DNA from: a virus
Length of the DNA: 64,000 nt
Direction: 5' to 3' (one strand)
Virus record (IMG/VR): IMGVR_UViG_3300029982_000012
In this document: one piece after another, positions 1 to 64,000 of the stretch
How the letters are laid out: each line of letters begins with the position of its first letter
How positions within the stretch are numbered: position 1 is the first letter of the stretch
Notes under the pieces: model-generated
The model's input: only the letters and a program-made list of their open reading frames with translations
What the model was told of the DNA's origin: nothing
The model's database searches: none
Translations under genes and position numbers: made by a program

Positions 1-853
1 CACCACCACCAAAGGAACTACTACCACCTTGTCCACCGCCACCAGAACCTGAGTTAGGTATACCGGGAGTAGGAGAATTTACGCCCGTGCCTGGAACTGT
101 ATTGTTAAGTCCACCGCAACCTGCGCCGCCAAATGGAGTAACTCCACCGTTACCTCCGCCTGACGCTCCAGTTGCTCCGAATATCGATTGTGGATTACCA
201 GAGCCTCCTTGCAATGCTATCAATGCTACCGCAGGAGAATTTACAGTTACTGTACCACCGTTTGATATTCCGCCTGAGCCTGCTCCTCCACCGTTCGCGC
301 CACCACCACCATTAGCGGTTAATAAACTTGTTCCGAAAGTAGTCGCAGAACCATTGCTACCGGCGTTTGATGAACCGGCATTTTCTCCACCACCACCACC
401 ACCAACCATTTCAACTTGAATGAAGAGAACGTTTGCTGGAGTAGTATATGTTCCAGAACCTGATAAAAATCTTTGAACTGTTGGAGAATACGGACCTGCA
501 CCTGCTGCTGCAGAAGATGAAAGAACTGCCCAAGTACCTGCAGACGTAGCATTAGTTTGAAGAACGATGAAAAGGGATGTGTGTGCTGCAATGGTACTGT
601 AATTTGTTCCAAATGCATCGGTGAATGCTCCGCCGCCGTTAAACTCTAAGGTAAGGTTTCCAGTTGATTGATTGAATATTTCGTATTTTTGACCAACGAC
701 CATTGTAGTCGCGTTAGGCAAAACAATAGTTTGGGTTGTTGAACCCGTAAAAATTTCAATTTGTTTTGAGGTATTGACTAGCGTAGTTGTACCAGCCGCT
801 GTTGCGGTGATTGCGATCTGCTCTACTAAGCCTCCGAGTTGGAACGTAGCCAT
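1..853 (-). CDS. tail fibre / glycine-rich domain protein (3' end runs off window)
   Basis: ATG at 853, read manually (absent from ORF track): MATFQLGGLVEQIAIT...GSGTYTTPANVLFIQVEMVGGGGGG followed by Gly-rich repeats typical of phage fibre tips. Confidence 0.75.
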   Translation of the reverse strand, partial: MATFQLGGLVEQIAITATAAGTTTLVNTSKQIEIFTGSTTQTIVLPNATTMVVGQKYEIFNQSTGNLTLEFNGGGAFTDAFGTNYSTIAAHTSLFIVLQTNATSAGTWAVLSSSAAAGAGPYSPTVQRFLSGSGTYTTPANVLFIQVEMVGGGGGGENAGSSNAGSNGSATTFGTSLLTANGGGGANGGGAGSGGISNGGTVTVNSPAVALIALQGGSGNPQSIFGATGASGGGNGGVTPFGGAGCGGLNNTVPGTGVNSPTPGIPNSGSGGGGQGGSSSFGGG

Positions 854-866
854 AAAACTCCTTTAA

Positions 867-1406
867 TTACAGATATTTGAATCTGAATCCTTTTGTATGT
901 GAATAAATATTGTTACAAACTTTACTTACTGCAGATGGGTCCAAGCCCAAATATTTGGCCGCATTATTGGCAGAAACGTATTTCCTAGAATCATTAAAGC
1001 AAAGAACAGGTTTTGCACTACCAGAACTTTTACCCCAATTTGGATGCTTGGTTTTATCTGAAAGCATTTTTTTTCTAGATTCAGATTGTTTTCTTTTTGT
1101 TTCTTCAGAGCGTATTTTGTTTTTCCCACCTGATTCAGCATTGTATCCATTTGGAACTAAACTATTGAATTTATTAATATAAAATTGTTCTTTTTTATTT
1201 AAATCTTCCAAATCAACTGCCCTATCTACAAAATAAAAGTCAAAATTTTCAAATCCGTAACTAGCAACGGCATTATGGAACGGTAAATTATTGGTTCTTT
1301 TAGAGGCAGCATATTTATGCTCTCTAATGCGTTCGTTCAAACTCCTAATGGTTTGTCCTATATACGCCTTACCGTTAATTTTATTAACCGCTCTATAAAT
1401 AATCAT
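867..1406 (-). CDS. GIY-YIG homing endonuclease with NUMOD-like DNA-binding segments
   Basis: IIYRAVNKINGKAYIGQT...R..EH, GYN, EETKRKQSES, C-terminal HTH-like ANNAAKYLGL. Confidence 0.9.
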   Translation of the reverse strand: MIIYRAVNKINGKAYIGQTIRSLNERIREHKYAASKRTNNLPFHNAVASYGFENFDFYFVDRAVDLEDLNKKEQFYINKFNSLVPNGYNAESGGKNKIRSEETKRKQSESRKKMLSDKTKHPNWGKSSGSAKPVLCFNDSRKYVSANNAAKYLGLDPSAVSKVCNNIYSHTKGFRFKYL

Positions 1407-1447
1407 ATATCCTTACCTGTATATATATATCATAAGATTGTCGGCCC

Positions 1448-2497
1448 TTATTGAAATCCGGCAAGTTGCCATGCAACACGATAATTATTCGTATCTACGG
1501 GCATATTCCATTTAACGGTAAAGGTCGTAGTAGTCTTGTTTGTCACAGTAATTGGTTGAAATTGTGGGGTAGCGTCGGTATAATTAGCCAATTCTGCAGT
1601 AACTACATAACTACTTGAACTCATGGGAACATTTAAAGTAATGGTAGCCGTTACTTCGCCCATAGTTAAAGGAAATTCCCCTACTTGCTCGATTGTACCG
1701 GCACCAACTAAATAATCGAGTTTGTAATTTGCCGTATCTAGAGGCATATTCCAGGTAGCAGTGAATCCCGTAGTTGTTTTGTTGGTAATTGTAATCGGCT
1801 GAAATTCTGGATCAGGATCAGTAGTATTTACCAATTGTGCGATTACCACATAGGTATTACTGCCTTGAGGAGTAACAAAAGTAACATTTACAGTAGTAGT
1901 ACCTTGGCTTAGAGCGACCTCATTAGCTGCTCCGCCTCCGCCACCACCTGATCCGCCTCCACCAACAAATTGAAAAATAGTGCTTTGGGTAATATTTTGA
2001 ATGGTTCCAGCATTATTAAAAATTGTAATATATGCAAATGGAAGAGTGCTATTTAAAGGAGTGGGAATTGCTGCATCTGCCGCAATAGCATTAGGAGTAC
2101 CAGTAGTAGCAATTAAATTACCACTTTGATCCAGGGATAAAAGAACTTGCATGTACTCATTTGATGGCAAAGTAAGTAATGTAGAGCCCCCAGTTGAAGT
2201 CGTAATATTTCCACCGCTAGCAGAAGGAAAAGTTACTGTTCCAGAAGCGAAAGCAGGAATAACATTATTAATAAAAGAGATTGATCTATTTCTATTGGAT
2301 TCAGGATTTGAAACAATAGCTGGTCCAATATCTACTACTAGACTTGGAGTGCTTGTTGCATCAACTCTAAGTGGCACAGTAAGATCTGCATTAATTGAAG
2401 CAAGTAAAATATCTAAGGTTTCACCGGCAACATATGGGAATAGTTGCTGGAGGATCCCTCTATACTCTATCTGTCTTGCATCTAACTCGATACTCAT
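1448..2497 (-). CDS. tail fibre-associated protein with two tandem H-type-lectin/gp53-like beta domains
   Basis: Gly linker then two repeats of VTF...YVV.A.L.N.TD..P.FQPIT.TNKTTT.FT..WN; in fibre cluster. Confidence 0.65.
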   Translation of the reverse strand: MSIELDARQIEYRGILQQLFPYVAGETLDILLASINADLTVPLRVDATSTPSLVVDIGPAIVSNPESNRNRSISFINNVIPAFASGTVTFPSASGGNITTSTGGSTLLTLPSNEYMQVLLSLDQSGNLIATTGTPNAIAADAAIPTPLNSTLPFAYITIFNNAGTIQNITQSTIFQFVGGGGSGGGGGGAANEVALSQGTTTVNVTFVTPQGSNTYVVIAQLVNTTDPDPEFQPITITNKTTTGFTATWNMPLDTANYKLDYLVGAGTIEQVGEFPLTMGEVTATITLNVPMSSSSYVVTAELANYTDATPQFQPITVTNKTTTTFTVKWNMPVDTNNYRVAWQLAGFQ

Positions 2498-2514
2498 ATA
2501 AACCTTATATCACA

Positions 2515-5500
2515 TTAATTATTAACAATTGCTTGCCAAAATAATGAATAATTTGCAGTTGCTACAGGATAGTTCCATGTAGCGGTAAAACCGGTAGTTG
2601 ACTGTGCAGTTATAGTAATTGGTTGAAATTCTGGATTTGTATCTGTAGAATTAAACATATTGCAAGTAACTGAATAACTTGTACTTGGCAATCCTGAACT
2701 AAAAGTAACGGATACACTTGTACCAGCACTAGAAATTGCTTGAGAACCTGATCTGATACCCGCAGCAGTTAAAAGTTGAGCAGCGGTACTAGCAACCAAT
2801 AGGCCCGTAGAAGTAGCAGCAACAGGTCTTGTACCAGTACCAGCTAAACCTGCTATGGTCACATTTTGTGTACTGTCAACGGTAACTGCAGTTGTTAAGG
2901 TATTGGGAGTAGCTGCACTACTTCCAGCAGCAGGAGCCGTTTGGATTATTACAGATCCGCCTGCACCCGTACCAGTAGAGTTACCACCAGCGATGGTCAT
3001 AGTTGCACCGGCAGTATTGCTTGTGCCTGTTATGATAGGAGAAGGTTGAATAGATGCATTGGTCGCAGTTGCACTTCCTTTAGCGCCTTGACCAAGAAAC
3101 ATGCTACTGATAGGTACTGTAGGTGAACCAATACTAAATTGACTTGCTGCTGTCGTTGTAGCTGTTGCTGTAATGCTACCAATACTGCCCAATGCTATGG
3201 AGGCAAAAGCGTTCTTTTGTCCAGAACCGATAGCGATACCATCTGTTTCAGAAGAAGTTGTAGAACCAATCGCAATAGTCCTAAGTGAACTAGCTGAGTT
3301 TGAATTAGCGGTAAAGCCTAGGAATACGTTATCGTGACCTGATGTTAAGGTTCCACCAGTCGTAGAGCCAACGGCTGTATTTTGTGCTCCAGTAGTAATT
3401 GTTCCAATTAAGTTTGGTAGTGATCCAAAACCGATAGCGGTATTATCTGTAGCAACCGTATTGCTACCCAATGCAGAAGAACCTACTGCTGTATTGTCTG
3501 TACCCTGTGTATTATTGCCAAGTGCATTTTGTCCAATAGCAACGATCGTACCTGTAGTATTTGATGCACCGGCCAAATTTCCTACTGCTGTATTATTCGC
3601 TGCAGTATTGAGTTGTAAGGCGGCAGAACCTATCGCGGTATTGCCATTATGGGTGGTTACAGCGGCAAGTGCGTTTTGTCCAATAGCAGTATTATCGGTC
3701 CCACTTGAAACAAGTATTCCGGCATCCCAACCAAAAAAACTGTTGTTTCCGCCTGCTGCTAGAGCATTACCTGCAGAAACACCTACAACGGTGTTGTGAC
3801 CGCCTGTAAAAGATAGAGTGGTGTTAGTTCCACCGTATACAGAAGTATTACTAGATAAATATAAGAATCCATTACTACTTGCAGCAGTTGCCCATGCTGG
3901 TACTCCAGAAACTACTGTTAATACTTGACCAGTGGTACCGATAGCAAGTCTAGATGCGGTATTGGTTGCAGACTCATATTCTATATCACCGGTAGTAGTC
4001 ATCGGTGATAGTGCATTATATGCCGCTGCAGCAGTAGTTTGTCCAGTACCACCATTTGCTATTGGAAGAGCCGTTCCAGAAAGAGTGACCGCTAAAGTTC
4101 CAGAAGTAGTAATGGGAGAACCAGAAACACTTAAAAAAGAAGGAACGCTTAAAGCAACGCTGGTAACTGTCCCATTAGTAGCAGGATTTACCCAAGCAGG
4201 GAGACCAGAAACTACCGTCAATACTTGGCCGGTAGATCCAATTGCTAATCTAGCCGGAGCAGGAGTTGCATTTTCATAAATAATATCACCGGCAGTTGTA
4301 AGAGGAGATAAAGCAACAAATGCTGACGCTGCGGTAGTTTGGCCAGTTCCGCCATGTGCAATTGCAATTGTTGTCCCATTCCAAGTACCAGAAGTAATGG
4401 TTCCAACAGATGATAGGCTTGATGCTGTTGTTAAGGCTGAAAGTGTGGTTAAAGTTGCATTGCTAGTTGCAACCAAAGAAGTTGCATTTCCAACTGAAGT
4501 TACGTTTCCAGTTAAGTTAGCGTTGGTAGTTACTGTACCAGCAGTAAAACTAGCAGCAGTTCCAGTGATATTTGTACCGACCAATGTGCTTGGGGTACCT
4601 AAATTTGGGGTAACTAATGTTGGAGACGTTGCGAGTACGACTGCTCCAGAACCAGTAGTTGAGGCAGCGGAAATTGCTGTTCCGTTACCCTGTAAAATAC
4701 CGGTAATAGTGGTGGATACAGTTAAAGTTGTTCCGCTATATGTTCCTGCAAAACCATTTGCCGATGCCATCGACATAATTACTGCGCCATAAGCTCCATT
4801 GACAGAACTTACACCAGCAGCAGGGGTAGTGAGTTCCCATGCAGTACCGTTATAAATCGCTAGATCACCTACAGAGAAATTAAGACTAGCGCCACCGAAT
4901 GCACCAGCTACTATTCCATTAAAGGCAGTACTTACGTAATAAACTTGACCAGTAGTACCTGTTCCATCTGCAAGCGCTGGAACGTTAGTCGCTGGATCGT
5001 AAAGACCCTGGTAAACAAACACGCCATTTGGCAACTGGGCGACTGGAACTTTTCCGCCGCTATCTAATGACGCAACGCCATTTGCGGCTCCCACTTCAGA
5101 TTGCGTAACGTAAGTAGCGGATAGGCTCGGAATATCAGCGGCTACTAAAGCGCGGAAAGTGGGTTCAGCAGCAGAACCAGAACTTGGACCAGCAAATACC
5201 TTATTTGCCGTCTGAGTTTCTAAAGTAAGTGTCAAATTACCGGTGCTAGTAATTGGACTATTCGAAATCGCATAGATCGGAGTAGTACTCGCATCGGCTA
5301 AACCAACAGAAGAAACTGTACCGCTAGTCGCTGGAGTTTCCCAAGCAGGAACACCCGAAACAACGGTTAAAATTTGCCCAGTCGAACCAATTGGAAGACG
5401 TGCTGGGGCAGGAGTTGCATTTTCATAGATGATGTCTCCTTTTGTAGTCATTAGACCAGATGAAATCGTGGTCGTATCTACATAATTTTTAGTTGCTGCA

Positions 5501-6798
5501 CCTTGTGCAGTGGTAGGATCAGCCATGTTGGTGATCTGATTTGCACCCATGTTGATCGCGCCTGACATTGTTCCGCCTGAAAGCAGAAGGTAAGTTGCAG
5601 ATAAACTAGGAATATCAGCAGCAACCAGAGACCTAAATGTAGGTTGTGCAGCGCTTCCTGAGGAAGGTCCTGCGAAGACAGTATTCGCAGATTGAGTAGT
5701 AAGAGTCTGAGTTAAGGTACCTGAACTAGTTACTGGAGAGCCAGAAATACTATAGATTGGGGTTGTACTTGCATCAGCAAAAGCTACTGAAGTAACACCC
5801 GTAGCCGGTGCATTCGCCCATGCCGGTAAACCAGAAACGACTGTTAATATTTGACCGGTTGAACCAATACCAAGTCTTGCAGCTCCAGGAGTTGAATTTT
5901 CGTAAATAATATCGCCAGCGGTCGTCATTGGATTCGTAAATCCGCCCGAAGCCGCTTGCCATGTTGGATTCGCTCCAGCGCCATTAGATGTGAGGACGAA
6001 ACCTGAAGTTCCAAGTCCAGAAACTTGTTCTAATGGACCAGTAGAAGTTGTTCCGCCTACTATGACGGCATATGGAGTGAAAGCTTCTTGTCCAGTTCCA
6101 CCTTCAGGAACTGTAAGCGGAAGTTCTGTAGGACTTCCTCCTCCACCAATCCCCATCATTTGCCCGTCAATCCAAATATTTGTGGTTGACATTACGATAC
6201 CGATTTTAAGATCGGCTTCGCTACCACCACTAGGGGCAACTACGCTAAACGCACCATCGGTTGTTAGCCAAACAGGGTCACCGGTATTAATTACATTAAA
6301 TGGGGTGTCCGAAGAACCTAAGGTATAAGAACCAAAAGAATAAACCGTGATATTTTGGCCAGCAGTAACGGCTGTTGTGGAGAATGCAATCCCGATTCCC
6401 CAGAATTCATCCATGCTTACAGTACTATAGTCAGCTTTATATACTGTATCTGTAGTTTCTGAAAGTGAATTCATTGCCCAACGAACAACAAATGAAGTAT
6501 TAGCGGCAAAATTTTCGCCAGCAGTAAAAACATTGGAAATAGCAGGACAACTAGAGACTGGGGACCAGGTTAGATTACCCGAACCATCATTTTGAAGAAA
6601 AGAAGAGGCTGCACCTTGAGCTCCTGGGAGACTAACTGAATACGCGCTTCCCGTGGCAGAAGCATTGATAGTAACACTTCCAGAAGTAGAACCTACTAGT
6701 TCTATAGCTGAAGTGCCCAAAACATTTCCGCTTACGGAGAAATCTACTGTTCTTGGAACTCCGTTAATAAGCGATAAAATTTTACTATAAACAGTCAT
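2515..6798 (-). CDS. long tail fibre protein
   Basis: S/T/G/A-rich; MTT.GDI.Y...RL.IG.TGQ.LTV repeats, NTAIG..AL beta-roll repeats, C-terminal lectin-like domain; start placed at MTVYSK after GGAG RBS. Confidence 0.85.
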   Translation of the reverse strand: MTVYSKILSLINGVPRTVDFSVSGNVLGTSAIELVGSTSGSVTINASATGSAYSVSLPGAQGAASSFLQNDGSGNLTWSPVSSCPAISNVFTAGENFAANTSFVVRWAMNSLSETTDTVYKADYSTVSMDEFWGIGIAFSTTAVTAGQNITVYSFGSYTLGSSDTPFNVINTGDPVWLTTDGAFSVVAPSGGSEADLKIGIVMSTTNIWIDGQMMGIGGGGSPTELPLTVPEGGTGQEAFTPYAVIVGGTTSTGPLEQVSGLGTSGFVLTSNGAGANPTWQAASGGFTNPMTTAGDIIYENSTPGAARLGIGSTGQILTVVSGLPAWANAPATGVTSVAFADASTTPIYSISGSPVTSSGTLTQTLTTQSANTVFAGPSSGSAAQPTFRSLVAADIPSLSATYLLLSGGTMSGAINMGANQITNMADPTTAQGAATKNYVDTTTISSGLMTTKGDIIYENATPAPARLPIGSTGQILTVVSGVPAWETPATSGTVSSVGLADASTTPIYAISNSPITSTGNLTLTLETQTANKVFAGPSSGSAAEPTFRALVAADIPSLSATYVTQSEVGAANGVASLDSGGKVPVAQLPNGVFVYQGLYDPATNVPALADGTGTTGQVYYVSTAFNGIVAGAFGGASLNFSVGDLAIYNGTAWELTTPAAGVSSVNGAYGAVIMSMASANGFAGTYSGTTLTVSTTITGILQGNGTAISAASTTGSGAVVLATSPTLVTPNLGTPSTLVGTNITGTAASFTAGTVTTNANLTGNVTSVGNATSLVATSNATLTTLSALTTASSLSSVGTITSGTWNGTTIAIAHGGTGQTTAASAFVALSPLTTAGDIIYENATPAPARLAIGSTGQVLTVVSGLPAWVNPATNGTVTSVALSVPSFLSVSGSPITTSGTLAVTLSGTALPIANGGTGQTTAAAAYNALSPMTTTGDIEYESATNTASRLAIGTTGQVLTVVSGVPAWATAASSNGFLYLSSNTSVYGGTNTTLSFTGGHNTVVGVSAGNALAAGGNNSFFGWDAGILVSSGTDNTAIGQNALAAVTTHNGNTAIGSAALQLNTAANNTAVGNLAGASNTTGTIVAIGQNALGNNTQGTDNTAVGSSALGSNTVATDNTAIGFGSLPNLIGTITTGAQNTAVGSTTGGTLTSGHDNVFLGFTANSNSASSLRTIAIGSTTSSETDGIAIGSGQKNAFASIALGSIGSITATATTTAASQFSIGSPTVPISSMFLGQGAKGSATATNASIQPSPIITGTSNTAGATMTIAGGNSTGTGAGGSVIIQTAPAAGSSAATPNTLTTAVTVDSTQNVTIAGLAGTGTRPVAATSTGLLVASTAAQLLTAAGIRSGSQAISSAGTSVSVTFSSGLPSTSYSVTCNMFNSTDTNPEFQPITITAQSTTGFTATWNYPVATANYSLFWQAIVNN

Positions 6799-6861
6799 CT
6801 TTGGCTCCAACTATGGTGTGATTAATTTCACCTTATACTTCATATATCATGGAAAATAAAG

Positions 6862-6892
6862 TGGGGGCCACATTCTATAGGAGTGGCCCCCA
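6862..6892 (-). terminator. intrinsic terminator
   Basis: TGGGGGCCAC-loop-GTGGCCCCCA followed by CTTTATTTT on minus strand, just after stop at 6900. Confidence 0.8.
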
Positions 6893-6899
6893 GTTATTA

Positions 6900-9641
6900 T
6901 TAAGCAATTCCCATCATCTGCCCGTTGACAAATATGGTGGTCGTAGTTTCCATCATTCCAACTTTGAAATTGGCATATCCAGAAGTAGAAGGAGGGGTCA
7001 TAGTAAAAGTACCAGCAGAAGACAAGTAAGCTGGTTTACCTGCAACTGCAGTACCAGTAAACGCTGTATCTCCTGATCCGAAAGTATAAGTTCCTAATGA
7101 AACTACATCGATAGGACTTCCTTGGGCAACACCGGCAGCAGAGAATGCGATACCGATAACCCAAAAATTATCTGTAGTATTAGCGTTATCACTAGCTGCG
7201 ACAACTTGTCCGGCCACAAATCCTGAATCGCCAGACATTGACATACGAACTGCATAACTGGTGTTAGCTGCGAATGTTTGACCCGCAATGAACATTTGAC
7301 TAGTAACTGGAGAACTTGCAACATATGCAGGAGTTCCAGCACCGCCCATAATAGTAACTTGGTCAAATGCACCAGTCGCTAATTGGGTAGCAGAAACACC
7401 GGCAGCCTTGATTTCAAGGGTCCCACCAGCACCACTTTGATCAAGGGTGACGCCATCAGTAACAGTTCCTAATTTAGAAGCCGTTACTTTACCAGCACCA
7501 ATAGTCGTAACACCAGCATTGCTGATGGTTACATCGCCAGTAGGTGTAACTGCTGCTGCAACGTTTGAGCCATTGCCGACAAAAATTTCACCAGAAGCTA
7601 ATACGGAAGTAAGTTTGTTGTTGAATGTCGTCCAATCAGTTGATGACAAATAACCGTTTTGAGAGCCGCTCGCTTGCGCTTGAGCGATTGAAGTTCCAGA
7701 TCCAATAACTGCACCTATACCATTGGTAACGATGATGCCATCAGTTCCAACGTCGGTAAGATTACCAAATGTCAGGGCAGATTGTTTATTGTTGAAGGTA
7801 GTCCAATCAGCAGAATCTAAGGCTCCGTTTGTAGAACCTGATGCTAATGCCAAAGATAGGATTTGACCAGAAAGACTTAGACCATTTGCAGTACCGATTG
7901 TGACATCGCCAGTATTGGTTCCACTTGAACTTCCAGAGAAGTTAGAAGCAGAAATCGCACCAGAGAAGTTAGAGGCTGCTGCAGTAATAGTTCCAGTGAA
8001 AGTAGGACTTGCACTGAAAACGACGTTTCCGCTACCTGTTGTTCCACTAACAGTTGTTCCTTGGATTTTTGCAACTGTTGCGGCTTCGGATTGTGATCCG
8101 CTAGCAGCACTTGTAGTTACATCACCAGTTAATTGATTAATCGCATTAACTGTTACGGCACCTTGAGATCCGTTAACGCTACTGACACCAGCAGCTGGGG
8201 TAACAAGTACCCATGCTGAACCATTGTAAATAACGAGATCGCCAATTTGGAAATTGGTCATCGAAGGATCGTTTAATCCGCTTACTGGACTTGCATCAGC
8301 AGCAGATACCCAATAAGTATAACCAGTAACGCCTGTACCATCTACGAGGGTAGGTGTATTGGTATTTGGATTCCAGTTACCTTTGAACTCCATGAGAGTA
8401 GCAGGGAGTTGGGAAAGAGGAACTTTTCCGCTTCCATCCAAAGAAGCTACGCCAGATGCTGCGCCGACTTCGGATTGAAGAACGTAAGTCGCAGATAATG
8501 AAGGAATATCAGCGGCTACTAAAGCTCTAAATGTAGGTTGTGCTGCACTTCCTGAAGCAGGACCGGCGAACACTGCATTCGCGGATTGCGTTTCAAGAGT
8601 AATAGCAAGAGTTCCAGTGCTTGTAACTGGGCTACCACTGATAGAATAGATCGGAGTAGTGCTATCATCAGCAAAAGCAACGCTGGTAACTGTACCGCTA
8701 GTCGCTGGACTTGCCCATGAAGGGGTACCACTACCAGAAACGGTGAGAACTTGGCCAGTAGTACCAATAGCGAGTCTAGATGCAGTATTAGTTGCACTTT
8801 CATACTCGATATCGCCTTTTGTGGTCATTGGGCTTAAAGCATTATATGCTGCAGCAGCCGTTGATTGGCCAGTACCACCGTTTGCAATTGGAAGAATTCC
8901 AGATACTTGGCTAGTAAGAGCAATAGATCCAGATAATTGTGAAGTAGGTAAACTTAATGCTGAAAGAGTCGTTAAAGTTGAATTGGATGTAGCAACTAAA
9001 CTAGTGGCAAAACTACCAGCAGTTGTTGTAATGTCACCAGTCAATGCTGGGAAATTTGAAGCCTGGATAGTCCCAGTTAACTGAGAGGTTGGGAGACTTA
9101 AACTTGACAGAGTAGTCAATGTTGAATTGCTAGTTGCTGTAATGTTTGAAGCAGTACCGGTCGTATTCTGATTTAAAGTAGGAATATCAGCGGCTACAAT
9201 TGCTCTAAATGTAGGAGCGCCACTTGATCCATTAGGAGCAGCAAAGAATGTATTGGCAGCCTGACTAGCAAGAACAGCTGTCAAAGTACCACTAGAAGTA
9301 ATTGGGGAAACCGTAACCGTGAAAACGCTAGAAGGAAGACTAAGGCCTACGCTGGTAACTGAACCGGCAGAAGCACTGGCCCAACTTAATACGCCTGTTC
9401 CATCGTTGGATAATACGTAACCAGAAGAAGCCGCCTGAGCAGGTGGCAATGTGAGTGTATAGGTACTTGTTACTGCTGAAGCATTGAGAATTACATTTCC
9501 CGATGTAGAGCCATTTAATTCGATATTACCGGATACATCTAAGCCCCCAGCAACGGTTAAGATGTTGTTAGCATTGGAGAAATCGACCGTTCGAGGTACG
9601 CCGTTAATAAGCGATAAAAGCTTAGATACATAATTTGCCAT
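6900..9641 (-). CDS. tail fibre protein, paralog of 2515-6798
   Basis: Same N-terminus (SK.LSLINGVPRTVDFS) and shared GP.SGSAAQPTFR.LVAADIP and GVASLD..GKVP modules. Confidence 0.85.
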   Translation of the reverse strand: MANYVSKLLSLINGVPRTVDFSNANNILTVAGGLDVSGNIELNGSTSGNVILNASAVTSTYTLTLPPAQAASSGYVLSNDGTGVLSWASASAGSVTSVGLSLPSSVFTVTVSPITSSGTLTAVLASQAANTFFAAPNGSSGAPTFRAIVAADIPTLNQNTTGTASNITATSNSTLTTLSSLSLPTSQLTGTIQASNFPALTGDITTTAGSFATSLVATSNSTLTTLSALSLPTSQLSGSIALTSQVSGILPIANGGTGQSTAAAAYNALSPMTTKGDIEYESATNTASRLAIGTTGQVLTVSGSGTPSWASPATSGTVTSVAFADDSTTPIYSISGSPVTSTGTLAITLETQSANAVFAGPASGSAAQPTFRALVAADIPSLSATYVLQSEVGAASGVASLDGSGKVPLSQLPATLMEFKGNWNPNTNTPTLVDGTGVTGYTYWVSAADASPVSGLNDPSMTNFQIGDLVIYNGSAWVLVTPAAGVSSVNGSQGAVTVNAINQLTGDVTTSAASGSQSEAATVAKIQGTTVSGTTGSGNVVFSASPTFTGTITAAASNFSGAISASNFSGSSSGTNTGDVTIGTANGLSLSGQILSLALASGSTNGALDSADWTTFNNKQSALTFGNLTDVGTDGIIVTNGIGAVIGSGTSIAQAQASGSQNGYLSSTDWTTFNNKLTSVLASGEIFVGNGSNVAAAVTPTGDVTISNAGVTTIGAGKVTASKLGTVTDGVTLDQSGAGGTLEIKAAGVSATQLATGAFDQVTIMGGAGTPAYVASSPVTSQMFIAGQTFAANTSYAVRMSMSGDSGFVAGQVVAASDNANTTDNFWVIGIAFSAAGVAQGSPIDVVSLGTYTFGSGDTAFTGTAVAGKPAYLSSAGTFTMTPPSTSGYANFKVGMMETTTTIFVNGQMMGIA

Positions 9642-9755
9642 TTGTTATATTTCCTTTAAGATAATTTCTCCAGTTTATTTCTATAAATTTAAGATTGTGG
9701 TGCTTCCTGGGGCCTATTTAAAAACTAAAATAAATTAATAACTTACAAAAATACT

Positions 9756-10205
9756 CTACAATGTTGCTACCATTTGAGTAAATAGGGCTATATCTATCTC
9801 AGAAGGATTGGCTTCATTAGGGACTAAAACGCCCATAAAAATTACCATATCGCCGCTTACAAACCCATTTACTCCAACTGAAGGAATGATATTTGTAGGA
9901 TTTCCGTTCGTATCTATATAAAGCGCGGTTCCAATGGCATAAGAAGTGGTGATATTCTGTAAGCGACCATTTGCGATAATTGGTCCTTGAGCAGAAGCTG
10001 GTATGCGGACATTAGCGTAACCCACGAAATTTTGCCAACTTGCCTGATTTGAAACATCCAAAGGAACTAATGTTCCTGAATTGTTAATTGAACACGCCTG
10101 AGCTTGAGGAATCGCAACGCTCGCTGAAAAATTGGTATAATCAGTTACTAGTGAAGTTGCACTACCTAAACTCTCTGGATTAAAACTGAAAGGAGTATAT
10201 GACAT
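9756..10205 (-). CDS. virion structural protein (DUF2190/cement-like fold)
   Basis: FVG.A...GRL...IGTALYID..G...P...MG pattern; start moved to MSYTP directly after upstream stop. Confidence 0.55.
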   Translation of the reverse strand: MSYTPFSFNPESLGSATSLVTDYTNFSASVAIPQAQACSINNSGTLVPLDVSNQASWQNFVGYANVRIPASAQGPIIANGRLQNITTSYAIGTALYIDTNGNPTNIIPSVGVNGFVSGDMVIFMGVLVPNEANPSEIDIALFTQMVATL

Positions 10206-10206
10206 A

Positions 10207-13146
10207 TTAGAATACCCACCATTGTCCACCGGATGAAATTAATGATACGGATTGATATTGAAAACCTACCACGAAAGAACTTATATCGTTGATAGTATCT
10301 ACTCCGCTTCCTACTATTGTTAGGGCATTTGCAGAACTATCTCCTTTTCGGCAATAAAAAATTCGTCCGGTATTTCCTGCAGCGGGAGGTAGAGTAAAAG
10401 TAATTGCTCCAGAAGTACAGTCAGCCGTTAAAAAACAGTCGCTGGTCAGAATGGTATAATTACCAACCTTAGTTGACACTGCAACTGGACCACCGGCAGC
10501 ATTGAAGCCTGCTGGACCTGCGGGACCTGTTGGACCGGCTGGACCTGCGGGACCAACGCCACCGCCTCCACCGCCTCCTCCGCCGCCGCCAAGTCTGAAT
10601 TCTAAACTATCTCCAGCAACTAAGCCGCCTCCTGGCATTGCTAAAATTTCGATTGTGCTACTTGGAGTGTTTGGAGCACCAACTTCTTCGTATGCTCCTG
10701 TTTCGATATCTAAAAATTGTCCATTTAAAAATACTTGGAGCGTTCCTTTTCCTACAGTATACTGTGCAGGAATATTTCCTTCTCTTGAATTATTTGGTAA
10801 GGTAATGATTGAACCATTGGCAACTGGGCCAATAATAGAAGAAGGAGGTGTTGCACCACTTGCAACAACTGAAACTATTTCATCGTATGTTGGAGAATCA
10901 AGAGATGCATATAAATTACCAAACGCTTGGTCGAGTTCTTTGATAGCTAAAGTTAAATTATCGCCATCATGAATTACATAGTTACCAGATCCAGTTCCTA
11001 CTTGTGTTGTAGAAACCGCAAAAGGCGTGCCTACATTACCATTACTCGTTGCATTAGCAGTACCGGCAGAAGTATTAGTTACTGTTACAATTCCAACACC
11101 TGCTACTGCACTAAAATTTCCAGATGCTTCGGTATTTAAGACGGTAGCCAATTTTGAGGCAACTGTGGTTGCACTGTCAGCACTAGAAACATCGACTTCT
11201 AAATAAGAATTAACGCCTGCTACTACTGGCTTGCCACCACCGCTATTGACATTAAACCAGACAGCATACTGCATTGCGTTTGCAGAAGAATTAATAAGAA
11301 AATATTCACCAGTAGTAATTGTAGAGCCTGCACCAACAGTAATGGCCGTAATTTGTGGAATAGAATTTGGATTTACCGAATTAACATACTGAGGTTGAGA
11401 AGATGCGCTTGATGAGGCCCCAATATATTGAAGCAATTCTTTTGAGGTCGTACCGCTAATTTCAACTGATTCTCCATTGTCAAGTTCTTGACCTAAAAAT
11501 CTAACATAGACTCGTGGGCTTCCACCATTGTCCTCGCGTAAAAATAACCAAAACAAATTACCAGAAACCGGTACTGCATTTCGAGCAGCAATATAGATGT
11601 TACGATTGGTAGATGGAGTTGGAGCTGCTGTATAGGTACCAAACGCATATTTTGCTTGTGCGCCACCAATTCCAGTATTGTCGCCAACCACAACATTTGT
11701 TTTTAAGGTCACTGTATACGCATTGTTTACAGTTTCAATCTGGTAATATCCAGCAGATGTATTTGAAGCAACTTTAATGTAGTCGCCAGCTAATAAGCCT
11801 GAAGTCCAAGAAACAGAGCCTACTGAAGTTACGGTAGGGGATCCACCAACAAAAATTAAATTAGGTCCAATCACTACATCCCGTACCAAAGTAATATAGG
11901 CTACTTCATCGTCGGTAAGAGTGATATCTGCAGAAGAAGGATTTGCAGTTAAACTATATGTCAAAGAAGATCCAATTACTCGAATTTCAATGTCTTGATC
12001 CCAGTTAATTTGACCTGGAGTAGTGATAACGCTTGGAGAGTAAAAAGTAAGTGAAGCACCGGTAATTGTAAGCGTGGCTTCTTGGCTCATCGTGATAGTT
12101 GAACCAGAAATATTTATGATAGTGGTATTTTGAGGAATTCCTGTACCAAAAATGTAGTCGCCATTTACAAGACCTACTGTAGACGCCAGGGTCGAAATCG
12201 TGTTGTTACCCGTGGAGATATTCCCTGAAGTCCCAAGGACAGGATCTGAATTTGGCAGGATACCATTTGAAATCTCTCCAGATCCGGTAACAACAGTATT
12301 ACCTAGATCTTGAAAAATACTTTGAAGGGAAGGAGGCGCTCCTCCTCCAGATGGCCCAGAGAACCAATATGGAGTTCCTTTGATCTCCAAAAGGGTAGTC
12401 ATTATGGCATTTTCCCAATCCTTAGCACATGTAAGTTGCTTATCGCCACCACTAAATGGATCTACTGAATTTGAAGTAGTAGTAACTGGAGCCTGATTTC
12501 TACCTGCTGCCCAAGGGTACATATAACTTGGATTTGGATTGAGTCCACCTGTCTCAAGGCTATAAAGCATCCAACGGCAATCAGAGATGGAAGTAACATT
12601 ACCATTTGAGTCGGTAGTTACTATAGCAATAGGGAGCACATTAATCGCCCATACTGAAGTTGTAATGTAAAGTTTGAAAGTTAATGTTTGTGCCGCAGGA
12701 GCGATTGTAGTGATCTCGTTGATTGCAGCAGCACTCCAAATATATTTAGTTTCATCTGTTGACGAATCTGCAAATCTATTGTAATCTATACCTACGTAAT
12801 TAGTGGAATTTGGAGCAAAAGATCCAGATACATTCGTATTCGTAGCAGCGTTCAGTACTTGATTTGGAGTACCTGTAGGAGTTTGAAAAATGGTCCCTGA
12901 GACAGAAGCATTGATGTTTATTACGCTACCCGGATCCACTACTAATTGGAGTCCGTTTGCAGGAGCTCCGATTGCTCCAGAGACTAAGATATTGAATCCA
13001 CGAACGATGTACCCTTGGGTCGTATTCGTCCAAAGAGCGGTTACCATCGTATCAAAATCGTTACGAACCCCAGATTCTATCCGTCTGGCATCGCTAATGT
13101 TATAACGCTGTTCGCTTAATAGATTTGAGGTAGTTAATATGGCCAT
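10207..13146 (-). CDS. tail fibre / baseplate-attached fibre with short collagen-like repeat
   Basis: 979 aa beta-rich; poly-Gly plus (GPA)n; C-terminal ITFTLPPAAG..GRIFY..K.D fibre domain. Confidence 0.75.
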   Translation of the reverse strand: MAILTTSNLLSEQRYNISDARRIESGVRNDFDTMVTALWTNTTQGYIVRGFNILVSGAIGAPANGLQLVVDPGSVININASVSGTIFQTPTGTPNQVLNAATNTNVSGSFAPNSTNYVGIDYNRFADSSTDETKYIWSAAAINEITTIAPAAQTLTFKLYITTSVWAINVLPIAIVTTDSNGNVTSISDCRWMLYSLETGGLNPNPSYMYPWAAGRNQAPVTTTSNSVDPFSGGDKQLTCAKDWENAIMTTLLEIKGTPYWFSGPSGGGAPPSLQSIFQDLGNTVVTGSGEISNGILPNSDPVLGTSGNISTGNNTISTLASTVGLVNGDYIFGTGIPQNTTIINISGSTITMSQEATLTITGASLTFYSPSVITTPGQINWDQDIEIRVIGSSLTYSLTANPSSADITLTDDEVAYITLVRDVVIGPNLIFVGGSPTVTSVGSVSWTSGLLAGDYIKVASNTSAGYYQIETVNNAYTVTLKTNVVVGDNTGIGGAQAKYAFGTYTAAPTPSTNRNIYIAARNAVPVSGNLFWLFLREDNGGSPRVYVRFLGQELDNGESVEISGTTSKELLQYIGASSSASSQPQYVNSVNPNSIPQITAITVGAGSTITTGEYFLINSSANAMQYAVWFNVNSGGGKPVVAGVNSYLEVDVSSADSATTVASKLATVLNTEASGNFSAVAGVGIVTVTNTSAGTANATSNGNVGTPFAVSTTQVGTGSGNYVIHDGDNLTLAIKELDQAFGNLYASLDSPTYDEIVSVVASGATPPSSIIGPVANGSIITLPNNSREGNIPAQYTVGKGTLQVFLNGQFLDIETGAYEEVGAPNTPSSTIEILAMPGGGLVAGDSLEFRLGGGGGGGGGGGVGPAGPAGPTGPAGPAGFNAAGGPVAVSTKVGNYTILTSDCFLTADCTSGAITFTLPPAAGNTGRIFYCRKGDSSANALTIVGSGVDTINDISSFVVGFQYQSVSLISSGGQWWVF

Positions 13147-13233
13147 GTATTAGTCCTTAGATAATAAGATTGTCATTAAGGTTATATCGTATTAACTTGA
13201 ATCTTATAGGTAGAAGTAACCTAGAGGTACCCG

Positions 13234-13629
13234 GTGGGCAAAACTAGAATTGGCCGCAAAGAATACAACACCATACAGGAATTTAAGCATAAAATTCAAG
13301 CACTTAAGCGTGAAAACGACGATTTGCGTAAACGACTGGCGAGAATAAAACTCGATGAATACGGTCAATTAAAGAAAACTATCAAAAAACACTATAAAAA
13401 GGAAGAAACTCAGCAAGGCAATGATATACTTGATAAAGTTAGGCAAGAATGGCGTTGTAAGGAACCAAATTGTGCTGGCTTTTTGGAGATTTTTTTGTAT
13501 AATAAACTGAGCGAGACTTGGTACTTTAGACGCTGTAGTGAAAATATGTGTAAAAATAGAACGAAAGCCAAGAAATACGATCCAAATTCAGTAAAAGGCA
13601 TCATCAAGAAAGAAACAAAAAGTGAGTAA
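13234..13629 (+). CDS. hypothetical protein (coiled coil plus Cys4 zinc ribbon)
   Basis: GAGG RBS; CKEPNC...CSENMC. Confidence 0.6.
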   Translation: MGKTRIGRKEYNTIQEFKHKIQALKRENDDLRKRLARIKLDEYGQLKKTIKKHYKKEETQQGNDILDKVRQEWRCKEPNCAGFLEIFLYNKLSETWYFRRCSENMCKNRTKAKKYDPNSVKGIIKKETKSE

Positions 13630-13819
13630 ATTCAAAGAAGGCGATGTAGTAATGGTAAGCACCTGTCAGGCAGGAACGATTTGTGGCTTTATCAATGGAG
13701 TTATGGTTTTGTTGCAAAATAAAGATATTTGGTACGGAAAAGAATCTGAATGCTGGGAACCGACTAGTCCAGAGGAATTAGCAGCCGCAAAATTAGATTT
13801 CGATCGATTTAAGAAGTAA
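13622..13819 (+). CDS. hypothetical protein
   Basis: Overlaps upstream stop; SH3/KOW-like start FKEGDVV. Confidence 0.55.
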   Translation: MSKFKEGDVVMVSTCQAGTICGFINGVMVLLQNKDIWYGKESECWEPTSPEELAAAKLDFDRFKK

Positions 13820-13894
13820 AATCAACTATTTACATTTTTACTAACGATATTCTGAAATTTTTGAATATAGCGTTGATAAATAGTATATACGTAA

Positions 13895-14647
13895 TTACTC
13901 AGTAATCCAATATTTGGCGTAGGGATTGGTTACTTTAGGTTGATAATAAATTTGACAAACATCAGTCATGCCTAAAGGATAAGCGTTATAAAGCCTTCTA
14001 AGCCATATTTTAGAAGCTAACCAACAAAGAAGACTTGTGGGGGCAGTCGCCTGAATTAAGTGCCAAGCAAGTCTCCTAGCATCGGTATTTCCAACATCGG
14101 TACCCATACAACTTAAGGCTATTACAAATGCAGCGTACCAATAAAATAAATGGGCGCTTAATCTGGCAAGCCAATGTAACGGATTCCATAGACTGGGAAA
14201 GGCTCCAGAAACCATACATGCTACTAATTGAGGCTGTCTGAGTAACCAGGCGTCCCAATTCCCGATATGGCCTGGATTGGTGCTATCCATAAAACCCAAA
14301 TATTTTATCATTGCCAAAAGGAATTTGCGAGGAATTTTAGTATTTCTTAAATTTTTACATCCTGAAAGCACGCCATAATAATCGTCAACCGACTCCAATG
14401 AATCGATCTGAGTGACAGGAACTCTATTTAAAATTCCTTGTGGAAAAATACACTGCTCGATTTTTTGATTATAGTCAATTTTGTCCTGATCGCTTAACAT
14501 GCTATTTTTTGCAAGAATTACGTAGTATTCTGCAGTGAAACAGGTGCCATTATCCGAACCCTTACCTGTTGATGGTTGAGATTGTGGGTTTGGGGCCATT
14601 AAACCGTTTCCATCGATATAAATACAAAAATCAGAACGAAGTGTCAT
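13895..14647 (-). CDS. hypothetical protein (putative late gene)
   Basis: 250-aa ORF preceded by CAATCTTA motif. Confidence 0.65.
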   Translation of the reverse strand: MTLRSDFCIYIDGNGLMAPNPQSQPSTGKGSDNGTCFTAEYYVILAKNSMLSDQDKIDYNQKIEQCIFPQGILNRVPVTQIDSLESVDDYYGVLSGCKNLRNTKIPRKFLLAMIKYLGFMDSTNPGHIGNWDAWLLRQPQLVACMVSGAFPSLWNPLHWLARLSAHLFYWYAAFVIALSCMGTDVGNTDARRLAWHLIQATAPTSLLCWLASKIWLRRLYNAYPLGMTDVCQIYYQPKVTNPYAKYWITE

Positions 14648-14678
14648 ATCTACTTAAGATTGCAGCCCTTTAAAGACC

Positions 14679-14707
14679 TTGTCAAATGCCTATATGTCAG
14701 GTATTAT
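14679..14707 (+). promoter_or_regulatory. sigma70-like promoter
   Basis: TTGTCA-N17-TATTAT upstream of GGAGG RBS and ORF 14726. Confidence 0.6.
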
Positions 14708-14725
14708 ATGTTATGGAGGTATTGA

Positions 14726-15154
14726 ATGAACTATTATTCAATCATTTTTTCTGCAGCAAAGGCTGCTAAGGTATCGGGACTGCTTCTCTACGCAATCTGT
14801 GGATACGAATCAAACGATTTCACCCAAACGTATGTAGCCCAAGATCACGGATCTCCAAGTGTAGGAATCTGTATGGTGAAATTAAATACAGCTCAGATGC
14901 TTGGCTATAAAGGTACATTGGTAGATCTACAAAAACCAGAAGTTAACGCAAAGTATGCTGCTCTTTATTTGAAATACCAACAAGATCGTTATGGATCTGA
15001 TGATTGGTGTAAAATTTCTGCCGCTTATAATTCGGGAAGTTTCCTTGAAAGTAAGAAGGCTCCAGGAAAACCAAAAAATCTAGAGTATGTAAAAAGAGTT
15101 CAGAAAAAACTTGCCGAGGACATAAGAGACAAGTTATCATGTGATAAGGAGTAA
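14726..15154 (+). CDS. lytic transglycosylase (SLT family)
   Basis: ES catalytic motif (GYESND), GICMV, N...AALYL, AAYNSG. Confidence 0.85.
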   Translation: MNYYSIIFSAAKAAKVSGLLLYAICGYESNDFTQTYVAQDHGSPSVGICMVKLNTAQMLGYKGTLVDLQKPEVNAKYAALYLKYQQDRYGSDDWCKISAAYNSGSFLESKKAPGKPKNLEYVKRVQKKLAEDIRDKLSCDKE

Positions 15155-15155
15155 T

Positions 15156-15839
15156 ATGAGATATTTCACTTCAGATCCCCACTACTACCATAAAAATGTC
15201 ATTAGATATTGTAACCGCCCATTCACCAGGAATGTCGATAAATTAACGGAACTAACTGGTGGATTTGCTCCAGCGTTTGAACTTAATTTGGCTATCGAAA
15301 GAGATGTCGTGGAAATGAATGGGGCTCTCATAGCTAATTGGAACTCAATAGTGACTCCAGAAGACGAGGTTGTTGTAGTTGGAGATTTTTCCATGGCTTT
15401 GAGGCCTGTTGAACTATATACGAATCGCCTCAACGGGCGTAAAATTCTCGTTGCTGGAAATCACGATTTTTGTCATCCCGCACATAAAAAATCCAAGAAT
15501 CCAGAAAATCAAAAGAAGTGGACCGACAAATACCTATATTGGGGATGGTCTGAAGTACACCTAAAAATGGAATTAGATCTTCCCGGTATTGGTTTGGTCA
15601 ATGTATCTCATATGCCATATAAAGGTGGAAGCGATTCAGGTGACGAAGAACGTCACGAAAAGCATCGATTGGATGATGACGGAAAAATTCTTATTCATGG
15701 ACATATTCATGAAAAAGGATTGATTACAAGATCCCGTAAAGGAACCTTACAGTTAAATGTAGGCGTAGATGTTTGGGGCATGAAACCAGTTTCTGAAGAA
15801 GAAGTAATTAGGGCTATTTTAAATGCAAAAAGAAATTAA
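15156..15839 (+). CDS. calcineurin-like metallophosphoesterase
   Basis: SDPH, GDF, GNHD, SH.P, HGHIH, NVGVD. Confidence 0.9.
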   Translation: MRYFTSDPHYYHKNVIRYCNRPFTRNVDKLTELTGGFAPAFELNLAIERDVVEMNGALIANWNSIVTPEDEVVVVGDFSMALRPVELYTNRLNGRKILVAGNHDFCHPAHKKSKNPENQKKWTDKYLYWGWSEVHLKMELDLPGIGLVNVSHMPYKGGSDSGDEERHEKHRLDDDGKILIHGHIHEKGLITRSRKGTLQLNVGVDVWGMKPVSEEEVIRAILNAKRN

Positions 15840-16383
15840 GCCAATTGAAATTTTCACTTCTTTGGATTTGGAGATGAACAATAAAGAAGGCAAGAAGATC
15901 ATTCAGATTGGTGCTGTTGTGGGGAATATCACGACAGGCGAAATTTTAGAAACACTATCCATAATTGTAAACCCTAAAGAGCAACTTACCGATTTCATAA
16001 TTGGACTTACTGGAATCACTCAAAATGATGTTGACAATGGCGTAACTTTAGAAGAAGCTTATTTAAAATTAAAAGAAATGCATTTAAGACACAAAAGTTT
16101 TATTAATTGTATCACTTGGGGCGGAGGAGACTCACACGAACTTGCAGAACAACTCCTGAAAGAGAATCCAAATTTTACGGGCTGGTATTTTGGGCGTCGT
16201 TGGATTGATGCAAAAACCTTATTTGTGTCATGGCGTTTTGCAAACGGCCAACCTATTCAGGGTGGTCTTGCCCGAAGTATGACAAAAGTTGGACTAAAAT
16301 TTAAAGGTCGTAAACACAACGCTCTAGATGACGCCACAAATACGTTCCATATGTATAGAGCGATGCTTGGAAAACTTAAATGA
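15823..16383 (+). CDS. DEDDh 3'-5' exonuclease
   Basis: LDLE, IIQIGA, LTGI, WG..D, HNALDDA. Confidence 0.9.
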   Translation: MQKEIKPIEIFTSLDLEMNNKEGKKIIQIGAVVGNITTGEILETLSIIVNPKEQLTDFIIGLTGITQNDVDNGVTLEEAYLKLKEMHLRHKSFINCITWGGGDSHELAEQLLKENPNFTGWYFGRRWIDAKTLFVSWRFANGQPIQGGLARSMTKVGLKFKGRKHNALDDATNTFHMYRAMLGKLK

Positions 16384-16844
16384 GTAAATTGGTTAGACTT
16401 CTAAAGCTTGCCCACTCAATTGAAATTGGTGCGTACCATGCCTATGAGGGTCACTGGCGTAACACCAAAGATCCGACAACACGAAAGAGATTGCAAGAAA
16501 TCCAAGAGGAAGAGAATTTCCATAGGCAGCAAGTACGCTTCATGCTCAGCGAAGTAAAATCTAGTCCCAATTTCTTTCTAGATTTTTCCATGTATTTGGT
16601 GGGGAAATCGGTATCTGTATCTTGCTATGTTATGGGATATAAAGCAGCAATGTGGGGAGCCAAGATCTTTGAAATATTAGGTTCAAACATTTACCGAAAA
16701 TTGTCGAGAGAGGCTTTTAAGGAAGGACACTGTTTTATGTCCAATCTTTTATACAAAATGAATAGGACTGAATTAGAGCACGAAGAGTTCTTCAGAACGT
16801 GTCTTATGAAAGGTCAAGAGGCCAAAAAAGTACTTGACCCATAA
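16380..16844 (+). CDS. ferritin-like di-iron protein (Coq7/demethoxyubiquinone hydroxylase-like)
   Basis: E(IGA)...EENFH...E...ELEH carboxylate/His spacing of a four-helix di-iron bundle. Confidence 0.7.
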   Translation: MSKLVRLLKLAHSIEIGAYHAYEGHWRNTKDPTTRKRLQEIQEEENFHRQQVRFMLSEVKSSPNFFLDFSMYLVGKSVSVSCYVMGYKAAMWGAKIFEILGSNIYRKLSREAFKEGHCFMSNLLYKMNRTELEHEEFFRTCLMKGQEAKKVLDP

Positions 16845-17235
16845 AATCAAAGTTCAATTTATATGTGCTCTTAACTTGGCCAGATTCATTAACCTTAGTA
16901 ATTTTGGCTTTTGGAATACTCCAAATAGTTTCCCCTGTAGAACGATCTTCTAAACGAAGGCTAACATAATTTGATGCCGCAAGATCGGAAAATAAAGGCC
17001 TCAAGTTTTGCCCTTGAACACCACCGGATTGTTTTACCCTTAATCCTCTCACTGAGCCTCTGGTGGCCACTTGACCTCCTCCAGCCAGTTCTTGGGGATA
17101 AGGGGAGTTGATACCATAAATGGCGTATTCTCCAGTATCAAGTTCTAAAGTGACGCTTTGTGCGACTTTATAAATTTGATTATTAACATACAATCTAACC
17201 AAAGCTCCTGATAAAATTATACTTTGTTGTGCCAT
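16804..17235 (-). CDS. tail tube-like protein
   Basis: SGA.V.L.VN...IYGINS..PQEL pattern of myovirus tube/tube-initiator proteins; follows baseplate genes. Confidence 0.65.
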   Translation of the reverse strand: MAQQSIILSGALVRLYVNNQIYKVAQSVTLELDTGEYAIYGINSPYPQELAGGGQVATRGSVRGLRVKQSGGVQGQNLRPLFSDLAASNYVSLRLEDRSTGETIWSIPKAKITKVNESGQVKSTYKLNFDFMGQVLFWPLDLS

Positions 17236-17243
17236 AAAATTCC

Positions 17244-19184
17244 TTAAGGTCCGTACACATACGAAATTTCATTCGCTCCAGGTATGGGACTTTCCCAGCC
17301 GCCCAACCCAATTGAGTTTGGATACAGCACCGTGTATATGACGGTTACACCGGCAGCAACGATAGTATCAATCAAGTTCTGTGCATATACCCGACCACTT
17401 GCTGTATCTGTCAAATATGGCTGATAGGCACTTCCATCTGTAGGAAGTACAATTGGACTTTTGCTCGCAACCAATAAAACAGAAGCGCCTTCAGCATGAG
17501 CCTGTTGAATGAAATATGCTGGACTAATCAACAATGTTCCACTTGAAGGAGCGGCAATATACGGAATTGGTCCTTCTTGATCGCTACATCCATAATTGAT
17601 TATTAAATACCCTGTAGTATTTGGAAAATCGGTAGAATTCGCAACATTAATGATCTGTCCTGTTTCGCCATTTACTGCGGAAGTTAGCGTTGTAGAGGCC
17701 CCACCAATTGTAAAGCCTTGGCTCGTATCATAGATATATGGCCCTAAAGTTGTTGGTTGGGACGGTCCATTATCGGATGCTGTTGAAGCCGTTTCTGATA
17801 TCAAAATAATTGCATTATTTGATATAGAAAGGGTTAAAGTAGGAGCCGCTATAGCGATTGCGGTATAGGCACTTTGGGCTACTGTATTTGCGGTATCTTC
17901 AGGATTTGCACTAACTTCAATTCCGGTAAATCCAGGTATCGCTGGATCAGTATTACTTCCACCAGAAACATTAAACCAAACATAGTATTGGTTAGAATTT
18001 CCCAAATCGCCAATTAAATAGTAACTTCCGGCCCCAATCGTATTAAAATTACTTGCAGCTTCAAAAATCAATTGAGTCTGTGGCATTTCAGAAATACCGT
18101 GTAGGTGGGCAGATCCAATCCTGGTTCTTTGGATTACCTGTGTTGTAGCCGGAACAAATATTTGTAAGATATTGGCTTGAGTCTGATATACGGCAGCATA
18201 ATAAGATTTACTTAAAATAGTTTCCCTGATTGGAACGAAAAATTGAATAGCAGAATCTATTCCTTGAACAATAATTCCAGGACTTCCTGTTGGATTGTTA
18301 ATCTCGAAATATGAAGAATTAATTGCGCCACCTTCGGCAGATACAATAGTATAAGTACCTTCATTATTGGAAGATGTAAATCCACCACCGTAAATATTTA
18401 CATACTGTCCAGGTTCTACATCGCCAACCCCAGGATCTGCGCCGCCAGTCCAAGTAAATCTTAAATTCCCACCGGGCTGTTGGGAAATGGTCCATTGCGT
18501 AGAAAAGTTTCCTGCTGTCGGAACAGTTGCTGGGAAAAGGAGTACGTTTTGTGCTCGACCTCCATAAACCGTAATGGAAGAGGAAGCCCCAATTGTATCA
18601 CTAAGCAACTGAACATAATTACCATTACCATCGTTATTTAAAATTGCGCTACCGGAAACACCTAAATTGCTTAGCCCAATTGAAATTGCATTAGCTACTT
18701 CTTGTGCGGTTGCCGCTGCTATATTTGTAAATTGACTAGTAGAAAAAGTAACCGTATAAGTTCCAGTACCATCAAAATTGATCATTAAGGTATCGCCATC
18801 TTGAAGGGCATACGGCTCAAAATTCTGAGAATTACTAGTTGTTTTTACGAATTGATCACCAAAAACGGCGTCTAAGATTTTGTTGATTAAATCGCGTACC
18901 TGTTTTCTGTTTTTGACTTGAATTCCAATTGTTCGAAAGATATCATCGCTAAGACCAATAGTTGGGTCTCTCACGATACCGTAGTTGGATAAAACTAGAT
19001 CTAAATAGTTGCCTTGGGCAGTTGCTACGTAAAGACTGTCATTTACTGCCTGAACGTTGTTTACTAAATAGGCAGAATTCGTAGCCAAAGCATTTAATAC
19101 GGCATCGACTTTTGGACCCTTCATAAAAGGATTCAAGTAAGAACGCAGTCTTTTGTATTCTTGTGCTTGTGTTGTTACTGCCAT
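17244..19184 (-). CDS. baseplate wedge subunit
   Basis: TAQG.YLD....YG..R...LSDD.FR motif, C-terminal AAGV; directly follows J-like gene. Confidence 0.7.
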   Translation of the reverse strand: MAVTTQAQEYKRLRSYLNPFMKGPKVDAVLNALATNSAYLVNNVQAVNDSLYVATAQGNYLDLVLSNYGIVRDPTIGLSDDIFRTIGIQVKNRKQVRDLINKILDAVFGDQFVKTTSNSQNFEPYALQDGDTLMINFDGTGTYTVTFSTSQFTNIAAATAQEVANAISIGLSNLGVSGSAILNNDGNGNYVQLLSDTIGASSSITVYGGRAQNVLLFPATVPTAGNFSTQWTISQQPGGNLRFTWTGGADPGVGDVEPGQYVNIYGGGFTSSNNEGTYTIVSAEGGAINSSYFEINNPTGSPGIIVQGIDSAIQFFVPIRETILSKSYYAAVYQTQANILQIFVPATTQVIQRTRIGSAHLHGISEMPQTQLIFEAASNFNTIGAGSYYLIGDLGNSNQYYVWFNVSGGSNTDPAIPGFTGIEVSANPEDTANTVAQSAYTAIAIAAPTLTLSISNNAIILISETASTASDNGPSQPTTLGPYIYDTSQGFTIGGASTTLTSAVNGETGQIINVANSTDFPNTTGYLIINYGCSDQEGPIPYIAAPSSGTLLISPAYFIQQAHAEGASVLLVASKSPIVLPTDGSAYQPYLTDTASGRVYAQNLIDTIVAAGVTVIYTVLYPNSIGLGGWESPIPGANEISYVYGP

Positions 19185-19185
19185 A

Positions 19186-22100
19186 TTATGAGCCTATCAA
19201 AGAAACCGAAATATCTGAAATTTGATTTGCAATGAAAGCTTTCTCGCCAGTTACTAACTGAATCTCATCTGAAGCAACTGTGTAGGCAGGATTTGTGATC
19301 ACAACAGATATAACTCCAGGAATTGCTCTAACTGCTTCAACGATGGAAGACAAATCGATACTTTGACCTAACGGATTAGATTGAATGAGGGCATATACAG
19401 TAGACTGAATTTGGCTAGTAATTTGCGCAAAAGACACGCCGATATTTGTCCTGATTGCAAGAGAAATCTGAATATTCTTTAAAAGCGGTTCTCTAATGAA
19501 AATATCTGTTCCTGCGGCATTTACACCAGGATAAGTAATAGAGTCTCTTGGATCTCCATAAATAACCCTGTTTGCTTCTCCAATAAGACCTATATCGAAA
19601 TTGTAACTATCGATACCACTTCTAAAAGTTGTTGGAAAGTTTAATTTACCTAAAGATGTGAGCCCTACATTTGCAGATAAATTAATTTTATCGTATTGTG
19701 CAGAAGTATTAAGCACAATATTGTTAAAATTAGTTGTTCCAGGCTGAGGAGAAATATACGCAACTTGTTTGTATCCAGTATAAACTTTTCCTTCTTGCAC
19801 AGACAAAGAAACTGAATTTGTGGATAGATTGGTATTGTATTGCGTAGAAACAACACCGGCAATAATTGCCGTAGTTGGACTTAGAACTTCAAGGATTTCA
19901 TAGGTTCCAGCATTTCCTGTACCTAAAACCGATCCATTAATTACTAACTTATCGCCAGGAATAGTTGCGTCATATTGGAAAAATTGGATTTGCGGTCTAC
20001 TTACAGAGAAGGTAACCGCAGACATGCTAGATTGATTAACGGCTTCTGGACTAATTACGGTTAAGAACGATTCTTGCCCTGTTTGAGTAACAACAAAACT
20101 GAAAGCTGCTGGCATCGATACATCAACAGGAGAGTTAGTAGCAGCAGAAACAGTATTGGTAGCCGTAACAACATTAGATGCAACAGATACGTTTATTGCA
20201 GTCAGATGTCCGTTAAGGGCATTGTATAATTCGTTTGCTACAGTAGTAGAGGAATCGGAAGCGTTAATGGTTACTTCGATGCCAGTAAACCCAACAGGTG
20301 CTGGATCAGTATTACTTCCACCAGAAACATTAAACCAAACATAGTATTGGTTAGAATTTCCACCATTATAGAGTTCAAAATAATCAGCAGCGCCAGAAGA
20401 AGAAAATGTACTACCGGCTGGCATAGTGAATTGAGTAATTTGTACCTGTGAAGGTCCAGAATTTGTAACCATGAAACTGCCTTGGTTATCGATATTAAAT
20501 CCAGTTCCAAAAGTAACAACATCTCCTGGTAATACGTTTTGTAAATTAGGAGGTGTTCCAGTCCCTGTCCAGACCAATTCTTGTGTGCCTAAAGAGGTGA
20601 CTACATTGAATACGGATGTTGAGTCATAACCAGTAGAAATTGGATTAACTACGCAAGTAATTTCTTCTTCTATTGCATTATCATTTTCGTACCAGATACT
20701 GTTGTTAAACATTCTGATAACTCTATAAGTTCCTTGATTTAAAGGAGAGAAAGGAGAGGCAAGAATTACGCTATCTCCTTCTGAAACAGAAGAAGTTGAA
20801 GTAAAGGCTCCTGCAGCAATTGCAGTACCACTCTCAGCCACTGCATTTGGATTAGATACAGTAAAAGAATTTCCTGTAAGACCTTCTACAAAGAAAGTAC
20901 CATTATTGCCTGCATTGGCAGCGCCAGTAACAGTAACTAAATCGCCGATTGATAACTCAGAAAAATTTGTATTTCCAGATGCAACGGTATATGTTCCAGT
21001 AGCGGATACATTTAGGGTCCATCCTCCAGAATCATTAAAATTTAAATTTGTACTAAAATTAGGAGATGATCCAACACCATTCCAACTCAAACAAGCAAGG
21101 GATCCTTGCTTTTCAATTCTGAAAGTGTCACCCTCTACCCTTACATAATTTCTTGGGCTACCAAAGTAAAGTTGATCCGCTGTTTGGTTTTCCAAAATAA
21201 CGGTTGATTCGCCAGAAATTGGGGTATTGCTTAAAACAGTAACGCTCGTATTAGACGAGAAACCGGTATTCTTATTTTGATAATTTTGTGCCGCTGCTCT
21301 AAACCATTGATCGCTCGCCACAGCTTGACTTGCGATACTATTGGCAGAGAATATCATTTCGTTATTGCCTAACAACTCTCCAGAAGTAAGAACTGGCACA
21401 ACATACTCATTACCGCTTCCGCCCACAATTTGAATTGATCCTACAGATCCAACTGTATTGGTTGCTAATTGGAGATGCGTACCTCTATCAGAAACTTCAA
21501 CATTTCCTACGGTAGTAAAGCCAGTTACTGCCAAAATAGACCAGAATTTCTGTACTTGATCCATTGTGGTTGGGACTAATACCACTGTGTCTCCGGCATT
21601 AAAAGAATATCCTGTATCGCTTGGATAGGTTAACGGTTTTTTAAAGGTAAACTGAGGAGTTACACCAATAGAAGAGTAAGCGATTGTTGTGTCTCCTACT
21701 CCACTTCCACTTACTTTAGTAAGCACTCCAGATGCTGGCGGAGTACCGATTGATCCAGTGGTGGTAAGGGATGTTCCAGCACTAATAGAAGATGTGACCG
21801 TAAAATATTGTAATTGATTATTACTATTGAAAGTTGTATATACTGCTCCTACAGTAGCATTCGCAGCACCAACAGCAAATACATACTGACCATCATTGGC
21901 AATCCAGTTAATCCCGTCTTTCAAGAAATAAAATGGGATCGTGAATCCACTATCTTCATAGGTACTTAACACAATAATACCTGAACCAGAAGTTCCGCCA
22001 TCATTCACGATTGTAGTCGTAAAATAATTAGACAAATTTGCGTTCACATAAGTATTAATTTGGGCTGCAGTAGTTGGAGATGATTGGTAAAAATAAATAC

Positions 22101-25100
22101 CATTCAAAACACTGGTCGTAACATTGGTTTGAGCAACTGCAACTCCGTCAGGTCTTTGCACTGTAAATGAAGTTGAGGTTGGCGCAAATCCTGCAGCAGT
22201 TGAGATCCTGAAAGTTCCAGTATTATTTACATTAAATCCAGTAGAAGGCAATATCGTTACATATTCTCCACCAGACAAAGTAAGTGCTGGAGATGTACCG
22301 GTTCCACTAAAGGAAAATGAAGAGAAAGTAATGGTGGTATCACCTGTACCACTAGTTTTCGTTAATGTTCCAGAAGCGGGAGGCGCCCCATTAGATCCGG
22401 TAGAAACTAAAGTTGTGCCGCCAGCTATCGTAGTAGTTACAGTAAAGTTTTGGCCGTTGCTACTTACATATGTGGCACCTGCAGTTGCGTTTGCAGAACT
22501 AACAGTAAAGGTATATTGGCCTGCCCAATTATATGTTACTTGATCGATTCCTGCTGTAGGAGTGTTTGGAGTTATAGTAACATTCCATTTCGTATTCGAG
22601 GAAATATTTGTTGTAATTGGATTTCCAGAAGCCAAACTAATTTGTACACTTACATTGTTTGCTGAAGTAACTGAGATACTAGAATTAATAGCCTGATTAG
22701 CCGAACTTGGATAGACATAAGAAACATTTATATACTCCCCGCTTGCTCCCCAAGCAGTAGATCTATAAAGAAGAGCTGTTTGGGTGTTTGATCCTTGCAA
22801 TACATATTTTGCTTGCAATAACGCTTTAAAGTTTGAAAAGTCAAACCCAGTGAAATTGGTAGAAAAGCTAGCAGTTGGTCCAGTTGCGGTGTCGTATGCA
22901 TTAAAACTGTAATTGTTTATTGCGTATGTGCTATTTACTAACGCATTTCTATAAAGAGGAAGAGTATAGGTCTCACCAAGGGTATTATTGTCTACAATTA
23001 CAACTACAGAATCGTTATATCCAAAATCCAAAGGATTTGCTATATAAAATCTGTCTGCCACTCTTAATCTACGAACATCTGGGTATTCTGGTAGGATTGT
23101 AATGGCACTTCCAGCCGTTTCTGACATCTGAACGGTTTCACCGGAAGGCTGTTCATCATCAAGAATGGTTCCTGGAACTATTCCGTATGGGTTTAGGAAT
23201 TGAATTAGTTCATTAGGGTCAAAAGAAGATACCGAAATAGCTGAAGAGAAATTGGTTACATAGGTGTCAATCGGTTCAGCATATGAATCAGAACTGATTG
23301 TTGAATGAAAAAACAAAGGAAGTTCTGCTTGGGCAGACTGAGTCTCATAATATGCAATTAATGCACTTTGACTTACACTATTAAGTCCGCTCTTGAAGTT
23401 TAAAAGAGATCCGGCAGTATCAGAAGTAACTACAGTAATTTGTCCATTTAAGTCATCAGAATTCGAAGTAATGGTAATGTTAGTATTGTCAATAATATTA
23501 AATTGTAATTGATCGGTTTGAGTTTGTAGTTCAATAGCAATTGCATTCAGTGTTTTGGTTCCTGCTTGAACTCTAAATTTTTGCGGAACATTGCTGGTTC
23601 TTACGACAGCAAAGCCAGAAATATAAGAATTATTTGCAGAAGCAGAAGCTATAGCGTATTCTGCTGCGGTAACTTTAATATCTAAAGTGCTACCAGTGTT
23701 TGCATGAACTCTTCCTTCGAGTTGATCCCCAGACGGTACTTGAGGAGACCAAACAATTACATAGTCTCCCGGTAATACATTTGAGAATGCGGAAGAAGAA
23801 TTACTTGTATACCTAACAGTATTTGAGCCTACAAGTGTTACCGACAAGAGAGATCCCGAAATAATAGTCGGTATAAGAACTGCATTTGTATCAATTGAAA
23901 TCCATATGTGGGCATCTGACGAAAGCGTTAAGGAGCCTGAAGAAATGGCTGAAGATTCGATATTGGCTTGGGTAACTGGAGTTCCTGCAGACAGAGAATC
24001 TCCCGCAACTAATGCTGTTACTAATTCAATTTGGGCTGTGTTTCTATCTAATATATAATCCGATGCTACCCCTTTAGAGAAAAGATCGCTAATGCTGATG
24101 ACGCCTTTTGCAATTAAAGAAGTGGGATTTGATGCTGGAGTACTCACTACCAACAGAGTGCCGCCACTAATAGTAACGCCTACGGTAAATGTAGCGCCAT
24201 TATTGGTATAAGTGGCTCCAGCAGTAGCGTTTGTACTGGATACTGTAAAGGCATATTGCCCATCAGATAATTGTAAGAAAGTAGAATAACTAATTGATGC
24301 GTCTCCACTTCCACTTACTTTAGTAAGCACCCCAGGACCTGTAATTGGGGTGTACAGAGTATTAACGATATTAATCTGAGCTCTATCAATTGCTCCTAAG
24401 TTACTGGTAATTTCAATTGTAGATCCCACAATAGATGCGGTGATGCCGGAAACTACGCTATTTAGAACATTTACCCAAGATTGTAGGCTGTTTGAATAGG
24501 AAAGGGTCGTATAGGTTCCTTCAGCAACAAAGTCGGCATCCGTTAAAGTATAAGTAATAGGGCTCGTTCCATCAACTCCAATACTTAAAGTTTCTCCAGA
24601 AGCTAGAGTAGGAGACCAAAGACTTTGTTCTTGTGTAAAAATTGATGCAGTAGACCCATCTTCTGTTAGGAGTTTACCGTTCTTGTAAAGCCTTAAGGTT
24701 TCTGCTATTTGTGAAGGGAATTCCAAAACAGAGTTTGCATCTGTTACAGAAGAACTTGCGGGAGTTGTGACCTGAATCTTATTTGTGACTTCATCTTCTG
24801 GTCTGATAACTACATATGTTCCGCCACCAGCAGTTACTGCCTCAAAATTAAGTAGTGTATCTGCATTTATGCTTGCGCATACTTCATATGCAGTTGCACT
24901 ACCAGGATTCGCGAAATCGGTAGATGCAAAAGTGTGTTCGTAAGTAATATTACCAACAACAACCGTAAGTACCTCACCGCCAGATAAAGCAAAAGGTTCT
25001 AGCGCTACAGTTTGAAGGAAAGCCTTGGTTACAGAAGTTTGTTCTCCGCCAGTAACCAATTGAAAAAATTTCTCTCCACCTAAAGCTGAGTTTACGATGG

Positions 25101-26358
25101 TCTCAATGGCAACACCGGTATGGGTTGCTTCTAATCCAGCCCCATTATCAATATAGACAGTAGTATTTGTAGCCGAATTCAATACGTCCGTACTTACAAT
25201 TGTGTCTGATCCAGTTGGGTCTTGGACTCCTTGAAGAGCGGATTCAATTGCGGTAACGGTACCTAGACCGGTAGAAGCTAAAGCATTCTTGATGTTGATT
25301 CTTAATTCGTCATCTGTTTCAGTATCTAGCCCTGTAGTAATACCAAGCGGATTTGTTACAAAGGCATTTGGAAGACCGGTAGGATTCCCAGAAAATTCAG
25401 AGATTGCACCTGCAGGAACATTCGCTGCGGATCCCGGTAAGACGGCGACGATTGGAATATTGGTTACAGTCGTTTCTCCATCTAAAATAATTCCACTTTG
25501 GGTTACAGAATATTGAATATCTGGAGTTGTTCCAATTCCTGGACTAATTACTATAGTGTTTACTGGTACGGTTCTAACGCCACCTTGGGAAAGAATCACT
25601 GTCTCGCTGATATTATGAAATTTTGTAGTTGGACTATCTAATGTTATTTCCCAAAAACTTCCAATTTGAACTGGTGGGGCCTTATAAGTAAATGCAGTAC
25701 CATTGGTCGATGCCGTATTGCTGATATGGATCTGACTTGAAGAGTCAATAGAAGAAATTGTTGTTCCAGTTGGGATTCCGGCTCCAAAGACAGTAAATCC
25801 TACTAGTAAATTGGCCGTAGAAGGGATTCCTGAAATAATATTGGACGCTATAGAACTAACTCCAGTAAATCCAGTAGAGTTCGCTCCATAAGAAATGGGA
25901 CCTTCTACGTTAACACTTCCTCGACCGATATAAATTGCGCCTGTGGCAGGAAAGGAAGAGGCATTACTTACAAAAATAGTGGTAGAGCCAGCGATTGGGG
26001 GATTCGCTCCTGCATAAATTAGAGTAGATATTTTTTGAAAAGAAAGATCGGTAACTGTTACGAAACTCGTAGCAGCGGAAGCTCCAACAACCGGAACATT
26101 GAATTCGGCGGCCAAATTCTTTAAAGCTGGTCCAGTAGCACGATCTAGGTTGTAATCTCTTAAAATCTGGAATATGTCCCCACTTGCACGGGCTACCATA
26201 AGAGCAACAACTTTAAAGAAACTTACGTTTGCCGACCCAATGTTTAGATCGTTGATCCCCAATGCAGACGCATAACTACTCGATGATTGACCAAGTAAGT
26301 CTTCATAGGACTGGGGCTGTGGTAAAGACGAACTTGGGGGAGTTGGGCTAGTTGCCAT
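19186..26358 (-). CDS. giant baseplate J-like (gp6-like) wedge protein
   Basis: LDRATG..L..LA, G.DTETDDELR, GT..AI..A, C-terminal LGQSI.LS.I...V..IPGV.SV. Confidence 0.85.
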   Translation of the reverse strand: MATSPTPPSSSLPQPQSYEDLLGQSSSSYASALGINDLNIGSANVSFFKVVALMVARASGDIFQILRDYNLDRATGPALKNLAAEFNVPVVGASAATSFVTVTDLSFQKISTLIYAGANPPIAGSTTIFVSNASSFPATGAIYIGRGSVNVEGPISYGANSTGFTGVSSIASNIISGIPSTANLLVGFTVFGAGIPTGTTISSIDSSSQIHISNTASTNGTAFTYKAPPVQIGSFWEITLDSPTTKFHNISETVILSQGGVRTVPVNTIVISPGIGTTPDIQYSVTQSGIILDGETTVTNIPIVAVLPGSAANVPAGAISEFSGNPTGLPNAFVTNPLGITTGLDTETDDELRINIKNALASTGLGTVTAIESALQGVQDPTGSDTIVSTDVLNSATNTTVYIDNGAGLEATHTGVAIETIVNSALGGEKFFQLVTGGEQTSVTKAFLQTVALEPFALSGGEVLTVVVGNITYEHTFASTDFANPGSATAYEVCASINADTLLNFEAVTAGGGTYVVIRPEDEVTNKIQVTTPASSSVTDANSVLEFPSQIAETLRLYKNGKLLTEDGSTASIFTQEQSLWSPTLASGETLSIGVDGTSPITYTLTDADFVAEGTYTTLSYSNSLQSWVNVLNSVVSGITASIVGSTIEITSNLGAIDRAQINIVNTLYTPITGPGVLTKVSGSGDASISYSTFLQLSDGQYAFTVSSTNATAGATYTNNGATFTVGVTISGGTLLVVSTPASNPTSLIAKGVISISDLFSKGVASDYILDRNTAQIELVTALVAGDSLSAGTPVTQANIESSAISSGSLTLSSDAHIWISIDTNAVLIPTIISGSLLSVTLVGSNTVRYTSNSSSAFSNVLPGDYVIVWSPQVPSGDQLEGRVHANTGSTLDIKVTAAEYAIASASANNSYISGFAVVRTSNVPQKFRVQAGTKTLNAIAIELQTQTDQLQFNIIDNTNITITSNSDDLNGQITVVTSDTAGSLLNFKSGLNSVSQSALIAYYETQSAQAELPLFFHSTISSDSYAEPIDTYVTNFSSAISVSSFDPNELIQFLNPYGIVPGTILDDEQPSGETVQMSETAGSAITILPEYPDVRRLRVADRFYIANPLDFGYNDSVVVIVDNNTLGETYTLPLYRNALVNSTYAINNYSFNAYDTATGPTASFSTNFTGFDFSNFKALLQAKYVLQGSNTQTALLYRSTAWGASGEYINVSYVYPSSANQAINSSISVTSANNVSVQISLASGNPITTNISSNTKWNVTITPNTPTAGIDQVTYNWAGQYTFTVSSANATAGATYVSSNGQNFTVTTTIAGGTTLVSTGSNGAPPASGTLTKTSGTGDTTITFSSFSFSGTGTSPALTLSGGEYVTILPSTGFNVNNTGTFRISTAAGFAPTSTSFTVQRPDGVAVAQTNVTTSVLNGIYFYQSSPTTAAQINTYVNANLSNYFTTTIVNDGGTSGSGIIVLSTYEDSGFTIPFYFLKDGINWIANDGQYVFAVGAANATVGAVYTTFNSNNQLQYFTVTSSISAGTSLTTTGSIGTPPASGVLTKVSGSGVGDTTIAYSSIGVTPQFTFKKPLTYPSDTGYSFNAGDTVVLVPTTMDQVQKFWSILAVTGFTTVGNVEVSDRGTHLQLATNTVGSVGSIQIVGGSGNEYVVPVLTSGELLGNNEMIFSANSIASQAVASDQWFRAAAQNYQNKNTGFSSNTSVTVLSNTPISGESTVILENQTADQLYFGSPRNYVRVEGDTFRIEKQGSLACLSWNGVGSSPNFSTNLNFNDSGGWTLNVSATGTYTVASGNTNFSELSIGDLVTVTGAANAGNNGTFFVEGLTGNSFTVSNPNAVAESGTAIAAGAFTSTSSVSEGDSVILASPFSPLNQGTYRVIRMFNNSIWYENDNAIEEEITCVVNPISTGYDSTSVFNVVTSLGTQELVWTGTGTPPNLQNVLPGDVVTFGTGFNIDNQGSFMVTNSGPSQVQITQFTMPAGSTFSSSGAADYFELYNGGNSNQYYVWFNVSGGSNTDPAPVGFTGIEVTINASDSSTTVANELYNALNGHLTAINVSVASNVVTATNTVSAATNSPVDVSMPAAFSFVVTQTGQESFLTVISPEAVNQSSMSAVTFSVSRPQIQFFQYDATIPGDKLVINGSVLGTGNAGTYEILEVLSPTTAIIAGVVSTQYNTNLSTNSVSLSVQEGKVYTGYKQVAYISPQPGTTNFNNIVLNTSAQYDKINLSANVGLTSLGKLNFPTTFRSGIDSYNFDIGLIGEANRVIYGDPRDSITYPGVNAAGTDIFIREPLLKNIQISLAIRTNIGVSFAQITSQIQSTVYALIQSNPLGQSIDLSSIVEAVRAIPGVISVVITNPAYTVASDEIQLVTGEKAFIANQISDISVSLIGS

Positions 26359-26435
26359 TTAAAAACCTCTTATACAGTAAGATTGAGGGTATGTAAGTCC
26401 TCGTATATATTATATCGCCAGAAAATTCTTAAAAT

Positions 26436-29066
26436 CTAATTAGTTGTAGGTAAAGTAAAAGCAACCGGAAAAACCCCTTGAATTCCGGCTAGTTGAACCA
26501 ATAGATTAATTCCCAAACTAGGTCCATTTAATGTGACCTGTAATCCGTCAACTGCGGAGAACCTTGGGTCTGCGGTAACCATATTTACGATTTGTTTGTA
26601 AATATCGGAAGCCGTTATGTCGGATACAGCCGTACCTGGCTTAACACCTAGCCCAAACGTAGGATCTGTTAAGGAAGTACCCAATTGTGTGCCGAATTTG
26701 ATGTTTAATGCCTGTATAAGGTTGGTAATACCGGCAGCAAGCCTAAAATCACCTGTATTGGTCGTAGCAAGGTCCCCAGATGGGTCGAGTAACCAATCAA
26801 CCTTACTTAATCCAACCAAATTGACGTTGGCTACGCTTGAAGGAATAGAAATCTGGTCATAGGCCGGAGTCTGCAAGTCACTAGGTACAAAAATAACATT
26901 TTGGCTATTCACCGTTCCTGGCAAATATGCTTGTATGTATGCGCTATCAGCAATCGTATAGTTGTCCAAATTAGATAAGCCGTCCAAAGTTAATAGAAAG
27001 CTAGTTTGTGAAAGAGGGACAATATCCAAAATTGTCCTAGCGGTAGGAGATTGCGTACTAGAATTTAAATAAATTGTTTGTCCGACAAACAAGTCTTGGC
27101 TAGCACCTATTACAATATTTCTACCATTTGCATTTGACAATAAGGAGTATTGAAATCCATTCTCGTCAATATAGGGCTCTCTTAATTCATTCAGGGTCAC
27201 AATCTCAAGCCACCGTTGCGAATCTCCCAAATATCTTTGAGCAATTTGCTCAACATTTAATCCAAATGGGACTGGGACTTGGATTTTAGAATTCGATATA
27301 GAAAATTCAATGCCTGAAGTAGCGGCCAATGCATTCACGTACTGCATGTTATTTAATATTTGGTCGTTATCTAATTGATTGGTTGCAGTCAACAAATCAT
27401 AAGACTCCACTAAAGCATAGAAGGTTTGTAGTATATCGAACTCGTCAAGAGTCATTGGTTGCGTTCTTACTAATGGAGGCGGTTGATTGAAAAGGGTACT
27501 ATAGTAAGAATTTCCTGCACCAAATGAATTTGATAATTGAGTACAAAGAGTCAAAATAGTATTTCTCATATTTTGCAAGTCCTGTACCGTAAAGTCATTT
27601 ACTGTATCAAGTTCTGTTTGGAGCGCATTTTGTTGAGCATTATTTAAACTCAAACTGTTCACTGGTACCTGACTCATCAGCATAGGATACTGTAGCGGAC
27701 TAGAAAAAACATTGTTTGATGGATTTAAGGTTGAAGAAACAGTTGCAGAATTTCCGAGTTGCCCATTGGCAACAGCAGAAGAGGAAAGCCCTTCATTTGT
27801 CTGATTTAATTGCTGAATTTGAGACAATTTTTGGGTTGTTACTGAATCCGTGGCTGCATTTCCAGTTAGATTATTTATATTTAAAGTAGCCAAAAAATTA
27901 GAAACTGTACTTTTTGCATCCCCAACAAGTTGTGATGGTAAGTCAGAAACTGCCAAAGCTACTCCTGCTAGTTGCTTTACAAGAATTCCTGTTTGTCTTA
28001 TGATATTCAGAACGCTGTCAACATCTGAACGCACTGCACCAATTAAATTATACGCTGCCGCTGCAGTATTTTGAGCCGCACTTATAGTGTTTAATATTTT
28101 TTGTAGAATGCCAGGACTGAGTGGCGTAACTTGAAGAGCATTAAGTCCCGGTTCTTGATTTAAATTAATTCTTCGCCAAGCCTTCAATTGCAAAGTATAG
28201 TCAATTTCTAGTGGGTGATTTACGCTTTCTTCCCAGTTAAAATTGATTGGGGTGACTACGAAGGATTGATTCTGTTTAACAATATCGAAAACTAATCTCC
28301 AACCAGCATTGGCGGGATTTCTTTTGCCTTCTTCATACTGTTCTAAAAATTGCTGAAGCATTATGGTCTGGTAATATCCCGTACCAAAACCTTCGGCTTC
28401 TGGATCGCTTCCATTTAATTGTTCTTGTGGATTGGTATTGTCTGGTCTATAATTTATTGGTTTAGCAGCGTTTGATCCTGTAGTTATATTGTTTATGACA
28501 GATGTAAACTGAGTGGCTACATTTTGAGCAGCTTGAATCGTATTACCAAAGATAGATTGTAATACACCTGGTGTCCCAGGCTGAGGTACAATAGAAGGTC
28601 TTCCAGGCCAAACACCAAAGGTTCCTTTAATGGAAATGTTTTTAAAACGAACACCTGAATGTTCTTCCAAAACGCCTCTTAGGGTAGCCGAAAGATTGAT
28701 GGCAAATTGATCCGTAATAGATAGTTGCTGAGGAGTAATGGGCAATCTAAATTCCCAAGAAGAATCCATGGGAATAAAGGCAAGAGTTCCATTACCGAGT
28801 GGTTCAATATTTATTTCTTGGGGTTCATCTCCACCTACAACCTTATTTCCATTGAAGGTATCTATTACGATAAGTCGATAATAGGCAAGTTTATCCCAAA
28901 GATTTGGGTTAGGTTGCAATTGTGGGAAAAAAGCACTTGAAACCGAAGTCCAGGGAAAGGGAGAGTTTTGGAATGCATATGATTGTACTCCCCCAGAAAT
29001 AGTAAGGGGGCTCAAATTAGATGAACCAAAATTCAATGAGTTAGTATCGGCGACTCCAAATGGCAT
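26436..29066 (-). CDS. baseplate protein with LysM-like segment and C-terminal gp25/GPW-like domain
   Basis: VEQIAQRYLGDSQRWLEIVTLNEL; GDF.LAAGI.NL.QAL...P.FGLG...DPRF. Confidence 0.7.
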   Translation of the reverse strand: MPFGVADTNSLNFGSSNLSPLTISGGVQSYAFQNSPFPWTSVSSAFFPQLQPNPNLWDKLAYYRLIVIDTFNGNKVVGGDEPQEINIEPLGNGTLAFIPMDSSWEFRLPITPQQLSITDQFAINLSATLRGVLEEHSGVRFKNISIKGTFGVWPGRPSIVPQPGTPGVLQSIFGNTIQAAQNVATQFTSVINNITTGSNAAKPINYRPDNTNPQEQLNGSDPEAEGFGTGYYQTIMLQQFLEQYEEGKRNPANAGWRLVFDIVKQNQSFVVTPINFNWEESVNHPLEIDYTLQLKAWRRINLNQEPGLNALQVTPLSPGILQKILNTISAAQNTAAAAYNLIGAVRSDVDSVLNIIRQTGILVKQLAGVALAVSDLPSQLVGDAKSTVSNFLATLNINNLTGNAATDSVTTQKLSQIQQLNQTNEGLSSSAVANGQLGNSATVSSTLNPSNNVFSSPLQYPMLMSQVPVNSLSLNNAQQNALQTELDTVNDFTVQDLQNMRNTILTLCTQLSNSFGAGNSYYSTLFNQPPPLVRTQPMTLDEFDILQTFYALVESYDLLTATNQLDNDQILNNMQYVNALAATSGIEFSISNSKIQVPVPFGLNVEQIAQRYLGDSQRWLEIVTLNELREPYIDENGFQYSLLSNANGRNIVIGASQDLFVGQTIYLNSSTQSPTARTILDIVPLSQTSFLLTLDGLSNLDNYTIADSAYIQAYLPGTVNSQNVIFVPSDLQTPAYDQISIPSSVANVNLVGLSKVDWLLDPSGDLATTNTGDFRLAAGITNLIQALNIKFGTQLGTSLTDPTFGLGVKPGTAVSDITASDIYKQIVNMVTADPRFSAVDGLQVTLNGPSLGINLLVQLAGIQGVFPVAFTLPTTN

Positions 29067-29130
29067 AAATATAAGATTGTCGGTTTAGGTTTACACAGAT
29101 ATGTCACTAAATATGTGATATAAAAAGTAT

Positions 29131-29661
29131 ATGATTAAATTTAGACTTATTAACTTCTTATTGCTTTTCCTAATTTTAGTATCATTTAACACATTGTTAT
29201 CTAAGGTAAAAATGCACCCTAAATTTAAAGGGGTGGACCCTAAAGTTCAGACCTATACAGACGAATGGATGGATTTGGCAGGCGCATACGGATTAAATTT
29301 CAATCATGAGGTAACTATTGGGTTTGGCGATATTAATAGGCCAAACGTTGTAGCTCAATGCGAATACGGATGGAATTTTAGAGAAATCACAATAGATTCA
29401 ACATATTGGAACAATATGGATCCTGTCGATAGAAACATGGCCGTTTGGCACGAATTAGGCCACTGTTACTGTAATGAAGGGCACCAATTTGGAAAAGACC
29501 ATAAAAAATATAATGATGACGGAATTAATCCTCCAGACGGCTTTTTTGACGATAGTTGCCCAAAATCCTTTATGTATCCATATGTTATATACCAGGGGTG
29601 TATTTATAAACATTTTTCGCAATATTTAGACGATATGTTCCAAAACTGTAAACCCTACTAA
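29131..29661 (+). CDS. zinc metallopeptidase with N-terminal membrane anchor
   Basis: VWHELGHC.C...H and SFMYP Met-turn; hydrophobic N-terminus. Confidence 0.75.
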   Translation: MIKFRLINFLLLFLILVSFNTLLSKVKMHPKFKGVDPKVQTYTDEWMDLAGAYGLNFNHEVTIGFGDINRPNVVAQCEYGWNFREITIDSTYWNNMDPVDRNMAVWHELGHCYCNEGHQFGKDHKKYNDDGINPPDGFFDDSCPKSFMYPYVIYQGCIYKHFSQYLDDMFQNCKPY

Positions 29662-29665
29662 TATT

Positions 29666-30013
29666 ATGAACGAAAAAGAAGTGCAAGTAATAAAAGTTGT
29701 TTACGATAGATTTATAGAAAGTGAATCTAACGATTGGGGTGATTTGGATTGTAATTTGGAATTCTTTGATTGGTTAACTGATAAGGAATTGATAAATGAA
29801 ACCAAAGTAAAACGGATAAAACATTCGGAAGGTAAAATTTTTAGATGTACTTCAGCACATAACCAGGAAGACTGCTTTGCACCGTACATTCTTGAGGCGG
29901 TGATTTGCATAGTAAACTTATGGGACAAAACAAGAATACTAAATAAAAAAAATAGATACATTCTCCTCTATTATGTTTCAATGTCTGAAATGGGCCTAAT
30001 TTTTGAATCCTAG
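29666..30013 (+). CDS. hypothetical protein
   Basis: Tandem with upstream gene. Confidence 0.55.
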   Translation: MNEKEVQVIKVVYDRFIESESNDWGDLDCNLEFFDWLTDKELINETKVKRIKHSEGKIFRCTSAHNQEDCFAPYILEAVICIVNLWDKTRILNKKNRYILLYYVSMSEMGLIFES

Positions 30014-30273
30014 TGGTATCTTACCGGCTCTATAATCATACCTAACATAATTTCTTTGGCGTAATCCTTATCTTTCTGAACGCCTTCATGAATTACTGCG
30101 ACCAAATCTTTTATTAGTCCTGAATAGATTTTTTTCGCTTGAGACATTGTAAACAAATAGTATCCTTCTTGGTTAAAAAAATCCCCGTCAAAGTGAATTA
30201 CAAAATATTCCGATTCAATCATAGAAATTTGCTTTATAGTATAACTACCAAAATAAAAATTGTCTTTTTTCAT
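30010..30273 (-). CDS. hypothetical protein
   Basis: Start at MKKDNF after upstream stop. Confidence 0.5.
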   Translation of the reverse strand: MKKDNFYFGSYTIKQISMIESEYFVIHFDGDFFNQEGYYLFTMSQAKKIYSGLIKDLVAVIHEGVQKDKDYAKEIMLGMIIEPVRYH

Positions 30274-30280
30274 AATTCCC

Positions 30281-30988
30281 CTATGTTGCCGTTCCAGTTC
30301 CATTTCCACTACCACCAATTCCACAAGTTTGCGATACACTAGGAGTGCAATTCCCAGTTATTGTAACCGTTCCTGTAGAGCGCTCTTCGATTAAAGCGAC
30401 ATAGGATTCTGCTATGGCTTGAGCTAATCTGGGCCAAAATACTCCCACAAAGTTAGGTGCTCCAGAAACTATAGCGGCTTGAATTGCGGTTGCGATCAAG
30501 CCAGAAAATTGACCATCTGAAATAATTCCTGTGCCCATGTAAATTTCCGGGTGGGCAGAAACAAGTGTCCAGGCAAGTGGATAGTAAGTTAAAATAGAGT
30601 CGTTAATTCCTTCACATAAGGCTAACAGGTATTCTCCTGAATTTCCTGTACTGGGAGGATATGCATCGTGAGAAGTTTTACCGAAATCTGCAATAATATA
30701 GTTTCTTACTCTGGTATATAGATCTTCAACAAAAAAAGTAGGATCTGTAACTATACCAATTCCGGCCCCCACTCCGGGAACAAGTGGCGAACCTTGGTTG
30801 CCGGTATCATTTGTCGTAAATTCAATTACTGGGCCACCAGAAACTAGGCCCATACCAATTGCATTTGCAAATTCAATATAATAAGAAGGATTGTTTTGGG
30901 ATAAAGGGGCATGTCCGCTTACAGCAGTCATCCTAGTATTAACGTTTGTTTTGACCAATGCTGCTAGGGCTGAACCGCTGGCTGCCAT
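30281..30988 (-). CDS. putative baseplate/virion structural protein
   Basis: A/G-rich helical protein downstream of spike gene. Confidence 0.55.
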   Translation of the reverse strand: MAASGSALAALVKTNVNTRMTAVSGHAPLSQNNPSYYIEFANAIGMGLVSGGPVIEFTTNDTGNQGSPLVPGVGAGIGIVTDPTFFVEDLYTRVRNYIIADFGKTSHDAYPPSTGNSGEYLLALCEGINDSILTYYPLAWTLVSAHPEIYMGTGIISDGQFSGLIATAIQAAIVSGAPNFVGVFWPRLAQAIAESYVALIEERSTGTVTITGNCTPSVSQTCGIGGSGNGTGTAT

Positions 30989-31653
30989 AATTGTCCTTTG
31001 TTGATTCCAGACTTAACTCTTTCAAATCCTAAAGATTTAAAATACACTAAATCTGCCAATATAACGCTATTTTTTTTAGAAAATTCTTCAAATTTTATCT
31101 TTGCATTTTCATCCCGAAAATACCCCTTAACTTCAAAATAACAATTCAATTCAGAAACCCAAAAATCTGGGGTATAAAATCCTACGGATGTCTTAAAGGC
31201 TTCCGGTTCATACTTCCAACTATAACTCTTTTCATTAAAATATTGAGCCAAAGATAGTTCCCACGAAGATCTCAATCTGTATCCTTTGTATTCAAATATT
31301 TTACATTTAGAAATTGAATATTTTTTCTTACATTTTGTAGAGCAATATTTTGCCGTATCTCTTCTTGCTGGATAAACGCTGAATGTGTTCCCACAAGAAC
31401 ATTCTTTTTTGATCAATCCGCCTTTATAATTTGGATTATTTTCACCACTAAAACTTTCTCTGGCGAGAATGATTTTCTTAGAAACATTTTTTCTTTCATT
31501 GGATTTTTGATAACATGAATTGCAATATGGGTATTTTTTGTCTCTTAAATTTTGAACTCTTTGAGTAAAAATGTTATTACAAATAGCGCAACTAAAATCT
31601 GCAACGGAATATTTCTTGTCGCAATCATGTCTTTGGTTAAAAAAATGTATCAT
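30964..31653 (-). CDS. homing endonuclease, PD-(D/E)XK type with zinc fingers
   Basis: RSSWE...YEP...YTPDF...EVKGY; SGENNPNYKGG; CxxC pairs; basic, AT-rich. Confidence 0.75.
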   Translation of the reverse strand: MIHFFNQRHDCDKKYSVADFSCAICNNIFTQRVQNLRDKKYPYCNSCYQKSNERKNVSKKIILARESFSGENNPNYKGGLIKKECSCGNTFSVYPARRDTAKYCSTKCKKKYSISKCKIFEYKGYRLRSSWELSLAQYFNEKSYSWKYEPEAFKTSVGFYTPDFWVSELNCYFEVKGYFRDENAKIKFEEFSKKNSVILADLVYFKSLGFERVKSGINKGQLWQPAVQP

Positions 31654-32567
31654 ACGTCACTCAAAACAGTGGTACTTGGTTGAACAGGGACTCCAGTTAT
31701 GAAATCGATTACATTCTGATGAGAATTTGCTGTGGTAATACCAGAAACTGGATTATTCAAATCAATTTCACTCGCTTTAATAACAGTCTTACCAGAAGAA
31801 GTTACTGTAGCGGAAGCACAAGTTATCTTTACGTCTGCGGTAGCCGTAACATTCAAATTAGTATTAGTAATTAAATTAATATCCTTTTTTGCATTAATCG
31901 TAGCATTGCCCGTTGTTTTGTCCATTCTAAATGTTACCATAGAATGGTCTACTTGAAAAGAGCCATCTTTCTCTATTTTCACTTCGGTGTTCCCTTGACT
32001 AGAATCGGTTGGAATTCCTTGGCTGTCAGTAGTCCCCTTAAAAATAAGGGAACAAGATCCATCCTGATTAATTTGTATGTTTACTCCGTTATACTCTCCG
32101 TAAAGTTGAGGGGCATTACTTGTAACGTTCGTAGGTCTATCTGGATGAATTAAGGTTCCTACCACAATAGCCTTATCGCCAATATTGTTAAGGCATTGGA
32201 TCAATACAATAGCTCCGTCTTGATTTGAAAAGGTTGGAAAGCCCTTACTATCTTGTTTCATGAGAGGTCTTAATGTGAATTCAAGATAATCTGCAATAGA
32301 ACCAAAGCCCTGCGTAGAAAGACAGTTTTTGTACAGAATTGAAGTCGATCCTTTGTTTTCATTTTGTTCAATTGTTAAAACATCATACTCTGTACAGAGA
32401 CCATTTTGGTTTTGTGGGTCGGTAGGAGCATAGGATCTTTTTACTAGTCCGGCTTTAATACCAGTATTCTTATAGGAACGATTAAAGGCGGCAACTGCTG
32501 TCTCACTACCATTTGGGGACAACAAACCGAAAGGAACAACTGTGCCGCTAGCTAATTTGGTACTCAT
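31650..32567 (-). CDS. baseplate central spike (gpV/gp5-like)
   Basis: OB-like N-terminus followed by beta-helix repeats; position after hub gene. Confidence 0.65.
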   Translation of the reverse strand: MSTKLASGTVVPFGLLSPNGSETAVAAFNRSYKNTGIKAGLVKRSYAPTDPQNQNGLCTEYDVLTIEQNENKGSTSILYKNCLSTQGFGSIADYLEFTLRPLMKQDSKGFPTFSNQDGAIVLIQCLNNIGDKAIVVGTLIHPDRPTNVTSNAPQLYGEYNGVNIQINQDGSCSLIFKGTTDSQGIPTDSSQGNTEVKIEKDGSFQVDHSMVTFRMDKTTGNATINAKKDINLITNTNLNVTATADVKITCASATVTSSGKTVIKASEIDLNNPVSGITTANSHQNVIDFITGVPVQPSTTVLSDV

Positions 32568-34445
32568 TTATGGAGTCCTCTTGAATTTATTTATTCCGGT
32601 ATTGGTGTTTGGTTGAGTAAAAGAGTTGGAATTAGCAATAGGAGGAGGTTCTGGATTGTCAGTTCTATAAACTGTGTCTTGTGCTTCAGATACACCCGGA
32701 AGAATCTGTGTTGTATCGTAATCATTAGTGCGTTTATCGTAACCGCTACCAAAACTCATTTCACTATAGTCAACCTGATTACCACTTTGAATGCTAACGC
32801 CGGAACTTAAAGTCGTATCGGTTCTAAAAAACTTTTTTCCATCTGGCTGTTGGTATGCCGTATGATTTATTCCCTCAATGTGATAAACGGTCTTATCAAA
32901 TTGTAGATTGTCTCCCACTGCAATAGGTTCTGGTATTCCAACCCAATTAATTGTTCCGCTAAATTTAAGGTGTCCACCAATTAAAGAATCTCCCATGATT
33001 CTTGCCCATCCTGGAGATCTAAATCCATTTGCACTATAAGGGGCCTGAGGAAGTCTGTCGAACTCAGAAGTAACAACATATGGACGCAAACCATTCCTTC
33101 TTACATCATCAATGTCATAAACATAATTTTGTTGTGCGGTTTCGTCTGAAATGTCAAAGCCTGCAGGTCCACTTACAGATCTTCCGTAATACTGAACAAA
33201 ATTCATTCTTAGGGCCTCATCTTTTCCCAAATTAAACCCAAAAGCTAAGGATGGATGGATATTCCATCTTGGTATTGACATAAACCTTGTAACTTTATAA
33301 GATCCATTTGCAAAATTATCGGTCGTAAAGGGTATCTGTCTAAATACTAGAGTTGGCATGACACTTCCACTTGGGGCAACCCTAAAGCATGTATAAAGTT
33401 CATTTAATGGAGCATTAGTAAATTGATTCAAAATAGCCCATGCCTTAATTTGATTCCAGTACTCTGGTTTAGTTACTGTATCGCCTTCGACAGGATTTGG
33501 CAAGAAAATAAAACGTCCATTACCCTGTGCCGTTGCATTCTGAGGTACTCCAGAAGGATTCATTCCTTGAGCTAAAGTGGCATTTGAGTTTGCGGAATAT
33601 TGTTGAATTCCGAAAAGATAATTATATGCGTCTTTGGCCGATTGCAAGTGCGAAAGACCAAGTAAATTCCCAACCCCTTGTGGCATAAAAAAGTGTACAT
33701 TTGGCGTTACGGGAGCAGCGCTATTTGTTTTTCTTCCCAAGTCATCTAATCCGGTTCCAATAAAAGAATTGATAAGATATTGCATTACGGACTGAATTTT
33801 CGTTAGGCCTTTTTCGGTTTGCAGATTGGCCCAATCGATACCGATTTGATTTGCAAAAAGCAAAGTATTTTGATCGGACTTATCTATCAAATAAGGATTG
33901 AAATAAATACAGTTGTTGAATTCTGTAAAAGCAAAAGCGGTAATCTGAATTGAATAGTATTTAGTTCCAGATTGAGGATCGGTATTTAATATTTTTCTAG
34001 CACTTTGAATTTTAAAAAATCCTTTAAACCCATCATTGATGCCATTTATTGGCTTTTGTGCTCTGGCATTGTCGGCAACCCTTCTTGCCTCTGATTCCCA
34101 ATTAAGCATATTAACGAAAACAAAATCTCCTGGGCTCAACTCGGTTTCATAATTCACATCAGTAATTACCAATGTGGCCGACATAGAGGGTGTAAGTACG
34201 GATTTTGAATCAGAAACAGTCAATTGAAGGCAATCGTTTTCAACAACCAATGGCTGAGAAGCAATAGTTGAATAGTTTTGAGTATTTGTAGGTGTAGTTC
34301 TTAAAGTATCTCTAACTTTCCATCTTAAAAAAGTTAATACCCAAGCAGGACTTGTTTGGTGAACAAAAATGTCATTTGCAAGATCATTGGCATTAGATCC
34401 ATTAGGTAGAATATCATAAGTGTAGGCTGTATGGTTGGCTGCCAT
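32568..34445 (-). CDS. baseplate hub protein
   Basis: Between tape measure and spike; SGTI...G.PE.IAVGDN....YHIEGI.H hub motif. Confidence 0.65.
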   Translation of the reverse strand: MAANHTAYTYDILPNGSNANDLANDIFVHQTSPAWVLTFLRWKVRDTLRTTPTNTQNYSTIASQPLVVENDCLQLTVSDSKSVLTPSMSATLVITDVNYETELSPGDFVFVNMLNWESEARRVADNARAQKPINGINDGFKGFFKIQSARKILNTDPQSGTKYYSIQITAFAFTEFNNCIYFNPYLIDKSDQNTLLFANQIGIDWANLQTEKGLTKIQSVMQYLINSFIGTGLDDLGRKTNSAAPVTPNVHFFMPQGVGNLLGLSHLQSAKDAYNYLFGIQQYSANSNATLAQGMNPSGVPQNATAQGNGRFIFLPNPVEGDTVTKPEYWNQIKAWAILNQFTNAPLNELYTCFRVAPSGSVMPTLVFRQIPFTTDNFANGSYKVTRFMSIPRWNIHPSLAFGFNLGKDEALRMNFVQYYGRSVSGPAGFDISDETAQQNYVYDIDDVRRNGLRPYVVTSEFDRLPQAPYSANGFRSPGWARIMGDSLIGGHLKFSGTINWVGIPEPIAVGDNLQFDKTVYHIEGINHTAYQQPDGKKFFRTDTTLSSGVSIQSGNQVDYSEMSFGSGYDKRTNDYDTTQILPGVSEAQDTVYRTDNPEPPPIANSNSFTQPNTNTGINKFKRTP

Positions 34446-34447
34446 GA

Positions 34448-36811
34448 TTAATGACTACCCCCAGAAGGACTAGGAGGACCCGCACTTTGCTGATTAGGTG
34501 CTTGGGCGGGTATTCCTAAGAAATTGTTTAATTGAGTTACTGCTTTCGCTCTTTCTACCGCATCGGCGGAAGTATTCATTATTTTTACTAGATTTGCAAT
34601 ATTTTGTCCAAATTTATCAAGTGCATCTTTTGTTGGAGCAATCTGAGATTGTAAACTGGAAAATAAATTATTGAAAAGTTTATCTCCCTGAGCTTGAATT
34701 GCATTCGTAGCATCTCCAGCCCTTCCACCAACGCCTGCTTCTAATTGGGCTTTCTTTGCATCTTCTAGAGCTTTATTTTGCTGTTTTGCATCTCCAGACG
34801 CCTGTGCGTCAACATAGGCTCCAGCAAAACGGAAGTCTTTTCCTAAATCTGGATTCTCAACCGTTGCATTTATCTCTGCTTGACCCAAAGCAGAACTAAC
34901 TTCTTTTTGTTGATCTTTGGTTAAAGAGGAAGTATCCAAAACAGACTGAAGACCGTATTTTTTCTTAAGATCTTTAAGTTTTTGAATCGATGTGTCACTG
35001 CTTTTAAATTTATTTTGAGACGCAGCAGTTACTTTATTTGCTTCCTGAATAATTTGCTCAGGACTTATTGGATTTCCAGCCCTAGAAGCATTCTCTGCCA
35101 ATTTCTGGACCATAGGGTTATCAACTGTTAATTGATCAATTGGAATATTAAAAAGTGCTGCCCTAGAAAAAGTATCTAACTTATTGAGGACTGGATTTTT
35201 AATGATTCCGGCAGCACGCATTGTTCCGGTTGGACCAGTTTGTTCTACGGATTTTTGTCTATATAGTTCATATGCATTCTGACCAGCCTCGATACCTCTT
35301 GTAGTCTTATCTCCACCAAAGAATTTACCGACTGTACTCAAAATCTGATCTAGGCCCTCAGAACTTGAAGCACCGGATCTATTTACAATGGTTGCAGCAG
35401 ATTCAATAAATTTTCTGTTTTCTTCTCTGTATTGGCTACCGTCTAATCCAGTTCTAGTTCCTTCAGCCAATATTTTTATAAATGCGTCTTTTGAGCCAGT
35501 GTCAGATCCAATAGACCCAGAAAGTTTTCCTAATACCTGACTGGCATTCGTAACATCTAAATTTCTTTCGGCTTGAAGTGCCGTAATTGAATTTCCTCTA
35601 GCAGATCTTGTTGATCCACCAGCACCAATGATATTGGATGCCGCCGTTCTTCCCTGTTGATCTGTAAAACCGGCGTCTTCTACTTTACCGTAAAAGCCTT
35701 TACCGCCAAGTCCATATCCATTGCCCCTTAATTCTTCATCGTTTAACCCCAACTGTCTCTGTGTCCCTAAATCGGTCTGATATGTTTGTAGGTACCTGTT
35801 AGCTGCTGCGGTTCTGATCCCTCTTTCTGGACCATTTTTAATGGCATTAAACTGTTCTTCTTGGGCTTGAGCTTGTTCATTTTTCTTTGTTTCTTCAAAT
35901 TCTCTTTGTTGATCTTTAGAACCAAATCGTCCTGCTATTGATCTAAAGGCCTGCATGAAGTTACCATGTTGGAGGGCTCCTGAGCCTTCCTCACCAAATA
36001 TTAAACTTCCAAGCATTCCTTGTGGCGTTTTTGTATTAGCCTTATACCTACCTGCAATTTTATCTTGGGCGTACTGAGCCGCCTGTAATCGATCGGAATT
36101 GAATGTCAAATCTTCTGCGGCACCACCATTTAAAAGGGAATTAAGTCTTTGACCGCCTTGTCCTTGGGTTTGAAAGGTCTGAGCCTCTATTTCCCTGGTT
36201 CGAAATTGGGATTCCGCAAATACCCTTCTTGTAGCTTCTATTCCTTTAATCCCAGCAACGGCTGTACCGATACCAGCCATTATCATTCCAGGAACGCCCA
36301 AGGCTCCAATGAGACCGGAAAGACTGGTAATACCGCCTTTAGGCATATTGAATGCGCTTCCACCTGCACCGCCAGCGCCGCCTGGGGAAGGCGTCTTGCC
36401 GCCTTTAGGATTTAAGGACTGCTGAAGGCGATCTCTAGTCTTTAGAATGGAATTGTAGTCTTCTTCTGCCTTATTGCGCTCCCTTGTCCAATAAGCCTTT
36501 TCTTTTTCGTTCTTAACGGATTCAACTTCTTTTCTTGAAATCTCTTCTAGTTTTCTTTTTTTGTCGTCTAATGCCCTATTAGCGATCTGAACAGCTTGCT
36601 GATCAAGCCTAGTAGATTTCTCTTTAGATCTTGTAGACTCTAGATTCTCCCTAAATACATCTGAAGAGGTCTTTTCGGCAGCGTTTTTGGATGAAGTCGA
36701 GCCAAGTTTTAACTTATCTGCATCCCCTTGAATCTTTTTGATTAATGTCGAAAATGCCTTCTCAAGTTCTGAGGTATCCGCACCAATTTTAAGTTTTGTT
36801 TCTAATGACAT
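34448..36811 (-). CDS. tape measure protein
   Basis: KIGADTSEL N-terminus, helical A/Q/K/G-rich, first gene upstream of hub. Confidence 0.7.
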   Translation of the reverse strand: MSLETKLKIGADTSELEKAFSTLIKKIQGDADKLKLGSTSSKNAAEKTSSDVFRENLESTRSKEKSTRLDQQAVQIANRALDDKKRKLEEISRKEVESVKNEKEKAYWTRERNKAEEDYNSILKTRDRLQQSLNPKGGKTPSPGGAGGAGGSAFNMPKGGITSLSGLIGALGVPGMIMAGIGTAVAGIKGIEATRRVFAESQFRTREIEAQTFQTQGQGGQRLNSLLNGGAAEDLTFNSDRLQAAQYAQDKIAGRYKANTKTPQGMLGSLIFGEEGSGALQHGNFMQAFRSIAGRFGSKDQQREFEETKKNEQAQAQEEQFNAIKNGPERGIRTAAANRYLQTYQTDLGTQRQLGLNDEELRGNGYGLGGKGFYGKVEDAGFTDQQGRTAASNIIGAGGSTRSARGNSITALQAERNLDVTNASQVLGKLSGSIGSDTGSKDAFIKILAEGTRTGLDGSQYREENRKFIESAATIVNRSGASSSEGLDQILSTVGKFFGGDKTTRGIEAGQNAYELYRQKSVEQTGPTGTMRAAGIIKNPVLNKLDTFSRAALFNIPIDQLTVDNPMVQKLAENASRAGNPISPEQIIQEANKVTAASQNKFKSSDTSIQKLKDLKKKYGLQSVLDTSSLTKDQQKEVSSALGQAEINATVENPDLGKDFRFAGAYVDAQASGDAKQQNKALEDAKKAQLEAGVGGRAGDATNAIQAQGDKLFNNLFSSLQSQIAPTKDALDKFGQNIANLVKIMNTSADAVERAKAVTQLNNFLGIPAQAPNQQSAGPPSPSGGSH

Positions 36812-36885
36812 TGTGAAGACCCCAGATTAAAATTAGACCCTTATAAGATAAGATTGACGGTTTAACCTTTACTTACTTATATCAC

Positions 36886-36914
36886 TTGACCTCAACCTTT
36901 AAATAGGGTATAAA
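36886..36914 (+). promoter_or_regulatory. sigma70-like promoter
   Basis: TTGACC-N17-TATAAA upstream of ORF 36921. Confidence 0.6.
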
Positions 36915-36920
36915 TATAGT

Positions 36921-37154
36921 ATGGCTAAAAAGACCAAAAAACCCAAAAAGGTCGTAAAAAAGACAAAAGAAAACAAAAATACTAAGGAAATTAAGTACTT
37001 AGAAAGATTAATTGAGTTAAGTTTGAGGAATGTTACTGGCAAATCAGAAGAATTAGATAAGTTATTCACGAATCAGGCCAATAGGATGAAGGAGCAGATT
37101 ATTAAATTAGAAGCAAATATCTATTTTAATAAGTGTTTTCTTGAAATTAAGTGA
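36921..37154 (+). CDS. hypothetical protein
   Basis: ORF after promoter. Confidence 0.55.
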   Translation: MAKKTKKPKKVVKKTKENKNTKEIKYLERLIELSLRNVTGKSEELDKLFTNQANRMKEQIIKLEANIYFNKCFLEIK

Positions 37155-37166
37155 TATATTAATTTT

Positions 37167-37454
37167 ATGCATGACGACGATTACGATGATGATTGTTTTG
37201 ACGCTTTTAGGTATCTCTTGGGAAGTCTTAATGATGATATTAAAGATGATTCAGAAGAATACCCTCGAATGGTTGGTATGAGTAAGTGGCTACAATTAGA
37301 AGCTGAAGCCGCTACTGCCAATATTTTTCCAGATGTTGGGGTAGATTGGGCTCGCATGGAACCAGAAGCCAGGACCTGTTCCCACGAATGGGCGATCTAT
37401 CAGGGACTAAATGAAAAATATGAATTTTGTAAGAAGTGCGATGAGAAAAAATGA
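37167..37454 (+). CDS. hypothetical protein
   Basis: C.HEW...C.KC zinc-finger end; ATGA overlap with dut. Confidence 0.6.
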   Translation: MHDDDYDDDCFDAFRYLLGSLNDDIKDDSEEYPRMVGMSKWLQLEAEAATANIFPDVGVDWARMEPEARTCSHEWAIYQGLNEKYEFCKKCDEKK

Positions 37455-37915
37455 GAGTTAAAATTAAAAAATTGCATCCAGATGCCATCATACCAAAATA
37501 CGCAACTCCAGGCGCTGCCGGTTTTGACTTGGTTGCCATTGAAGATGTAGCTATCGAACCTAGCACTACGGTTCTGATTAAAACAGGACTATCTTTTGAA
37601 ATACCGGAAGGCTACGAACTTCAAATTCGCCCACGATCTGGGACGTCTTTAAGAACACCTCTTAGAGTAGCAAATAGTCCAGGAACTGTTGACGCCGATT
37701 ATCGCGGAGAAGTTTGTGTGATTATGTCTAACATTCAAGTACATCCATCATACAGTGCTGGGCTATATGGTGTAAGTTTAGCGCAATACATTAACAAGGG
37801 TGATCGTATTGCTCAAGGCGTTATCTGTCCAATTATTCAAGGTTCGTTTGTTGAAGTCGAAGAGTTAAACAATACCCAGCGTGGTGCGGGTGGATTTGGG
37901 AGTACTGGGGTATGA
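37451..37915 (+). CDS. dut: dUTPase (trimeric)
   Basis: AGFDL, RPRSG, GTVDADYRGE, GDRIAQ, RGAGGFGSTG. Confidence 0.97.
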   Translation: MRVKIKKLHPDAIIPKYATPGAAGFDLVAIEDVAIEPSTTVLIKTGLSFEIPEGYELQIRPRSGTSLRTPLRVANSPGTVDADYRGEVCVIMSNIQVHPSYSAGLYGVSLAQYINKGDRIAQGVICPIIQGSFVEVEELNNTQRGAGGFGSTGV

Positions 37916-38169
37916 CATCTAGAGATTTTGCATATTGGCTCCAGGGTTTCCTTGAGGTTTCTAATCCTACACATATAGGAGAAAATGAAACCACTATTAT
38001 TAAAAATCATCTAAATATGGTTTTTAAGCACGAGATCGATCCTTCTCATGGCGATAAAAAGCATCAAGAAGAATTGAGTAAAATTCATCAGGGATCCTCA
38101 TTGCCAATTTCTGACGAAATGCGTCGCGTGCTGCAATCTGGGATTATCGAAGCTAAATTTAACTGTTAA
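37912..38169 (+). CDS. hypothetical phage protein
   Basis: DFAYWLQGF.E motif; ATGA coupling. Confidence 0.65.
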   Translation: MTSRDFAYWLQGFLEVSNPTHIGENETTIIKNHLNMVFKHEIDPSHGDKKHQEELSKIHQGSSLPISDEMRRVLQSGIIEAKFNC

Positions 38170-38178
38170 GGAAATCAT

Positions 38179-38403
38179 ATGCCCAAAGCAATACTGGAAT
38201 TTAATTTACCAGAAGAAAAGGAAGAGTTTGAGTCAGCCAAAAATGGTGGGTGTTATAAACTTGCTCTTTGGGATCTAGACCAATACCTAAGAGGTATCTT
38301 AAAATACAATAGTGATGCTCATGACCAAAAAACAATCGACGAATTACAAAATACAAGAAATAAACTTCATGAGTTTCTTCACGATTACGATTTGAGTTTA
38401 TAA
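38179..38403 (+). CDS. hypothetical phage protein
   Basis: KAILEFNLPEE motif common in phage ORFs; AAGGA RBS. Confidence 0.65.
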   Translation: MPKAILEFNLPEEKEEFESAKNGGCYKLALWDLDQYLRGILKYNSDAHDQKTIDELQNTRNKLHEFLHDYDLSL

Positions 38404-38408
38404 AAAAT

Positions 38409-38609
38409 TTGCGGCTGCGTGGAAAGCTAGTTAGGTACTGGAAGAGTCGTGCGCTCCAGTTTAAGATAGAAATACGCCTACGAGAGACACGCCTAATATA
38501 TCTAAGGCTGGAGCCTTATTGTGCGTTGGACGATAATCTGAACGCATCGAGTGCAGGGTAGATACTGCATAGGTAAACATCCAGAGTGGGATTTGCGCCC
38601 CACCCGCAA
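38409..38609 (+). ncRNA. tRNA-shaped structured ncRNA, copy A
   Basis: TTGCGG/CCGCAA closing stem, GCGTGGAAAGC...AGAGACACGC, several internal hairpins, GTGGG-ATTTGCGC-CCCAC; homolog at 46013-46174. Confidence 0.7.
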
Positions 38610-38611
38610 TA

Positions 38612-38785
38612 TTAATTCTTGTTTTTTTCGTAGATCTTAACTTCTTCTTTTATTATCTGACGACCTTTTTGTCGTTCTTTTCTATTAGCTTTACGCACAT
38701 CTTTTAGGGTACTATAGCCGTCTGTAGCCATTTCTATGGCTTGCTTACACCGTTTAGCGGTCTTTAGGGTATCTATCTTTGCCAT
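38612..38785 (-). CDS. small basic hypothetical protein
   Basis: 57-aa ORF MAKIDTLK... with AAGGA RBS (below ORF-track cutoff). Confidence 0.5.
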   Translation of the reverse strand: MAKIDTLKTAKRCKQAIEMATDGYSTLKDVRKANRKERQKGRQIIKEEVKIYEKNKN

Positions 38786-38822
38786 AACTATCCTTTAAAC
38801 GATACATAAAGAGGCTTTTGTG

Positions 38823-39089
38823 TCATTTAATCGCTTCATAATAAGATTCTGGCGCACCAATAAATTCAGTGTATCTGTAAAATTTTATAAGTCTATCGAT
38901 TATCACGATCAATTCTGGCGTAAAACCAATATCTTCACCTAAATAGAAAGCTACCACCACGCAGGGGCACCCAGTACTTGTGGCGCAAACCGAAATTGCA
39001 CTCCCAAGATCGTAACTCACCTTATGTGTTTTGTAAAATTTTTGTACAAAATTCTTATTTACGATGTACCTATTTAGGTCTATCTTCAT
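38823..39089 (-). CDS. hypothetical protein
   Basis: ORF in tandem minus-strand array. Confidence 0.55.
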   Translation of the reverse strand: MKIDLNRYIVNKNFVQKFYKTHKVSYDLGSAISVCATSTGCPCVVVAFYLGEDIGFTPELIVIIDRLIKFYRYTEFIGAPESYYEAIK

Positions 39090-39099
39090 TTACGAAACC

Positions 39100-39282
39100 T
39101 TACATGTTATTTTCTAGACCAAATTTTTTTATTATAGGGTTTGGAGTATCAAGATTTTTCTGTATCTCAGTCATGTTCTTGATTATTGCTTTAATTGTAA
39201 AAAATCCCAATAATATCCATACCAAACATAATACTAGCCTAGGAGTATTCCCACTTCTATTCATATTCAAAACCCAAACCAA
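39100..39282 (-). CDS. small membrane protein
   Basis: Single hydrophobic helix; start uncertain. Confidence 0.45.
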   Translation of the reverse strand: MVWVLNMNRSGNTPRLVLCLVWILLGFFTIKAIIKNMTEIQKNLDTPNPIIKKFGLENNM

Positions 39283-39592
39283 TCATTGCCTTTAGTGCAA
39301 ATGGATTTTCTTTAAGATCGGAAATCAAATGCGTAAATATAGGATCCTTTTCCATTTCACAAAGTACGGGGGCCATAAAATATCCTGGGCTGTGGTCGGC
39401 AGCAAATTTTAGATATTTTTCACCTTCTTCTTCCATATCCATGGCAAAATAATCATGGGCAACTGAAGTCATACATTTAGAGTATGCAAGATGTGGCAAA
39501 GCATCTTTGTTGAGAATGAGATAGTCCAATAGAACACCTAGTTCTTTTATGAGATCCTCATGGTCTTGTGGGATATCGCCGTATGTTTTCAT
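39257..39592 (-). CDS. hypothetical protein
   Basis: TAATG coupling. Confidence 0.6.
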   Translation of the reverse strand: MKTYGDIPQDHEDLIKELGVLLDYLILNKDALPHLAYSKCMTSVAHDYFAMDMEEEGEKYLKFAADHSPGYFMAPVLCEMEKDPIFTHLISDLKENPFALKAMIGLGFEYE

Positions 39593-39810
39593 TAAAGAAA
39601 TTTAATTTCCCCAGAAATGTTAGTAATACAAAAATCTAAATAGGTTCCAGTGTATCTGCCTTCTTTATCGTATTGAGCATTGAATTCCCTAAAAAAGGTT
39701 TCCATATCTTCCAATGAATAGAATTTCCTCATAGCGGGAGTGGCATCCTCGACATAATATACGACATGATAAGGTTTACTTTTGGTTTTTTTAGTGGCCT
39801 TCTTTTTCAT
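39592..39810 (-). CDS. hypothetical protein
   Basis: GGAGAG RBS before MKKKAT. Confidence 0.55.
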   Translation of the reverse strand: MKKKATKKTKSKPYHVVYYVEDATPAMRKFYSLEDMETFFREFNAQYDKEGRYTGTYLDFCITNISGEIKFL

Positions 39811-40279
39811 TGTTCTCTCCAAATTTTTGAATTACTTTTTCTGCATCGGAAAATGTAAGTCCGTTCTTGCTATCTATTTGTACTAACCTGTCTATAAAGG
39901 GCGCTAAGTCTGTTCCGTCATCAATAATTACAAAATTTGTAATTTCTGGATGGTACTTTAAATAAAGAGCGATCTCGTGGCCTCTATATCCATTTTCCAA
40001 AACTGGGGTTACGCCAACAATAAAGGATCCTGAAATATGGTACTGGTCAAACATTTCTTGCAGAGCTTCTATGGTGTAGTGTTTTCTCCAACTAGAAGTG
40101 ATAACTATTTCGACTTTGGGGACTTCTTCTAAAATATATTGAAGATTTGACATCGCAACTGGATCAAGAACTTTAGAACTAACGGTATTCGTTAAACCCA
40201 ACAAATTCAAACGATTATTACAAATCATCGAACTAACTGAAACTAGGACCCCATCGATATCGACAAAGAGGGCTTTCAT
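39791..40279 (-). CDS. HAD-family phosphatase (Swiss-Army-knife RNA-repair HAD type)
   Basis: LFVDIDGVL, IVITSSWR, RG.EI..YL, FVIIDD, GLT. Confidence 0.85.
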   Translation of the reverse strand: MKALFVDIDGVLVSVSSMICNNRLNLLGLTNTVSSKVLDPVAMSNLQYILEEVPKVEIVITSSWRKHYTIEALQEMFDQYHISGSFIVGVTPVLENGYRGHEIALYLKYHPEITNFVIIDDGTDLAPFIDRLVQIDSKNGLTFSDAEKVIQKFGENNEKEGH

Positions 40280-40439
40280 ACTCTAAATACCTTAATGGTT
40301 CCACAATATCTACATTTACTGACCAACTTACGAGCCACGGGACGTTTCGTGCTTATCTCTTGATCAAATATGTCTATGGAATCCATAGTATGGAATCTAT
40401 GTGGACAGAAAAACAGTCTTAAAATTTTGTATAGATACT

Positions 40440-41450
40440 TCATTTGATCTCTCTTTTTACTTCATCAGAATAAACATGGTAAACGAAATCCTTGATCCAT
40501 TCAAGATCTGGTTTTGCTCGAAGAGTAGAAGTCTTTTCTACCTCGACCAATTCTTCTAGGCCAGAAGTAATCATTTCAGATACTTGTTCGAATGGCAGTT
40601 GTTCGGTCTTGATCTTAATTAGCAATTCCGCATCTGGACGAGGGAATGTGATATTTCCAGTACGAAGAAGTTCTAGGCCTTCACTGTTTACTCGAACAGC
40701 ATGGGAAAGAGCCTTAAAACATACTCCACCGGCAATATTTGCCTTGCGTGAACGAGATCCGTACTCTGCATAGATTCGACTAACAATGTCTAAAGCGTCT
40801 TTTGCTCTAATTGCCATGGGAATAAAGCGACCACAAATTTTTAGGTGAGGTTGATTCATTTCGCCTTTAGGGTCTGGTTTCATTACCATTTCTATAAGCG
40901 GCGTTTTTTCGAGATTAACCAACGATTGCGTATGGTAAATTAAATCAAGAATTCCTTTTTCGTGATCTCTTAATCTGTCATATGGAGGAAAGGTTTCTAA
41001 GGAACCGATAGCCATTTTAAGGGCATCCATGCGAGTACCTTTTACGCCATACTTTGCAGCTTGTTTACGAGCATATCCAATGAAGGCATTAACATTCTTA
41101 GAAATAATTTTCTCTTTATTATCCCGAATTGTTTTGAAGATGTACCAGTTAGCGGGGTTCTTTGCCGTAAACATTTCGTCTGGGGAGAAGATCATATCAA
41201 GGGCCATGGTCTGGCCTTCTGCGAATAATTTTAAAAATTGATCAACCGAGAAAATCTCAATATCTACATCGTCCTTACTATTGCGCTCTCCATGGGCCTT
41301 CTTTCGACTCATGTTTACCGTTTTGTGGTAGTCGTTTAATACGATTTGACGGCCCGTAGGCAAATAAATGGACTTAAAATCGAGATCAGACTTTGGAGTA
41401 GTTGTTCCGTAAAGAGCCGACCCAAATTTCAACTCAAAAAGCTTATTCAT
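40440..41450 (-). CDS. nucleotidyltransferase (Pol-beta superfamily, RlaP/Nuc-transf-like)
   Basis: GSALYGT.TP.SD.D, KYG.KG.R, KALSHAVR. Confidence 0.85.
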   Translation of the reverse strand: MNKLFELKFGSALYGTTTPKSDLDFKSIYLPTGRQIVLNDYHKTVNMSRKKAHGERNSKDDVDIEIFSVDQFLKLFAEGQTMALDMIFSPDEMFTAKNPANWYIFKTIRDNKEKIISKNVNAFIGYARKQAAKYGVKGTRMDALKMAIGSLETFPPYDRLRDHEKGILDLIYHTQSLVNLEKTPLIEMVMKPDPKGEMNQPHLKICGRFIPMAIRAKDALDIVSRIYAEYGSRSRKANIAGGVCFKALSHAVRVNSEGLELLRTGNITFPRPDAELLIKIKTEQLPFEQVSEMITSGLEELVEVEKTSTLRAKPDLEWIKDFVYHVYSDEVKREIK

Positions 41451-42086
41451 TTATCCTCTTCCTGGAGTATCCGATGGTAGACCAAGATATTCCCGCCAAT
41501 CAACCCATCTACGAGTATTTGGCTTAACGATATTTCCATTAATAGCAACACCATCATTTAGGGTTTTAATAAAACCCCAATCTCGCTTAGTACGACCAGT
41601 AAAACAAAAAGTTAATGGAGCAAATTCTTTTTCGTTTAATCTATAAGAATGATCGGTTAGAACCTGATGCTGATCTGTTGCTTTTCTCCAAACAAATCTA
41701 TTTTTTGCTACTGGATATGTTTTGATATCATCCATCAACCTTGTAGAGTTTCCAGAAGTTCTTGTAAAAATTAAAGAATTTGCTCCAGACTGTCTGCGTG
41801 TTAATTCTACTTCTTTTGTCTGAGGATTAAATTTCTTTTCTGTATAAGCACCACGAACCAAGTAGGTACAGAAATCCCAAGGATGATCGTGTAGATCGTC
41901 CCGATCAGAACGTAAAAATTGATGGATAAAGAAATTAAAATACTTTGATTTGATTACATAGTATCGGATTAGATAAACGTCCTGCGGGCCTCCAGTACCA
42001 GTAATACGAAGTGTCTTACTTCTTTTTTCACAATAGGACATTAACTTGTTGGCAACAAAAAGAGTTAAATTATTCATTTTGTACAC
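41451..42086 (-). CDS. cupin-fold phage protein
   Basis: IH.F..SD.D.LHDHPW.F...G.Y.E...H...TG...R.WGF. Confidence 0.7.
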   Translation of the reverse strand: MYKMNNLTLFVANKLMSYCEKRSKTLRITGTGGPQDVYLIRYYVIKSKYFNFFIHQFLRSDRDDLHDHPWDFCTYLVRGAYTEKKFNPQTKEVELTRRQSGANSLIFTRTSGNSTRLMDDIKTYPVAKNRFVWRKATDQHQVLTDHSYRLNEKEFAPLTFCFTGRTKRDWGFIKTLNDGVAINGNIVKPNTRRWVDWREYLGLPSDTPGRG

Positions 42087-42298
42087 TTCTTTAGCTCATC
42101 GCCTTTAAAAGATTCTGGAACAATTGAACCCTTACAATCCAAATCTACATCGTATACCGGTGGATCTACTTGGATCTGATGTTCTACTGTGCCTTTACAT
42201 CCTTCATAAAAACCTTTGGTTACAACTACACAATCCTTGAAATGGAATGGTGTCGATAACATAGTGGCCAACATAAGAACGAAATTAGTATTCATCAT
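42074..42298 (-). CDS. hypothetical protein (signal peptide, KOW/SH3-like)
   Basis: GGAG RBS; V.V.KGFY.G.KG.V. Confidence 0.55.
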   Translation of the reverse strand: MMNTNFVLMLATMLSTPFHFKDCVVVTKGFYEGCKGTVEHQIQVDPPVYDVDLDCKGSIVPESFKGDELKKCTK

Positions 42299-42344
42299 AT
42301 AGAACTCCTATCTAAAATATATCAAAAAAATATTGTTAAGTCAA

Positions 42345-43970
42345 TTACAAACCACATACGCCATTAAGACAACCATTTTCAGTTTCTTCAAAAACTTTTC
42401 CTTCGTCAGCCAAAGCTTCTTCCAGAGAGCATCTGGTTAATGGCTGTCCACCGCGAGCACCATCTGGGTATACCGTAAACCCACGTAACCGCTTGGCATA
42501 CTTGAGTAATGTCGCCGCATTCTTTTCATAATTGTCTTTGTTATTAGTAGAAGATCCCCAACTTTCCATGTTGCAAGTACTAGAAATGGACATATCAACA
42601 TAATTTTGGACATCGGCTTGAAACTTAACTCGTTGTTTGAAAGTAAGATCTCCGGCATCTTTGATATTTTCAACCTTAATACCCTGTTCTAGAAGTCTTT
42701 TGACCGATCCATCAACAACATATTGGTACATCCATTTACCTTCTTTGAAGTAACGGCGTTTATAGGCCTTACAGAATAGTGGTTCAATACCAGTAGTGGT
42801 CTCTGCAATGATGCCAATCGTGCCTGTTGGAGCGATTGCGCGAACGCCCTTAGGAACAGATACCCCTAATTGTTTAGCTCCCATAAAAGCCGCTGAATCG
42901 CTTTCTTGCTCGTATACGGATAGAAGTTTATGAAGTTCTGGTGTTACCTCATATTCCTGACCCTTGGCCATAAGCCATTCATGGATTCCACCTAATCCCA
43001 AACCGATTCGATTGTTTTTCAGTCCAATTTCTCTGATCTTATCGGTTGGAACATCACTGTACATACCCCCACAAAGGAGAAAGAGAGTGGAAAGTTTGGT
43101 GCTTTCTGCTAGATCCCTCTTATCTTTCATGCGATTAAGCCAAAGAGTTCCTAGATTACACTTGTCAGAATCATCTTCGCTGACTACTTCAGTACAGGCA
43201 TTACGAAGAGATTCGTTATCTTTCCTGAAATTGAAACTCATTCCTGGTTCTGCAGTAGAGAAAGCTTGAAAGCAATTATCAAGCCATACTTTCTTGGTTA
43301 ATTCGTGTTTTGGGTGTTCTGGATTCTCAATAGCAATAAAAAATTCTGTATTATAGACTACAGAAATGTTGGTTAGCTCCATAGGAAGCGGAAAATTAAG
43401 GTCTGCTAACTTAGCCGCCTTAAGAGCGTCGGAATAATCCTTAAGGTGCATAAATTTAAAGACATCTGGGTGAGACCATTCTAGGCCTGCCCAAATAGCA
43501 GATCTACGTTGTCCGCCTTGCATAATGTAACGGCCACCCTCATTTACCATATTCATTAAAGCTATAGGACCCGTAGAGCGACCCCCAGTACGTCTGATAA
43601 TTTCCCCTTCAGATCTAAGTTTTGAATATTCTACTCCAATTCCTCCACCGGTCATAAGGGAGGAAGTGACTTTATGTTGTATCTCTGCCCAAGATTCTCG
43701 ACTATCTTCTGCCCTAAATAAAAAACAATTGTTTACCTGATGGAATTCTCTTCCAGCAGAATAAAGATAGCGACCTCCAGGAATAAATTTCCTTTCGAGG
43801 ATCATATTGTAAATCTTTTCTTTGGTTTTACTGTCTAGAAGTTGAGAACACACAGCTTCCGTAACTCGTTTGGAGGTATCAGCCCATGTCTCTACTCCAT
43901 CTTTAGAGTATTTCTGTAAATAAATATCTTGTGCCCATTTAGCGGAAAAAACATCGAACGCATTCTTCAT
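42345..43970 (-). CDS. nrdJ: class II (B12-dependent) ribonucleotide reductase, compact, no ATP cone
   Basis: NNCF, GGQRRSA, NACTE, CNLG, IAPTGT, C-terminal CLNGVC; no nrdB in window. Confidence 0.88.
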   Translation of the reverse strand: MKNAFDVFSAKWAQDIYLQKYSKDGVETWADTSKRVTEAVCSQLLDSKTKEKIYNMILERKFIPGGRYLYSAGREFHQVNNCFLFRAEDSRESWAEIQHKVTSSLMTGGGIGVEYSKLRSEGEIIRRTGGRSTGPIALMNMVNEGGRYIMQGGQRRSAIWAGLEWSHPDVFKFMHLKDYSDALKAAKLADLNFPLPMELTNISVVYNTEFFIAIENPEHPKHELTKKVWLDNCFQAFSTAEPGMSFNFRKDNESLRNACTEVVSEDDSDKCNLGTLWLNRMKDKRDLAESTKLSTLFLLCGGMYSDVPTDKIREIGLKNNRIGLGLGGIHEWLMAKGQEYEVTPELHKLLSVYEQESDSAAFMGAKQLGVSVPKGVRAIAPTGTIGIIAETTTGIEPLFCKAYKRRYFKEGKWMYQYVVDGSVKRLLEQGIKVENIKDAGDLTFKQRVKFQADVQNYVDMSISSTCNMESWGSSTNNKDNYEKNAATLLKYAKRLRGFTVYPDGARGGQPLTRCSLEEALADEGKVFEETENGCLNGVCGL

Positions 43971-44176
43971 CTTGTTGTACCTATATTATTGTTTTGAAAC
44001 TAAACTGTTATTTGTTATCTGTGGTAAGTGTATAAGTTGCCCTTTTTATCGTTTACGGTTCTGCAATCGTCACATCCAACAAAAGTATTATCGCTTAACC
44101 ATATGGTGGTCGGACAATGAAATCTAAATAAGCAATGAAAGTGCCATTTAATTCGATATAAAAACAACATCTTATA

Positions 44177-44458
44177 TTACTCTTTATTTTGAAGAATTTT
44201 AAGCGTATCCGCTTTTAAATTATCTCCTAAAATACGCAAATTTTCAAGAAGTAATCGAGAAAAACAAAATCCAGCAGAAAAACTCATAACAAATGTGAAT
44301 ACTTTAGAGTGTACATAAAATGCGTCCACAAATACAACCAAGAAATTGGCAAAAAGCAATAACAGGAAGATCTTGAGTGTCAATGCTCCTACTTTAAAAT
44401 AAAATTTCTTATTTATTACTTTTAAGTTTTTCTTCTGCTCTTCTGTAAAACCGTTCAT
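44177..44458 (-). CDS. membrane protein (2 TM)
   Basis: Two hydrophobic segments. Confidence 0.55.
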   Translation of the reverse strand: MNGFTEEQKKNLKVINKKFYFKVGALTLKIFLLLLFANFLVVFVDAFYVHSKVFTFVMSFSAGFCFSRLLLENLRILGDNLKADTLKILQNKE

Positions 44459-44709
44459 GATACGGCCTCAAAAATGGTTTTGTATGTGTCTATAGACAAA
44501 ATATCTATGGGCAGTGTGGAATGCGATGAATGTAATGTGACTACGCGATACTCTTTAATTGCCTCTACTCCAGCAATTCTTTCTTTGGCAACCGCCCTTT
44601 TGTTAAATTGATCATACGAATCTTTGTCTAACAAAATGTATTTTGGAGATCGACCGTTTTTAATCATGTATTGGTAAACTAACTCTTCAACATCTTCCAT
44701 ACTTATCAT
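44455..44709 (-). CDS. hypothetical protein
   Basis: Start at MISMED after upstream stop. Confidence 0.5.
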   Translation of the reverse strand: MISMEDVEELVYQYMIKNGRSPKYILLDKDSYDQFNKRAVAKERIAGVEAIKEYRVVTLHSSHSTLPIDILSIDTYKTIFEAVS

Positions 44710-44710
44710 A

Positions 44711-44902
44711 CTACTTACCCTTCTTCTTGTTATGCGCTTCAAGAATTTTTTTAATATACTTATCTACTTTTTGTGGATCACATCGTTCTTCTACTAAGAT
44801 CTCTGTAAATCTATCGAAAGCTTCCTGTACATCAGAAAGTTCAAGCATTTCCACTAAAAAATACTGCTCTTCCTTTGATAAGAAGAACCTATCTGAACTC
44901 AT
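44711..44902 (-). CDS. hypothetical protein
   Basis: ORF in array. Confidence 0.5.
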   Translation of the reverse strand: MSSDRFFLSKEEQYFLVEMLELSDVQEAFDRFTEILVEERCDPQKVDKYIKKILEAHNKKKGK

Positions 44903-45045
44903 TTTTTACCGCCATGGTGTAAGATCAATTTCGGTTTTCTCTTTTTCTTCTTAAAAATAAAACTAAGTCCAATTAACGTAAAGGAAAAAAGAGGAATCAA
45001 TAAAAAGCAAAAGATTACTATGTTCATTGAACCCTCTAAAATTGC

Positions 45046-45909
45046 TTATTTGATATTCATTGCGTGCTTAGTTTCAATTTCACTTTGGATGAATCTGAAC
45101 AGTTGTCCGCCCATAGTTTTAGTCATTCCCTTTACTTCTGCATCTGTTCCTGTGATCTGACCTTCTTTGATCAAATCCGCAATGTAGTCTTTAGTAATCT
45201 GTGGAAGGGATTTAGGGTAACCAGTTAAATAGCGCTCATCTTTTGAAAGAAGTTTTTCGAGACGAATAGGTTGTAAGAGATGAGATACGTCGATTTTAGG
45301 CTTAGTATTTTCTCCAGAATTCCCCTTCTTGGGTTTTCCAGTCCATTGGGTTTCTTCTTCCTCAAATACAACTTTATATCGCTCGTCTTTAATACGAACG
45401 ACAACGCCTTCTGGGTGCATGAATCCAGAACTAAGTTTAGAGCCATTTGTTTTGAGTTCATCCATTGCAATTTGGACTTGATTGAGATCAATTGGACCCT
45501 CATAAAGAACTGGCACAAGAACGGTTCGTGGTGGAAGCGGCTTATCTTTATAACGATAATAGTCAAAAAGAACGAAAACTTTTTGTTCTAAACCTTCTCC
45601 TGAGTTAATGCCCTTGCCAGCCCATTCGCCATCATGACGACCTTCTCCAAGAAGGTCGATGAAAGCCTGCTTGTTTGCGTAAACATGTGTGGCGAAATTG
45701 TAGTTATCATCGCCAGGAACTATGAATCGTGTGCGTGATCCACATGCAAGATCGAATCCATCTTCTACCTGCATAGAACCAACGCCATCGTGGACATCTT
45801 TAAATTTACGGTAAACAAGAATGTGAGCATTTGTACCATGAATCTTTTGCGTGATTGACATGACTACCGAACCTAATTTTTTAATTTCTGGGAAAGCTTT
45901 AAATTCCAT
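45046..45909 (-). CDS. RNA ligase (Rnl2-like adenylyltransferase domain)
   Basis: Motif I QKIHGTNA, SR, GEW.G.GI, F.LFD, VPVLY.G, EGVV; AGGAGA RBS before MEFKAF. Confidence 0.85.
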   Translation of the reverse strand: MEFKAFPEIKKLGSVVMSITQKIHGTNAHILVYRKFKDVHDGVGSMQVEDGFDLACGSRTRFIVPGDDNYNFATHVYANKQAFIDLLGEGRHDGEWAGKGINSGEGLEQKVFVLFDYYRYKDKPLPPRTVLVPVLYEGPIDLNQVQIAMDELKTNGSKLSSGFMHPEGVVVRIKDERYKVVFEEEETQWTGKPKKGNSGENTKPKIDVSHLLQPIRLEKLLSKDERYLTGYPKSLPQITKDYIADLIKEGQITGTDAEVKGMTKTMGGQLFRFIQSEIETKHAMNIK

Positions 45910-46012
45910 AATTCTCCTAAATATAAACCCGTCACCACATGAAACCCATTTTAAGGCGCGTGACGGGCGCTCATGGAAAAGGTTAATGGTCAATCCCATG
46001 AACAAAAATTTC

Positions 46013-46174
46013 GTGACAGGTCAGTCGCTACTCTGACAAGGATACTACTAGGGCTACCCAATGTATTGTCTGCTCCCGTTCATTCCTAAATCCTACATTT
46101 AGATCTGCGTGTCTCTTAGTTTCTGGGGCGTCACGTCCAGTAAAGACTCAAACTGCTTTCCACGCCGCTGTCAC
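46013..46174 (-). ncRNA. tRNA-shaped structured ncRNA, copy B
   Basis: GTGACAG/CTGTCAC closing stem, GCGTGGAAAGC...AGAGACACGC, GTCAG-AGTAGCGA-CTGAC; starts about 7 nt after a sigma70 -10 box. Confidence 0.7.
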
Positions 46175-46181
46175 TTCATAG

Positions 46182-46210
46182 AATATATCGTTAATTAGTA
46201 CGCAAGTCAA
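46182..46210 (-). promoter_or_regulatory. sigma70-like promoter for ncRNA B and RNA ligase
   Basis: TTGACT-N17-TATATT. Confidence 0.7.
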
Positions 46211-46214
46211 TACT

Positions 46215-46247
46215 AAAAAGCCCCCTAAAAATTAATTTAGGAGGCTT
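46215..46247 (-). terminator. intrinsic terminator after ice-binding gene
   Basis: AAGCCTCCTAAA-loop-TTTAGGGGGCTT followed by T tract. Confidence 0.75.
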
Positions 46248-46276
46248 GGATACGGAGGAATTTGGAGGTCTAAGGA

Positions 46277-48124
46277 TTATGAACTAACTGCAACATCGTC
46301 GAGAGTAACTGCGGTCTGAGCATAAATACCTGTTCCGTGATATGTAGAAGTAGTCTGCATTGCCACGTTTGTACTGGCCAATATTGTTCCTCTGAATACG
46401 CTTGATACCCCAGCGGTTACGGATCCAGCAACAGCCCACATTACATTTGAAGCTTGTGCTCCGCCAGTCATTACGATCTGAGCAGAACTAGCTAAATTCA
46501 AGGTAGAAGAACATTGGAATACCCAAGTGTCGTTCACGCCACCGTTTAAGGTTAACGTTCCGGTAATAGAAGTTGGTACGGTTAATTTGTATAATCCTGG
46601 AGCGAGAGTTAAACCACCAAGAGCACCTGCGCCTGGATTGGTTTGTGTAGGAGTAGTAAGTCCTTGAGCATTTGTGTAAGCAGTAGTCATATTAGCAACT
46701 GCAGTGGTAAGGTTAGCAGGTGTTGGAGCACTGTAATCTGCTGCGAAGATATGTCCAGTTACATTTGGAGCAGTAGAGAATTGACCAGAACCATCTAAGG
46801 TGAGTGTGAAGCCAGTAATTGCTGTGTGAGCGATTGGGGAAACACCCATTTCGCCAGTAACTGCAGATCCTGAAGTATCACTGATACCACTTTCTGACAA
46901 AATTCTATATGCAGAAGCTGCTCCAAGACTTGGAAGAGCTGGTCCTAATGCACTAATGGTATAAGCAGCACTTCCAACGGCAGAGTTGCTCAATCCAGCC
47001 TTTACAGCTAAAACCTTAAGAGTTTCAGATGCATTGATCAGAATTGGACCTGCATATGCAGTACTTCCAGTAGTTGGGGTTGATCCATCAAGAGTGTAGT
47101 AAAATAATGCGCTAGAAGTAAGGGAAGAAACGGTAACCATTTGGCTACCAGCATAAGTTCCGGCTACAGGAGAGAAAGTTGGAGTTGCAACTTGACTTCC
47201 ACCGATAATGTAGGCTGCTCCATTTACGATAGAGTTAGCAAATCCGTTTTTGATAGCAATAGCATTAACTTGTTCACTTGCACTAACAGTAATAGGAGCG
47301 CTGTAAAGTGAACTATTGATAGAAGGTTGGCTTCCGTCAGTAGTATAATAAATTGAAGCACCAGCAGTTGCTGAACTTAAACTAACAGTTTGTGAAGATC
47401 CATAAGTACCAGCATTTGGAGAAAATGTAGGAAGAGCAGCCGCTTGACTAACAACCGTTGGAATTACAGTAACTTTGTTGCTAGAGACTGAAGAGGTCGC
47501 AGCAGCTACATCCAAAGCAATTGCGGCCTGGGTTTTAGTGGCAATCGCAGCAGCCGAGTCAGAACTGAGGATGGTAGCTTCGATACCGGTAAAACCGATA
47601 GGAGCTGGATTAACGTTAGTTCCGCCCGATACATTGTACCAAATATCGTACTGATTTGTATTACCAGCGGTAAATAGAGTGAAATATGCTCCGGCTCCAA
47701 AACTAGGGAAAGCGCTTCCGGCTGGCATTGAGAGAGAAATAACAGGTTGTTGTGCAGGTCCTTGAGTAACAGTGCTAGCACTGAAACCAGATGGCATAGA
47801 GATATTTTGAGGACCAGTATTAGGAATGGGCACTCCGATACCTACACCACCAGCCAAATTAGATAAAACGTCTGCTAAAGATGCGATAGGTAATTCGAAA
47901 CCGTCTGTAACGAATTCGATGTCACGAGCACTCAAGGCATAATTTCCTAAGATACAGTTTTGAAAATTTTGTGCAACTTGATTTTCCCCAAAACAACTCT
48001 CAAGTCGGGTAAAAGAGGACGGTGAAAGTAGGGCTTGAGTTTGGATTGCGTTAATAAGCTCGGCACCAGCAGTATTGTCGCCCATGCCCGAGATTAGAAA
48101 GGGAAGAGATGAAGATTGTAACAT
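46277..48124 (-). CDS. ice-binding protein (DUF3494) with two Fn3-associated/CHB_HEX_C repeats and a virion-type module
   Basis: C-terminal LGAA..Y.IL...AY..A.G...LGGLTLAPGLYK...WVFQ...GGAQASNV.WAV...F.GTILA...AQTAVTLD; two PTFSP..GTY..SQ.V....YYT.DGS.P repeats. Confidence 0.88.
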   Translation of the reverse strand: MLQSSSLPFLISGMGDNTAGAELINAIQTQALLSPSSFTRLESCFGENQVAQNFQNCILGNYALSARDIEFVTDGFELPIASLADVLSNLAGGVGIGVPIPNTGPQNISMPSGFSASTVTQGPAQQPVISLSMPAGSAFPSFGAGAYFTLFTAGNTNQYDIWYNVSGGTNVNPAPIGFTGIEATILSSDSAAAIATKTQAAIALDVAAATSSVSSNKVTVIPTVVSQAAALPTFSPNAGTYGSSQTVSLSSATAGASIYYTTDGSQPSINSSLYSAPITVSASEQVNAIAIKNGFANSIVNGAAYIIGGSQVATPTFSPVAGTYAGSQMVTVSSLTSSALFYYTLDGSTPTTGSTAYAGPILINASETLKVLAVKAGLSNSAVGSAAYTISALGPALPSLGAASAYRILSESGISDTSGSAVTGEMGVSPIAHTAITGFTLTLDGSGQFSTAPNVTGHIFAADYSAPTPANLTTAVANMTTAYTNAQGLTTPTQTNPGAGALGGLTLAPGLYKLTVPTSITGTLTLNGGVNDTWVFQCSSTLNLASSAQIVMTGGAQASNVMWAVAGSVTAGVSSVFRGTILASTNVAMQTTSTYHGTGIYAQTAVTLDDVAVSS

Positions 48125-48235
48125 GGTTTTTTCTCCTTAAATTTTAGTCATATACTCTTACAGACTTACCTAAAAGATTGGATTACTATCGGTCATATGG
48201 TATAAACCGTTGATTTTATTCAGTTATAGATAAAA

Positions 48236-48661
48236 TCACTCCCCATATTTACCAAAATACCGTATAGCACTTCTTAATAGTTTCTTGCTGTCCAATTTAC
48301 CTATGGCCGTATTACACTTTGTACAGAGTAATCCTCTTATTTTACCGGTTTTATGGTTGTGATCTACGCCGAACTTATATTTAAAATCTTTAGGGATTTT
48401 CTTGCAAATAGCACATTTGTTTTTCTGTTCTCGTAACATATTTTCGTAATCGTCTATTGTGATACCGTACTTCTTTTTTAAATTTCTACTTCTATACCAT
48501 TGGGATGATTTCTCATGATGATCTTTCCTCCACTGAATAGCATGCGCGTTCTTACACTTCTTACAAATTGAACGAGGACAAGTCTTCTTGTTTGGTCCAA
48601 AAGTTCTTGTATTGAATAAGTCTAATGATTTCCATTCTTTACATTTAATGCACTGTTTCAT
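48236..48661 (-). CDS. endonuclease VII-like (His-Me) homing endonuclease
   Basis: YGIT..Y..M...Q..KCAIC...VDHNH.TGKIRGLLC..CN..IG. Confidence 0.9.
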   Translation of the reverse strand: MKQCIKCKEWKSLDLFNTRTFGPNKKTCPRSICKKCKNAHAIQWRKDHHEKSSQWYRSRNLKKKYGITIDDYENMLREQKNKCAICKKIPKDFKYKFGVDHNHKTGKIRGLLCTKCNTAIGKLDSKKLLRSAIRYFGKYGE

Positions 48662-49350
48662 TTTCTTCTACTTCTTTTGGTACCAGGCATTGTTCTAAAG
48701 GAATAAGGGGAATCATGACCATGGTTTGCAGCTTTTATCTCATCACTGATAGGTCTAGGTTCTTTTGGTGGAGTACCCAGTACGCCGCTAATGAACATAT
48801 ATATACTTTGGAAGAGTGTATATGGATCTTTTTGTGTTTGATAACTAAGCAATTTAAGGTTAGGATTCAAGGTAATTGCCTTATCTTCCTTGTCTGGACG
48901 TTCGCATAGGATCACCGGACAGTTGTAAATTTCGTGTAATCTTGTGAGTCCAGAAAATGCCTTGTCATTAAAGAAATGTTCGATTCCTTTTGGATTGCCA
49001 ACATAGTGAGTTCGCCAGAAGCTCCAGTAACTAGAAAAGGGAATTCCTTTGGCTAGAGCGAAATCAACCGCTTTATGGGCAGAGTAAAAATTGAACTTGC
49101 CATGGAGATAATGGTCGAATTGGACAAAAGGAATTGCTTCCCCACAAATCAAAAGTATTCCGCCTTTAGTCCACCAAGAATCGTGGTGTCTGTTTGGTGG
49201 GAGTTTTTCTATAAGATCATGGAGTGGGGTTTGTCTGGTCTTATTAGGCTTAAGAATCTTAGATGTTTTTCGGTTATAGACCACGGTCTTGTCTATACCA
49301 AGTCCCATGGCAGAATCGTAATAATCATGAAAGTTAGAAGCAATTAACAT
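48658..49350 (-). CDS. conserved hypothetical phage protein
   Basis: F.DYYD N-terminus, NP.L...F..I..FI.G, K...HG....SFR. Confidence 0.7.
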   Translation of the reverse strand: MLIASNFHDYYDSAMGLGIDKTVVYNRKTSKILKPNKTRQTPLHDLIEKLPPNRHHDSWWTKGGILLICGEAIPFVQFDHYLHGKFNFYSAHKAVDFALAKGIPFSSYWSFWRTHYVGNPKGIEHFFNDKAFSGLTRLHEIYNCPVILCERPDKEDKAITLNPNLKLLSYQTQKDPYTLFQSIYMFISGVLGTPPKEPRPISDEIKAANHGHDSPYSFRTMPGTKRSRRK

Positions 49351-49844
49351 TTAGACTTACCGAAATTAATCCTACTGTATTGTTTAAGAACTCTACCCTT
49401 CTTAATCATATCTAAATTGTCAACATAAAGCATTCCCTGAAGATGCTGAACCTCGTGTTGGGCGCACTGAGACACAACGCCTTCTGGCAATGTTTCCATA
49501 TGCAGAGTACCATTTTTATCATTATAGGCTATGGCAACCTGATTATATCTAAGAATTTCATGTCCAACATTTGGTAAGCTTAGACATCCTTCTTGCATCT
49601 TAATCGGTTCGCCTAAACGACGAGTGATCACACAATTGAGATAAGCTCTAGGCGCAAACCCTTTGTCTGGATACATAATAAACAGATTCATGTCCAGACC
49701 AACCTGATTGGCTGCCAAACCATAACCCTTCTTTTCTTCCATTATCTTAATCATTTGATCAATGGTTTCATCCCAGATACCAAATTGGTCAACATCTTTG
49801 GCTTTCTTATGAAGAATGGGGCTTGGATATGTGACTAATTTCAT
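49344..49844 (-). CDS. def: peptide deformylase
   Basis: GYGLAANQVG, EGCLS, QHEVQHL. Confidence 0.95.
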   Translation of the reverse strand: MKLVTYPSPILHKKAKDVDQFGIWDETIDQMIKIMEEKKGYGLAANQVGLDMNLFIMYPDKGFAPRAYLNCVITRRLGEPIKMQEGCLSLPNVGHEILRYNQVAIAYNDKNGTLHMETLPEGVVSQCAQHEVQHLQGMLYVDNLDMIKKGRVLKQYSRINFGKSKC

Positions 49845-49860
49845 AGTATACCTTTATGAA

Positions 49861-49961
49861 TTGCGGTAGGCGACGGAATCGAACCGTACTTATACCTGCC
49901 TTAGCGAAGGTGGAATCGAACCACCGTGAGGAGTTACCCCAGACCAACTCACCTACCGCAA
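49861..49961 (-). ncRNA. tRNA-like RNA with two T-arms and no anticodon arm
   Basis: 12-bp closing stem, D-like hairpin, GGTGG-TTCGATT-CCACC and ACGG-TTCGATT-CCGT. Confidence 0.65.
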
Positions 49962-49968
49962 ACTTTAA

Positions 49969-50145
49969 TTATCCTTTTAGTTTAGCTTCAAGAATTGCAA
50001 TTTGTTCTTTTACGTATTGAACTTTATTGTTAAGGCCGGAATCCGTGGTGTCTGTGTTCTTGGATCCACTTAGTTGTTTCTTGAGGTTCTCAAGAGCTAC
50101 GGTACGTTTTTTCTTTACATTGCCTGGAAAATTAGTTGGGTTCAT
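49969..50145 (-). CDS. small hypothetical protein
   Basis: AAGGA RBS before MNPTNF. Confidence 0.5.
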   Translation of the reverse strand: MNPTNFPGNVKKKRTVALENLKKQLSGSKNTDTTDSGLNNKVQYVKEQIAILEAKLKG

Positions 50146-50176
50146 ATTGATCCTTCTTTCTTTTAATAGTATATCA

Positions 50177-50488
50177 TTATACTTTGGTAAAGTCAATTTT
50201 ATTTTTAATAACTCTTCGGTACATTCCAGTACATCCAACAGCGCCCCTATCTTCTGGATCAATCATAAGACCCCTAGATGCAAGGACTTTTTCTGCTTCC
50301 TTGATATGTTCTTGATACTGTGAACCGGTTTGGCGATGAATGTCCATGCCTCCGTTTGTATACACCAAGAGTTTTACCTGGAAAATAGTTCCGTTCCACC
50401 CATCGTCTGGTCCTTCAAATATGGCTTCCTGAGTACCACCTACATCCTTACAAACTTCAAATAGCGGTAATCGTTCCATACTATTCAC
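50177..50488 (-). CDS. hypothetical protein
   Basis: ORF in tandem array. Confidence 0.55.
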   Translation of the reverse strand: MNSMERLPLFEVCKDVGGTQEAIFEGPDDGWNGTIFQVKLLVYTNGGMDIHRQTGSQYQEHIKEAEKVLASRGLMIDPEDRGAVGCTGMYRRVIKNKIDFTKV

Positions 50489-50747
50489 CTAAAATAGCTT
50501 TCTTCAAATTTTTCATTTGATATTCATGACAGGACTTGTTTTTCCAGTTATCGGTACAATAAGAATCTACATAATTAACCATACAATATGCTCTGGCGGA
50601 ATCGCTATCTGGCATACCCTCACATTTGTTCTCTGCCATCTCAACAATCTCTTTCATGGTAGGATCTTTAAGTCCAAAATAAAAGCATAGGGCCGCAACC
50701 GGTAATAGGATAAAACAAAGGGTGATCTTAAATTGAGTATGTTCCAT
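50481..50747 (-). CDS. small membrane-anchored Cys-rich protein
   Basis: TM helix plus four Cys. Confidence 0.55.
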   Translation of the reverse strand: MEHTQFKITLCFILLPVAALCFYFGLKDPTMKEIVEMAENKCEGMPDSDSARAYCMVNYVDSYCTDNWKNKSCHEYQMKNLKKAILGE

Positions 50748-50748
50748 A

Positions 50749-51027
50749 TTATTGAAGAGATGCGAAGAAATCCTCACATTTAGATCCTGTGCGTGGATTC
50801 TTAAGTTTGCGTTTCAGGGGTTTTTTAGACTTACCTTTTTTAATAAGTTTTCTACATTGCTTTGGATGCATGTGATGTCTTTCTTCTGGCCAATCAGTTG
50901 GCTTGCAAATTAATCGATCCCATTTATCATATCCAACAACGGTAGCTTTGTCGCCATCCCAAAAAGTAGAATTTCCGTCTCCACACCCGTACATCTTAAT
51001 TTTTGTACCTATCTTAAATTTTTCCAT
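50749..51027 (-). CDS. hypothetical protein (SH3-like, basic tail)
   Basis: Start at MEKFKIG after upstream stop. Confidence 0.5.
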   Translation of the reverse strand: MEKFKIGTKIKMYGCGDGNSTFWDGDKATVVGYDKWDRLICKPTDWPEERHHMHPKQCRKLIKKGKSKKPLKRKLKNPRTGSKCEDFFASLQ

Positions 51028-51028
51028 A

Positions 51029-51340
51029 TTAATCATCATCTTCCCAACCACAACCCTTTTTCGGTCTTGTGGTATCAATATCAATACCTTTCTTGGTACG
51101 ATCTTGGGCAAACCACTCTTTATCAAACTGAGCGTCTTTTGCTTCAACTAAACCATCGATTGGATCTGGTTTGAATTCTATGCCTAATTTCTGTGCAAAT
51201 TTAATGGCGTCATTATAAGTACTCACAGCGTATGTAGCTCTACCATGTGCGTACCTACGCGCCATCCATTGGATTTCTTTGATTATGAACTCTCTTTGTG
51301 TACATCCGTGACAAGGCTCTTGTTTCTTTTCTTTTTTCAT
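51029..51340 (-). CDS. hypothetical protein
   Basis: WMARRYA.GR.TYA; tandem array. Confidence 0.6.
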   Translation of the reverse strand: MKKEKKQEPCHGCTQREFIIKEIQWMARRYAHGRATYAVSTYNDAIKFAQKLGIEFKPDPIDGLVEAKDAQFDKEWFAQDRTKKGIDIDTTRPKKGCGWEDDD

Positions 51341-51341
51341 A

Positions 51342-51719
51342 TTAATCGGCCTGAACTACTTTTATGGTTTCTACATCACATATTGGGACGTAGGTATCTG
51401 TTTCATTATGAAAATATCGGGAAGCCTTAAAAGACTGTTCGATCTTTGTCTCGGCCAATTCTTTAGACGTGTGCGTAAGATAAGTCCAATGGAAAAAATG
51501 TTCAATATCGTAGTTAGGCTTAAAAAATTTAGACTCATAAGCCGTACCGTTCTTAGCGGTTACCACAATTTTAAATGGTGGCTTCTGTAATTCTTTATAA
51601 AGCCATTCTTTGGCGTCGGATTCAACTTTGGCGCGTTCTTTTTTTTTAGACTTACAATCTAACCAAATAGATAGTGGGATACATGCAAGGAACATACAGA
51701 TAAAAAATAAACCAATCAT
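51342..51719 (-). CDS. membrane-anchored hypothetical protein
   Basis: N-terminal TM. Confidence 0.6.
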   Translation of the reverse strand: MIGLFFICMFLACIPLSIWLDCKSKKKERAKVESDAKEWLYKELQKPPFKIVVTAKNGTAYESKFFKPNYDIEHFFHWTYLTHTSKELAETKIEQSFKASRYFHNETDTYVPICDVETIKVVQAD

Positions 51720-51904
51720 TTTGCGTAAATCTCCTTAAAAGTTTCTTTGTCCAAATCGCCCTCTTCAACCCGCGTAATAGCACAAATTAAGGTAAGAATC
51801 GCAATTGCATGCTTGGGCTCGAACATTCCGCTTAATGTGCGAATTGTACGAATTGCAGTCTGATGACCATCGATATATTCATCTAAAAGAGATTTGATTG
51901 TCAT
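51716..51904 (-). CDS. hypothetical protein
   Basis: ATGA coupling. Confidence 0.55.
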   Translation of the reverse strand: MTIKSLLDEYIDGHQTAIRTIRTLSGMFEPKHAIAILTLICAITRVEEGDLDKETFKEIYAK

Positions 51905-51905
51905 T

Positions 51906-52394
51906 TTAAAACCTACTCTTTACTAATACGCCATCGGCAAAAATAAAATCTGACAATTCATAGGCTTGTATTGGAATTCCTTTTTTGGGAAACCGCTCAA
52001 AATGTTTTTTCTGAACAAAAAAACTTAACCGTTCTGGTTTTTGGCTTCCTTTTGGAAGAAATGTAAGGTACAGATTGTCTGGTACTTTTCGTGATACTAA
52101 AATATATTCATTCATTTGAAGCGAGAACCCTTTTTCTTCGGCTTCCTTCTTAGAAAGAGTCCCTGCACGTTCGCCCTCTTTGGCCTTACGGACATAATCA
52201 AGATCACGGTAGTAGGTAAATATCCCTTTTGGTTTAACGATCTTGTAGACCAACTTTGTTTCTTGGTCTTGAGCATAAATATCAGTGCCGAGTTCGGCCA
52301 TAATAACATTTAGTTTTTCGTAAGCTTGCTCTAGCTCTTCTTTAACTCGCTCTACATTTTTTGCAGCTTCGATGAATTGATTTTCTTGTGACAT
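51906..52394 (-). CDS. hypothetical protein (possible fusion of two ORFs)
   Basis: AGGAGA RBS. Confidence 0.6.
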   Translation of the reverse strand: MSQENQFIEAAKNVERVKEELEQAYEKLNVIMAELGTDIYAQDQETKLVYKIVKPKGIFTYYRDLDYVRKAKEGERAGTLSKKEAEEKGFSLQMNEYILVSRKVPDNLYLTFLPKGSQKPERLSFFVQKKHFERFPKKGIPIQAYELSDFIFADGVLVKSRF

Positions 52395-52402
52395 ATTTTC
52401 TC

Positions 52403-52648
52403 CTAGTATTTTAATTTAATTACCATTTCAGAATCTGTGTCCTGATTTGTAATACCTACGGTTGCTGTTGAAGAGCCGCTATTGCCCCTTCCAGATCCAC
52501 CGCCTCCGCCGCATTTAACAGAAACACTAACCCACTTTACTCCTTTTGGTACCACGAAGACACCTTCACCGGTTTTAAGTGGTTTCTTTTTTAAAAAACG
52601 GAACAGAGATGCGGTTAATAAGGACCCAATTAATACTCCTAAAATCAC
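52403..52648 (-). CDS. small membrane protein with glycine-rich fibre-like motif
   Basis: TM then G.FVVPKGVKWVSV...GGGGG. Confidence 0.5.
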   Translation of the reverse strand: MILGVLIGSLLTASLFRFLKKKPLKTGEGVFVVPKGVKWVSVSVKCGGGGGSGRGNSGSSTATVGITNQDTDSEMVIKLKY

Positions 52649-52887
52649 TTTACTTCTCCTGTATCTGCGAACCGTAAGAGCTTCTTTGCAATCTGTCTAG
52701 CCTGTACGCGGTTAAGGTGCATTCTGTTATTTACATCCTTGTTGTCCATATGAGGTCCGGTATTGCTTAGACCAAGCCAAATACACTCTCTTTCGGCATT
52801 ACTGCTATGTTGTAAGGTGCAAACTTGGGCATAGTCATCTGCAAATTCTAGGTATCCAAACCCACGACCTGTTGTTTTGAATTTCAT
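52645..52887 (-). CDS. hypothetical phage protein
   Basis: RGF...F.D.Y...C.LQ.SS.A...IWLG...RMHL. Confidence 0.7.
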   Translation of the reverse strand: MKFKTTGRGFGYLEFADDYAQVCTLQHSSNAERECIWLGLSNTGPHMDNKDVNNRMHLNRVQARQIAKKLLRFADTGEVK

Positions 52888-53120
52888 GGTTGCTCCAATC
52901 TCATTTTGACTGTTTTTGGTTGCTCTTCATCTAATACGATCCTGTATGAGGTCTCACAACCTTCGCAGTAAGTTTGATCTCCATCTACAGAAATCGCTAT
53001 TCCTACAGGAACTTCATCTAAACAATACGTTCTTAAAAGACAGTCTCCGGCCTTACTTTGGTATTCTAAGGATGAACCGCAATTAGGACAGCTTGCCATT
53101 ACACTATCAAACATTCCCAT
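52884..53120 (-). CDS. zinc-ribbon protein
   Basis: MGMFD...CPNCG...QSK...C..C. Confidence 0.65.
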   Translation of the reverse strand: MGMFDSVMASCPNCGSSLEYQSKAGDCLLRTYCLDEVPVGIAISVDGDQTYCEGCETSYRIVLDEEQPKTVKMRLEQP

Positions 53121-53121
53121 A

Positions 53122-53358
53122 TTATGACCCCTGGGAAGTAACTACTTCCATATCGCTGTGTTTTATTTGATATTTTTCCCATGCAGCAACTAGATCGTCT
53201 AAAGCGCCCTTCCAATCAACTTGGCCTTTACGTCTAGACTGTTTGTTGACTTCATAGGCCCATACAGCTGTATCGACCGCTTTAAGAAGTTCTATTAATG
53301 ATTCTGGTGTTGGGTGTTTCACTGTAATTAGTGTACCAAATAAGGTAGGATTAGTCAA
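53122..53358 (-). CDS. hypothetical protein
   Basis: ORF in array. Confidence 0.5.
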   Translation of the reverse strand: MTNPTLFGTLITVKHPTPESLIELLKAVDTAVWAYEVNKQSRRKGQVDWKGALDDLVAAWEKYQIKHSDMEVVTSQGS

Positions 53359-53370
53359 TAATAAAAATAC

Positions 53371-53399
53371 GTGAATTTTTAAAAAAGATATGATATATT
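53371..53399 (+). promoter_or_regulatory. putative sigma70 extended -10 promoter for plus-strand tRNA-like RNA
   Basis: GTGAAT-N17-TATATT with TGn extension. Confidence 0.45.
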
Positions 53400-53427
53400 C
53401 TTATTAGTACCCTTAATCGGGTATAGT

Positions 53428-53498
53428 CTTACTGATCATTTTAGTAGCCTAAGACCATGCCTAGCATGGAACGTCGGTGCAAGTCCGGCTCAGTAAGC
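53428..53498 (+). ncRNA. tRNA-like RNA with anticodon loop reduced to CUA triloop
   Basis: CTTACTGA/TCAGTAAG acceptor, TTTT-AGTAGCCT-AAGA D arm, CCATGC-CTA-GCATGG, GTCGG-TGCAAGT-CCGGC T arm; no encoded CCA. Confidence 0.6.
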
Positions 53499-53527
53499 GT
53501 TCAGGTTGCCTGATCAGCGTAAAACCC

Positions 53528-53725
53528 TTAAAAAAGGTTCCCTGTTTTTAATTTTTCGAGTTCTTTTTCGAGTTCTTCGATACGACTATTTAAATGGAAT
53601 ACTTCTTTTAATAGAAAACCATTTTCTTTTGCAAGAAATACATTGAAATTACCAAAATCAAGTGGGCTCTCGATCTCTGGTTTCTTGGTAAATGGTGCTA
53701 TTAATACGGCTAATAGTTTCTTCAT
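53528..53725 (-). CDS. hypothetical protein
   Basis: AAGGAAG RBS before MKKLL; the longer ORF-track start overlaps the tRNA. Confidence 0.5.
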   Translation of the reverse strand: MKKLLAVLIAPFTKKPEIESPLDFGNFNVFLAKENGFLLKEVFHLNSRIEELEKELEKLKTGNLF

Positions 53726-53739
53726 ACTTCCTTTAAAAA

Positions 53740-53881
53740 TGGGTCCAAGGGGCATGACTCGAACATGCGACACCCAGTTTATCATTCTGGTACTCTACCT
53801 TTAAGGTTACAATCATTCGGTCTGCGTTTCCCTTAAGACTACTCCGCAAACTTCCTTTTCACCATCTGAGTTACCCTTGGA
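53740..53881 (-). tRNA. tRNA-Ile(GAT)-like gene with 64-nt insertion in the D loop
   Basis: (T)CCAAGGG/CCCTTGG(A) acceptor, ACTC/GAGT D stem, CCAG/CTGG stem around AT-GAT-AA, GCATG-TTCGAGT-CATGC, 3' CCA. Confidence 0.65.
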
Positions 53882-53973
53882 AAATTGTAACCTACCGGTA
53901 TGGTGAGTTACTTGCAGTTATGCTGTCTGTGGCAGCACCGCACTTCAATCCACAGAATCCTTCAAGTCTAATA

Positions 53974-54374
53974 TGGTGGACCTGAGAGCATCGAAGCCCT
54001 GTCCGTCGATCATTTCAAAATCAATCTACGAGCGTAGGCCGTTTAAAGTCCGGCTCAGACTTAGGACCATCACGATTAAATGACGGGCTCCACCATCTTT
54101 GTGTGGCAACCCCAAAGCGGGTATAGAAGCAAGCCAAACTCACCACTTGGATCGGCAGGTGACGCCGTTGTTTCCAGAATTATTTTACACAGTCACTGGA
54201 TACTGCGACAAACTTCTTATTTCTAAGCTGCTTGTAACTCTTCGTACTCTTCGTACAAAGAATCTTGAGAGTCTAACTCTGCATTTGTTTTTGATCAATT
54301 TTTAAGGTAGCCGTTGATCAACTACCGCTCGCATAATAATGTCCTAAACCTCCGTCGAAAACCTTTACAGGCCC
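53974..54374 (-). ncRNA. ssrA: tmRNA
   Basis: 5' GGGCCTG...TTCGAC, 3' CAGGTCC-A-CCA with G3:U70; tag ORF 54282-54223 reads AELDSQDSLYEEYEELQAA*. Confidence 0.93.
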
Positions 54375-54379
54375 AGATT

Positions 54380-54387
54380 TAAGATTG
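54380..54387 (-). promoter_or_regulatory. putative late promoter CAATCTTA (also 1433, 9690, 13165, 14655, 26378, 29072, 36849; variant at 48173)
   Basis: Identical octamer 5-48 nt upstream of eight minus-strand genes, mostly structural. Confidence 0.7.
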
Positions 54388-54414
54388 CCACTGATTTGAG
54401 TGGATGTCAATGAC

Positions 54415-55176
54415 TTATTTGATTAAATTTAGGACGCTCAATACAATCGGATCAATAGCCATATTTGATCGAACTTTGATCCTAAATATTTTCCACCCAT
54501 TTTCTATGGCCCATTGATCTTTTTCGTCTTCGTATTCTTTAACACATTGATATCCGTGACCTAATCCATCGAATTCGATTAGGATTTTAGTATCAAATAA
54601 GGCAAGATCGTAAATAAAATTCCCCATTCCGAATTCAAACTCGTGCCGTATTTCCTTTATATCTAAAATATTTTTTATTTCCTGATATTTCCAGGCCTCT
54701 CTGAGTTTAAGAGCTTCTTTCGGAGAAATGAGATTGCTTAATGCTTTCTGTTTAAATATTGGATCTACCCTTATTTTTTCTTTCATCGTATCTGACAGCT
54801 TTTTACGACTCTCTTCTGTGTGATCTCTAGAATGGCGCACGTAGAGGCAGTTTTTGGCGCTACAAAATTTATTGTCTCTTTCTTTAAACGATAAGGGATT
54901 TTTACAGTTTACACAGAATTTAGGATTAGCACAATATATGCGTATTGTTTCAAAAAGCTCTTTTCCTCTACGTTCTTTCATGTATTTGGATATACTACTG
55001 TACCCATTTGCGGCTCGTTTGTTGGCCGCTGCTTGTTTTTGATTTTTTGTTTCTTCGGAAAGTAAGGGATTATCTGGATATTTAACAGCGAACTGTTCTA
55101 GAGACATATCGTGCATTTTTAAATGAGAATTTGTCAATTGTTTAAAATTTCTACTACAAATGGGACAACTGATCAT
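54415..55176 (-). CDS. homing endonuclease (DUF559/Vsr-like) with zinc fingers
   Basis: CPIC...HL..H, YDL......ILIEFDG..H...D..KD..A...GWKIFRI. Confidence 0.8.
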   Translation of the reverse strand: MISCPICSRNFKQLTNSHLKMHDMSLEQFAVKYPDNPLLSEETKNQKQAAANKRAANGYSSISKYMKERRGKELFETIRIYCANPKFCVNCKNPLSFKERDNKFCSAKNCLYVRHSRDHTEESRKKLSDTMKEKIRVDPIFKQKALSNLISPKEALKLREAWKYQEIKNILDIKEIRHEFEFGMGNFIYDLALFDTKILIEFDGLGHGYQCVKEYEDEKDQWAIENGWKIFRIKVRSNMAIDPIVLSVLNLIK

Positions 55177-55184
55177 TTACAAAA

Positions 55185-55526
55185 CTATCCAAGACCCACA
55201 AAATACATGTGGCACCGGTTTGAACAGAAAGCGTAATTTGACTCAAAAGAAAAATCAGCTTCTTTCCCTTCTTTACCACATTCTGAACAAGAAACGTTAC
55301 CATCAAACTCCACGTATACACCCGAACCATTGGAAGGAAACTGTTTTGCTGTAGGATCTACGATAGTACCGTCTGGTTTGGTACACCACCAATGAGGCTG
55401 CTCTCCCCAAACATGGCAATAATAATGACCACGAACTAAGGTTAAAGTTGGATCTTGGGCACAAAGTTCTTCGGACATTTCTTTACATTTACCACGATAT
55501 TGTAAGTAATCTGATTCTTCGCTCAT
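55185..55526 (-). CDS. hypothetical protein, possible transglutaminase/papain-like fold
   Basis: GKC...HWW....G.IVDPT..QF plus C-terminal CxxC...CxxxC. Confidence 0.55.
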   Translation of the reverse strand: MSEESDYLQYRGKCKEMSEELCAQDPTLTLVRGHYYCHVWGEQPHWWCTKPDGTIVDPTAKQFPSNGSGVYVEFDGNVSCSECGKEGKEADFSFESNYAFCSNRCHMYFVGLG

Positions 55527-55801
55527 ACTAAACTCCCCTTAAATAATTTACCTTGTTTAAATCTACGATTAATTCTGCGCTTACGTCTTTTGTCTGGTCT
55601 TGCTACTTTACCAGAATCAAGGCACTTCAAAGAACACCAAACCTCGCCATAACCCCAAGGTAAAGAATGATGGCCCCAAGCCTTTGAATATTTGGGCTTT
55701 TTACCGCAGGCCACACATCTATGATACTCTATGAAACTCCCAATATAATTAGGATCGCCAAAAGGAAACCATTTATTTAGGGGTACTGGATATATGCTCA
55801 T
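55523..55801 (-). CDS. hypothetical zinc-finger protein
   Basis: CVACG...CSLKC. Confidence 0.55.
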   Translation of the reverse strand: MSIYPVPLNKWFPFGDPNYIGSFIEYHRCVACGKKPKYSKAWGHHSLPWGYGEVWCSLKCLDSGKVARPDKRRKRRINRRFKQGKLFKGSLV

Positions 55802-55840
55802 AATATAATTCCCGGCTTAAGTACAAAATATGTTGTCATT

Positions 55841-56083
55841 TTATTTCCTTTTATTCTCTAGCCAATCACGGAAACGGTTGGCAGCATCTGGACAAAGGCC
55901 ATTCATTTCTTCATAACAAGAAAACTTTTCTGGAGCCTTTACGTATTTTTCACATACATGGATTGACGCCTGATAGCAACCACTTGCGTAACTCATTTCT
56001 GACATCTTCATGCGCCTTGTACGATCTGGATCTGCAGTAGAGCAAGAAGTAATAATTATAAAAAGTAAAAATATCCTAGTCAT
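55841..56083 (-). CDS. putative lipoprotein
   Basis: Hydrophobic N-terminus plus ITSC lipobox. Confidence 0.55.
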   Translation of the reverse strand: MTRIFLLFIIITSCSTADPDRTRRMKMSEMSYASGCYQASIHVCEKYVKAPEKFSCYEEMNGLCPDAANRFRDWLENKRK

Positions 56084-56309
56084 AATATTGAAAAATCTTA
56101 AATTGAGTCTGTTCGTTCTCTATAGAAGTCTCTAGTATTTTTGCATGAGAAATTAAAACAGCACCATTAATATCAACTATAGCGACAGTTCTACCGACAA
56201 CGTTCATTGCGTTAATAACTTCAGGTAATACAAACCAATCCTTGACTAGGGCTGTTACTGGGCCAATTGACTCACGCGTGTCATGAAAATATATGCCGTA
56301 CTTATTCAT
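56076..56309 (-). CDS. hypothetical protein
   Basis: ORF in array. Confidence 0.5.
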   Translation of the reverse strand: MNKYGIYFHDTRESIGPVTALVKDWFVLPEVINAMNVVGRTVAIVDINGAVLISHAKILETSIENEQTQFKIFQYYD

Positions 56310-56480
56310 TTCAATTTCCTTGCAAGACCCAAAAGTCTGTCGCGATAATCCACGTCTGTTTCGAGTTGCGTATGTTCAGCCCTGGCAAAATCAGATTGCA
56401 GCCACATGCCCAATATGTACCCTAACCAATCAAGTTGGGGTCCGTAGGCGAGTTGAATGGCATATTCCAGAGCGCTCATG

Positions 56481-56861
56481 TTATTCCTTAGTAAGTTTTA
56501 TGACTAAACGACGAAGATGCTTGACCTGTTTTTCCAAAGAATCAATACGCTCATCAATAGTTTTTGGTCTAGGATATACTACGGGTTCACATAAAGGCCC
56601 AGATAATGCAGGGGTCGATTGACCTTCTCCAGCGCCTCCTGGCAGATAAGTATATCCATTGGATTTACCATACATAAAATCTTTGAAATCGCTTTCAAGC
56701 ATCATCTTTTTGCCTTGAACATCTGAGCAAAGTACATACGTGTGCTTTCTGTCTTTTAGTCTATAGGCATTATATTTAGGCGGATAACTGGTCAAAGTAA
56801 GGCTCGTGTCCGCAACATATTCTTCGTCATCTTTTTCAAAGACTGGATATTTATTAAACAT
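56481..56861 (-). CDS. hypothetical protein
   Basis: GAGGAG RBS before MFNKYP. Confidence 0.55.
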   Translation of the reverse strand: MFNKYPVFEKDDEEYVADTSLTLTSYPPKYNAYRLKDRKHTYVLCSDVQGKKMMLESDFKDFMYGKSNGYTYLPGGAGEGQSTPALSGPLCEPVVYPRPKTIDERIDSLEKQVKHLRRLVIKLTKE

Positions 56862-57126
56862 CTTGTTTCTCCTCTGGCCAATACTTATGAGCCACAAAGT
56901 CCGCTTGATCAATAGCTCTAGTCGCAAGATAAGACCCAATACTAACTTGGAGTGTTCCTGGACCTTTTAATCTCTGAATAAGTTCAATACTATCTCTAAA
57001 TTCTTCTACCATAACAGATACGCGATTTAAAAATTCTACGTCCATATAAATAAAGCCGGTACCTGCAGCATAATCAGGTTTATTTGCCATACAAATAATA
57101 TCGCGTAATTCTTGATAGGTTGACAT
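56854..57126 (-). CDS. hypothetical protein
   Basis: TAATG coupling. Confidence 0.55.
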   Translation of the reverse strand: MSTYQELRDIICMANKPDYAAGTGFIYMDVEFLNRVSVMVEEFRDSIELIQRLKGPGTLQVSIGSYLATRAIDQADFVAHKYWPEEKQDV

Positions 57127-57329
57127 TAAATTTTCCCTTGGCGCACCATTTCGTAAACATGTACAAGTTCTCGAAGTAAGGGACTAAGTTGTAAATCATC
57201 ACTGTAATTCAAAAGCATGAGTCTTAGATTTCCTTCTGGAATAGATAAAAATACTTTCTGTTCGTCACACACGTTTGATTCATAAAAATCATGTCCTAAA
57301 ATACCTTCTTCAGTGTCTAAACTTTTCAT
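57126..57329 (-). CDS. hypothetical protein
   Basis: ATGA coupling. Confidence 0.55.
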   Translation of the reverse strand: MKSLDTEEGILGHDFYESNVCDEQKVFLSIPEGNLRLMLLNYSDDLQLSPLLRELVHVYEMVRQGKI

Positions 57330-57631
57330 GCTTTGTCCTCTTTCAATTTTTCTAGTTGATAAACGCCACCTTCTGTTTGGAAGGTAACGCCTGTGGTGGA
57401 ACTATCTAAAATAGCAACAACTGGACTAGTACGAATATATGTAGGGTCAGAAAATCCAGGCCTATCTCTAGCGCTATTGTCTACGAGTACCATTACAGCG
57501 TAATCGTCTCTTTCAAGTGTAGTAAAGGATCCCTTAACGGACTCTCCAACGCCAACCATTGATGCCCGGAGACTTTTAATCTTGGTAAGTTGATACTTAT
57601 CTTTTGGGGATAATTGCTTAAATACTTTCAC
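57326..57631 (-). CDS. hypothetical protein
   Basis: RTSPV...F.T....Y.L motif. Confidence 0.6.
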   Translation of the reverse strand: MKVFKQLSPKDKYQLTKIKSLRASMVGVGESVKGSFTTLERDDYAVMVLVDNSARDRPGFSDPTYIRTSPVVAILDSSTTGVTFQTEGGVYQLEKLKEDKA

Positions 57632-57640
57632 GATCGTCCA

Positions 57641-57850
57641 TTATGGCTTCTGAGCAATATGATTTTGTAATTCATGCATTGTATCTACATATACAGCCGC
57701 ATATCCGCGAGCCAACATAGACTCAGCCCATTTTTGAATCGCTGCATGGTTCTCTTCTTTTGAAAATTCAAGCACAATGCATTTACCAACAGCTTTACCG
57801 TTGGCTTTTTCTACTGTATATTTTTGCTTAAGACCGTCTTGCTTATTCAT
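57641..57850 (-). CDS. hypothetical protein
   Basis: AGGAG RBS; GL..KY.V.K..G. Confidence 0.6.
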   Translation of the reverse strand: MNKQDGLKQKYTVEKANGKAVGKCIVLEFSKEENHAAIQKWAESMLARGYAAVYVDTMHELQNHIAQKP

Positions 57851-57858
57851 TTGTCTCC

Positions 57859-58194
57859 TTAAAGAACCGTATTTTGATATGCTTGGGTTACAGCGCGGCT
57901 AAGACGGCTTGTAGTCGTATTATCAGTTTTTTCGTTACCGAATGTGCGGCCTACCGCTTGGGCAACCTGAAGAGCTGTTACTGGAGTTTTGTTGGTAAGC
58001 AGGTATCCGCCACCCGGACCACGAACAGAGGTGACAATCCCGGCTGTACGGAGATTGCGCATTACTTGTTCGAGAAAATTGGTTGTTGTTCCAACTTTAA
58101 CCGCCAAGTCTTGTGTACGAACAGGTTCTGTTCCAAGAGTTTTAAGTGATTCTACTGCTTTGATTCCTAGTTCTAGTTTCTTATTCAATTTCAT
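57859..58194 (-). CDS. Rrf2-family transcriptional regulator (no Fe-S Cys)
   Basis: FLEQVM..LR.AGIV.SVRGPGGGY.L. Confidence 0.9.
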   Translation of the reverse strand: MKLNKKLELGIKAVESLKTLGTEPVRTQDLAVKVGTTTNFLEQVMRNLRTAGIVTSVRGPGGGYLLTNKTPVTALQVAQAVGRTFGNEKTDNTTTSRLSRAVTQAYQNTVL

Positions 58195-58225
58195 ATTTCT
58201 TCCTTCTTTGTTTAGCGAACCTTAT

Positions 58226-58483
58226 TTATGATACTGGTTGGTCGTTTGGTTCAAAACGATCCATTTCATCTTTAATTGTTTGTAGAGCAAATATTAACTG
58301 CTCAACAGATTTTTTGTCATGAAAACGTAAATTAAATTTGTTGTGAAATTCAACATCTATCGGTGATTTAACTTCAAGAATCTCAATACAAGGTATTCCG
58401 TAATAATCAGGATTTACAGAAATATTAGTCCTAATTTCACTACAGTTAATTGTGTAAGTTGTACTTGTGGATTTAAACATCAT
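58226..58483 (-). CDS. hypothetical protein
   Basis: ORF in array. Confidence 0.5.
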   Translation of the reverse strand: MMFKSTSTTYTINCSEIRTNISVNPDYYGIPCIEILEVKSPIDVEFHNKFNLRFHDKKSVEQLIFALQTIKDEMDRFEPNDQPVS

Positions 58484-58525
58484 ATTATTATTTTACACCA
58501 TTTTTGTCAGGAATACAACAATTAT

Positions 58526-58759
58526 TTATTGTTTGTCCGATTCTTGCATACGACCTAAATCTTGAAGTAGGAGATAGTGATTTGTCTCTAAGGCCCCATC
58601 AATTAGGTCCTGTACGGGTTTATCGGACATAAGCCTAATTGCATCCAAGAAATCTACAAGTCTCTTTTCGCGTTCAAAAGTCCTAATAGCTCTATATTCC
58701 ATACCCTTAATAAGTTCCAATACAGCATCATCTGAAAAATTTTTACCGCGAATATTCAT
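58526..58759 (-). CDS. hypothetical protein
   Basis: ATGA coupling. Confidence 0.55.
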   Translation of the reverse strand: MNIRGKNFSDDAVLELIKGMEYRAIRTFEREKRLVDFLDAIRLMSDKPVQDLIDGALETNHYLLLQDLGRMQESDKQ

Positions 58760-58938
58760 TTTGTGTCCTTTTCCTTATTCCATACTAACTTTAGGCTTTC
58801 TACTGGAAGCCTCGTTCCTTGTTTAAGGCCTGTTTCTTTCGCATCTTTCGCCAATTCACTTAGACATTGTTGGATAGTCTTCCTTGGTCCCAGAATATAA
58901 ATAAAGAAAGTCTTTATGCGACTAAATAGAGTCTTCAT
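58756..58938 (-). CDS. hypothetical protein
   Basis: TAATG coupling. Confidence 0.5.
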   Translation of the reverse strand: MKTLFSRIKTFFIYILGPRKTIQQCLSELAKDAKETGLKQGTRLPVESLKLVWNKEKDTK

Positions 58939-59543
58939 TAGGCCTTTTTCTTGGGTAATGAATAGCGATATGGATCTCCGCTCTTACCACTACCGGTTCT
59001 AGATATCTTATTGTTTTTTACGAGTTTTTTAAGAAGAGGAAGAAATCGATCTCGCCTAACTTGACTTGCTTTTTGGAATCTATACGCTGTAAGACCCGAA
59101 GGAACCCATTTAAGGATCTCAAGCATTGATTTGGCATTTTCAGTAGCTATTTTTTTCTTGGTCTTCTTCTTTTTAGACTTACCCCATTTAAAGCCTTTTT
59201 GGGGATACGCAAGAAGGCTGCCATCTGATCCAATTTCAAGGCGAGGTGTTACATTAGGAAATTCATATATAAGGTCGCCCATACCGCCGCATCCATACCC
59301 ACCTCTAGGATCTCCGGGGTGTGTACTATTAGAGGAGTCGGTATTTGAATTTCCAGCAACTCCTACAGAATCTGGGCCACTAATTGAATCTCCAGATCCT
59401 CCGTTACCAACGGAATAGCAATATGGCTTTTCGGGAATATCTAGGCATTCCGTAATAATAAGACCGTGTTGTGGCGATATATATCTAGGTTTAGGCCTAA
59501 AAAAACCAAGTAAACTATCAACTAACTTCAATAAACTTTTCAT
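58938..59543 (-). CDS. hypothetical protein with C-terminal winged-helix-like domain
   Basis: LKKLV...KI.RTG.GK.GDPYRY. Confidence 0.55.
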   Translation of the reverse strand: MKSLLKLVDSLLGFFRPKPRYISPQHGLIITECLDIPEKPYCYSVGNGGSGDSISGPDSVGVAGNSNTDSSNSTHPGDPRGGYGCGGMGDLIYEFPNVTPRLEIGSDGSLLAYPQKGFKWGKSKKKKTKKKIATENAKSMLEILKWVPSGLTAYRFQKASQVRRDRFLPLLKKLVKNNKISRTGSGKSGDPYRYSLPKKKA

Positions 59544-59567
59544 TCGTATTCCCTTTCAAAGAAATCA

Positions 59568-60254
59568 TTAGAGCTTTTTACTAAATCTATCCATTTTCAT
59601 TTCTTTCCACAGGGCAAGAAAATCGCGTCTCGCTTTGGCTCGATACGCTCTCCACATTCTCTGCTTCATGTGGGCGGAAGGAAGGGTAAGAGCGTTAGAG
59701 GGCAAAAGGGAAGTCCTCACCAGGCGGAAGCCGATGTAGAAGTAGCGAAGGCCAGCGTCGCCGTTGCTGCGCTGGGCGGAACGCAAGAACAGCGGATCGC
59801 CGTACCAACTGCCCCCGCGAAGCACGCGGTACGAACTATCCTTGAACCATAAATCTTGGCACCATTCCCAAACATTTCCATGCATATCGTAAAGGCCGAA
59901 TTTATTAGGCTTCTTTAAGCCTACCGAATGGACTTTATTGCCTGAATTTGTGTAGAACCATGCATAATCTTCTAATTCTTTTTCGTCATTGCCGAAGCAG
60001 AAATCGGTTGTACTGCCTGCTCTGCAGGCATATTCCCATTCTTCTTCAGTAGGGAGTCGGTAGGTATATTTTCCTTTTTTGGAGTTCACTTTACTTAGGA
60101 ATTCCTGAACATCGTTCCAGGAGACTTGTTCGACTGGATTTTTATTGCCTTTAAAGTAAGATGGATTATTTCCCATTACTTTTTGCCATTCAACTTGGGT
60201 GCATTGATAGACAGACATTTCAAAATCTTTACCGGGTATTTTAACGAATTTCAT
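59568..60254 (-). CDS. FGE-sulfatase (CLec-fold) protein, probable DGR target
   Basis: PVEQVSWND, RLPTE.EWEYACRAG, N.FGLYDMHGNVWEW, RVLRGGSW...R....GFRL. Confidence 0.9.
   Translation of the reverse strand: MKFVKIPGKDFEMSVYQCTQVEWQKVMGNNPSYFKGNKNPVEQVSWNDVQEFLSKVNSKKGKYTYRLPTEEEWEYACRAGSTTDFCFGNDEKELEDYAWFYTNSGNKVHSVGLKKPNKFGLYDMHGNVWEWCQDLWFKDSSYRVLRGGSWYGDPLFLRSAQRSNGDAGLRYFYIGFRLVRTSLLPSNALTLPSAHMKQRMWRAYRAKARRDFLALWKEMKMDRFSKKL
59715..59834 (-). repeat. DGR variable region (VR)-like segment
   Basis: 79/120 GC, only 13 A, none of 40 codons ends in A; the presumed variable positions are mostly NNC/NNT codons. Confidence 0.7.
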
Positions 60255-60268
60255 ATAATAGAAGTTCC

Positions 60269-60463
60269 TTATTTATCGAATTTATTTTTGCAATAATTCT
60301 TAAGGCTATCTTCATCTACGGCCTTAATGTCTAGATCCTTATAAAGCTCTCGAAAGATCTGGCGACACGCTTCGCGTTTACCATCTAACCTTAACTGTTG
60401 GGCGCACAACACATTAACTCCCAAGAACATGGCCGCCGTCAAAACTAATATAACGATCCTCAT
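60269..60463 (-). CDS. small secreted/membrane protein
   Basis: AGGAGA RBS, signal-like N-terminus. Confidence 0.55.
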   Translation of the reverse strand: MRIVILVLTAAMFLGVNVLCAQQLRLDGKREACRQIFRELYKDLDIKAVDEDSLKNYCKNKFDK

Positions 60464-60482
60464 ATTTAATTCTCCTTTGTAC

Positions 60483-60586
60483 AGTATATAACAAATTAGG
60501 ATTTATGTCAAGTATTTTTATTTGATAGTTTTAGTCTTTTTTTGTATCAAAAAATACTTGCTTTTATCATACAAATAGAGTATACT
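60483..60586. promoter_or_regulatory. divergent sigma70 promoters at strand switch
   Basis: minus: TTGACA-N17-TATACT (60511-60483); plus: TTGCTT-N17-TATACT (60558-60586). Confidence 0.8.
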
Positions 60587-60594
60587 TTAAGAGT

Positions 60595-60789
60595 ATGGTA
60601 AAAAGAGTTTTAAAGTCATTCGGTGTTACTTGTCTATTATTTTCGGGTGCGATTGCGCTTTTTCTTATTGGTATACTATTCCGTATTCTTGGTGAGGTTT
60701 TTGGATATCATAATGGAGAATCGATAGCGGCTTTATTTTTAGTGGTATTTATGGTATCGTATTTGTTTGTATGGGGAAATGAACAATGA
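60595..60789 (+). CDS. small membrane protein (2 TM)
   Basis: Two hydrophobic helices. Confidence 0.55.
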   Translation: MVKRVLKSFGVTCLLFSGAIALFLIGILFRILGEVFGYHNGESIAALFLVVFMVSYLFVWGNEQ

Positions 60790-61160
60790 ATCACGAGAAA
60801 AAAGAACAACCTAAGTATGAAATTGTTGGTAAGTGCCAAGATGGAGTTACTAGAAACATCTTTAAGGACGACAAAACATATGTTAGAAAATCAATGGCCG
60901 AAAGAATGTGTTTGGAGATGCAAGAAATTGTAGATGAAGAGCTTTTTGTACGGGAGGTTATTTGTAACGACCCAAAATTGCTTAACAACGAATTCTTCCT
61001 AAAGATCGTTCGTGACTGGAAACATTCCTGGATGAACCAACGACAAAATGATGAAGCAGATTTTCAGAATTATTACAATAGAGCTTTTGGGATTGATTCT
61101 AATATGATGCATTCATTGGCTAATAGATTGTCGGATGCAGTTAATGGAGATGACAAATGA
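60786..61160 (+). CDS. hypothetical protein
   Basis: ATGA coupling. Confidence 0.6.
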   Translation: MNHEKKEQPKYEIVGKCQDGVTRNIFKDDKTYVRKSMAERMCLEMQEIVDEELFVREVICNDPKLLNNEFFLKIVRDWKHSWMNQRQNDEADFQNYYNRAFGIDSNMMHSLANRLSDAVNGDDK

Positions 61161-61426
61161 GCATTAGAAATTTACAGAGATCAAAAAAATTAAAGAAACT
61201 CAAACTTTCCCGTCAACAAATATCGGAACGCGCTTTAGAGATTGCCAAGCAAATGATTGATCACGGCGGATACAAAAATGCCGTTGCTGGTATTGGGCGA
61301 ATGAAAATTCTAGCTCAAGCCGTAAACGATGGTTATTGGGAAGAAAAAAGATCTATGGGCGAAGAATACGAAGAGTATTATTTACTTCATGGGGATCAAA
61401 ACGTAAAGAGTAGGGCTGTAGAATGA
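61157..61426 (+). CDS. hypothetical protein
   Basis: ATGA coupling, GGAG RBS. Confidence 0.6.
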   Translation: MSIRNLQRSKKLKKLKLSRQQISERALEIAKQMIDHGGYKNAVAGIGRMKILAQAVNDGYWEEKRSMGEEYEEYYLLHGDQNVKSRAVE

Positions 61427-61851
61427 AGACCTACGAAGAAGAACGTGATGAGGCTGCAGAAGCAGACGATTCTGAAAACATAAATACGACTGCAGCAGCT
61501 TTTGTTCGAGGTGCAGACTGGGCTAATGATAGGGCGGCAAAAGAACTCAAAGAATTGGATGATCGACTCAAAGGAATGGCTTTAGAGTCATTTGATTTAA
61601 ACTTTAAAATTATTGGATTGGAAGAAGAACTGAAGACGGTTCGGGCAGATCGCGACTTACTCGATGAGGGCAATATTGTATTGAATCATAAGTTATTGGC
61701 TAGGGACGCAATGATTCAAAAAATTGGCACAGAATTTCAAAAATTAAGAGACACAATTGAATTTGGTCCATTTTTTGGCGATATTGCAACAAATTGTGTG
61801 GTAGAAGCCGATCTGGTACTTAAAGAATTAGAAAAATGGAAGAAATCATAA
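61423..61851 (+). CDS. hypothetical coiled-coil protein
   Basis: AF..GADWA motif; ATGA coupling. Confidence 0.6.
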   Translation: MKTYEEERDEAAEADDSENINTTAAAFVRGADWANDRAAKELKELDDRLKGMALESFDLNFKIIGLEEELKTVRADRDLLDEGNIVLNHKLLARDAMIQKIGTEFQKLRDTIEFGPFFGDIATNCVVEADLVLKELEKWKKS

Positions 61852-61998
61852 TGAAGACCCAAACTTTCTTAACCGTTAATAAGGCTCAACATCACGATAT
61901 AAGAAAAAAACTTGAATTTGCGTTAGACCAATATGGACTATTGGTATGGAGCGCTGAAGACATAAATAATTGGTATTTTATATTCGAGAGGGGTTAAA

Positions 61999-62379
61999 AT
62001 GAAAAAAGAATATGTAATTGATACTGATACCTGTACCGAATCAGAAGAACAACTTCGATTCCTGATGATGGAAAATGAGATTTTCATAAATAACGGCTGG
62101 TGGTACAAAGAAGACGGTAAACCGTGGCCCGAAGACCATATCACTATTCATGTAATCTGCAATGATGTTTTTGCCTGGGGATGCTCCGACTCTGAAGACT
62201 TGCTTTATGGAGAAATTAAAGACCTATTTGATCACTATATTAAGGATTCTAGATGGGGGACTGCCATTTGGTGTATTAAGAAGAGAAAAATACCTCCTCA
62301 GAAGCCGGTATATGACATGATTAAGAATGAAGGGGTTTGGCCTATTGACGAGATCCTAAAATCTTTTGAGGAGAATTGA
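61999..62379 (+). CDS. hypothetical phage protein
   Basis: V.CNDVFAWGC.D.E...W...KR...P. Confidence 0.65.
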   Translation: MKKEYVIDTDTCTESEEQLRFLMMENEIFINNGWWYKEDGKPWPEDHITIHVICNDVFAWGCSDSEDLLYGEIKDLFDHYIKDSRWGTAIWCIKKRKIPPQKPVYDMIKNEGVWPIDEILKSFEEN

Positions 62380-62593
62380 TGGCTACCTGGGGACAGAAAA
62401 AGGTTAATTTTGACAAGTATTACCCACACTCAAGTTTATACTACGAGTATAATACAACGTCTGATTCCTATTACCTTAAATTAGATACAGAAAACGACTA
62501 CGGTATTGGACCAGAGAAGTATTGATGTTTTTTCATCGCGGGCCAAGGACTTTTAATTAGGCTATAAGTCTTATACGGTAATAGGAGATAGAT

Positions 62594-62896
62594 ATGAAGC
62601 ACATAAAGACAGAGACTGAAACGGTTCAGCGTGAAAAGATAATTAAGACAGAGTGTGACTTCTGTGACGCTACGATCAAATATCACGAGGATGAGAACGA
62701 AATTAAGGCTCTCTATGATTTTGAGAAATGTGGTTACGATGTGGACGCGGACACTGAGATCAAAATTAGACTAAGTAGTTCATATCCTGAATGTGGCAAT
62801 TCAAAAGAGATCGAGATGGATATCTGCGCAAAGTGCTTTAAAGAGAAGGTCATGAATCAGGCTAAACAGTATCGTGAAGTCGATGCGGATTGGTGA
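62594..62896 (+). CDS. hypothetical zinc-binding protein
   Basis: CDFC...DIC..C; AGGAG RBS. Confidence 0.6.
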   Translation: MKHIKTETETVQREKIIKTECDFCDATIKYHEDENEIKALYDFEKCGYDVDADTEIKIRLSSSYPECGNSKEIEMDICAKCFKEKVMNQAKQYREVDADW

Positions 62897-62899
62897 GAT

Positions 62900-63175
62900 A
62901 TGGACAAACTTAAAGAAAAAATTACAAGAGCTGCTAAAAAATGTGCTGGACCTGACGAATACGAATCGTGTCAGGATAAGGTGTATCAAACCTTTAGTGG
63001 TCTTTACGAAATACGAAGAAGTTGTTTTAGACAGGGTGCAGATTTTGCTACTCCTTTGGCAATGAAAGAGGGCTTTATGGAAGCAATGGACTATTTTGCT
63101 CGTAAGGGCGATGGAGCTACTTTATTTGACTTGGCAGAATACGGTAAGAAGATCGGAATTTTAGATGGAAAATAA
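62900..63175 (+). CDS. hypothetical protein
   Basis: ORF in array. Confidence 0.55.
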   Translation: MDKLKEKITRAAKKCAGPDEYESCQDKVYQTFSGLYEIRRSCFRQGADFATPLAMKEGFMEAMDYFARKGDGATLFDLAEYGKKIGILDGK

Positions 63176-63407
63176 TGCATGCGAGTGTGCTTACACTCCA
63201 ACAAGACGAGATAAATTAAGACGCTTTTACGGAAGTATTAAGCATTGGGCTTATATGAAATGGCATGGGTTTTATTGGAAGGTGCTGCATTTGACAGGAC
63301 TAACTAGACCTTATTCGGTAGCGATGTGTAAACTAAACTGGTACAGCAAGTTTATGGACGGGCGGTGTCAATGGTGTGGTAATGATCATAGGAAAGGAAA
63401 AGCATGA
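63165..63407 (+). CDS. hypothetical protein
   Basis: ORF in array. Confidence 0.5.
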   Translation: MENNACECAYTPTRRDKLRRFYGSIKHWAYMKWHGFYWKVLHLTGLTRPYSVAMCKLNWYSKFMDGRCQWCGNDHRKGKA

Positions 63408-63634
63408 AAAAGTACTTGGTCATTGCAGATTACGTTCGATCTAAAAACGATGGTGATCGACACTACATTGGTTGTAATAAGTTAATGAACCTTTATGGCG
63501 TTCATGCGGAAGAGTGCATTTGTTTAGATAGCGGTGATAGGAGTGCTCCATCTATCGGCTGGTATCACAAGCGCTATCCTGGCATAGTTGAGCTTCGTCC
63601 AAGTTATATCGGGGATTATACGTTAGGAATTTAG
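63404..63634 (+). CDS. hypothetical phage protein
   Basis: V.S.NDGD.HYI...L..LYGV...EC. Confidence 0.6.
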   Translation: MKKYLVIADYVRSKNDGDRHYIGCNKLMNLYGVHAEECICLDSGDRSAPSIGWYHKRYPGIVELRPSYIGDYTLGI

Positions 63635-63671
63635 GTGATATAAGTGGGGTAGCCTATTACATTTCTGACCC

Positions 63672-64000
63672 TCAAAATGTGTTCGGATCCACTATATTTG
63701 ATTGGATAGAGTTCGATTCAATATTTTTATGGACCGAATTAATCCAATTAATAAACTCGCTTACGGTTTTATCCATCTTTCCTTTATTGCACCATTCGCA
63801 ACAAGGTACACAATTGTTAACAAAATAACCTTTCGTGTTGTCAAGTCGATCAACTCCATTGTATTTTAATAAATGCCTGTATGTTTTATTTTTGGGTTTT
63901 ATGTCACAATAAAAACAATTTCGTTGAATTAAAAGAAATAATTCTTCATTACTTAAATCCCAAGATAGCCCTCTATTCCTTGCTGCAATTTTATAACTCT
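63672..64000 (-). CDS. HNH endonuclease (5' end outside window)
   Basis: Read manually: CFYC...NGVDRLDN.KGY...NCVPCC..CN..K; stop TGA at 63672. Confidence 0.8.
   Translation of the reverse strand, partial: SYKIAARNRGLSWDLSNEELFLLIQRNCFYCDIKPKNKTYRHLLKYNGVDRLDNTKGYFVNNCVPCCEWCNKGKMDKTVSEFINWINSVHKNIESNSIQSNIVDPNTF

Follow-up and report, generated by a model that had tools for sequence, protein, structure and literature searches.

A predicted family of tRNA-like RNAs without an anticodon in phage genomes

Introduction

RNAs that borrow part of the tRNA shape have been described from several sources. In tmRNA, the acceptor and T arms of the tRNA-like domain enclose a large insert; there is no D stem, and a G3-U70 pair, a CCA end and a tag ORF are present. 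The engineered tRNA scaffold carries an insert in its anticodon arm. Phage T4 encodes two RNAs of 120-140 nt, species 1 and 2 (rnaC and rnaD), which have no anticodon and whose function is unknown (PMC9697503). YrlA RNA, found with Ro60, has D and T arms that mimic those of tRNA, with an acceptor-like stem-loop placed between the T and D arms (PMC4201824), and the allo-tRNAs and irregular tRNA polycistrons keep an anticodon and have a 12-bp branch divided as 8/4 or 9/3 (PMC5389517).

The RNA considered here occurs twice in a 64,000-nt stretch of viral DNA (IMG/VR record IMGVR_UViG_3300029982_000012; hereafter the window), which is part of a large myovirus-like phage genome, as its baseplate and ribonucleotide reductase genes and its tmRNA indicate. 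The closest cultured relatives of this phage have less than 50% identity at the ribonucleotide reductase. Comparison of homologous sequences argues that the RNA belongs to a real family, absent from Rfam 15, within the known kind of tRNA-like non-decoding RNAs. Like tRNA (RF00005), the family has the usual order of arms, a closing stem stacked on a 5-bp arm, a 2-nt linker and a predicted contact between the D and T loops; unlike tRNA, it has no anticodon arm with a 7-nt loop, no 7-nt T loop with TTCRA and no GG in the D loop, its closing stem is often 8-9 bp long, and CCA is rarely encoded. Because the anticodon arm, TTCRA and G3-U70 are missing, CCA is rare and the acceptor pairs are free, a member is, on sequence grounds, neither a decoding nor an obviously chargeable tRNA. 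That it could be a faithful tRNA mimic is doubtful as well, given the 8-nt loop without TTCRA, the rarity of CCA, the free acceptor pairs and the closing stem of 8-9 bp.

The inserts of the family sit where the anticodon arm would be, as in the engineered scaffold. With the tRNA-like domain of tmRNA (RF00023) the family shares a large insert enclosed by acceptor and T arms and a phage-borne location, but G3-U70 is found in 0/162 members (U3-G70 in 2), RF00023 gives no match and ORFs in the insert are at background level. T4 rnaC and rnaD (AF158101) are likewise small phage RNAs without an anticodon, but rnaC carries the canonical loop TTCGAAT, both are part of a tRNA cluster and neither fits the frame in our structural parser. 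YrlA, which also occurs in phages, combines tRNA-mimicking arms with a non-decoding role, but the family has the normal tRNA arm order and no recurrent protein neighbour; no Ro60/TROVE protein was found among the 20 window proteins scanned, and general scans gave no recurrent neighbour within 3 kb. Allo-tRNAs resemble the family in their longer acceptor stems, their extra loops and the fact that some are unused in translation, but in the family the T-like stem has 5 bp throughout and an anticodon is absent. As far as the text of Fremin et al. 2023 (PMC10690425; 10,006 unnamed models) allows comparison, the tRNA-like candidates reported there overlap ARAGORN calls, whereas the family does not. 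No description of the family was found in the mainly open-access literature searched.

A set of more than 100 distinct members, with covariation reaching a tertiary pair and with copies in cultured phages, is thus missing from Rfam. It would be a case of phages using the tRNA shape for something besides decoding, and it offers a tractable entry to the long-open role of anticodon-less phage RNAs such as rnaC and rnaD.

Two copies in one phage genome

A first-pass annotation of the window had drawn attention to two intergenic loci on opposite strands, some 7.4 kb apart, with one shared architecture, and every element that it listed was found where it had been placed. Copy A spans 38408-38610 (+), or 203 nt, with ends inferred from the closing stem; copy B spans 46174-46013 (-), or 162 nt, and lies 7,404 nt from copy A. 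The features of the two copies and their surroundings are as follows.

38409-38414 / 38604-38609, +: closing (acceptor-like) stem of copy A, 6 bp and then U-U; covariation in homologues
38415-38416, +: 2-nt linker CT of copy A; family consensus CG, CT in 2/162
38417-38421, +: 5' strand (GCGTG) of the D-like stem of copy A, pairing with 38488-38492; compensatory variants in T-anchored homologues
38422-38427, +: conserved 5' part of the D-like loop of copy A, GAAAGC; comparative evidence
38426-38427, +: GC of the D-like loop of copy A, predicted partner of the T-like loop; shown for the form with a 9-nt loop, by homology for the subtype with an insert
38428-38484, +: optional D-loop insert of copy A, 57 nt, with the ACTGGA hairpin; not conserved across the family
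38485-38492, +: AGA end of the D-like loop of copy A and 3' strand of the D-like stem; conserved (AGAGA-CACGC is 38483-38492)
38493-38585, +: hypervariable cargo of copy A, 93 nt with three or four short hairpins, replacing the anticodon and variable arms
38586-38603, +: T-like arm of copy A, 5 bp with an 8-nt loop (stem 38586-38590 / 38599-38603)
38595-38596, +: GC of the T-like loop of copy A, predicted by homology to pair with the D-like loop
38604-38609, +: 3' strand of the closing stem of copy A, stacked without a gap on the T-like stem and not followed by CCA
40440-41450, -: RlaP-family nucleotidyltransferase, between copies A and B
45046-46005, -: Rnl2-type RNA ligase, between copies A and B and adjoining copy B
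46013-46174, -: copy B, with a 7-bp closing stem, a 40-nt D-loop insert, a 69-nt cargo and a consensus T-like loop
46182-46210, -: sigma-70-like promoter of copy B, 10/12 with a 17-nt spacer; the predicted start is the first base of the closing stem of copy B
46218-46247, -: terminator-like hairpin separating the promoter of copy B from the upstream gene
53974-54374, -: phage tmRNA, the tag peptide of which is unusually acidic

An 11-mer shared by the two copies occurs twice in the window against an expectation of 0.03, and none of 100 shuffles reaches two occurrences; the AGAGA-CACGC motif alone is a weaker signal, matched by 3 of 100 shuffles. The D-loop inserts of the two copies are modestly alike (15 of 1000 shuffles score as high), and unrelated members score equal or higher. 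Folding of the single sequences is weak, with z of -1.92 for copy A and +0.09 for copy B; the D-like stem is absent from the minimum free energy structure of both, and the proposed frame costs 3.1 (A) and 1.4 (B) kcal/mol more, so that support for the frame is comparative.

The T-like loop of copy A differs from the family consensus at positions 2 and 4, and in total there are three such departures, with all stems and pairing bases retained. Copy A occupies the space between two convergent ORFs, one of 74 aa that ends at 38403 and one of 57 aa that ends at 38612. The promoter scan gave no match of its own for it; we infer that it is probably transcribed as the distal part of the dUTPase operon. 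With three departures from consensus and no promoter of its own, copy A may be a drifting copy. The region is most likely, by comparison with its homologues, the gene for a folded phage RNA. The convergent ORF (38612-38785, -), 2 nt from copy A, encodes a basic protein that has no PHROG match and falls under the 60-aa cut-off.

A constant frame in a family of phage RNAs

Searches with cmscan against Rfam 15 gave no match over the RNA in the window at the gathering score and at E up to 10, in 18 insert-type loci at the gathering score, or in 20 mostly minimal-type loci at E up to 0.5. No named family thus covers the two copies or the 38 homologue loci, as had been supposed from the copies themselves. 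ARAGORN and RF00005 did not detect the family as tRNA. An exact search with two D-arm motifs returned 24 viral contigs, 19 of which have a closing stem and a T-like arm that were not asked for, while two more run off the end of the available sequence. Conversely, a search with the T-like arm only recovered the full frame in 97 of 119 viral loci among the matches listed. The structural parser made 202 hits, spread over 191 loci, where reversed sequence gave 3, and the family has at least 162 members after dereplication and filtering. As members were gathered by exact patterns, some columns are fixed, and as the parser demands the stems, the columns that it ignores give the stronger tests.

The frame consists, in order, of a closing stem, the linker CG, a 5-bp D-like stem, the cargo, a 5-bp T-like stem with its 8-nt loop, and the closing strand. 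Among 18 hand-picked members, 10 of 14 pairs vary on both sides and 98.4% of cells are paired, against 27-44% in slid controls. The compensatory stem changes first seen between copies A and B hold across many homologues, and the comparison also bears out the arrangement of acceptor-like, D-like and T-like arms without an anticodon. The closing stem often continues past the parsed pairs, the next pair being Watson-Crick in 71% against 31% shuffled and one further in 54% against 30%, so that lengths of 8-9 bp are common; most members have 7-9 bp. All four pair types occur at acceptor pairs 1-3, leaving no fixed acceptor identity, and NCCA is encoded in 4/167 members; CCA may be added after transcription. 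The 8-nt T-like loop has the consensus RGUMGCGN (48 members found via the D arm, with U3 and G7 fixed by the parser). Many unpaired loop bases are invariant, and the core sequence is nearly constant across loci that span 26-70% G+C. Two loci (L131 near 4781, -; L188 near 8357, +) hold forms of 52-60 nt with the closing stem and T-like arm and without the D arm.

Members are found in the cultured phages phi297, AUS531phi, Persinger, PotUPM1, POI1126 and Orimi01, whose hosts are Pseudomonas aeruginosa, P. otitidis, P. syringae and Ochrobactrum; the annotations of phi297 and Orimi01 place a hypothetical CDS over the RNA. BLAST of copy A against cultured phages gave no real match, and the minimal D arm was not found in E. 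coli genomes. A scan of GTDB with the insert-type pattern gave eight matches, one of them (L051) a clear member. The Hyphomicrobium-type matches (L046, L048-L050, L052, L053) lie in a conserved chromosomal non-coding stretch in which two short motifs are present and the frame is absent. Positions of members vary widely, even between related phages, and several phages (that of the window, L022, L087, L103) hold two or three copies with different cargo. The related 163-kb phage L022 has three, at 3789-4157 and near 4785 (-); two form a tandem pair that shares one closing-stem sequence but differs in cargo, and a homologue of window ORF 37912-38169 lies about 0.8 kb from them.

Contact between the D-like and T-like loops

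The common D loop is the closed 9-mer GAAAGCAGA, present in 76/98 T-anchored members among the matches listed, and copies A and B represent a subtype with a hairpin inserted in this loop. The expanded loops of the first-pass annotation are present in both copies, but expansion of the D loop is optional in the family (22/98 T-anchored members among the matches listed). AGAGA, which had been taken as one unit, has to be divided: the minimal loop is GAAAGC-AGA, and the insert falls between the two parts. The ACTGGA hairpin is likewise in both copies, but in 0/67 other D-loop inserts, and with the closed 9-mer as the common loop it becomes a local element and not a family feature.

A scan for T-like loops altered at position 5 or 6 revealed that G>A at position 5 is accompanied in 14/14 cases by C>U at D-loop position 6, a change otherwise seen in 2/97. 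Among loci found via the T arm only, the pair is C-G in 95, U-A in 14, U-G in 2 and C-A in 0 (Fisher p 6e-16, uncorrected for kinship). Each of the two states is seen on four D-arm backgrounds, a distribution that speaks against a single inherited event. For the neighbouring pair there are single compensating cases, in L284 and L306. This pattern points to at least one Watson-Crick pair, and probably a second, between the D-like and T-like loops, as an analogue of the elbow contact of tRNA. All 14 U-A variants have the 9-nt D loop. In the subtype to which copies A and B belong, the pair is predicted by homology, and the same C could instead close the insert helix; a direct check in this subtype comprised two cases, one compatible and one degenerate.

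An exchangeable cargo

In place of the anticodon and variable region, members have a cargo of 6 to more than 400 nt. It is hypervariable, with 149 clusters among 161, and nothing similar to the cargo of copy A was seen among the 161 cargos compared. Some cargos recur whether or not the frame has the D insert and whichever loop pair it carries, a pattern that suggests modular exchange. Two cargo subfamilies have conserved motifs of their own on different frames (L099, L100, L180 and L334; L008, L051, L056, L087 and L225), with no Rfam match for the members scanned. Cargo folding barely beats shuffles (median z -0.5; 11% below -2), and in view of this and of the 52-60 nt forms the cargo may be largely dispensable.

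Two uses of the cargo were rejected. As for a guide RNA, its match to its own locus is 10.1 nt against 10.0 nt when shuffled (a comparison confined to loci of up to 15 kb and the window), the matches of the two window copies being 11 and 13 nt, within the shuffled range. As for coding, ORFs in the cargo are at background, 66 against 58 expected.

Promoters, neighbours and transcripts

A sigma-70-like promoter with its start at the first base of the closing stem is found in 10/158 members against 0.4% of control positions, an enrichment of about 16-fold for such leaderless promoters, and the 5' end of the stem is therefore probably the end of the RNA, as far as promoter prediction can tell. A terminator lies within 130 nt in 6 cases against 2 in controls. 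Of the nearest upstream genes 81/126 share the strand of the RNA, and of the downstream genes 73/131. No partner gene recurs within 3 kb, the commonest neighbour family (HNH-like) touching 11/162 members, and association with tRNA clusters was rejected, as 6/162 are within 500 nt of a tRNA gene. Partnership with the two enzymes encoded between the copies was rejected too: of about 330 loci, 2 have a homologue of the RNA ligase, which in the one of these with a parsed member is 6 kb from it, and none has a homologue of RlaP. The ligase beside copy B thus appears incidental.

The member in a Pseudomonas prophage is found in 14 RNA runs from 4 studies, as contigs of 19-36 kb with flat depth, and it had no coverage in two raw-read runs examined, a result neutral as to expression. 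A separate RNA, Betaproteobacteria-1 (RF02932), lies at 1351-1469 (+) in L071, 580 nt downstream of a member, and the window encodes a 615-aa protein with an ice-binding-like domain and Fn3-associated domains (46277-48124, -).

What the RNA may do

The account that we prefer, tentatively and with slightly less than even confidence, is that the family provides a self-folding tRNA-like frame which stabilises an exchangeable RNA cargo and displays it in trans. The constant part suits a self-folding, end-clamped L shape, the cargo varies, and the stem appears to be the 5' end of the RNA, all of which favours a stable carrier. Comparison of members shows that the 5' and 3' ends close into a stem of 7-9 bp stacked on the 5-bp T-like arm, that the D-like arm folds back so that its loop contacts the 8-nt T-like loop, as at the tRNA elbow, and that unrelated structured inserts are taken up at two sites, one within the D loop and one where a tRNA has its anticodon and variable arms. 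Beyond this fold, the RNA would be made leaderless from its own promoter (copy B) or cut from a longer transcript (copy A), and it would fold without a dedicated phage protein. Its clamped ends would resist exonucleases; it would be neither charged nor used in decoding, and the inserts would act in trans as ligands or decoys for host RNA-binding proteins. What the targets are, and whether there is a link to anti-phage defence, is a guess, and an anti-defence role is speculation. The boldest version, in which a universal non-decoding frame displays hundreds of exchangeable RNA ligands against host proteins including those of defence, as an RNA-level counter-defence library, has a slim chance of being right. 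A carrier of this kind would be the equivalent in nature of the engineered tRNA scaffold and, should the cargo prove to be the active part, a natural collection of RNA ligands with a ready-made stable scaffold.

The main rival, which we consider unlikely, makes the core the working part: an elbow-like surface would bind or titrate one conserved host protein, such as a tRNA-handling enzyme, a nuclease or a defence sensor, and the inserts would be filler. This would account for the near-constant core, the invariant unpaired loop bases, the very short members and the weak folding of the cargo, and it is in keeping with the presence of other odd tRNA-like RNAs in the same window and with the precedent of phage tRNAs that cancel tRNA-cleaving defence, as T5 tRNA-Tyr does against retron Ec78 (10.1101/2023.03.15.532788). 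It sits poorly, however, with an 8-nt loop that has no TTCRA and with the lack of an anticodon loop for an anticodon nuclease. Moreover, the loop pair tolerates a change from C-G to U-A, which fits a structural role better than a protein contact; some cargos are kept on more than one frame, and phages hold two or three copies with different cargo.

Next in rank, and distinctly unlikely, is a cis element of phage transcripts, either a processing or stability signal (an RNase P or RNase III cut, an exonuclease block) or a put-like antiterminator. Copy B does lie between a promoter and the Rnl2-type RNA ligase gene, the phi297-type copy is inside an early operon with its closing stem extended by about 11 bp, RNase III-like, and the nearest upstream gene tends to be on the same strand, as noted above. 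Yet a convergent ORF lies 2 nt beyond the end of copy A, and in Persinger a terminator and an opposite-strand gene come immediately after the RNA, which leaves nothing to antiterminate; the downstream gene is same-strand in only 73/131, no gene class is tied to the RNA, and L022 has tandem copies.

A selfish or vestigial element of no benefit to the phage (a decayed tRNA gene, an integration-site relic or a mobile RNA cassette) is ranked below this and is very improbable: HNH-like genes are the commonest neighbours, positions are variable and one copy follows an integrase, but such an element would hardly be expected to keep strict compensatory conservation that includes a tertiary pair, or dedicated leaderless promoters, and few members are near a tRNA gene. 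Scarcely credible, finally, is the idea that the GAAAGC/AGAGA internal loop is a double T-loop platform, as in RNase P, T-box leaders and the L1 stalk, gripping host tRNA elbows. In its favour, the strands look like the UG..A and AG..A cores of PMC3664808; against it, the closed 9-nt loop of most members (76/98 T-anchored ones among the matches listed) contradicts such a module in that form, being too short for two T-loops and pairing with the RNA's own T-like loop.

Other tRNA-like RNAs in the window and in member loci

Three further tRNA-like RNAs were noted in the window. An RNA of about 100 nt at 49861-49961 (-), upstream of a peptide deformylase gene, has a long closing stem and two canonical TTCGATT arms, and is not a member of the family. 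A tRNA-Ile(GAU)-like gene at 53740-53881 (-), missed by ARAGORN and Rfam, has a long structured D-loop insert, placed where copies A and B have theirs. At 53428-53498 (+) there is a tRNA-like body whose anticodon hairpin has a 3-nt loop.

Elsewhere, L034, L036 and L040 hold a 107-nt sister form, with a D loop of 6 nt and with TCGA in a loop that is more like that of tRNA; a GA in its D loop could pair with UC in its T loop, and a link to true tRNAs is possible. A canonical T arm lies inside an insert in 11/167 members, and in L088 (8849-9050, -) the insert resembles a permuted tRNA, with a T arm, a closed acceptor and a D arm, as in YrlA.

What the first reader, a model, noticed from the sequence alone, without database searches (positions are those of the whole stretch)
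46277..48124. Phage-encoded ice-binding (DUF3494) protein that looks like a virion appendage
Seen: a full C-terminal DUF3494-type beta-solenoid with Thr/Ser-rich rungs, two Fn3-associated spacer domains, an N-proximal module shared with this phage's baseplate/fibre proteins, no evident signal peptide, a late-type motif upstream and a terminator downstream. Established: DUF3494 domains bind ice and inhibit recrystallisation, and bacteria often display them on Ig-like stalks. Inference: the particle may carry an ice adhesin or antifreeze decoration for persistence or host encounter at ice surfaces. I know of no characterised example in a tailed phage.
Basis: partly seen in the sequence, partly recalled or inferred. 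Interest (0 to 1): 0.82.

Follow-up and report, generated by a model that had tools for sequence, protein, structure and literature searches.

The report
Stand-alone ice-binding-type protein of a peat phage
An uncultured 165-kb phage related to Myxococcus phage Mx1 encodes a non-secreted protein, apparently switched on with the particle genes, that holds a textbook "ice-binding" domain out on two spacer domains; it probably decorates the virus particle, but neither that nor ice binding has been tested.

Summary
ORF 46277-48124 (-) encodes 615 residues: a six-helix N-terminal domain, a 105-residue alpha/beta module, two Fn3_assoc beta-sandwiches and a full-length DUF3494 domain (PF11999, E 2.5e-59). 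That domain is about 50% identical, without gaps, to the proven antifreeze FfIBP. There is no signal peptide. The module is 50% identical to one in this phage's own 2390-residue Baseplate_J-like protein. A strong terminator follows the gene.

New here:
- About 50 nt upstream lies a one-mismatch copy of CAATCTTA. The exact motif precedes seven genes of the structural block in this window. It is kept upstream of the homologue in 10 of 14 related loci, and the other four have AATCTTT.
- The N-terminal part is kept (56% identity) across two architectures with different DUF3494 subtypes (30% identity).
- Sister phages carry DUF3494 inside their giant baseplate protein.
- The DUF3494 domain is more conserved than the N-terminal helical domain, the reverse of what I expect for a receptor-binding fibre.

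Against a virion role: the gene always lies in accessory-gene islands and no docking partner was found. Ice binding is plausible; one homologue comes from Stordalen Mire permafrost peat. It is unproven, because equally similar domains occur in haloarchaea.

This scan had already noted DUF3494 in phage structural proteins on other DNA. I found no paper on it.

The parts
48173..48180 (-). Promoter-type motif CAATCTTT, a one-mismatch copy of the CAATCTTA element that precedes the structural-block genes; it ends 48 nt before the ATG
   Evidence: all 8 exact CAATCTTA copies lie on the minus strand in upstream gaps, 7 before genes of the tail/baseplate block; of 14 independent homologue loci, 10 have CAATCTT[A/T/G] (nine at -48 to -58 from the start; L011/L012 at about -80 from the ATG) and four (L005, L007-L009) have AATCTTT, while the flanks differ.
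48133..48138 (-). Shine-Dalgarno AAGGAG, 8 nt before the ATG at 48124
   Evidence: Read directly from the sequence.
47849..48124 (-). N-terminal helical domain, residues 1-92 (helices 7-14, 17-29, 35-45, 48-58, 66-76, 80-89); specific to this protein family and the proposed docking part
   Evidence: AlphaFold2 pLDDT 89-98. An exhaustive phmmer search finds it only in this family and in a few 104-172-aa proteins. No significant fold match. It is the least conserved domain, with mean pairwise identity 42-45%.
47447..47794 (-). Alpha/beta module, residues 111-226, shared with this phage's Baseplate_J-like giant protein and its neighbour
   Evidence: blastp: 50% identity, E 3.8e-25, to ORF 19186..26358; 39% identity, E 2e-17, to ORF 17244..19184. 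It is a widespread repeat in 1000-5000-aa proteins, with up to 9 copies. It resembles outer domains of phage sheath, nozzle and Baseplate_J proteins: VIA Z 5-5.8 and BFVD E 1e-6 to 6e-3.
47201..47431 (-). First Fn3_assoc / CHB_HEX_C_1 beta-sandwich spacer, residues 232-308
   Evidence: Pfam PF13290 E 5.5e-39 and PF13287 E 1.5e-30, two stretches each; strands in the model.
46949..47185 (-). Second Fn3_assoc / CHB_HEX_C_1 beta-sandwich spacer, residues 314-392
   Evidence: In more distant homologues this domain is replaced by a different spacer that aligns at only 15-22% identity.
46280..46945 (-). Canonical DUF3494 (IBP-1) beta-solenoid with its bracing helix (residues 470-487), residues 394-615
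   Evidence: PF11999 at 200.9 bits, profile 1-207 of 208. PDB sequence matches: 9lhs E 3.5e-58; the FfIBP chimera 4nu3 E 3.2e-57, gapless and about 50% identical; TisAFP 5b5h E 1.4e-49. pLDDT 90-97. BFVD fold matches only to Hyperionvirus DUF3494 proteins.
46218..46247 (-). Intrinsic terminator (12-bp stem, 6-nt loop, T-run) ending the transcription unit
   Evidence: sequence.

Best explanation
The gene is a self-contained transcription unit with its own promoter-type motif, a strong ribosome-binding site and its own terminator. The motif suggests that it is expressed together with the virion genes (inferred; nothing here measures timing).

Shown: the product has no export signal, so it folds in the cytoplasm. 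It is a string of domains: a family-specific six-helix domain, an alpha/beta module of the kind found on the outside of phage baseplate and sheath proteins, two Ig-like spacers, and a canonical DUF3494 beta-solenoid at the far end.

Inferred: the N-terminal 230 residues dock the protein non-covalently on the assembled particle, on the tail/baseplate or the head. The spacers then hold the flat-faced solenoid several nanometres out. The solenoid binds a chemically constant surface, most probably ice. Virions would then stick to ice-crystal faces, or restrain recrystallisation around themselves, in seasonally frozen peat. That would help them survive freeze-thaw cycles and stay in the liquid veins where hosts are.

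This makes it a Hoc/pb10-style accessory decoration whose tip is an ice-binding-type domain. Virion attachment and ice binding are both inferences.
For: Domain content and model confidence.

Co-regulation with structural genes. CAATCTTA occurs 8 times in the window, always on the coding strand in an upstream gap, 7 times before genes of the tail/baseplate block. The gene here has CAATCTTT. Of 14 independent homologue loci, 10 have CAATCTT[A/T/G] (nine at -48 to -58 from the start) and four have AATCTTT, in otherwise unrelated flanks. The same motif precedes the baseplate genes of relatives.

No export signal, whereas cellular DUF3494 proteins typically have one (PMC11645318).

The module is shared at 50% identity with the phage's own Baseplate_J-like protein. 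Elsewhere it is a repeat in very large proteins and resembles outer domains of sheath, nozzle and Baseplate_J proteins.

Sister phages G001 and G003 carry two DUF3494 domains inside their 2621-2784-aa baseplate ORFs and one in a 917-982-aa ORF, besides the stand-alone gene. G002, G004 and G005 carry only the stand-alone gene.

The N-terminal part is 56% identical between two architectures whose DUF3494 domains are only 30% identical and sit in a different order relative to the spacer. The same front end has therefore been kept with two kinds of DUF3494.

DUF3494 is the most conserved domain (61-65% mean identity) and the helical domain the least (42-45%). That fits a constant ligand plus a lineage-specific docking site.

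For ice: a gapless alignment at about 50% identity to the FfIBP chimera and strong matches to TisAFP and LeIBP. A full-length homologue, 54% identical, lies on QGNH01001128.1, one of the Stordalen Mire permafrost-gradient viral contigs. The 21 phage domains form one clade, support 0.986, apart from 57 cellular ones, which points to long retention in phages.
Against: The gene is never inside a core structural operon. Here it lies between an Endonuclease_7 gene and an RNA ligase, near RNR and peptide deformylase. In relatives it lies beside Metallophos, dNMP kinase and dGTP diphosphohydrolase genes. In G004 it lies just after the major capsid gene, but in a variable slot that in Mx1 holds thymidylate synthase and dNMP kinase.

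The promoter motif here is a one-mismatch variant, and two other CAATCTTT copies in the window lie inside genes. Its link to late timing is itself inferred from gene function.

No PHROG family matches the protein. No known anchor fold matches the helical domain. The module's fold matches are all below Z 8.

Canonical DUF3494 domains of the same similarity (44-52%) occur in haloarchaea such as Natrinema, Halovivax and Halohasta, and in many mesophile MAGs. The literature records DUF3494 in non-freezing habitats with possible mineral or other substrates.

The ice-binding face was not analysed. The habitat of this phage's own samples could not be read with the tools.
Confidence: 0.45

Rival explanations
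1. A free, soluble ice-binding protein. It is made late in large amounts, not assembled into the particle, and released at lysis. There it restrains ice recrystallisation in the surrounding film, protecting progeny virions and the remaining host population. This would be an auxiliary 'public good' gene rather than a structural one.
For: The gene lies in accessory-gene islands in every genome examined and moves between islands. It has its own promoter-type motif and terminator, like a moron. No signal peptide means release is possible only by lysis. No docking partner or known anchor fold was found. The domain is very close to secreted antifreeze proteins.
Against: A soluble antifreeze would not need 230 conserved N-terminal residues plus spacers, yet that front end is retained across two different DUF3494 fusions. 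The module is otherwise found in structural proteins. Sister phages build DUF3494 covalently into their baseplate protein.
Confidence: 0.25
2. A virion-attached adhesin whose DUF3494 face binds something other than ice: host slime or capsule polysaccharide, plant or peat polymers, or mineral surfaces. It would act like the Ig-like and carbohydrate-binding decorations of other phages, raising the rate of host encounter.
For: [quoted passage not shown] Domains 44-52% identical occur in haloarchaea and mesophile MAGs. The Fn3_assoc / CHB_HEX_C spacers are typical of secreted glycan-active proteins. The only cultured relative in the phage collection is Myxococcus phage Mx1; that its host makes slime is my own knowledge, and the host of this phage is unknown.
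Against: The distal domain is more conserved than the anchor, the reverse of the pattern I expect, from general knowledge, for host-receptor binders. Similarity to experimentally proven antifreeze proteins is high and gapless. At least one family member comes from a permafrost thaw gradient.
Confidence: 0.25
3. A trimeric tail fibre or receptor-binding protein in the classical sense, with the N-terminus as a trimerisation and baseplate anchor and DUF3494 as the host-recognition tip.
For: The module is shared with baseplate-region proteins, and the general layout is anchor, shaft, tip.
Against: Fn3_assoc beads and DUF3494 are, as far as I know, monomeric folds, and no coiled coil or triple beta-helix is present in the model. 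The tip is more conserved than the anchor. The gene lies about 10 kb from the nearest edge of the fibre/baseplate block at 2.5-37 kb.
Confidence: 0.05

Closest known systems
FfIBP of Flavobacterium frigoris PS1 (PDB 4NU2; chimera 4NU3), TisAFP of Typhula ishikariensis (3VN3, 5B5H) and LeIBP (3UYU): canonical DUF3494 / IBP-1 antifreeze proteins
   Same: Residues 394-615 align end to end without gaps, at about 50% identity to 4NU3 (E 3.2e-57) and E 1e-49 to TisAFP. They match the full PF11999 profile and are modelled as a beta-solenoid with a bracing helix.
   Different: Those are secreted single-domain proteins of cold-adapted cells. This one is phage-encoded, has no signal peptide, and carries a 390-residue front end. 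It has only one Cys in the domain, so it cannot form the capping-head disulfide described for FfIBP (PMC10853241). Its activity is untested.
Bacterial DUF3494 ice adhesins with tandem beta-sandwich domains (SfIBP_1 of Shewanella frigidimarina, PDB 6BG8; Vance et al. 2018, cited in PMC11645318)
   Same: A DUF3494 domain held on Ig-like beta-sandwich spacers, which suggests a tethered ice-binding module rather than a free antifreeze.
   Different: The bacterial proteins are exported and tethered to the cell. Here the tether would be a phage-specific helical domain plus an alpha/beta module, and the carrier a virus particle. The sequence match to 6BG8 is far weaker (E 5e-17).
Accessory capsid or tail decoration proteins with Ig-like domains (T4 Hoc, T5 pb10); from my own knowledge, not tested by homology here
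   Same: A non-essential-looking gene outside the core operons, with the layout 'binding domain + Ig-like spacer(s) + exposed distal domain' and an apparently late promoter.
   Different: There is no sequence or fold similarity to Hoc or pb10 (no PHROG match; no fold match). The distal domain is a DUF3494 solenoid rather than another Ig domain.
DUF3494 cassettes inside structural proteins of Mx1-like and other soil or lake phages
   Same: The same phage clade, the same domain family, and the same alpha/beta module next to it.
   Different: There the domain is covalently inserted into baseplate or other large structural ORFs and is a divergent subtype (96-127 bits). Here it is a separate gene with the canonical subtype (201 bits), a dedicated N-terminal domain, and its own transcription signals.

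Membership tests
DUF3494 / IBP-1 (Pfam PF11999 Ice_binding) | Sequence match to the family profile above the curated threshold, over the full length | tested here: met
   200.9 bits against a cut-off of 28.7, profile positions 1-207 of 208, E 2.5e-59.
DUF3494 / IBP-1 (Pfam PF11999 Ice_binding) | Beta-solenoid with one long alpha-helix packed alongside | tested here: met
   The AlphaFold2 model has short strands from 408 to 614 and a helix at 470-487, at pLDDT 90-97. Fold match to Hyperionvirus DUF3494 models: TM-score 0.67 normalised to the target, rmsd 2.7. Gapless sequence alignment to solved IBPs.
DUF3494 / IBP-1 (Pfam PF11999 Ice_binding) | A flat face with ordered small or hydroxyl side chains (the ice-binding site) | not tested
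Only composition is known: Thr 16%, Ser 11%, Ala 14%, Gly 12%.
Functional ice-binding / antifreeze proteins | Measured thermal hysteresis, ice shaping or recrystallisation inhibition | not testable with these tools
   This needs recombinant protein. The nearest proven proteins are about 50% identical.
Cellular secreted or surface DUF3494 proteins | N-terminal signal peptide or membrane anchor (a shared feature according to PMC11645318) | tested here: not met
   No Lys or Arg in residues 1-39, maximal hydropathy window 1.19, and the N-terminus is modelled as a helical bundle.
Phage virion decoration or appendage proteins | Physical presence in the particle | not testable with these tools
   There is no cultured phage and no proteome. 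Indirect support only: shared promoter-type motif, shared module, and DUF3494 inside the baseplate ORFs of sister phages.
Phage virion decoration or appendage proteins | Homology or fold similarity of the anchoring part to a known virion-binding domain | tested here: inconclusive
   The helical domain has no match. The module matches outer domains of sheath, nozzle and Baseplate_J proteins only weakly: Z 5-5.8 and BFVD E 1e-6 to 6e-3.
Phage virion decoration or appendage proteins | Gene located within a structural module (a usual but not defining feature) | tested here: not met
   It is flanked by Endonuclease_7, RNA ligase, RNR and peptide deformylase genes here, and lies in accessory islands in relatives.

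The most novel reading that the evidence does not exclude
A clade of about 150-176-kb Mx1-like phages of seasonally frozen peat equips its particles with a dedicated, detachable ice adhesin: a docking domain, a stalk and a canonical antifreeze-type domain. Virus particles themselves would then bind ice and partition with, or shape, the liquid veins of frozen soil. That would be the first ice-binding virion, and a mechanism for phage persistence and host encounter through freeze-thaw cycles.
Probability: 0.3. Interest if true: 0.8.

Novelty: new variant of a known kind. Interest (0 to 1): 0.62.

Why it matters
DUF3494 proteins are the commonest microbial ice-binding proteins, and those characterised so far come from cells. 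A phage-encoded, non-secreted version would extend ice adaptation to virus particles if it sits on the virion and binds ice. This version is wired to the structural-gene promoter type and carries a conserved front end.

It would also give a concrete and easily testable candidate for how soil viruses survive and stay infective through freezing in permafrost-affected peat. Phage-host dynamics bear on carbon release there (Emerson et al. 2018, PMC6786970).

The domain is short, free of disulfides and evidently folds in the cytoplasm. That also makes it an attractive antifreeze scaffold to express.

If instead the ligand is not ice, the family would be a useful handle on the unknown non-ice function of DUF3494.

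Tried and rejected
- Nucleotide search of 44-51 kb against GenBank phages found nothing.
- tblastn of the N-terminal 232 residues (E up to 1) and of the DUF3494 domain (E up to 0.01) against 50,697 phage records found nothing. The whole protein matched only Fn3_assoc-type segments.
- PHROGs gave no family for the protein.
- Foldseek of the N-terminal model against the PDB gave nothing at E 0.001 or better. The wide VIA search gave only Z below 6.
- Complex prediction with three copies of residues 1-232 gave no verdict (score 0.00, controls not run). This is no evidence either way about oligomerisation.
- No whole genome is held for the window, and the ENA and JGI contigs could not be searched as records. 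I could therefore not check this phage's own sheath or capsid genes for further DUF3494 copies. Complete relatives with the same architecture have one copy.
- Habitat look-ups by sample or contig identifier in the paper library failed for all JGI, ENA and SRA identifiers. Only QGNH01 could be tied to Stordalen Mire.
- The PDB codes 9LHS, 9LI0, 9LHN and 9LHR, the best sequence matches, could not be traced to a paper, so their activity is unknown.
- The first genome-contig scan, with the single protein, found no relative. The alignment-based scan did.
- I considered and dropped adjacency to the major capsid gene in G004 as evidence for a head decoration. The same slot in Mx1 holds thymidylate synthase and dNMP kinase.
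Full report
**What is there**

The window is part of a large tailed phage. ORFs between 2.5 and 37 kb match tail, tail-spike, baseplate-hub and Baseplate_J families. The baseplate hub is 30% identical over 93% of its length to that of Myxococcus phage Mx1. An identical copy of the protein studied here lies on 165-kb contigs from several samples.

The finding's ORF, 46277..48124 on the minus strand, encodes 615 residues. Pfam places a full-length PF11999 Ice_binding domain at 408-613 (E 2.5e-59, 200.9 bits, profile 1-207 of 208). It also places two CHB_HEX_C_1 / Fn3_assoc domains before it.

An AlphaFold2 model built on 34 family sequences is confident (mean pLDDT 86.8). The N-terminal 232 residues modelled alone reach 92.7. 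The domain order is:
- a six-helix domain (7-89);
- a short Pro/Asn-rich linker;
- an alpha/beta module (115-222);
- two beta-sandwiches (about 233-307 and 316-391);
- a beta-solenoid with a bracing helix (470-487).

- Residues 122-224 are 50% identical (E 3.8e-25) to residues 1968-2070 of the phage's 2390-residue Baseplate_J-like protein. They are 39% identical (E 2e-17) to the adjacent 646-residue protein.
- There is no signal peptide. The first 39 residues contain no Lys or Arg, hydropathy is low, and the N-terminus is part of the helical bundle.
- A 12-bp-stem terminator lies 30 nt after the stop codon.
- AAGGAG lies 8 nt before the ATG.

**Expression signal**

Reading the upstream regions of all larger ORFs showed a recurring CAATCTTA. 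All eight exact copies in the 64 kb lie on the minus strand in short gaps just upstream of genes. Seven precede genes of the tail/baseplate block and one precedes a tmRNA gene. The raw count is not far above chance (8 against 4.1 expected); the placement is what is striking.

The gene here has CAATCTTT, ending 48 nt before the ATG. On its own that one-mismatch copy would be weak evidence. In relatives, however, 10 of 14 independent homologue loci have CAATCTT[A/T/G], nine of them at -48 to -58 from the start and L011/L012 at about -80 from the ATG. The other four (L005, L007-L009) have AATCTTT. The flanking sequence is otherwise unrelated. The same CAATCTTA also precedes the baseplate genes of relatives.

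I therefore take the gene to be co-regulated with the virion genes. That this promoter type is 'late' is inferred from the functions of the genes it precedes.

**The family**

A word-indexed search and an exhaustive phmmer search define a family restricted to uncultured phage contigs of about 150-176 kb. No deposited phage record matches either the front end or the DUF3494 domain.

Two main architectures share the N-terminal 230 residues.
- Type A (612-660 aa, including this protein) has the front end, then two spacers, then a canonical C-terminal DUF3494.
- Type B (441-546 aa) has the front end, then directly a divergent DUF3494, then no or one Fn3_assoc domain.

Between the types the front end is 56% identical, but the DUF3494 domains are only 30% identical, with many gaps. 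The same front end has thus been kept with two different DUF3494 subtypes in different positions. This is the strongest argument that 'front end plus DUF3494' is the selected unit.

Further variants exist: three spacers; or a more divergent helical N-domain with two DUF3494 domains.

Within type A, the helical domain is the least conserved part (42-45% mean pairwise identity) and DUF3494 the most conserved (61-65%). There is clear mosaicism. One homologue is 86% identical in DUF3494 and 63% in the helical domain; another is 64% and 78%. From general knowledge, receptor-binding fibres show the opposite pattern, with a conserved anchor and a variable tip. So the tip probably recognises something that does not co-evolve with the host.

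**Link to the particle**

The alpha/beta module is a widespread repeat in very large proteins, with up to nine copies. Structurally it most resembles outer domains of phage tail sheath proteins (cyanophage A-1(L) Z 5.8, PhiTE Z 5.4), T7-type nozzle proteins and flagellin outer domains. All of these are below Z 8 and so only suggestive. In BFVD it matches large Caudovirales proteins, one tail sheath model and two Baseplate_J-like models (E 1e-6 to 6e-3).

In complete sister genomes, the type-B phages G001 and G003 carry five PF11999 matches each:
- the stand-alone gene;
- two inside the 2621-2784-residue baseplate ORF, which is homologous at 65% identity to this window's 2390-residue ORF;
- a permuted pair inside a 917-982-residue ORF.

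Type-A phages G002, G004 and G005 have only the stand-alone gene. So displaying DUF3494 on structural proteins is a theme of this clade. In phages like the present one, the stand-alone protein is the only carrier of the domain.

**What argues against a structural role**

The gene is always in an accessory island.
- Here its neighbours are Endonuclease_7, a tRNA-like RNA with its own promoter, an RNA ligase, RNR and peptide deformylase.
- In G002 they are a metallophosphatase and a dNMP kinase.
- In type-B phages it lies near RNR and RlaP.
- In G004 it lies right after the major capsid gene, which is 53% identical to the Mx1 capsid protein. That slot is variable: in Mx1 it holds thymidylate synthase and dNMP kinase. 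I therefore do not count the adjacency as evidence.

No known anchor fold matches the helical domain, and no PHROG matches the protein.

**Ice or something else**

The solenoid aligns without gaps to the FfIBP chimera 4NU3 (about 50% identity by my count of the printed alignment), to TisAFP and to LeIBP. These are proven antifreeze proteins.

One full-length homologue (54% identity) lies on QGNH01001128.1, and a second family locus lies on QGNH01001129.1. QGNH01 is the set of 1,907 viral contigs from the Stordalen Mire permafrost thaw gradient (PMC6786970). That paper does not mention ice-binding genes.

Against this, cellular domains 44-52% identical occur not only in cold-associated genera (Polaromonas, Glaciimonas, Clostridium algoriphilum, Mucilaginibacter, Lutibacter) and peat methanogens. 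They also occur in several haloarchaea and many other MAGs. The literature states that DUF3494 occurs in non-freezing habitats and may bind other substrates (PMC11645318, PMC12337378).

In a quick FastTree of 21 phage and 57 cellular domains, the phage domains form one clade with support 0.986. The tree was midpoint-rooted, the cellular set was limited to pattern-matched loci, and L169 was left out because of a stop codon. The result suggests one old acquisition that has been retained since.

**Verdict**

The most likely reading (0.45) is a virion-attached decoration, co-expressed with the particle genes, that presents an ice-binding-type face. The rivals are a soluble protein released at lysis (0.25), a virion adhesin for a non-ice ligand (0.25) and a classical trimeric fibre (0.05).

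The domain family is known. The new features are the carrier (a tailed phage), the absence of secretion, the dedicated N-terminal domain and the wiring to the structural-gene promoter type. I found no paper describing DUF3494 in tailed phages. This scan, however, had already noted DUF3494 cassettes in phage tail proteins on other DNA. This case is therefore a distinct stand-alone variant of a theme the scan has seen, not a first sighting.

Noticed in passing
window 53974-54374 (-): A phage-encoded tmRNA: Rfam RF00023, 65.5 bits, full model; ARAGORN predicts a tag peptide ending in ...YEELQAA. It is preceded by TTGACA, 17 nt, then CAATCTTA, the motif otherwise seen before the structural-block genes.
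   Followed up: partly
window 1433-1440, 9690-9697, 13165-13172, 14655-14662, 26378-26385, 29072-29079, 36849-36856, 54380-54387 (all -): CAATCTTA is a candidate -10-like element of a phage-specific, probably late, promoter. All 8 copies are on the coding strand in short upstream gaps. Two copies (14655-14662 and 54380-54387) have TTGACA exactly 17 nt upstream. The motif is conserved before baseplate genes in relatives L031 and L034.
   Followed up: partly
G001 = IMGVR_UViG_3300029922_000007 (116930-120319, 20437-21270, 150022-150597) and G003 = IMGVR_UViG_3300037231_000119: Sister phages carry five PF11999 matches each: two in the giant baseplate ORF, a circularly permuted pair in a 917-982-aa ORF, and the stand-alone gene. 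Phages with the canonical stand-alone type have only one.
   Followed up: partly
L047 100-414, L048 148-462 (protein P0153): The family's N-terminal helical domain also exists as a complete 104-aa stand-alone gene on short contigs. It could be a split form, a decoy or a fragment left by recombination.
   Followed up: no
L052 6335-9980; Mx1 OR576727.2 19703-23111 (L054): The slot just downstream of the major capsid gene in Mx1-like phages is a variable accessory island. Mx1 has thymidylate synthase and dNMP kinase there. G004 has a 50-aa ORF, the DUF3494 protein, a metallophosphatase and a dGTP diphosphohydrolase-like gene.
   Followed up: partly
proteins P0049, P0099, P0115 (locus L051 8001-9269): These variants have a more divergent helical N-domain and lack the alpha/beta module. 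Two of them carry both a capless and a canonical DUF3494 separated by fn3 and Fn3_assoc domains. P0115 sits at the boundary between a block of same-strand genes and UDG / dCMP deaminase genes.
   Followed up: no
window 46182-46210 (-): A sigma-70-like TTGACT, 17 nt, TATATT promoter lies immediately after the terminator of the DUF3494 gene. It precedes a structured leader or tRNA-like RNA and the RNA ligase gene.
   Followed up: no
window 46001-48000: The gene is richer in G+C (0.43) than its flanks (0.36-0.38) and closer to the fibre genes (0.42-0.46). This may reflect its Ala/Gly/Thr/Ser-rich composition or its origin.
   Followed up: no
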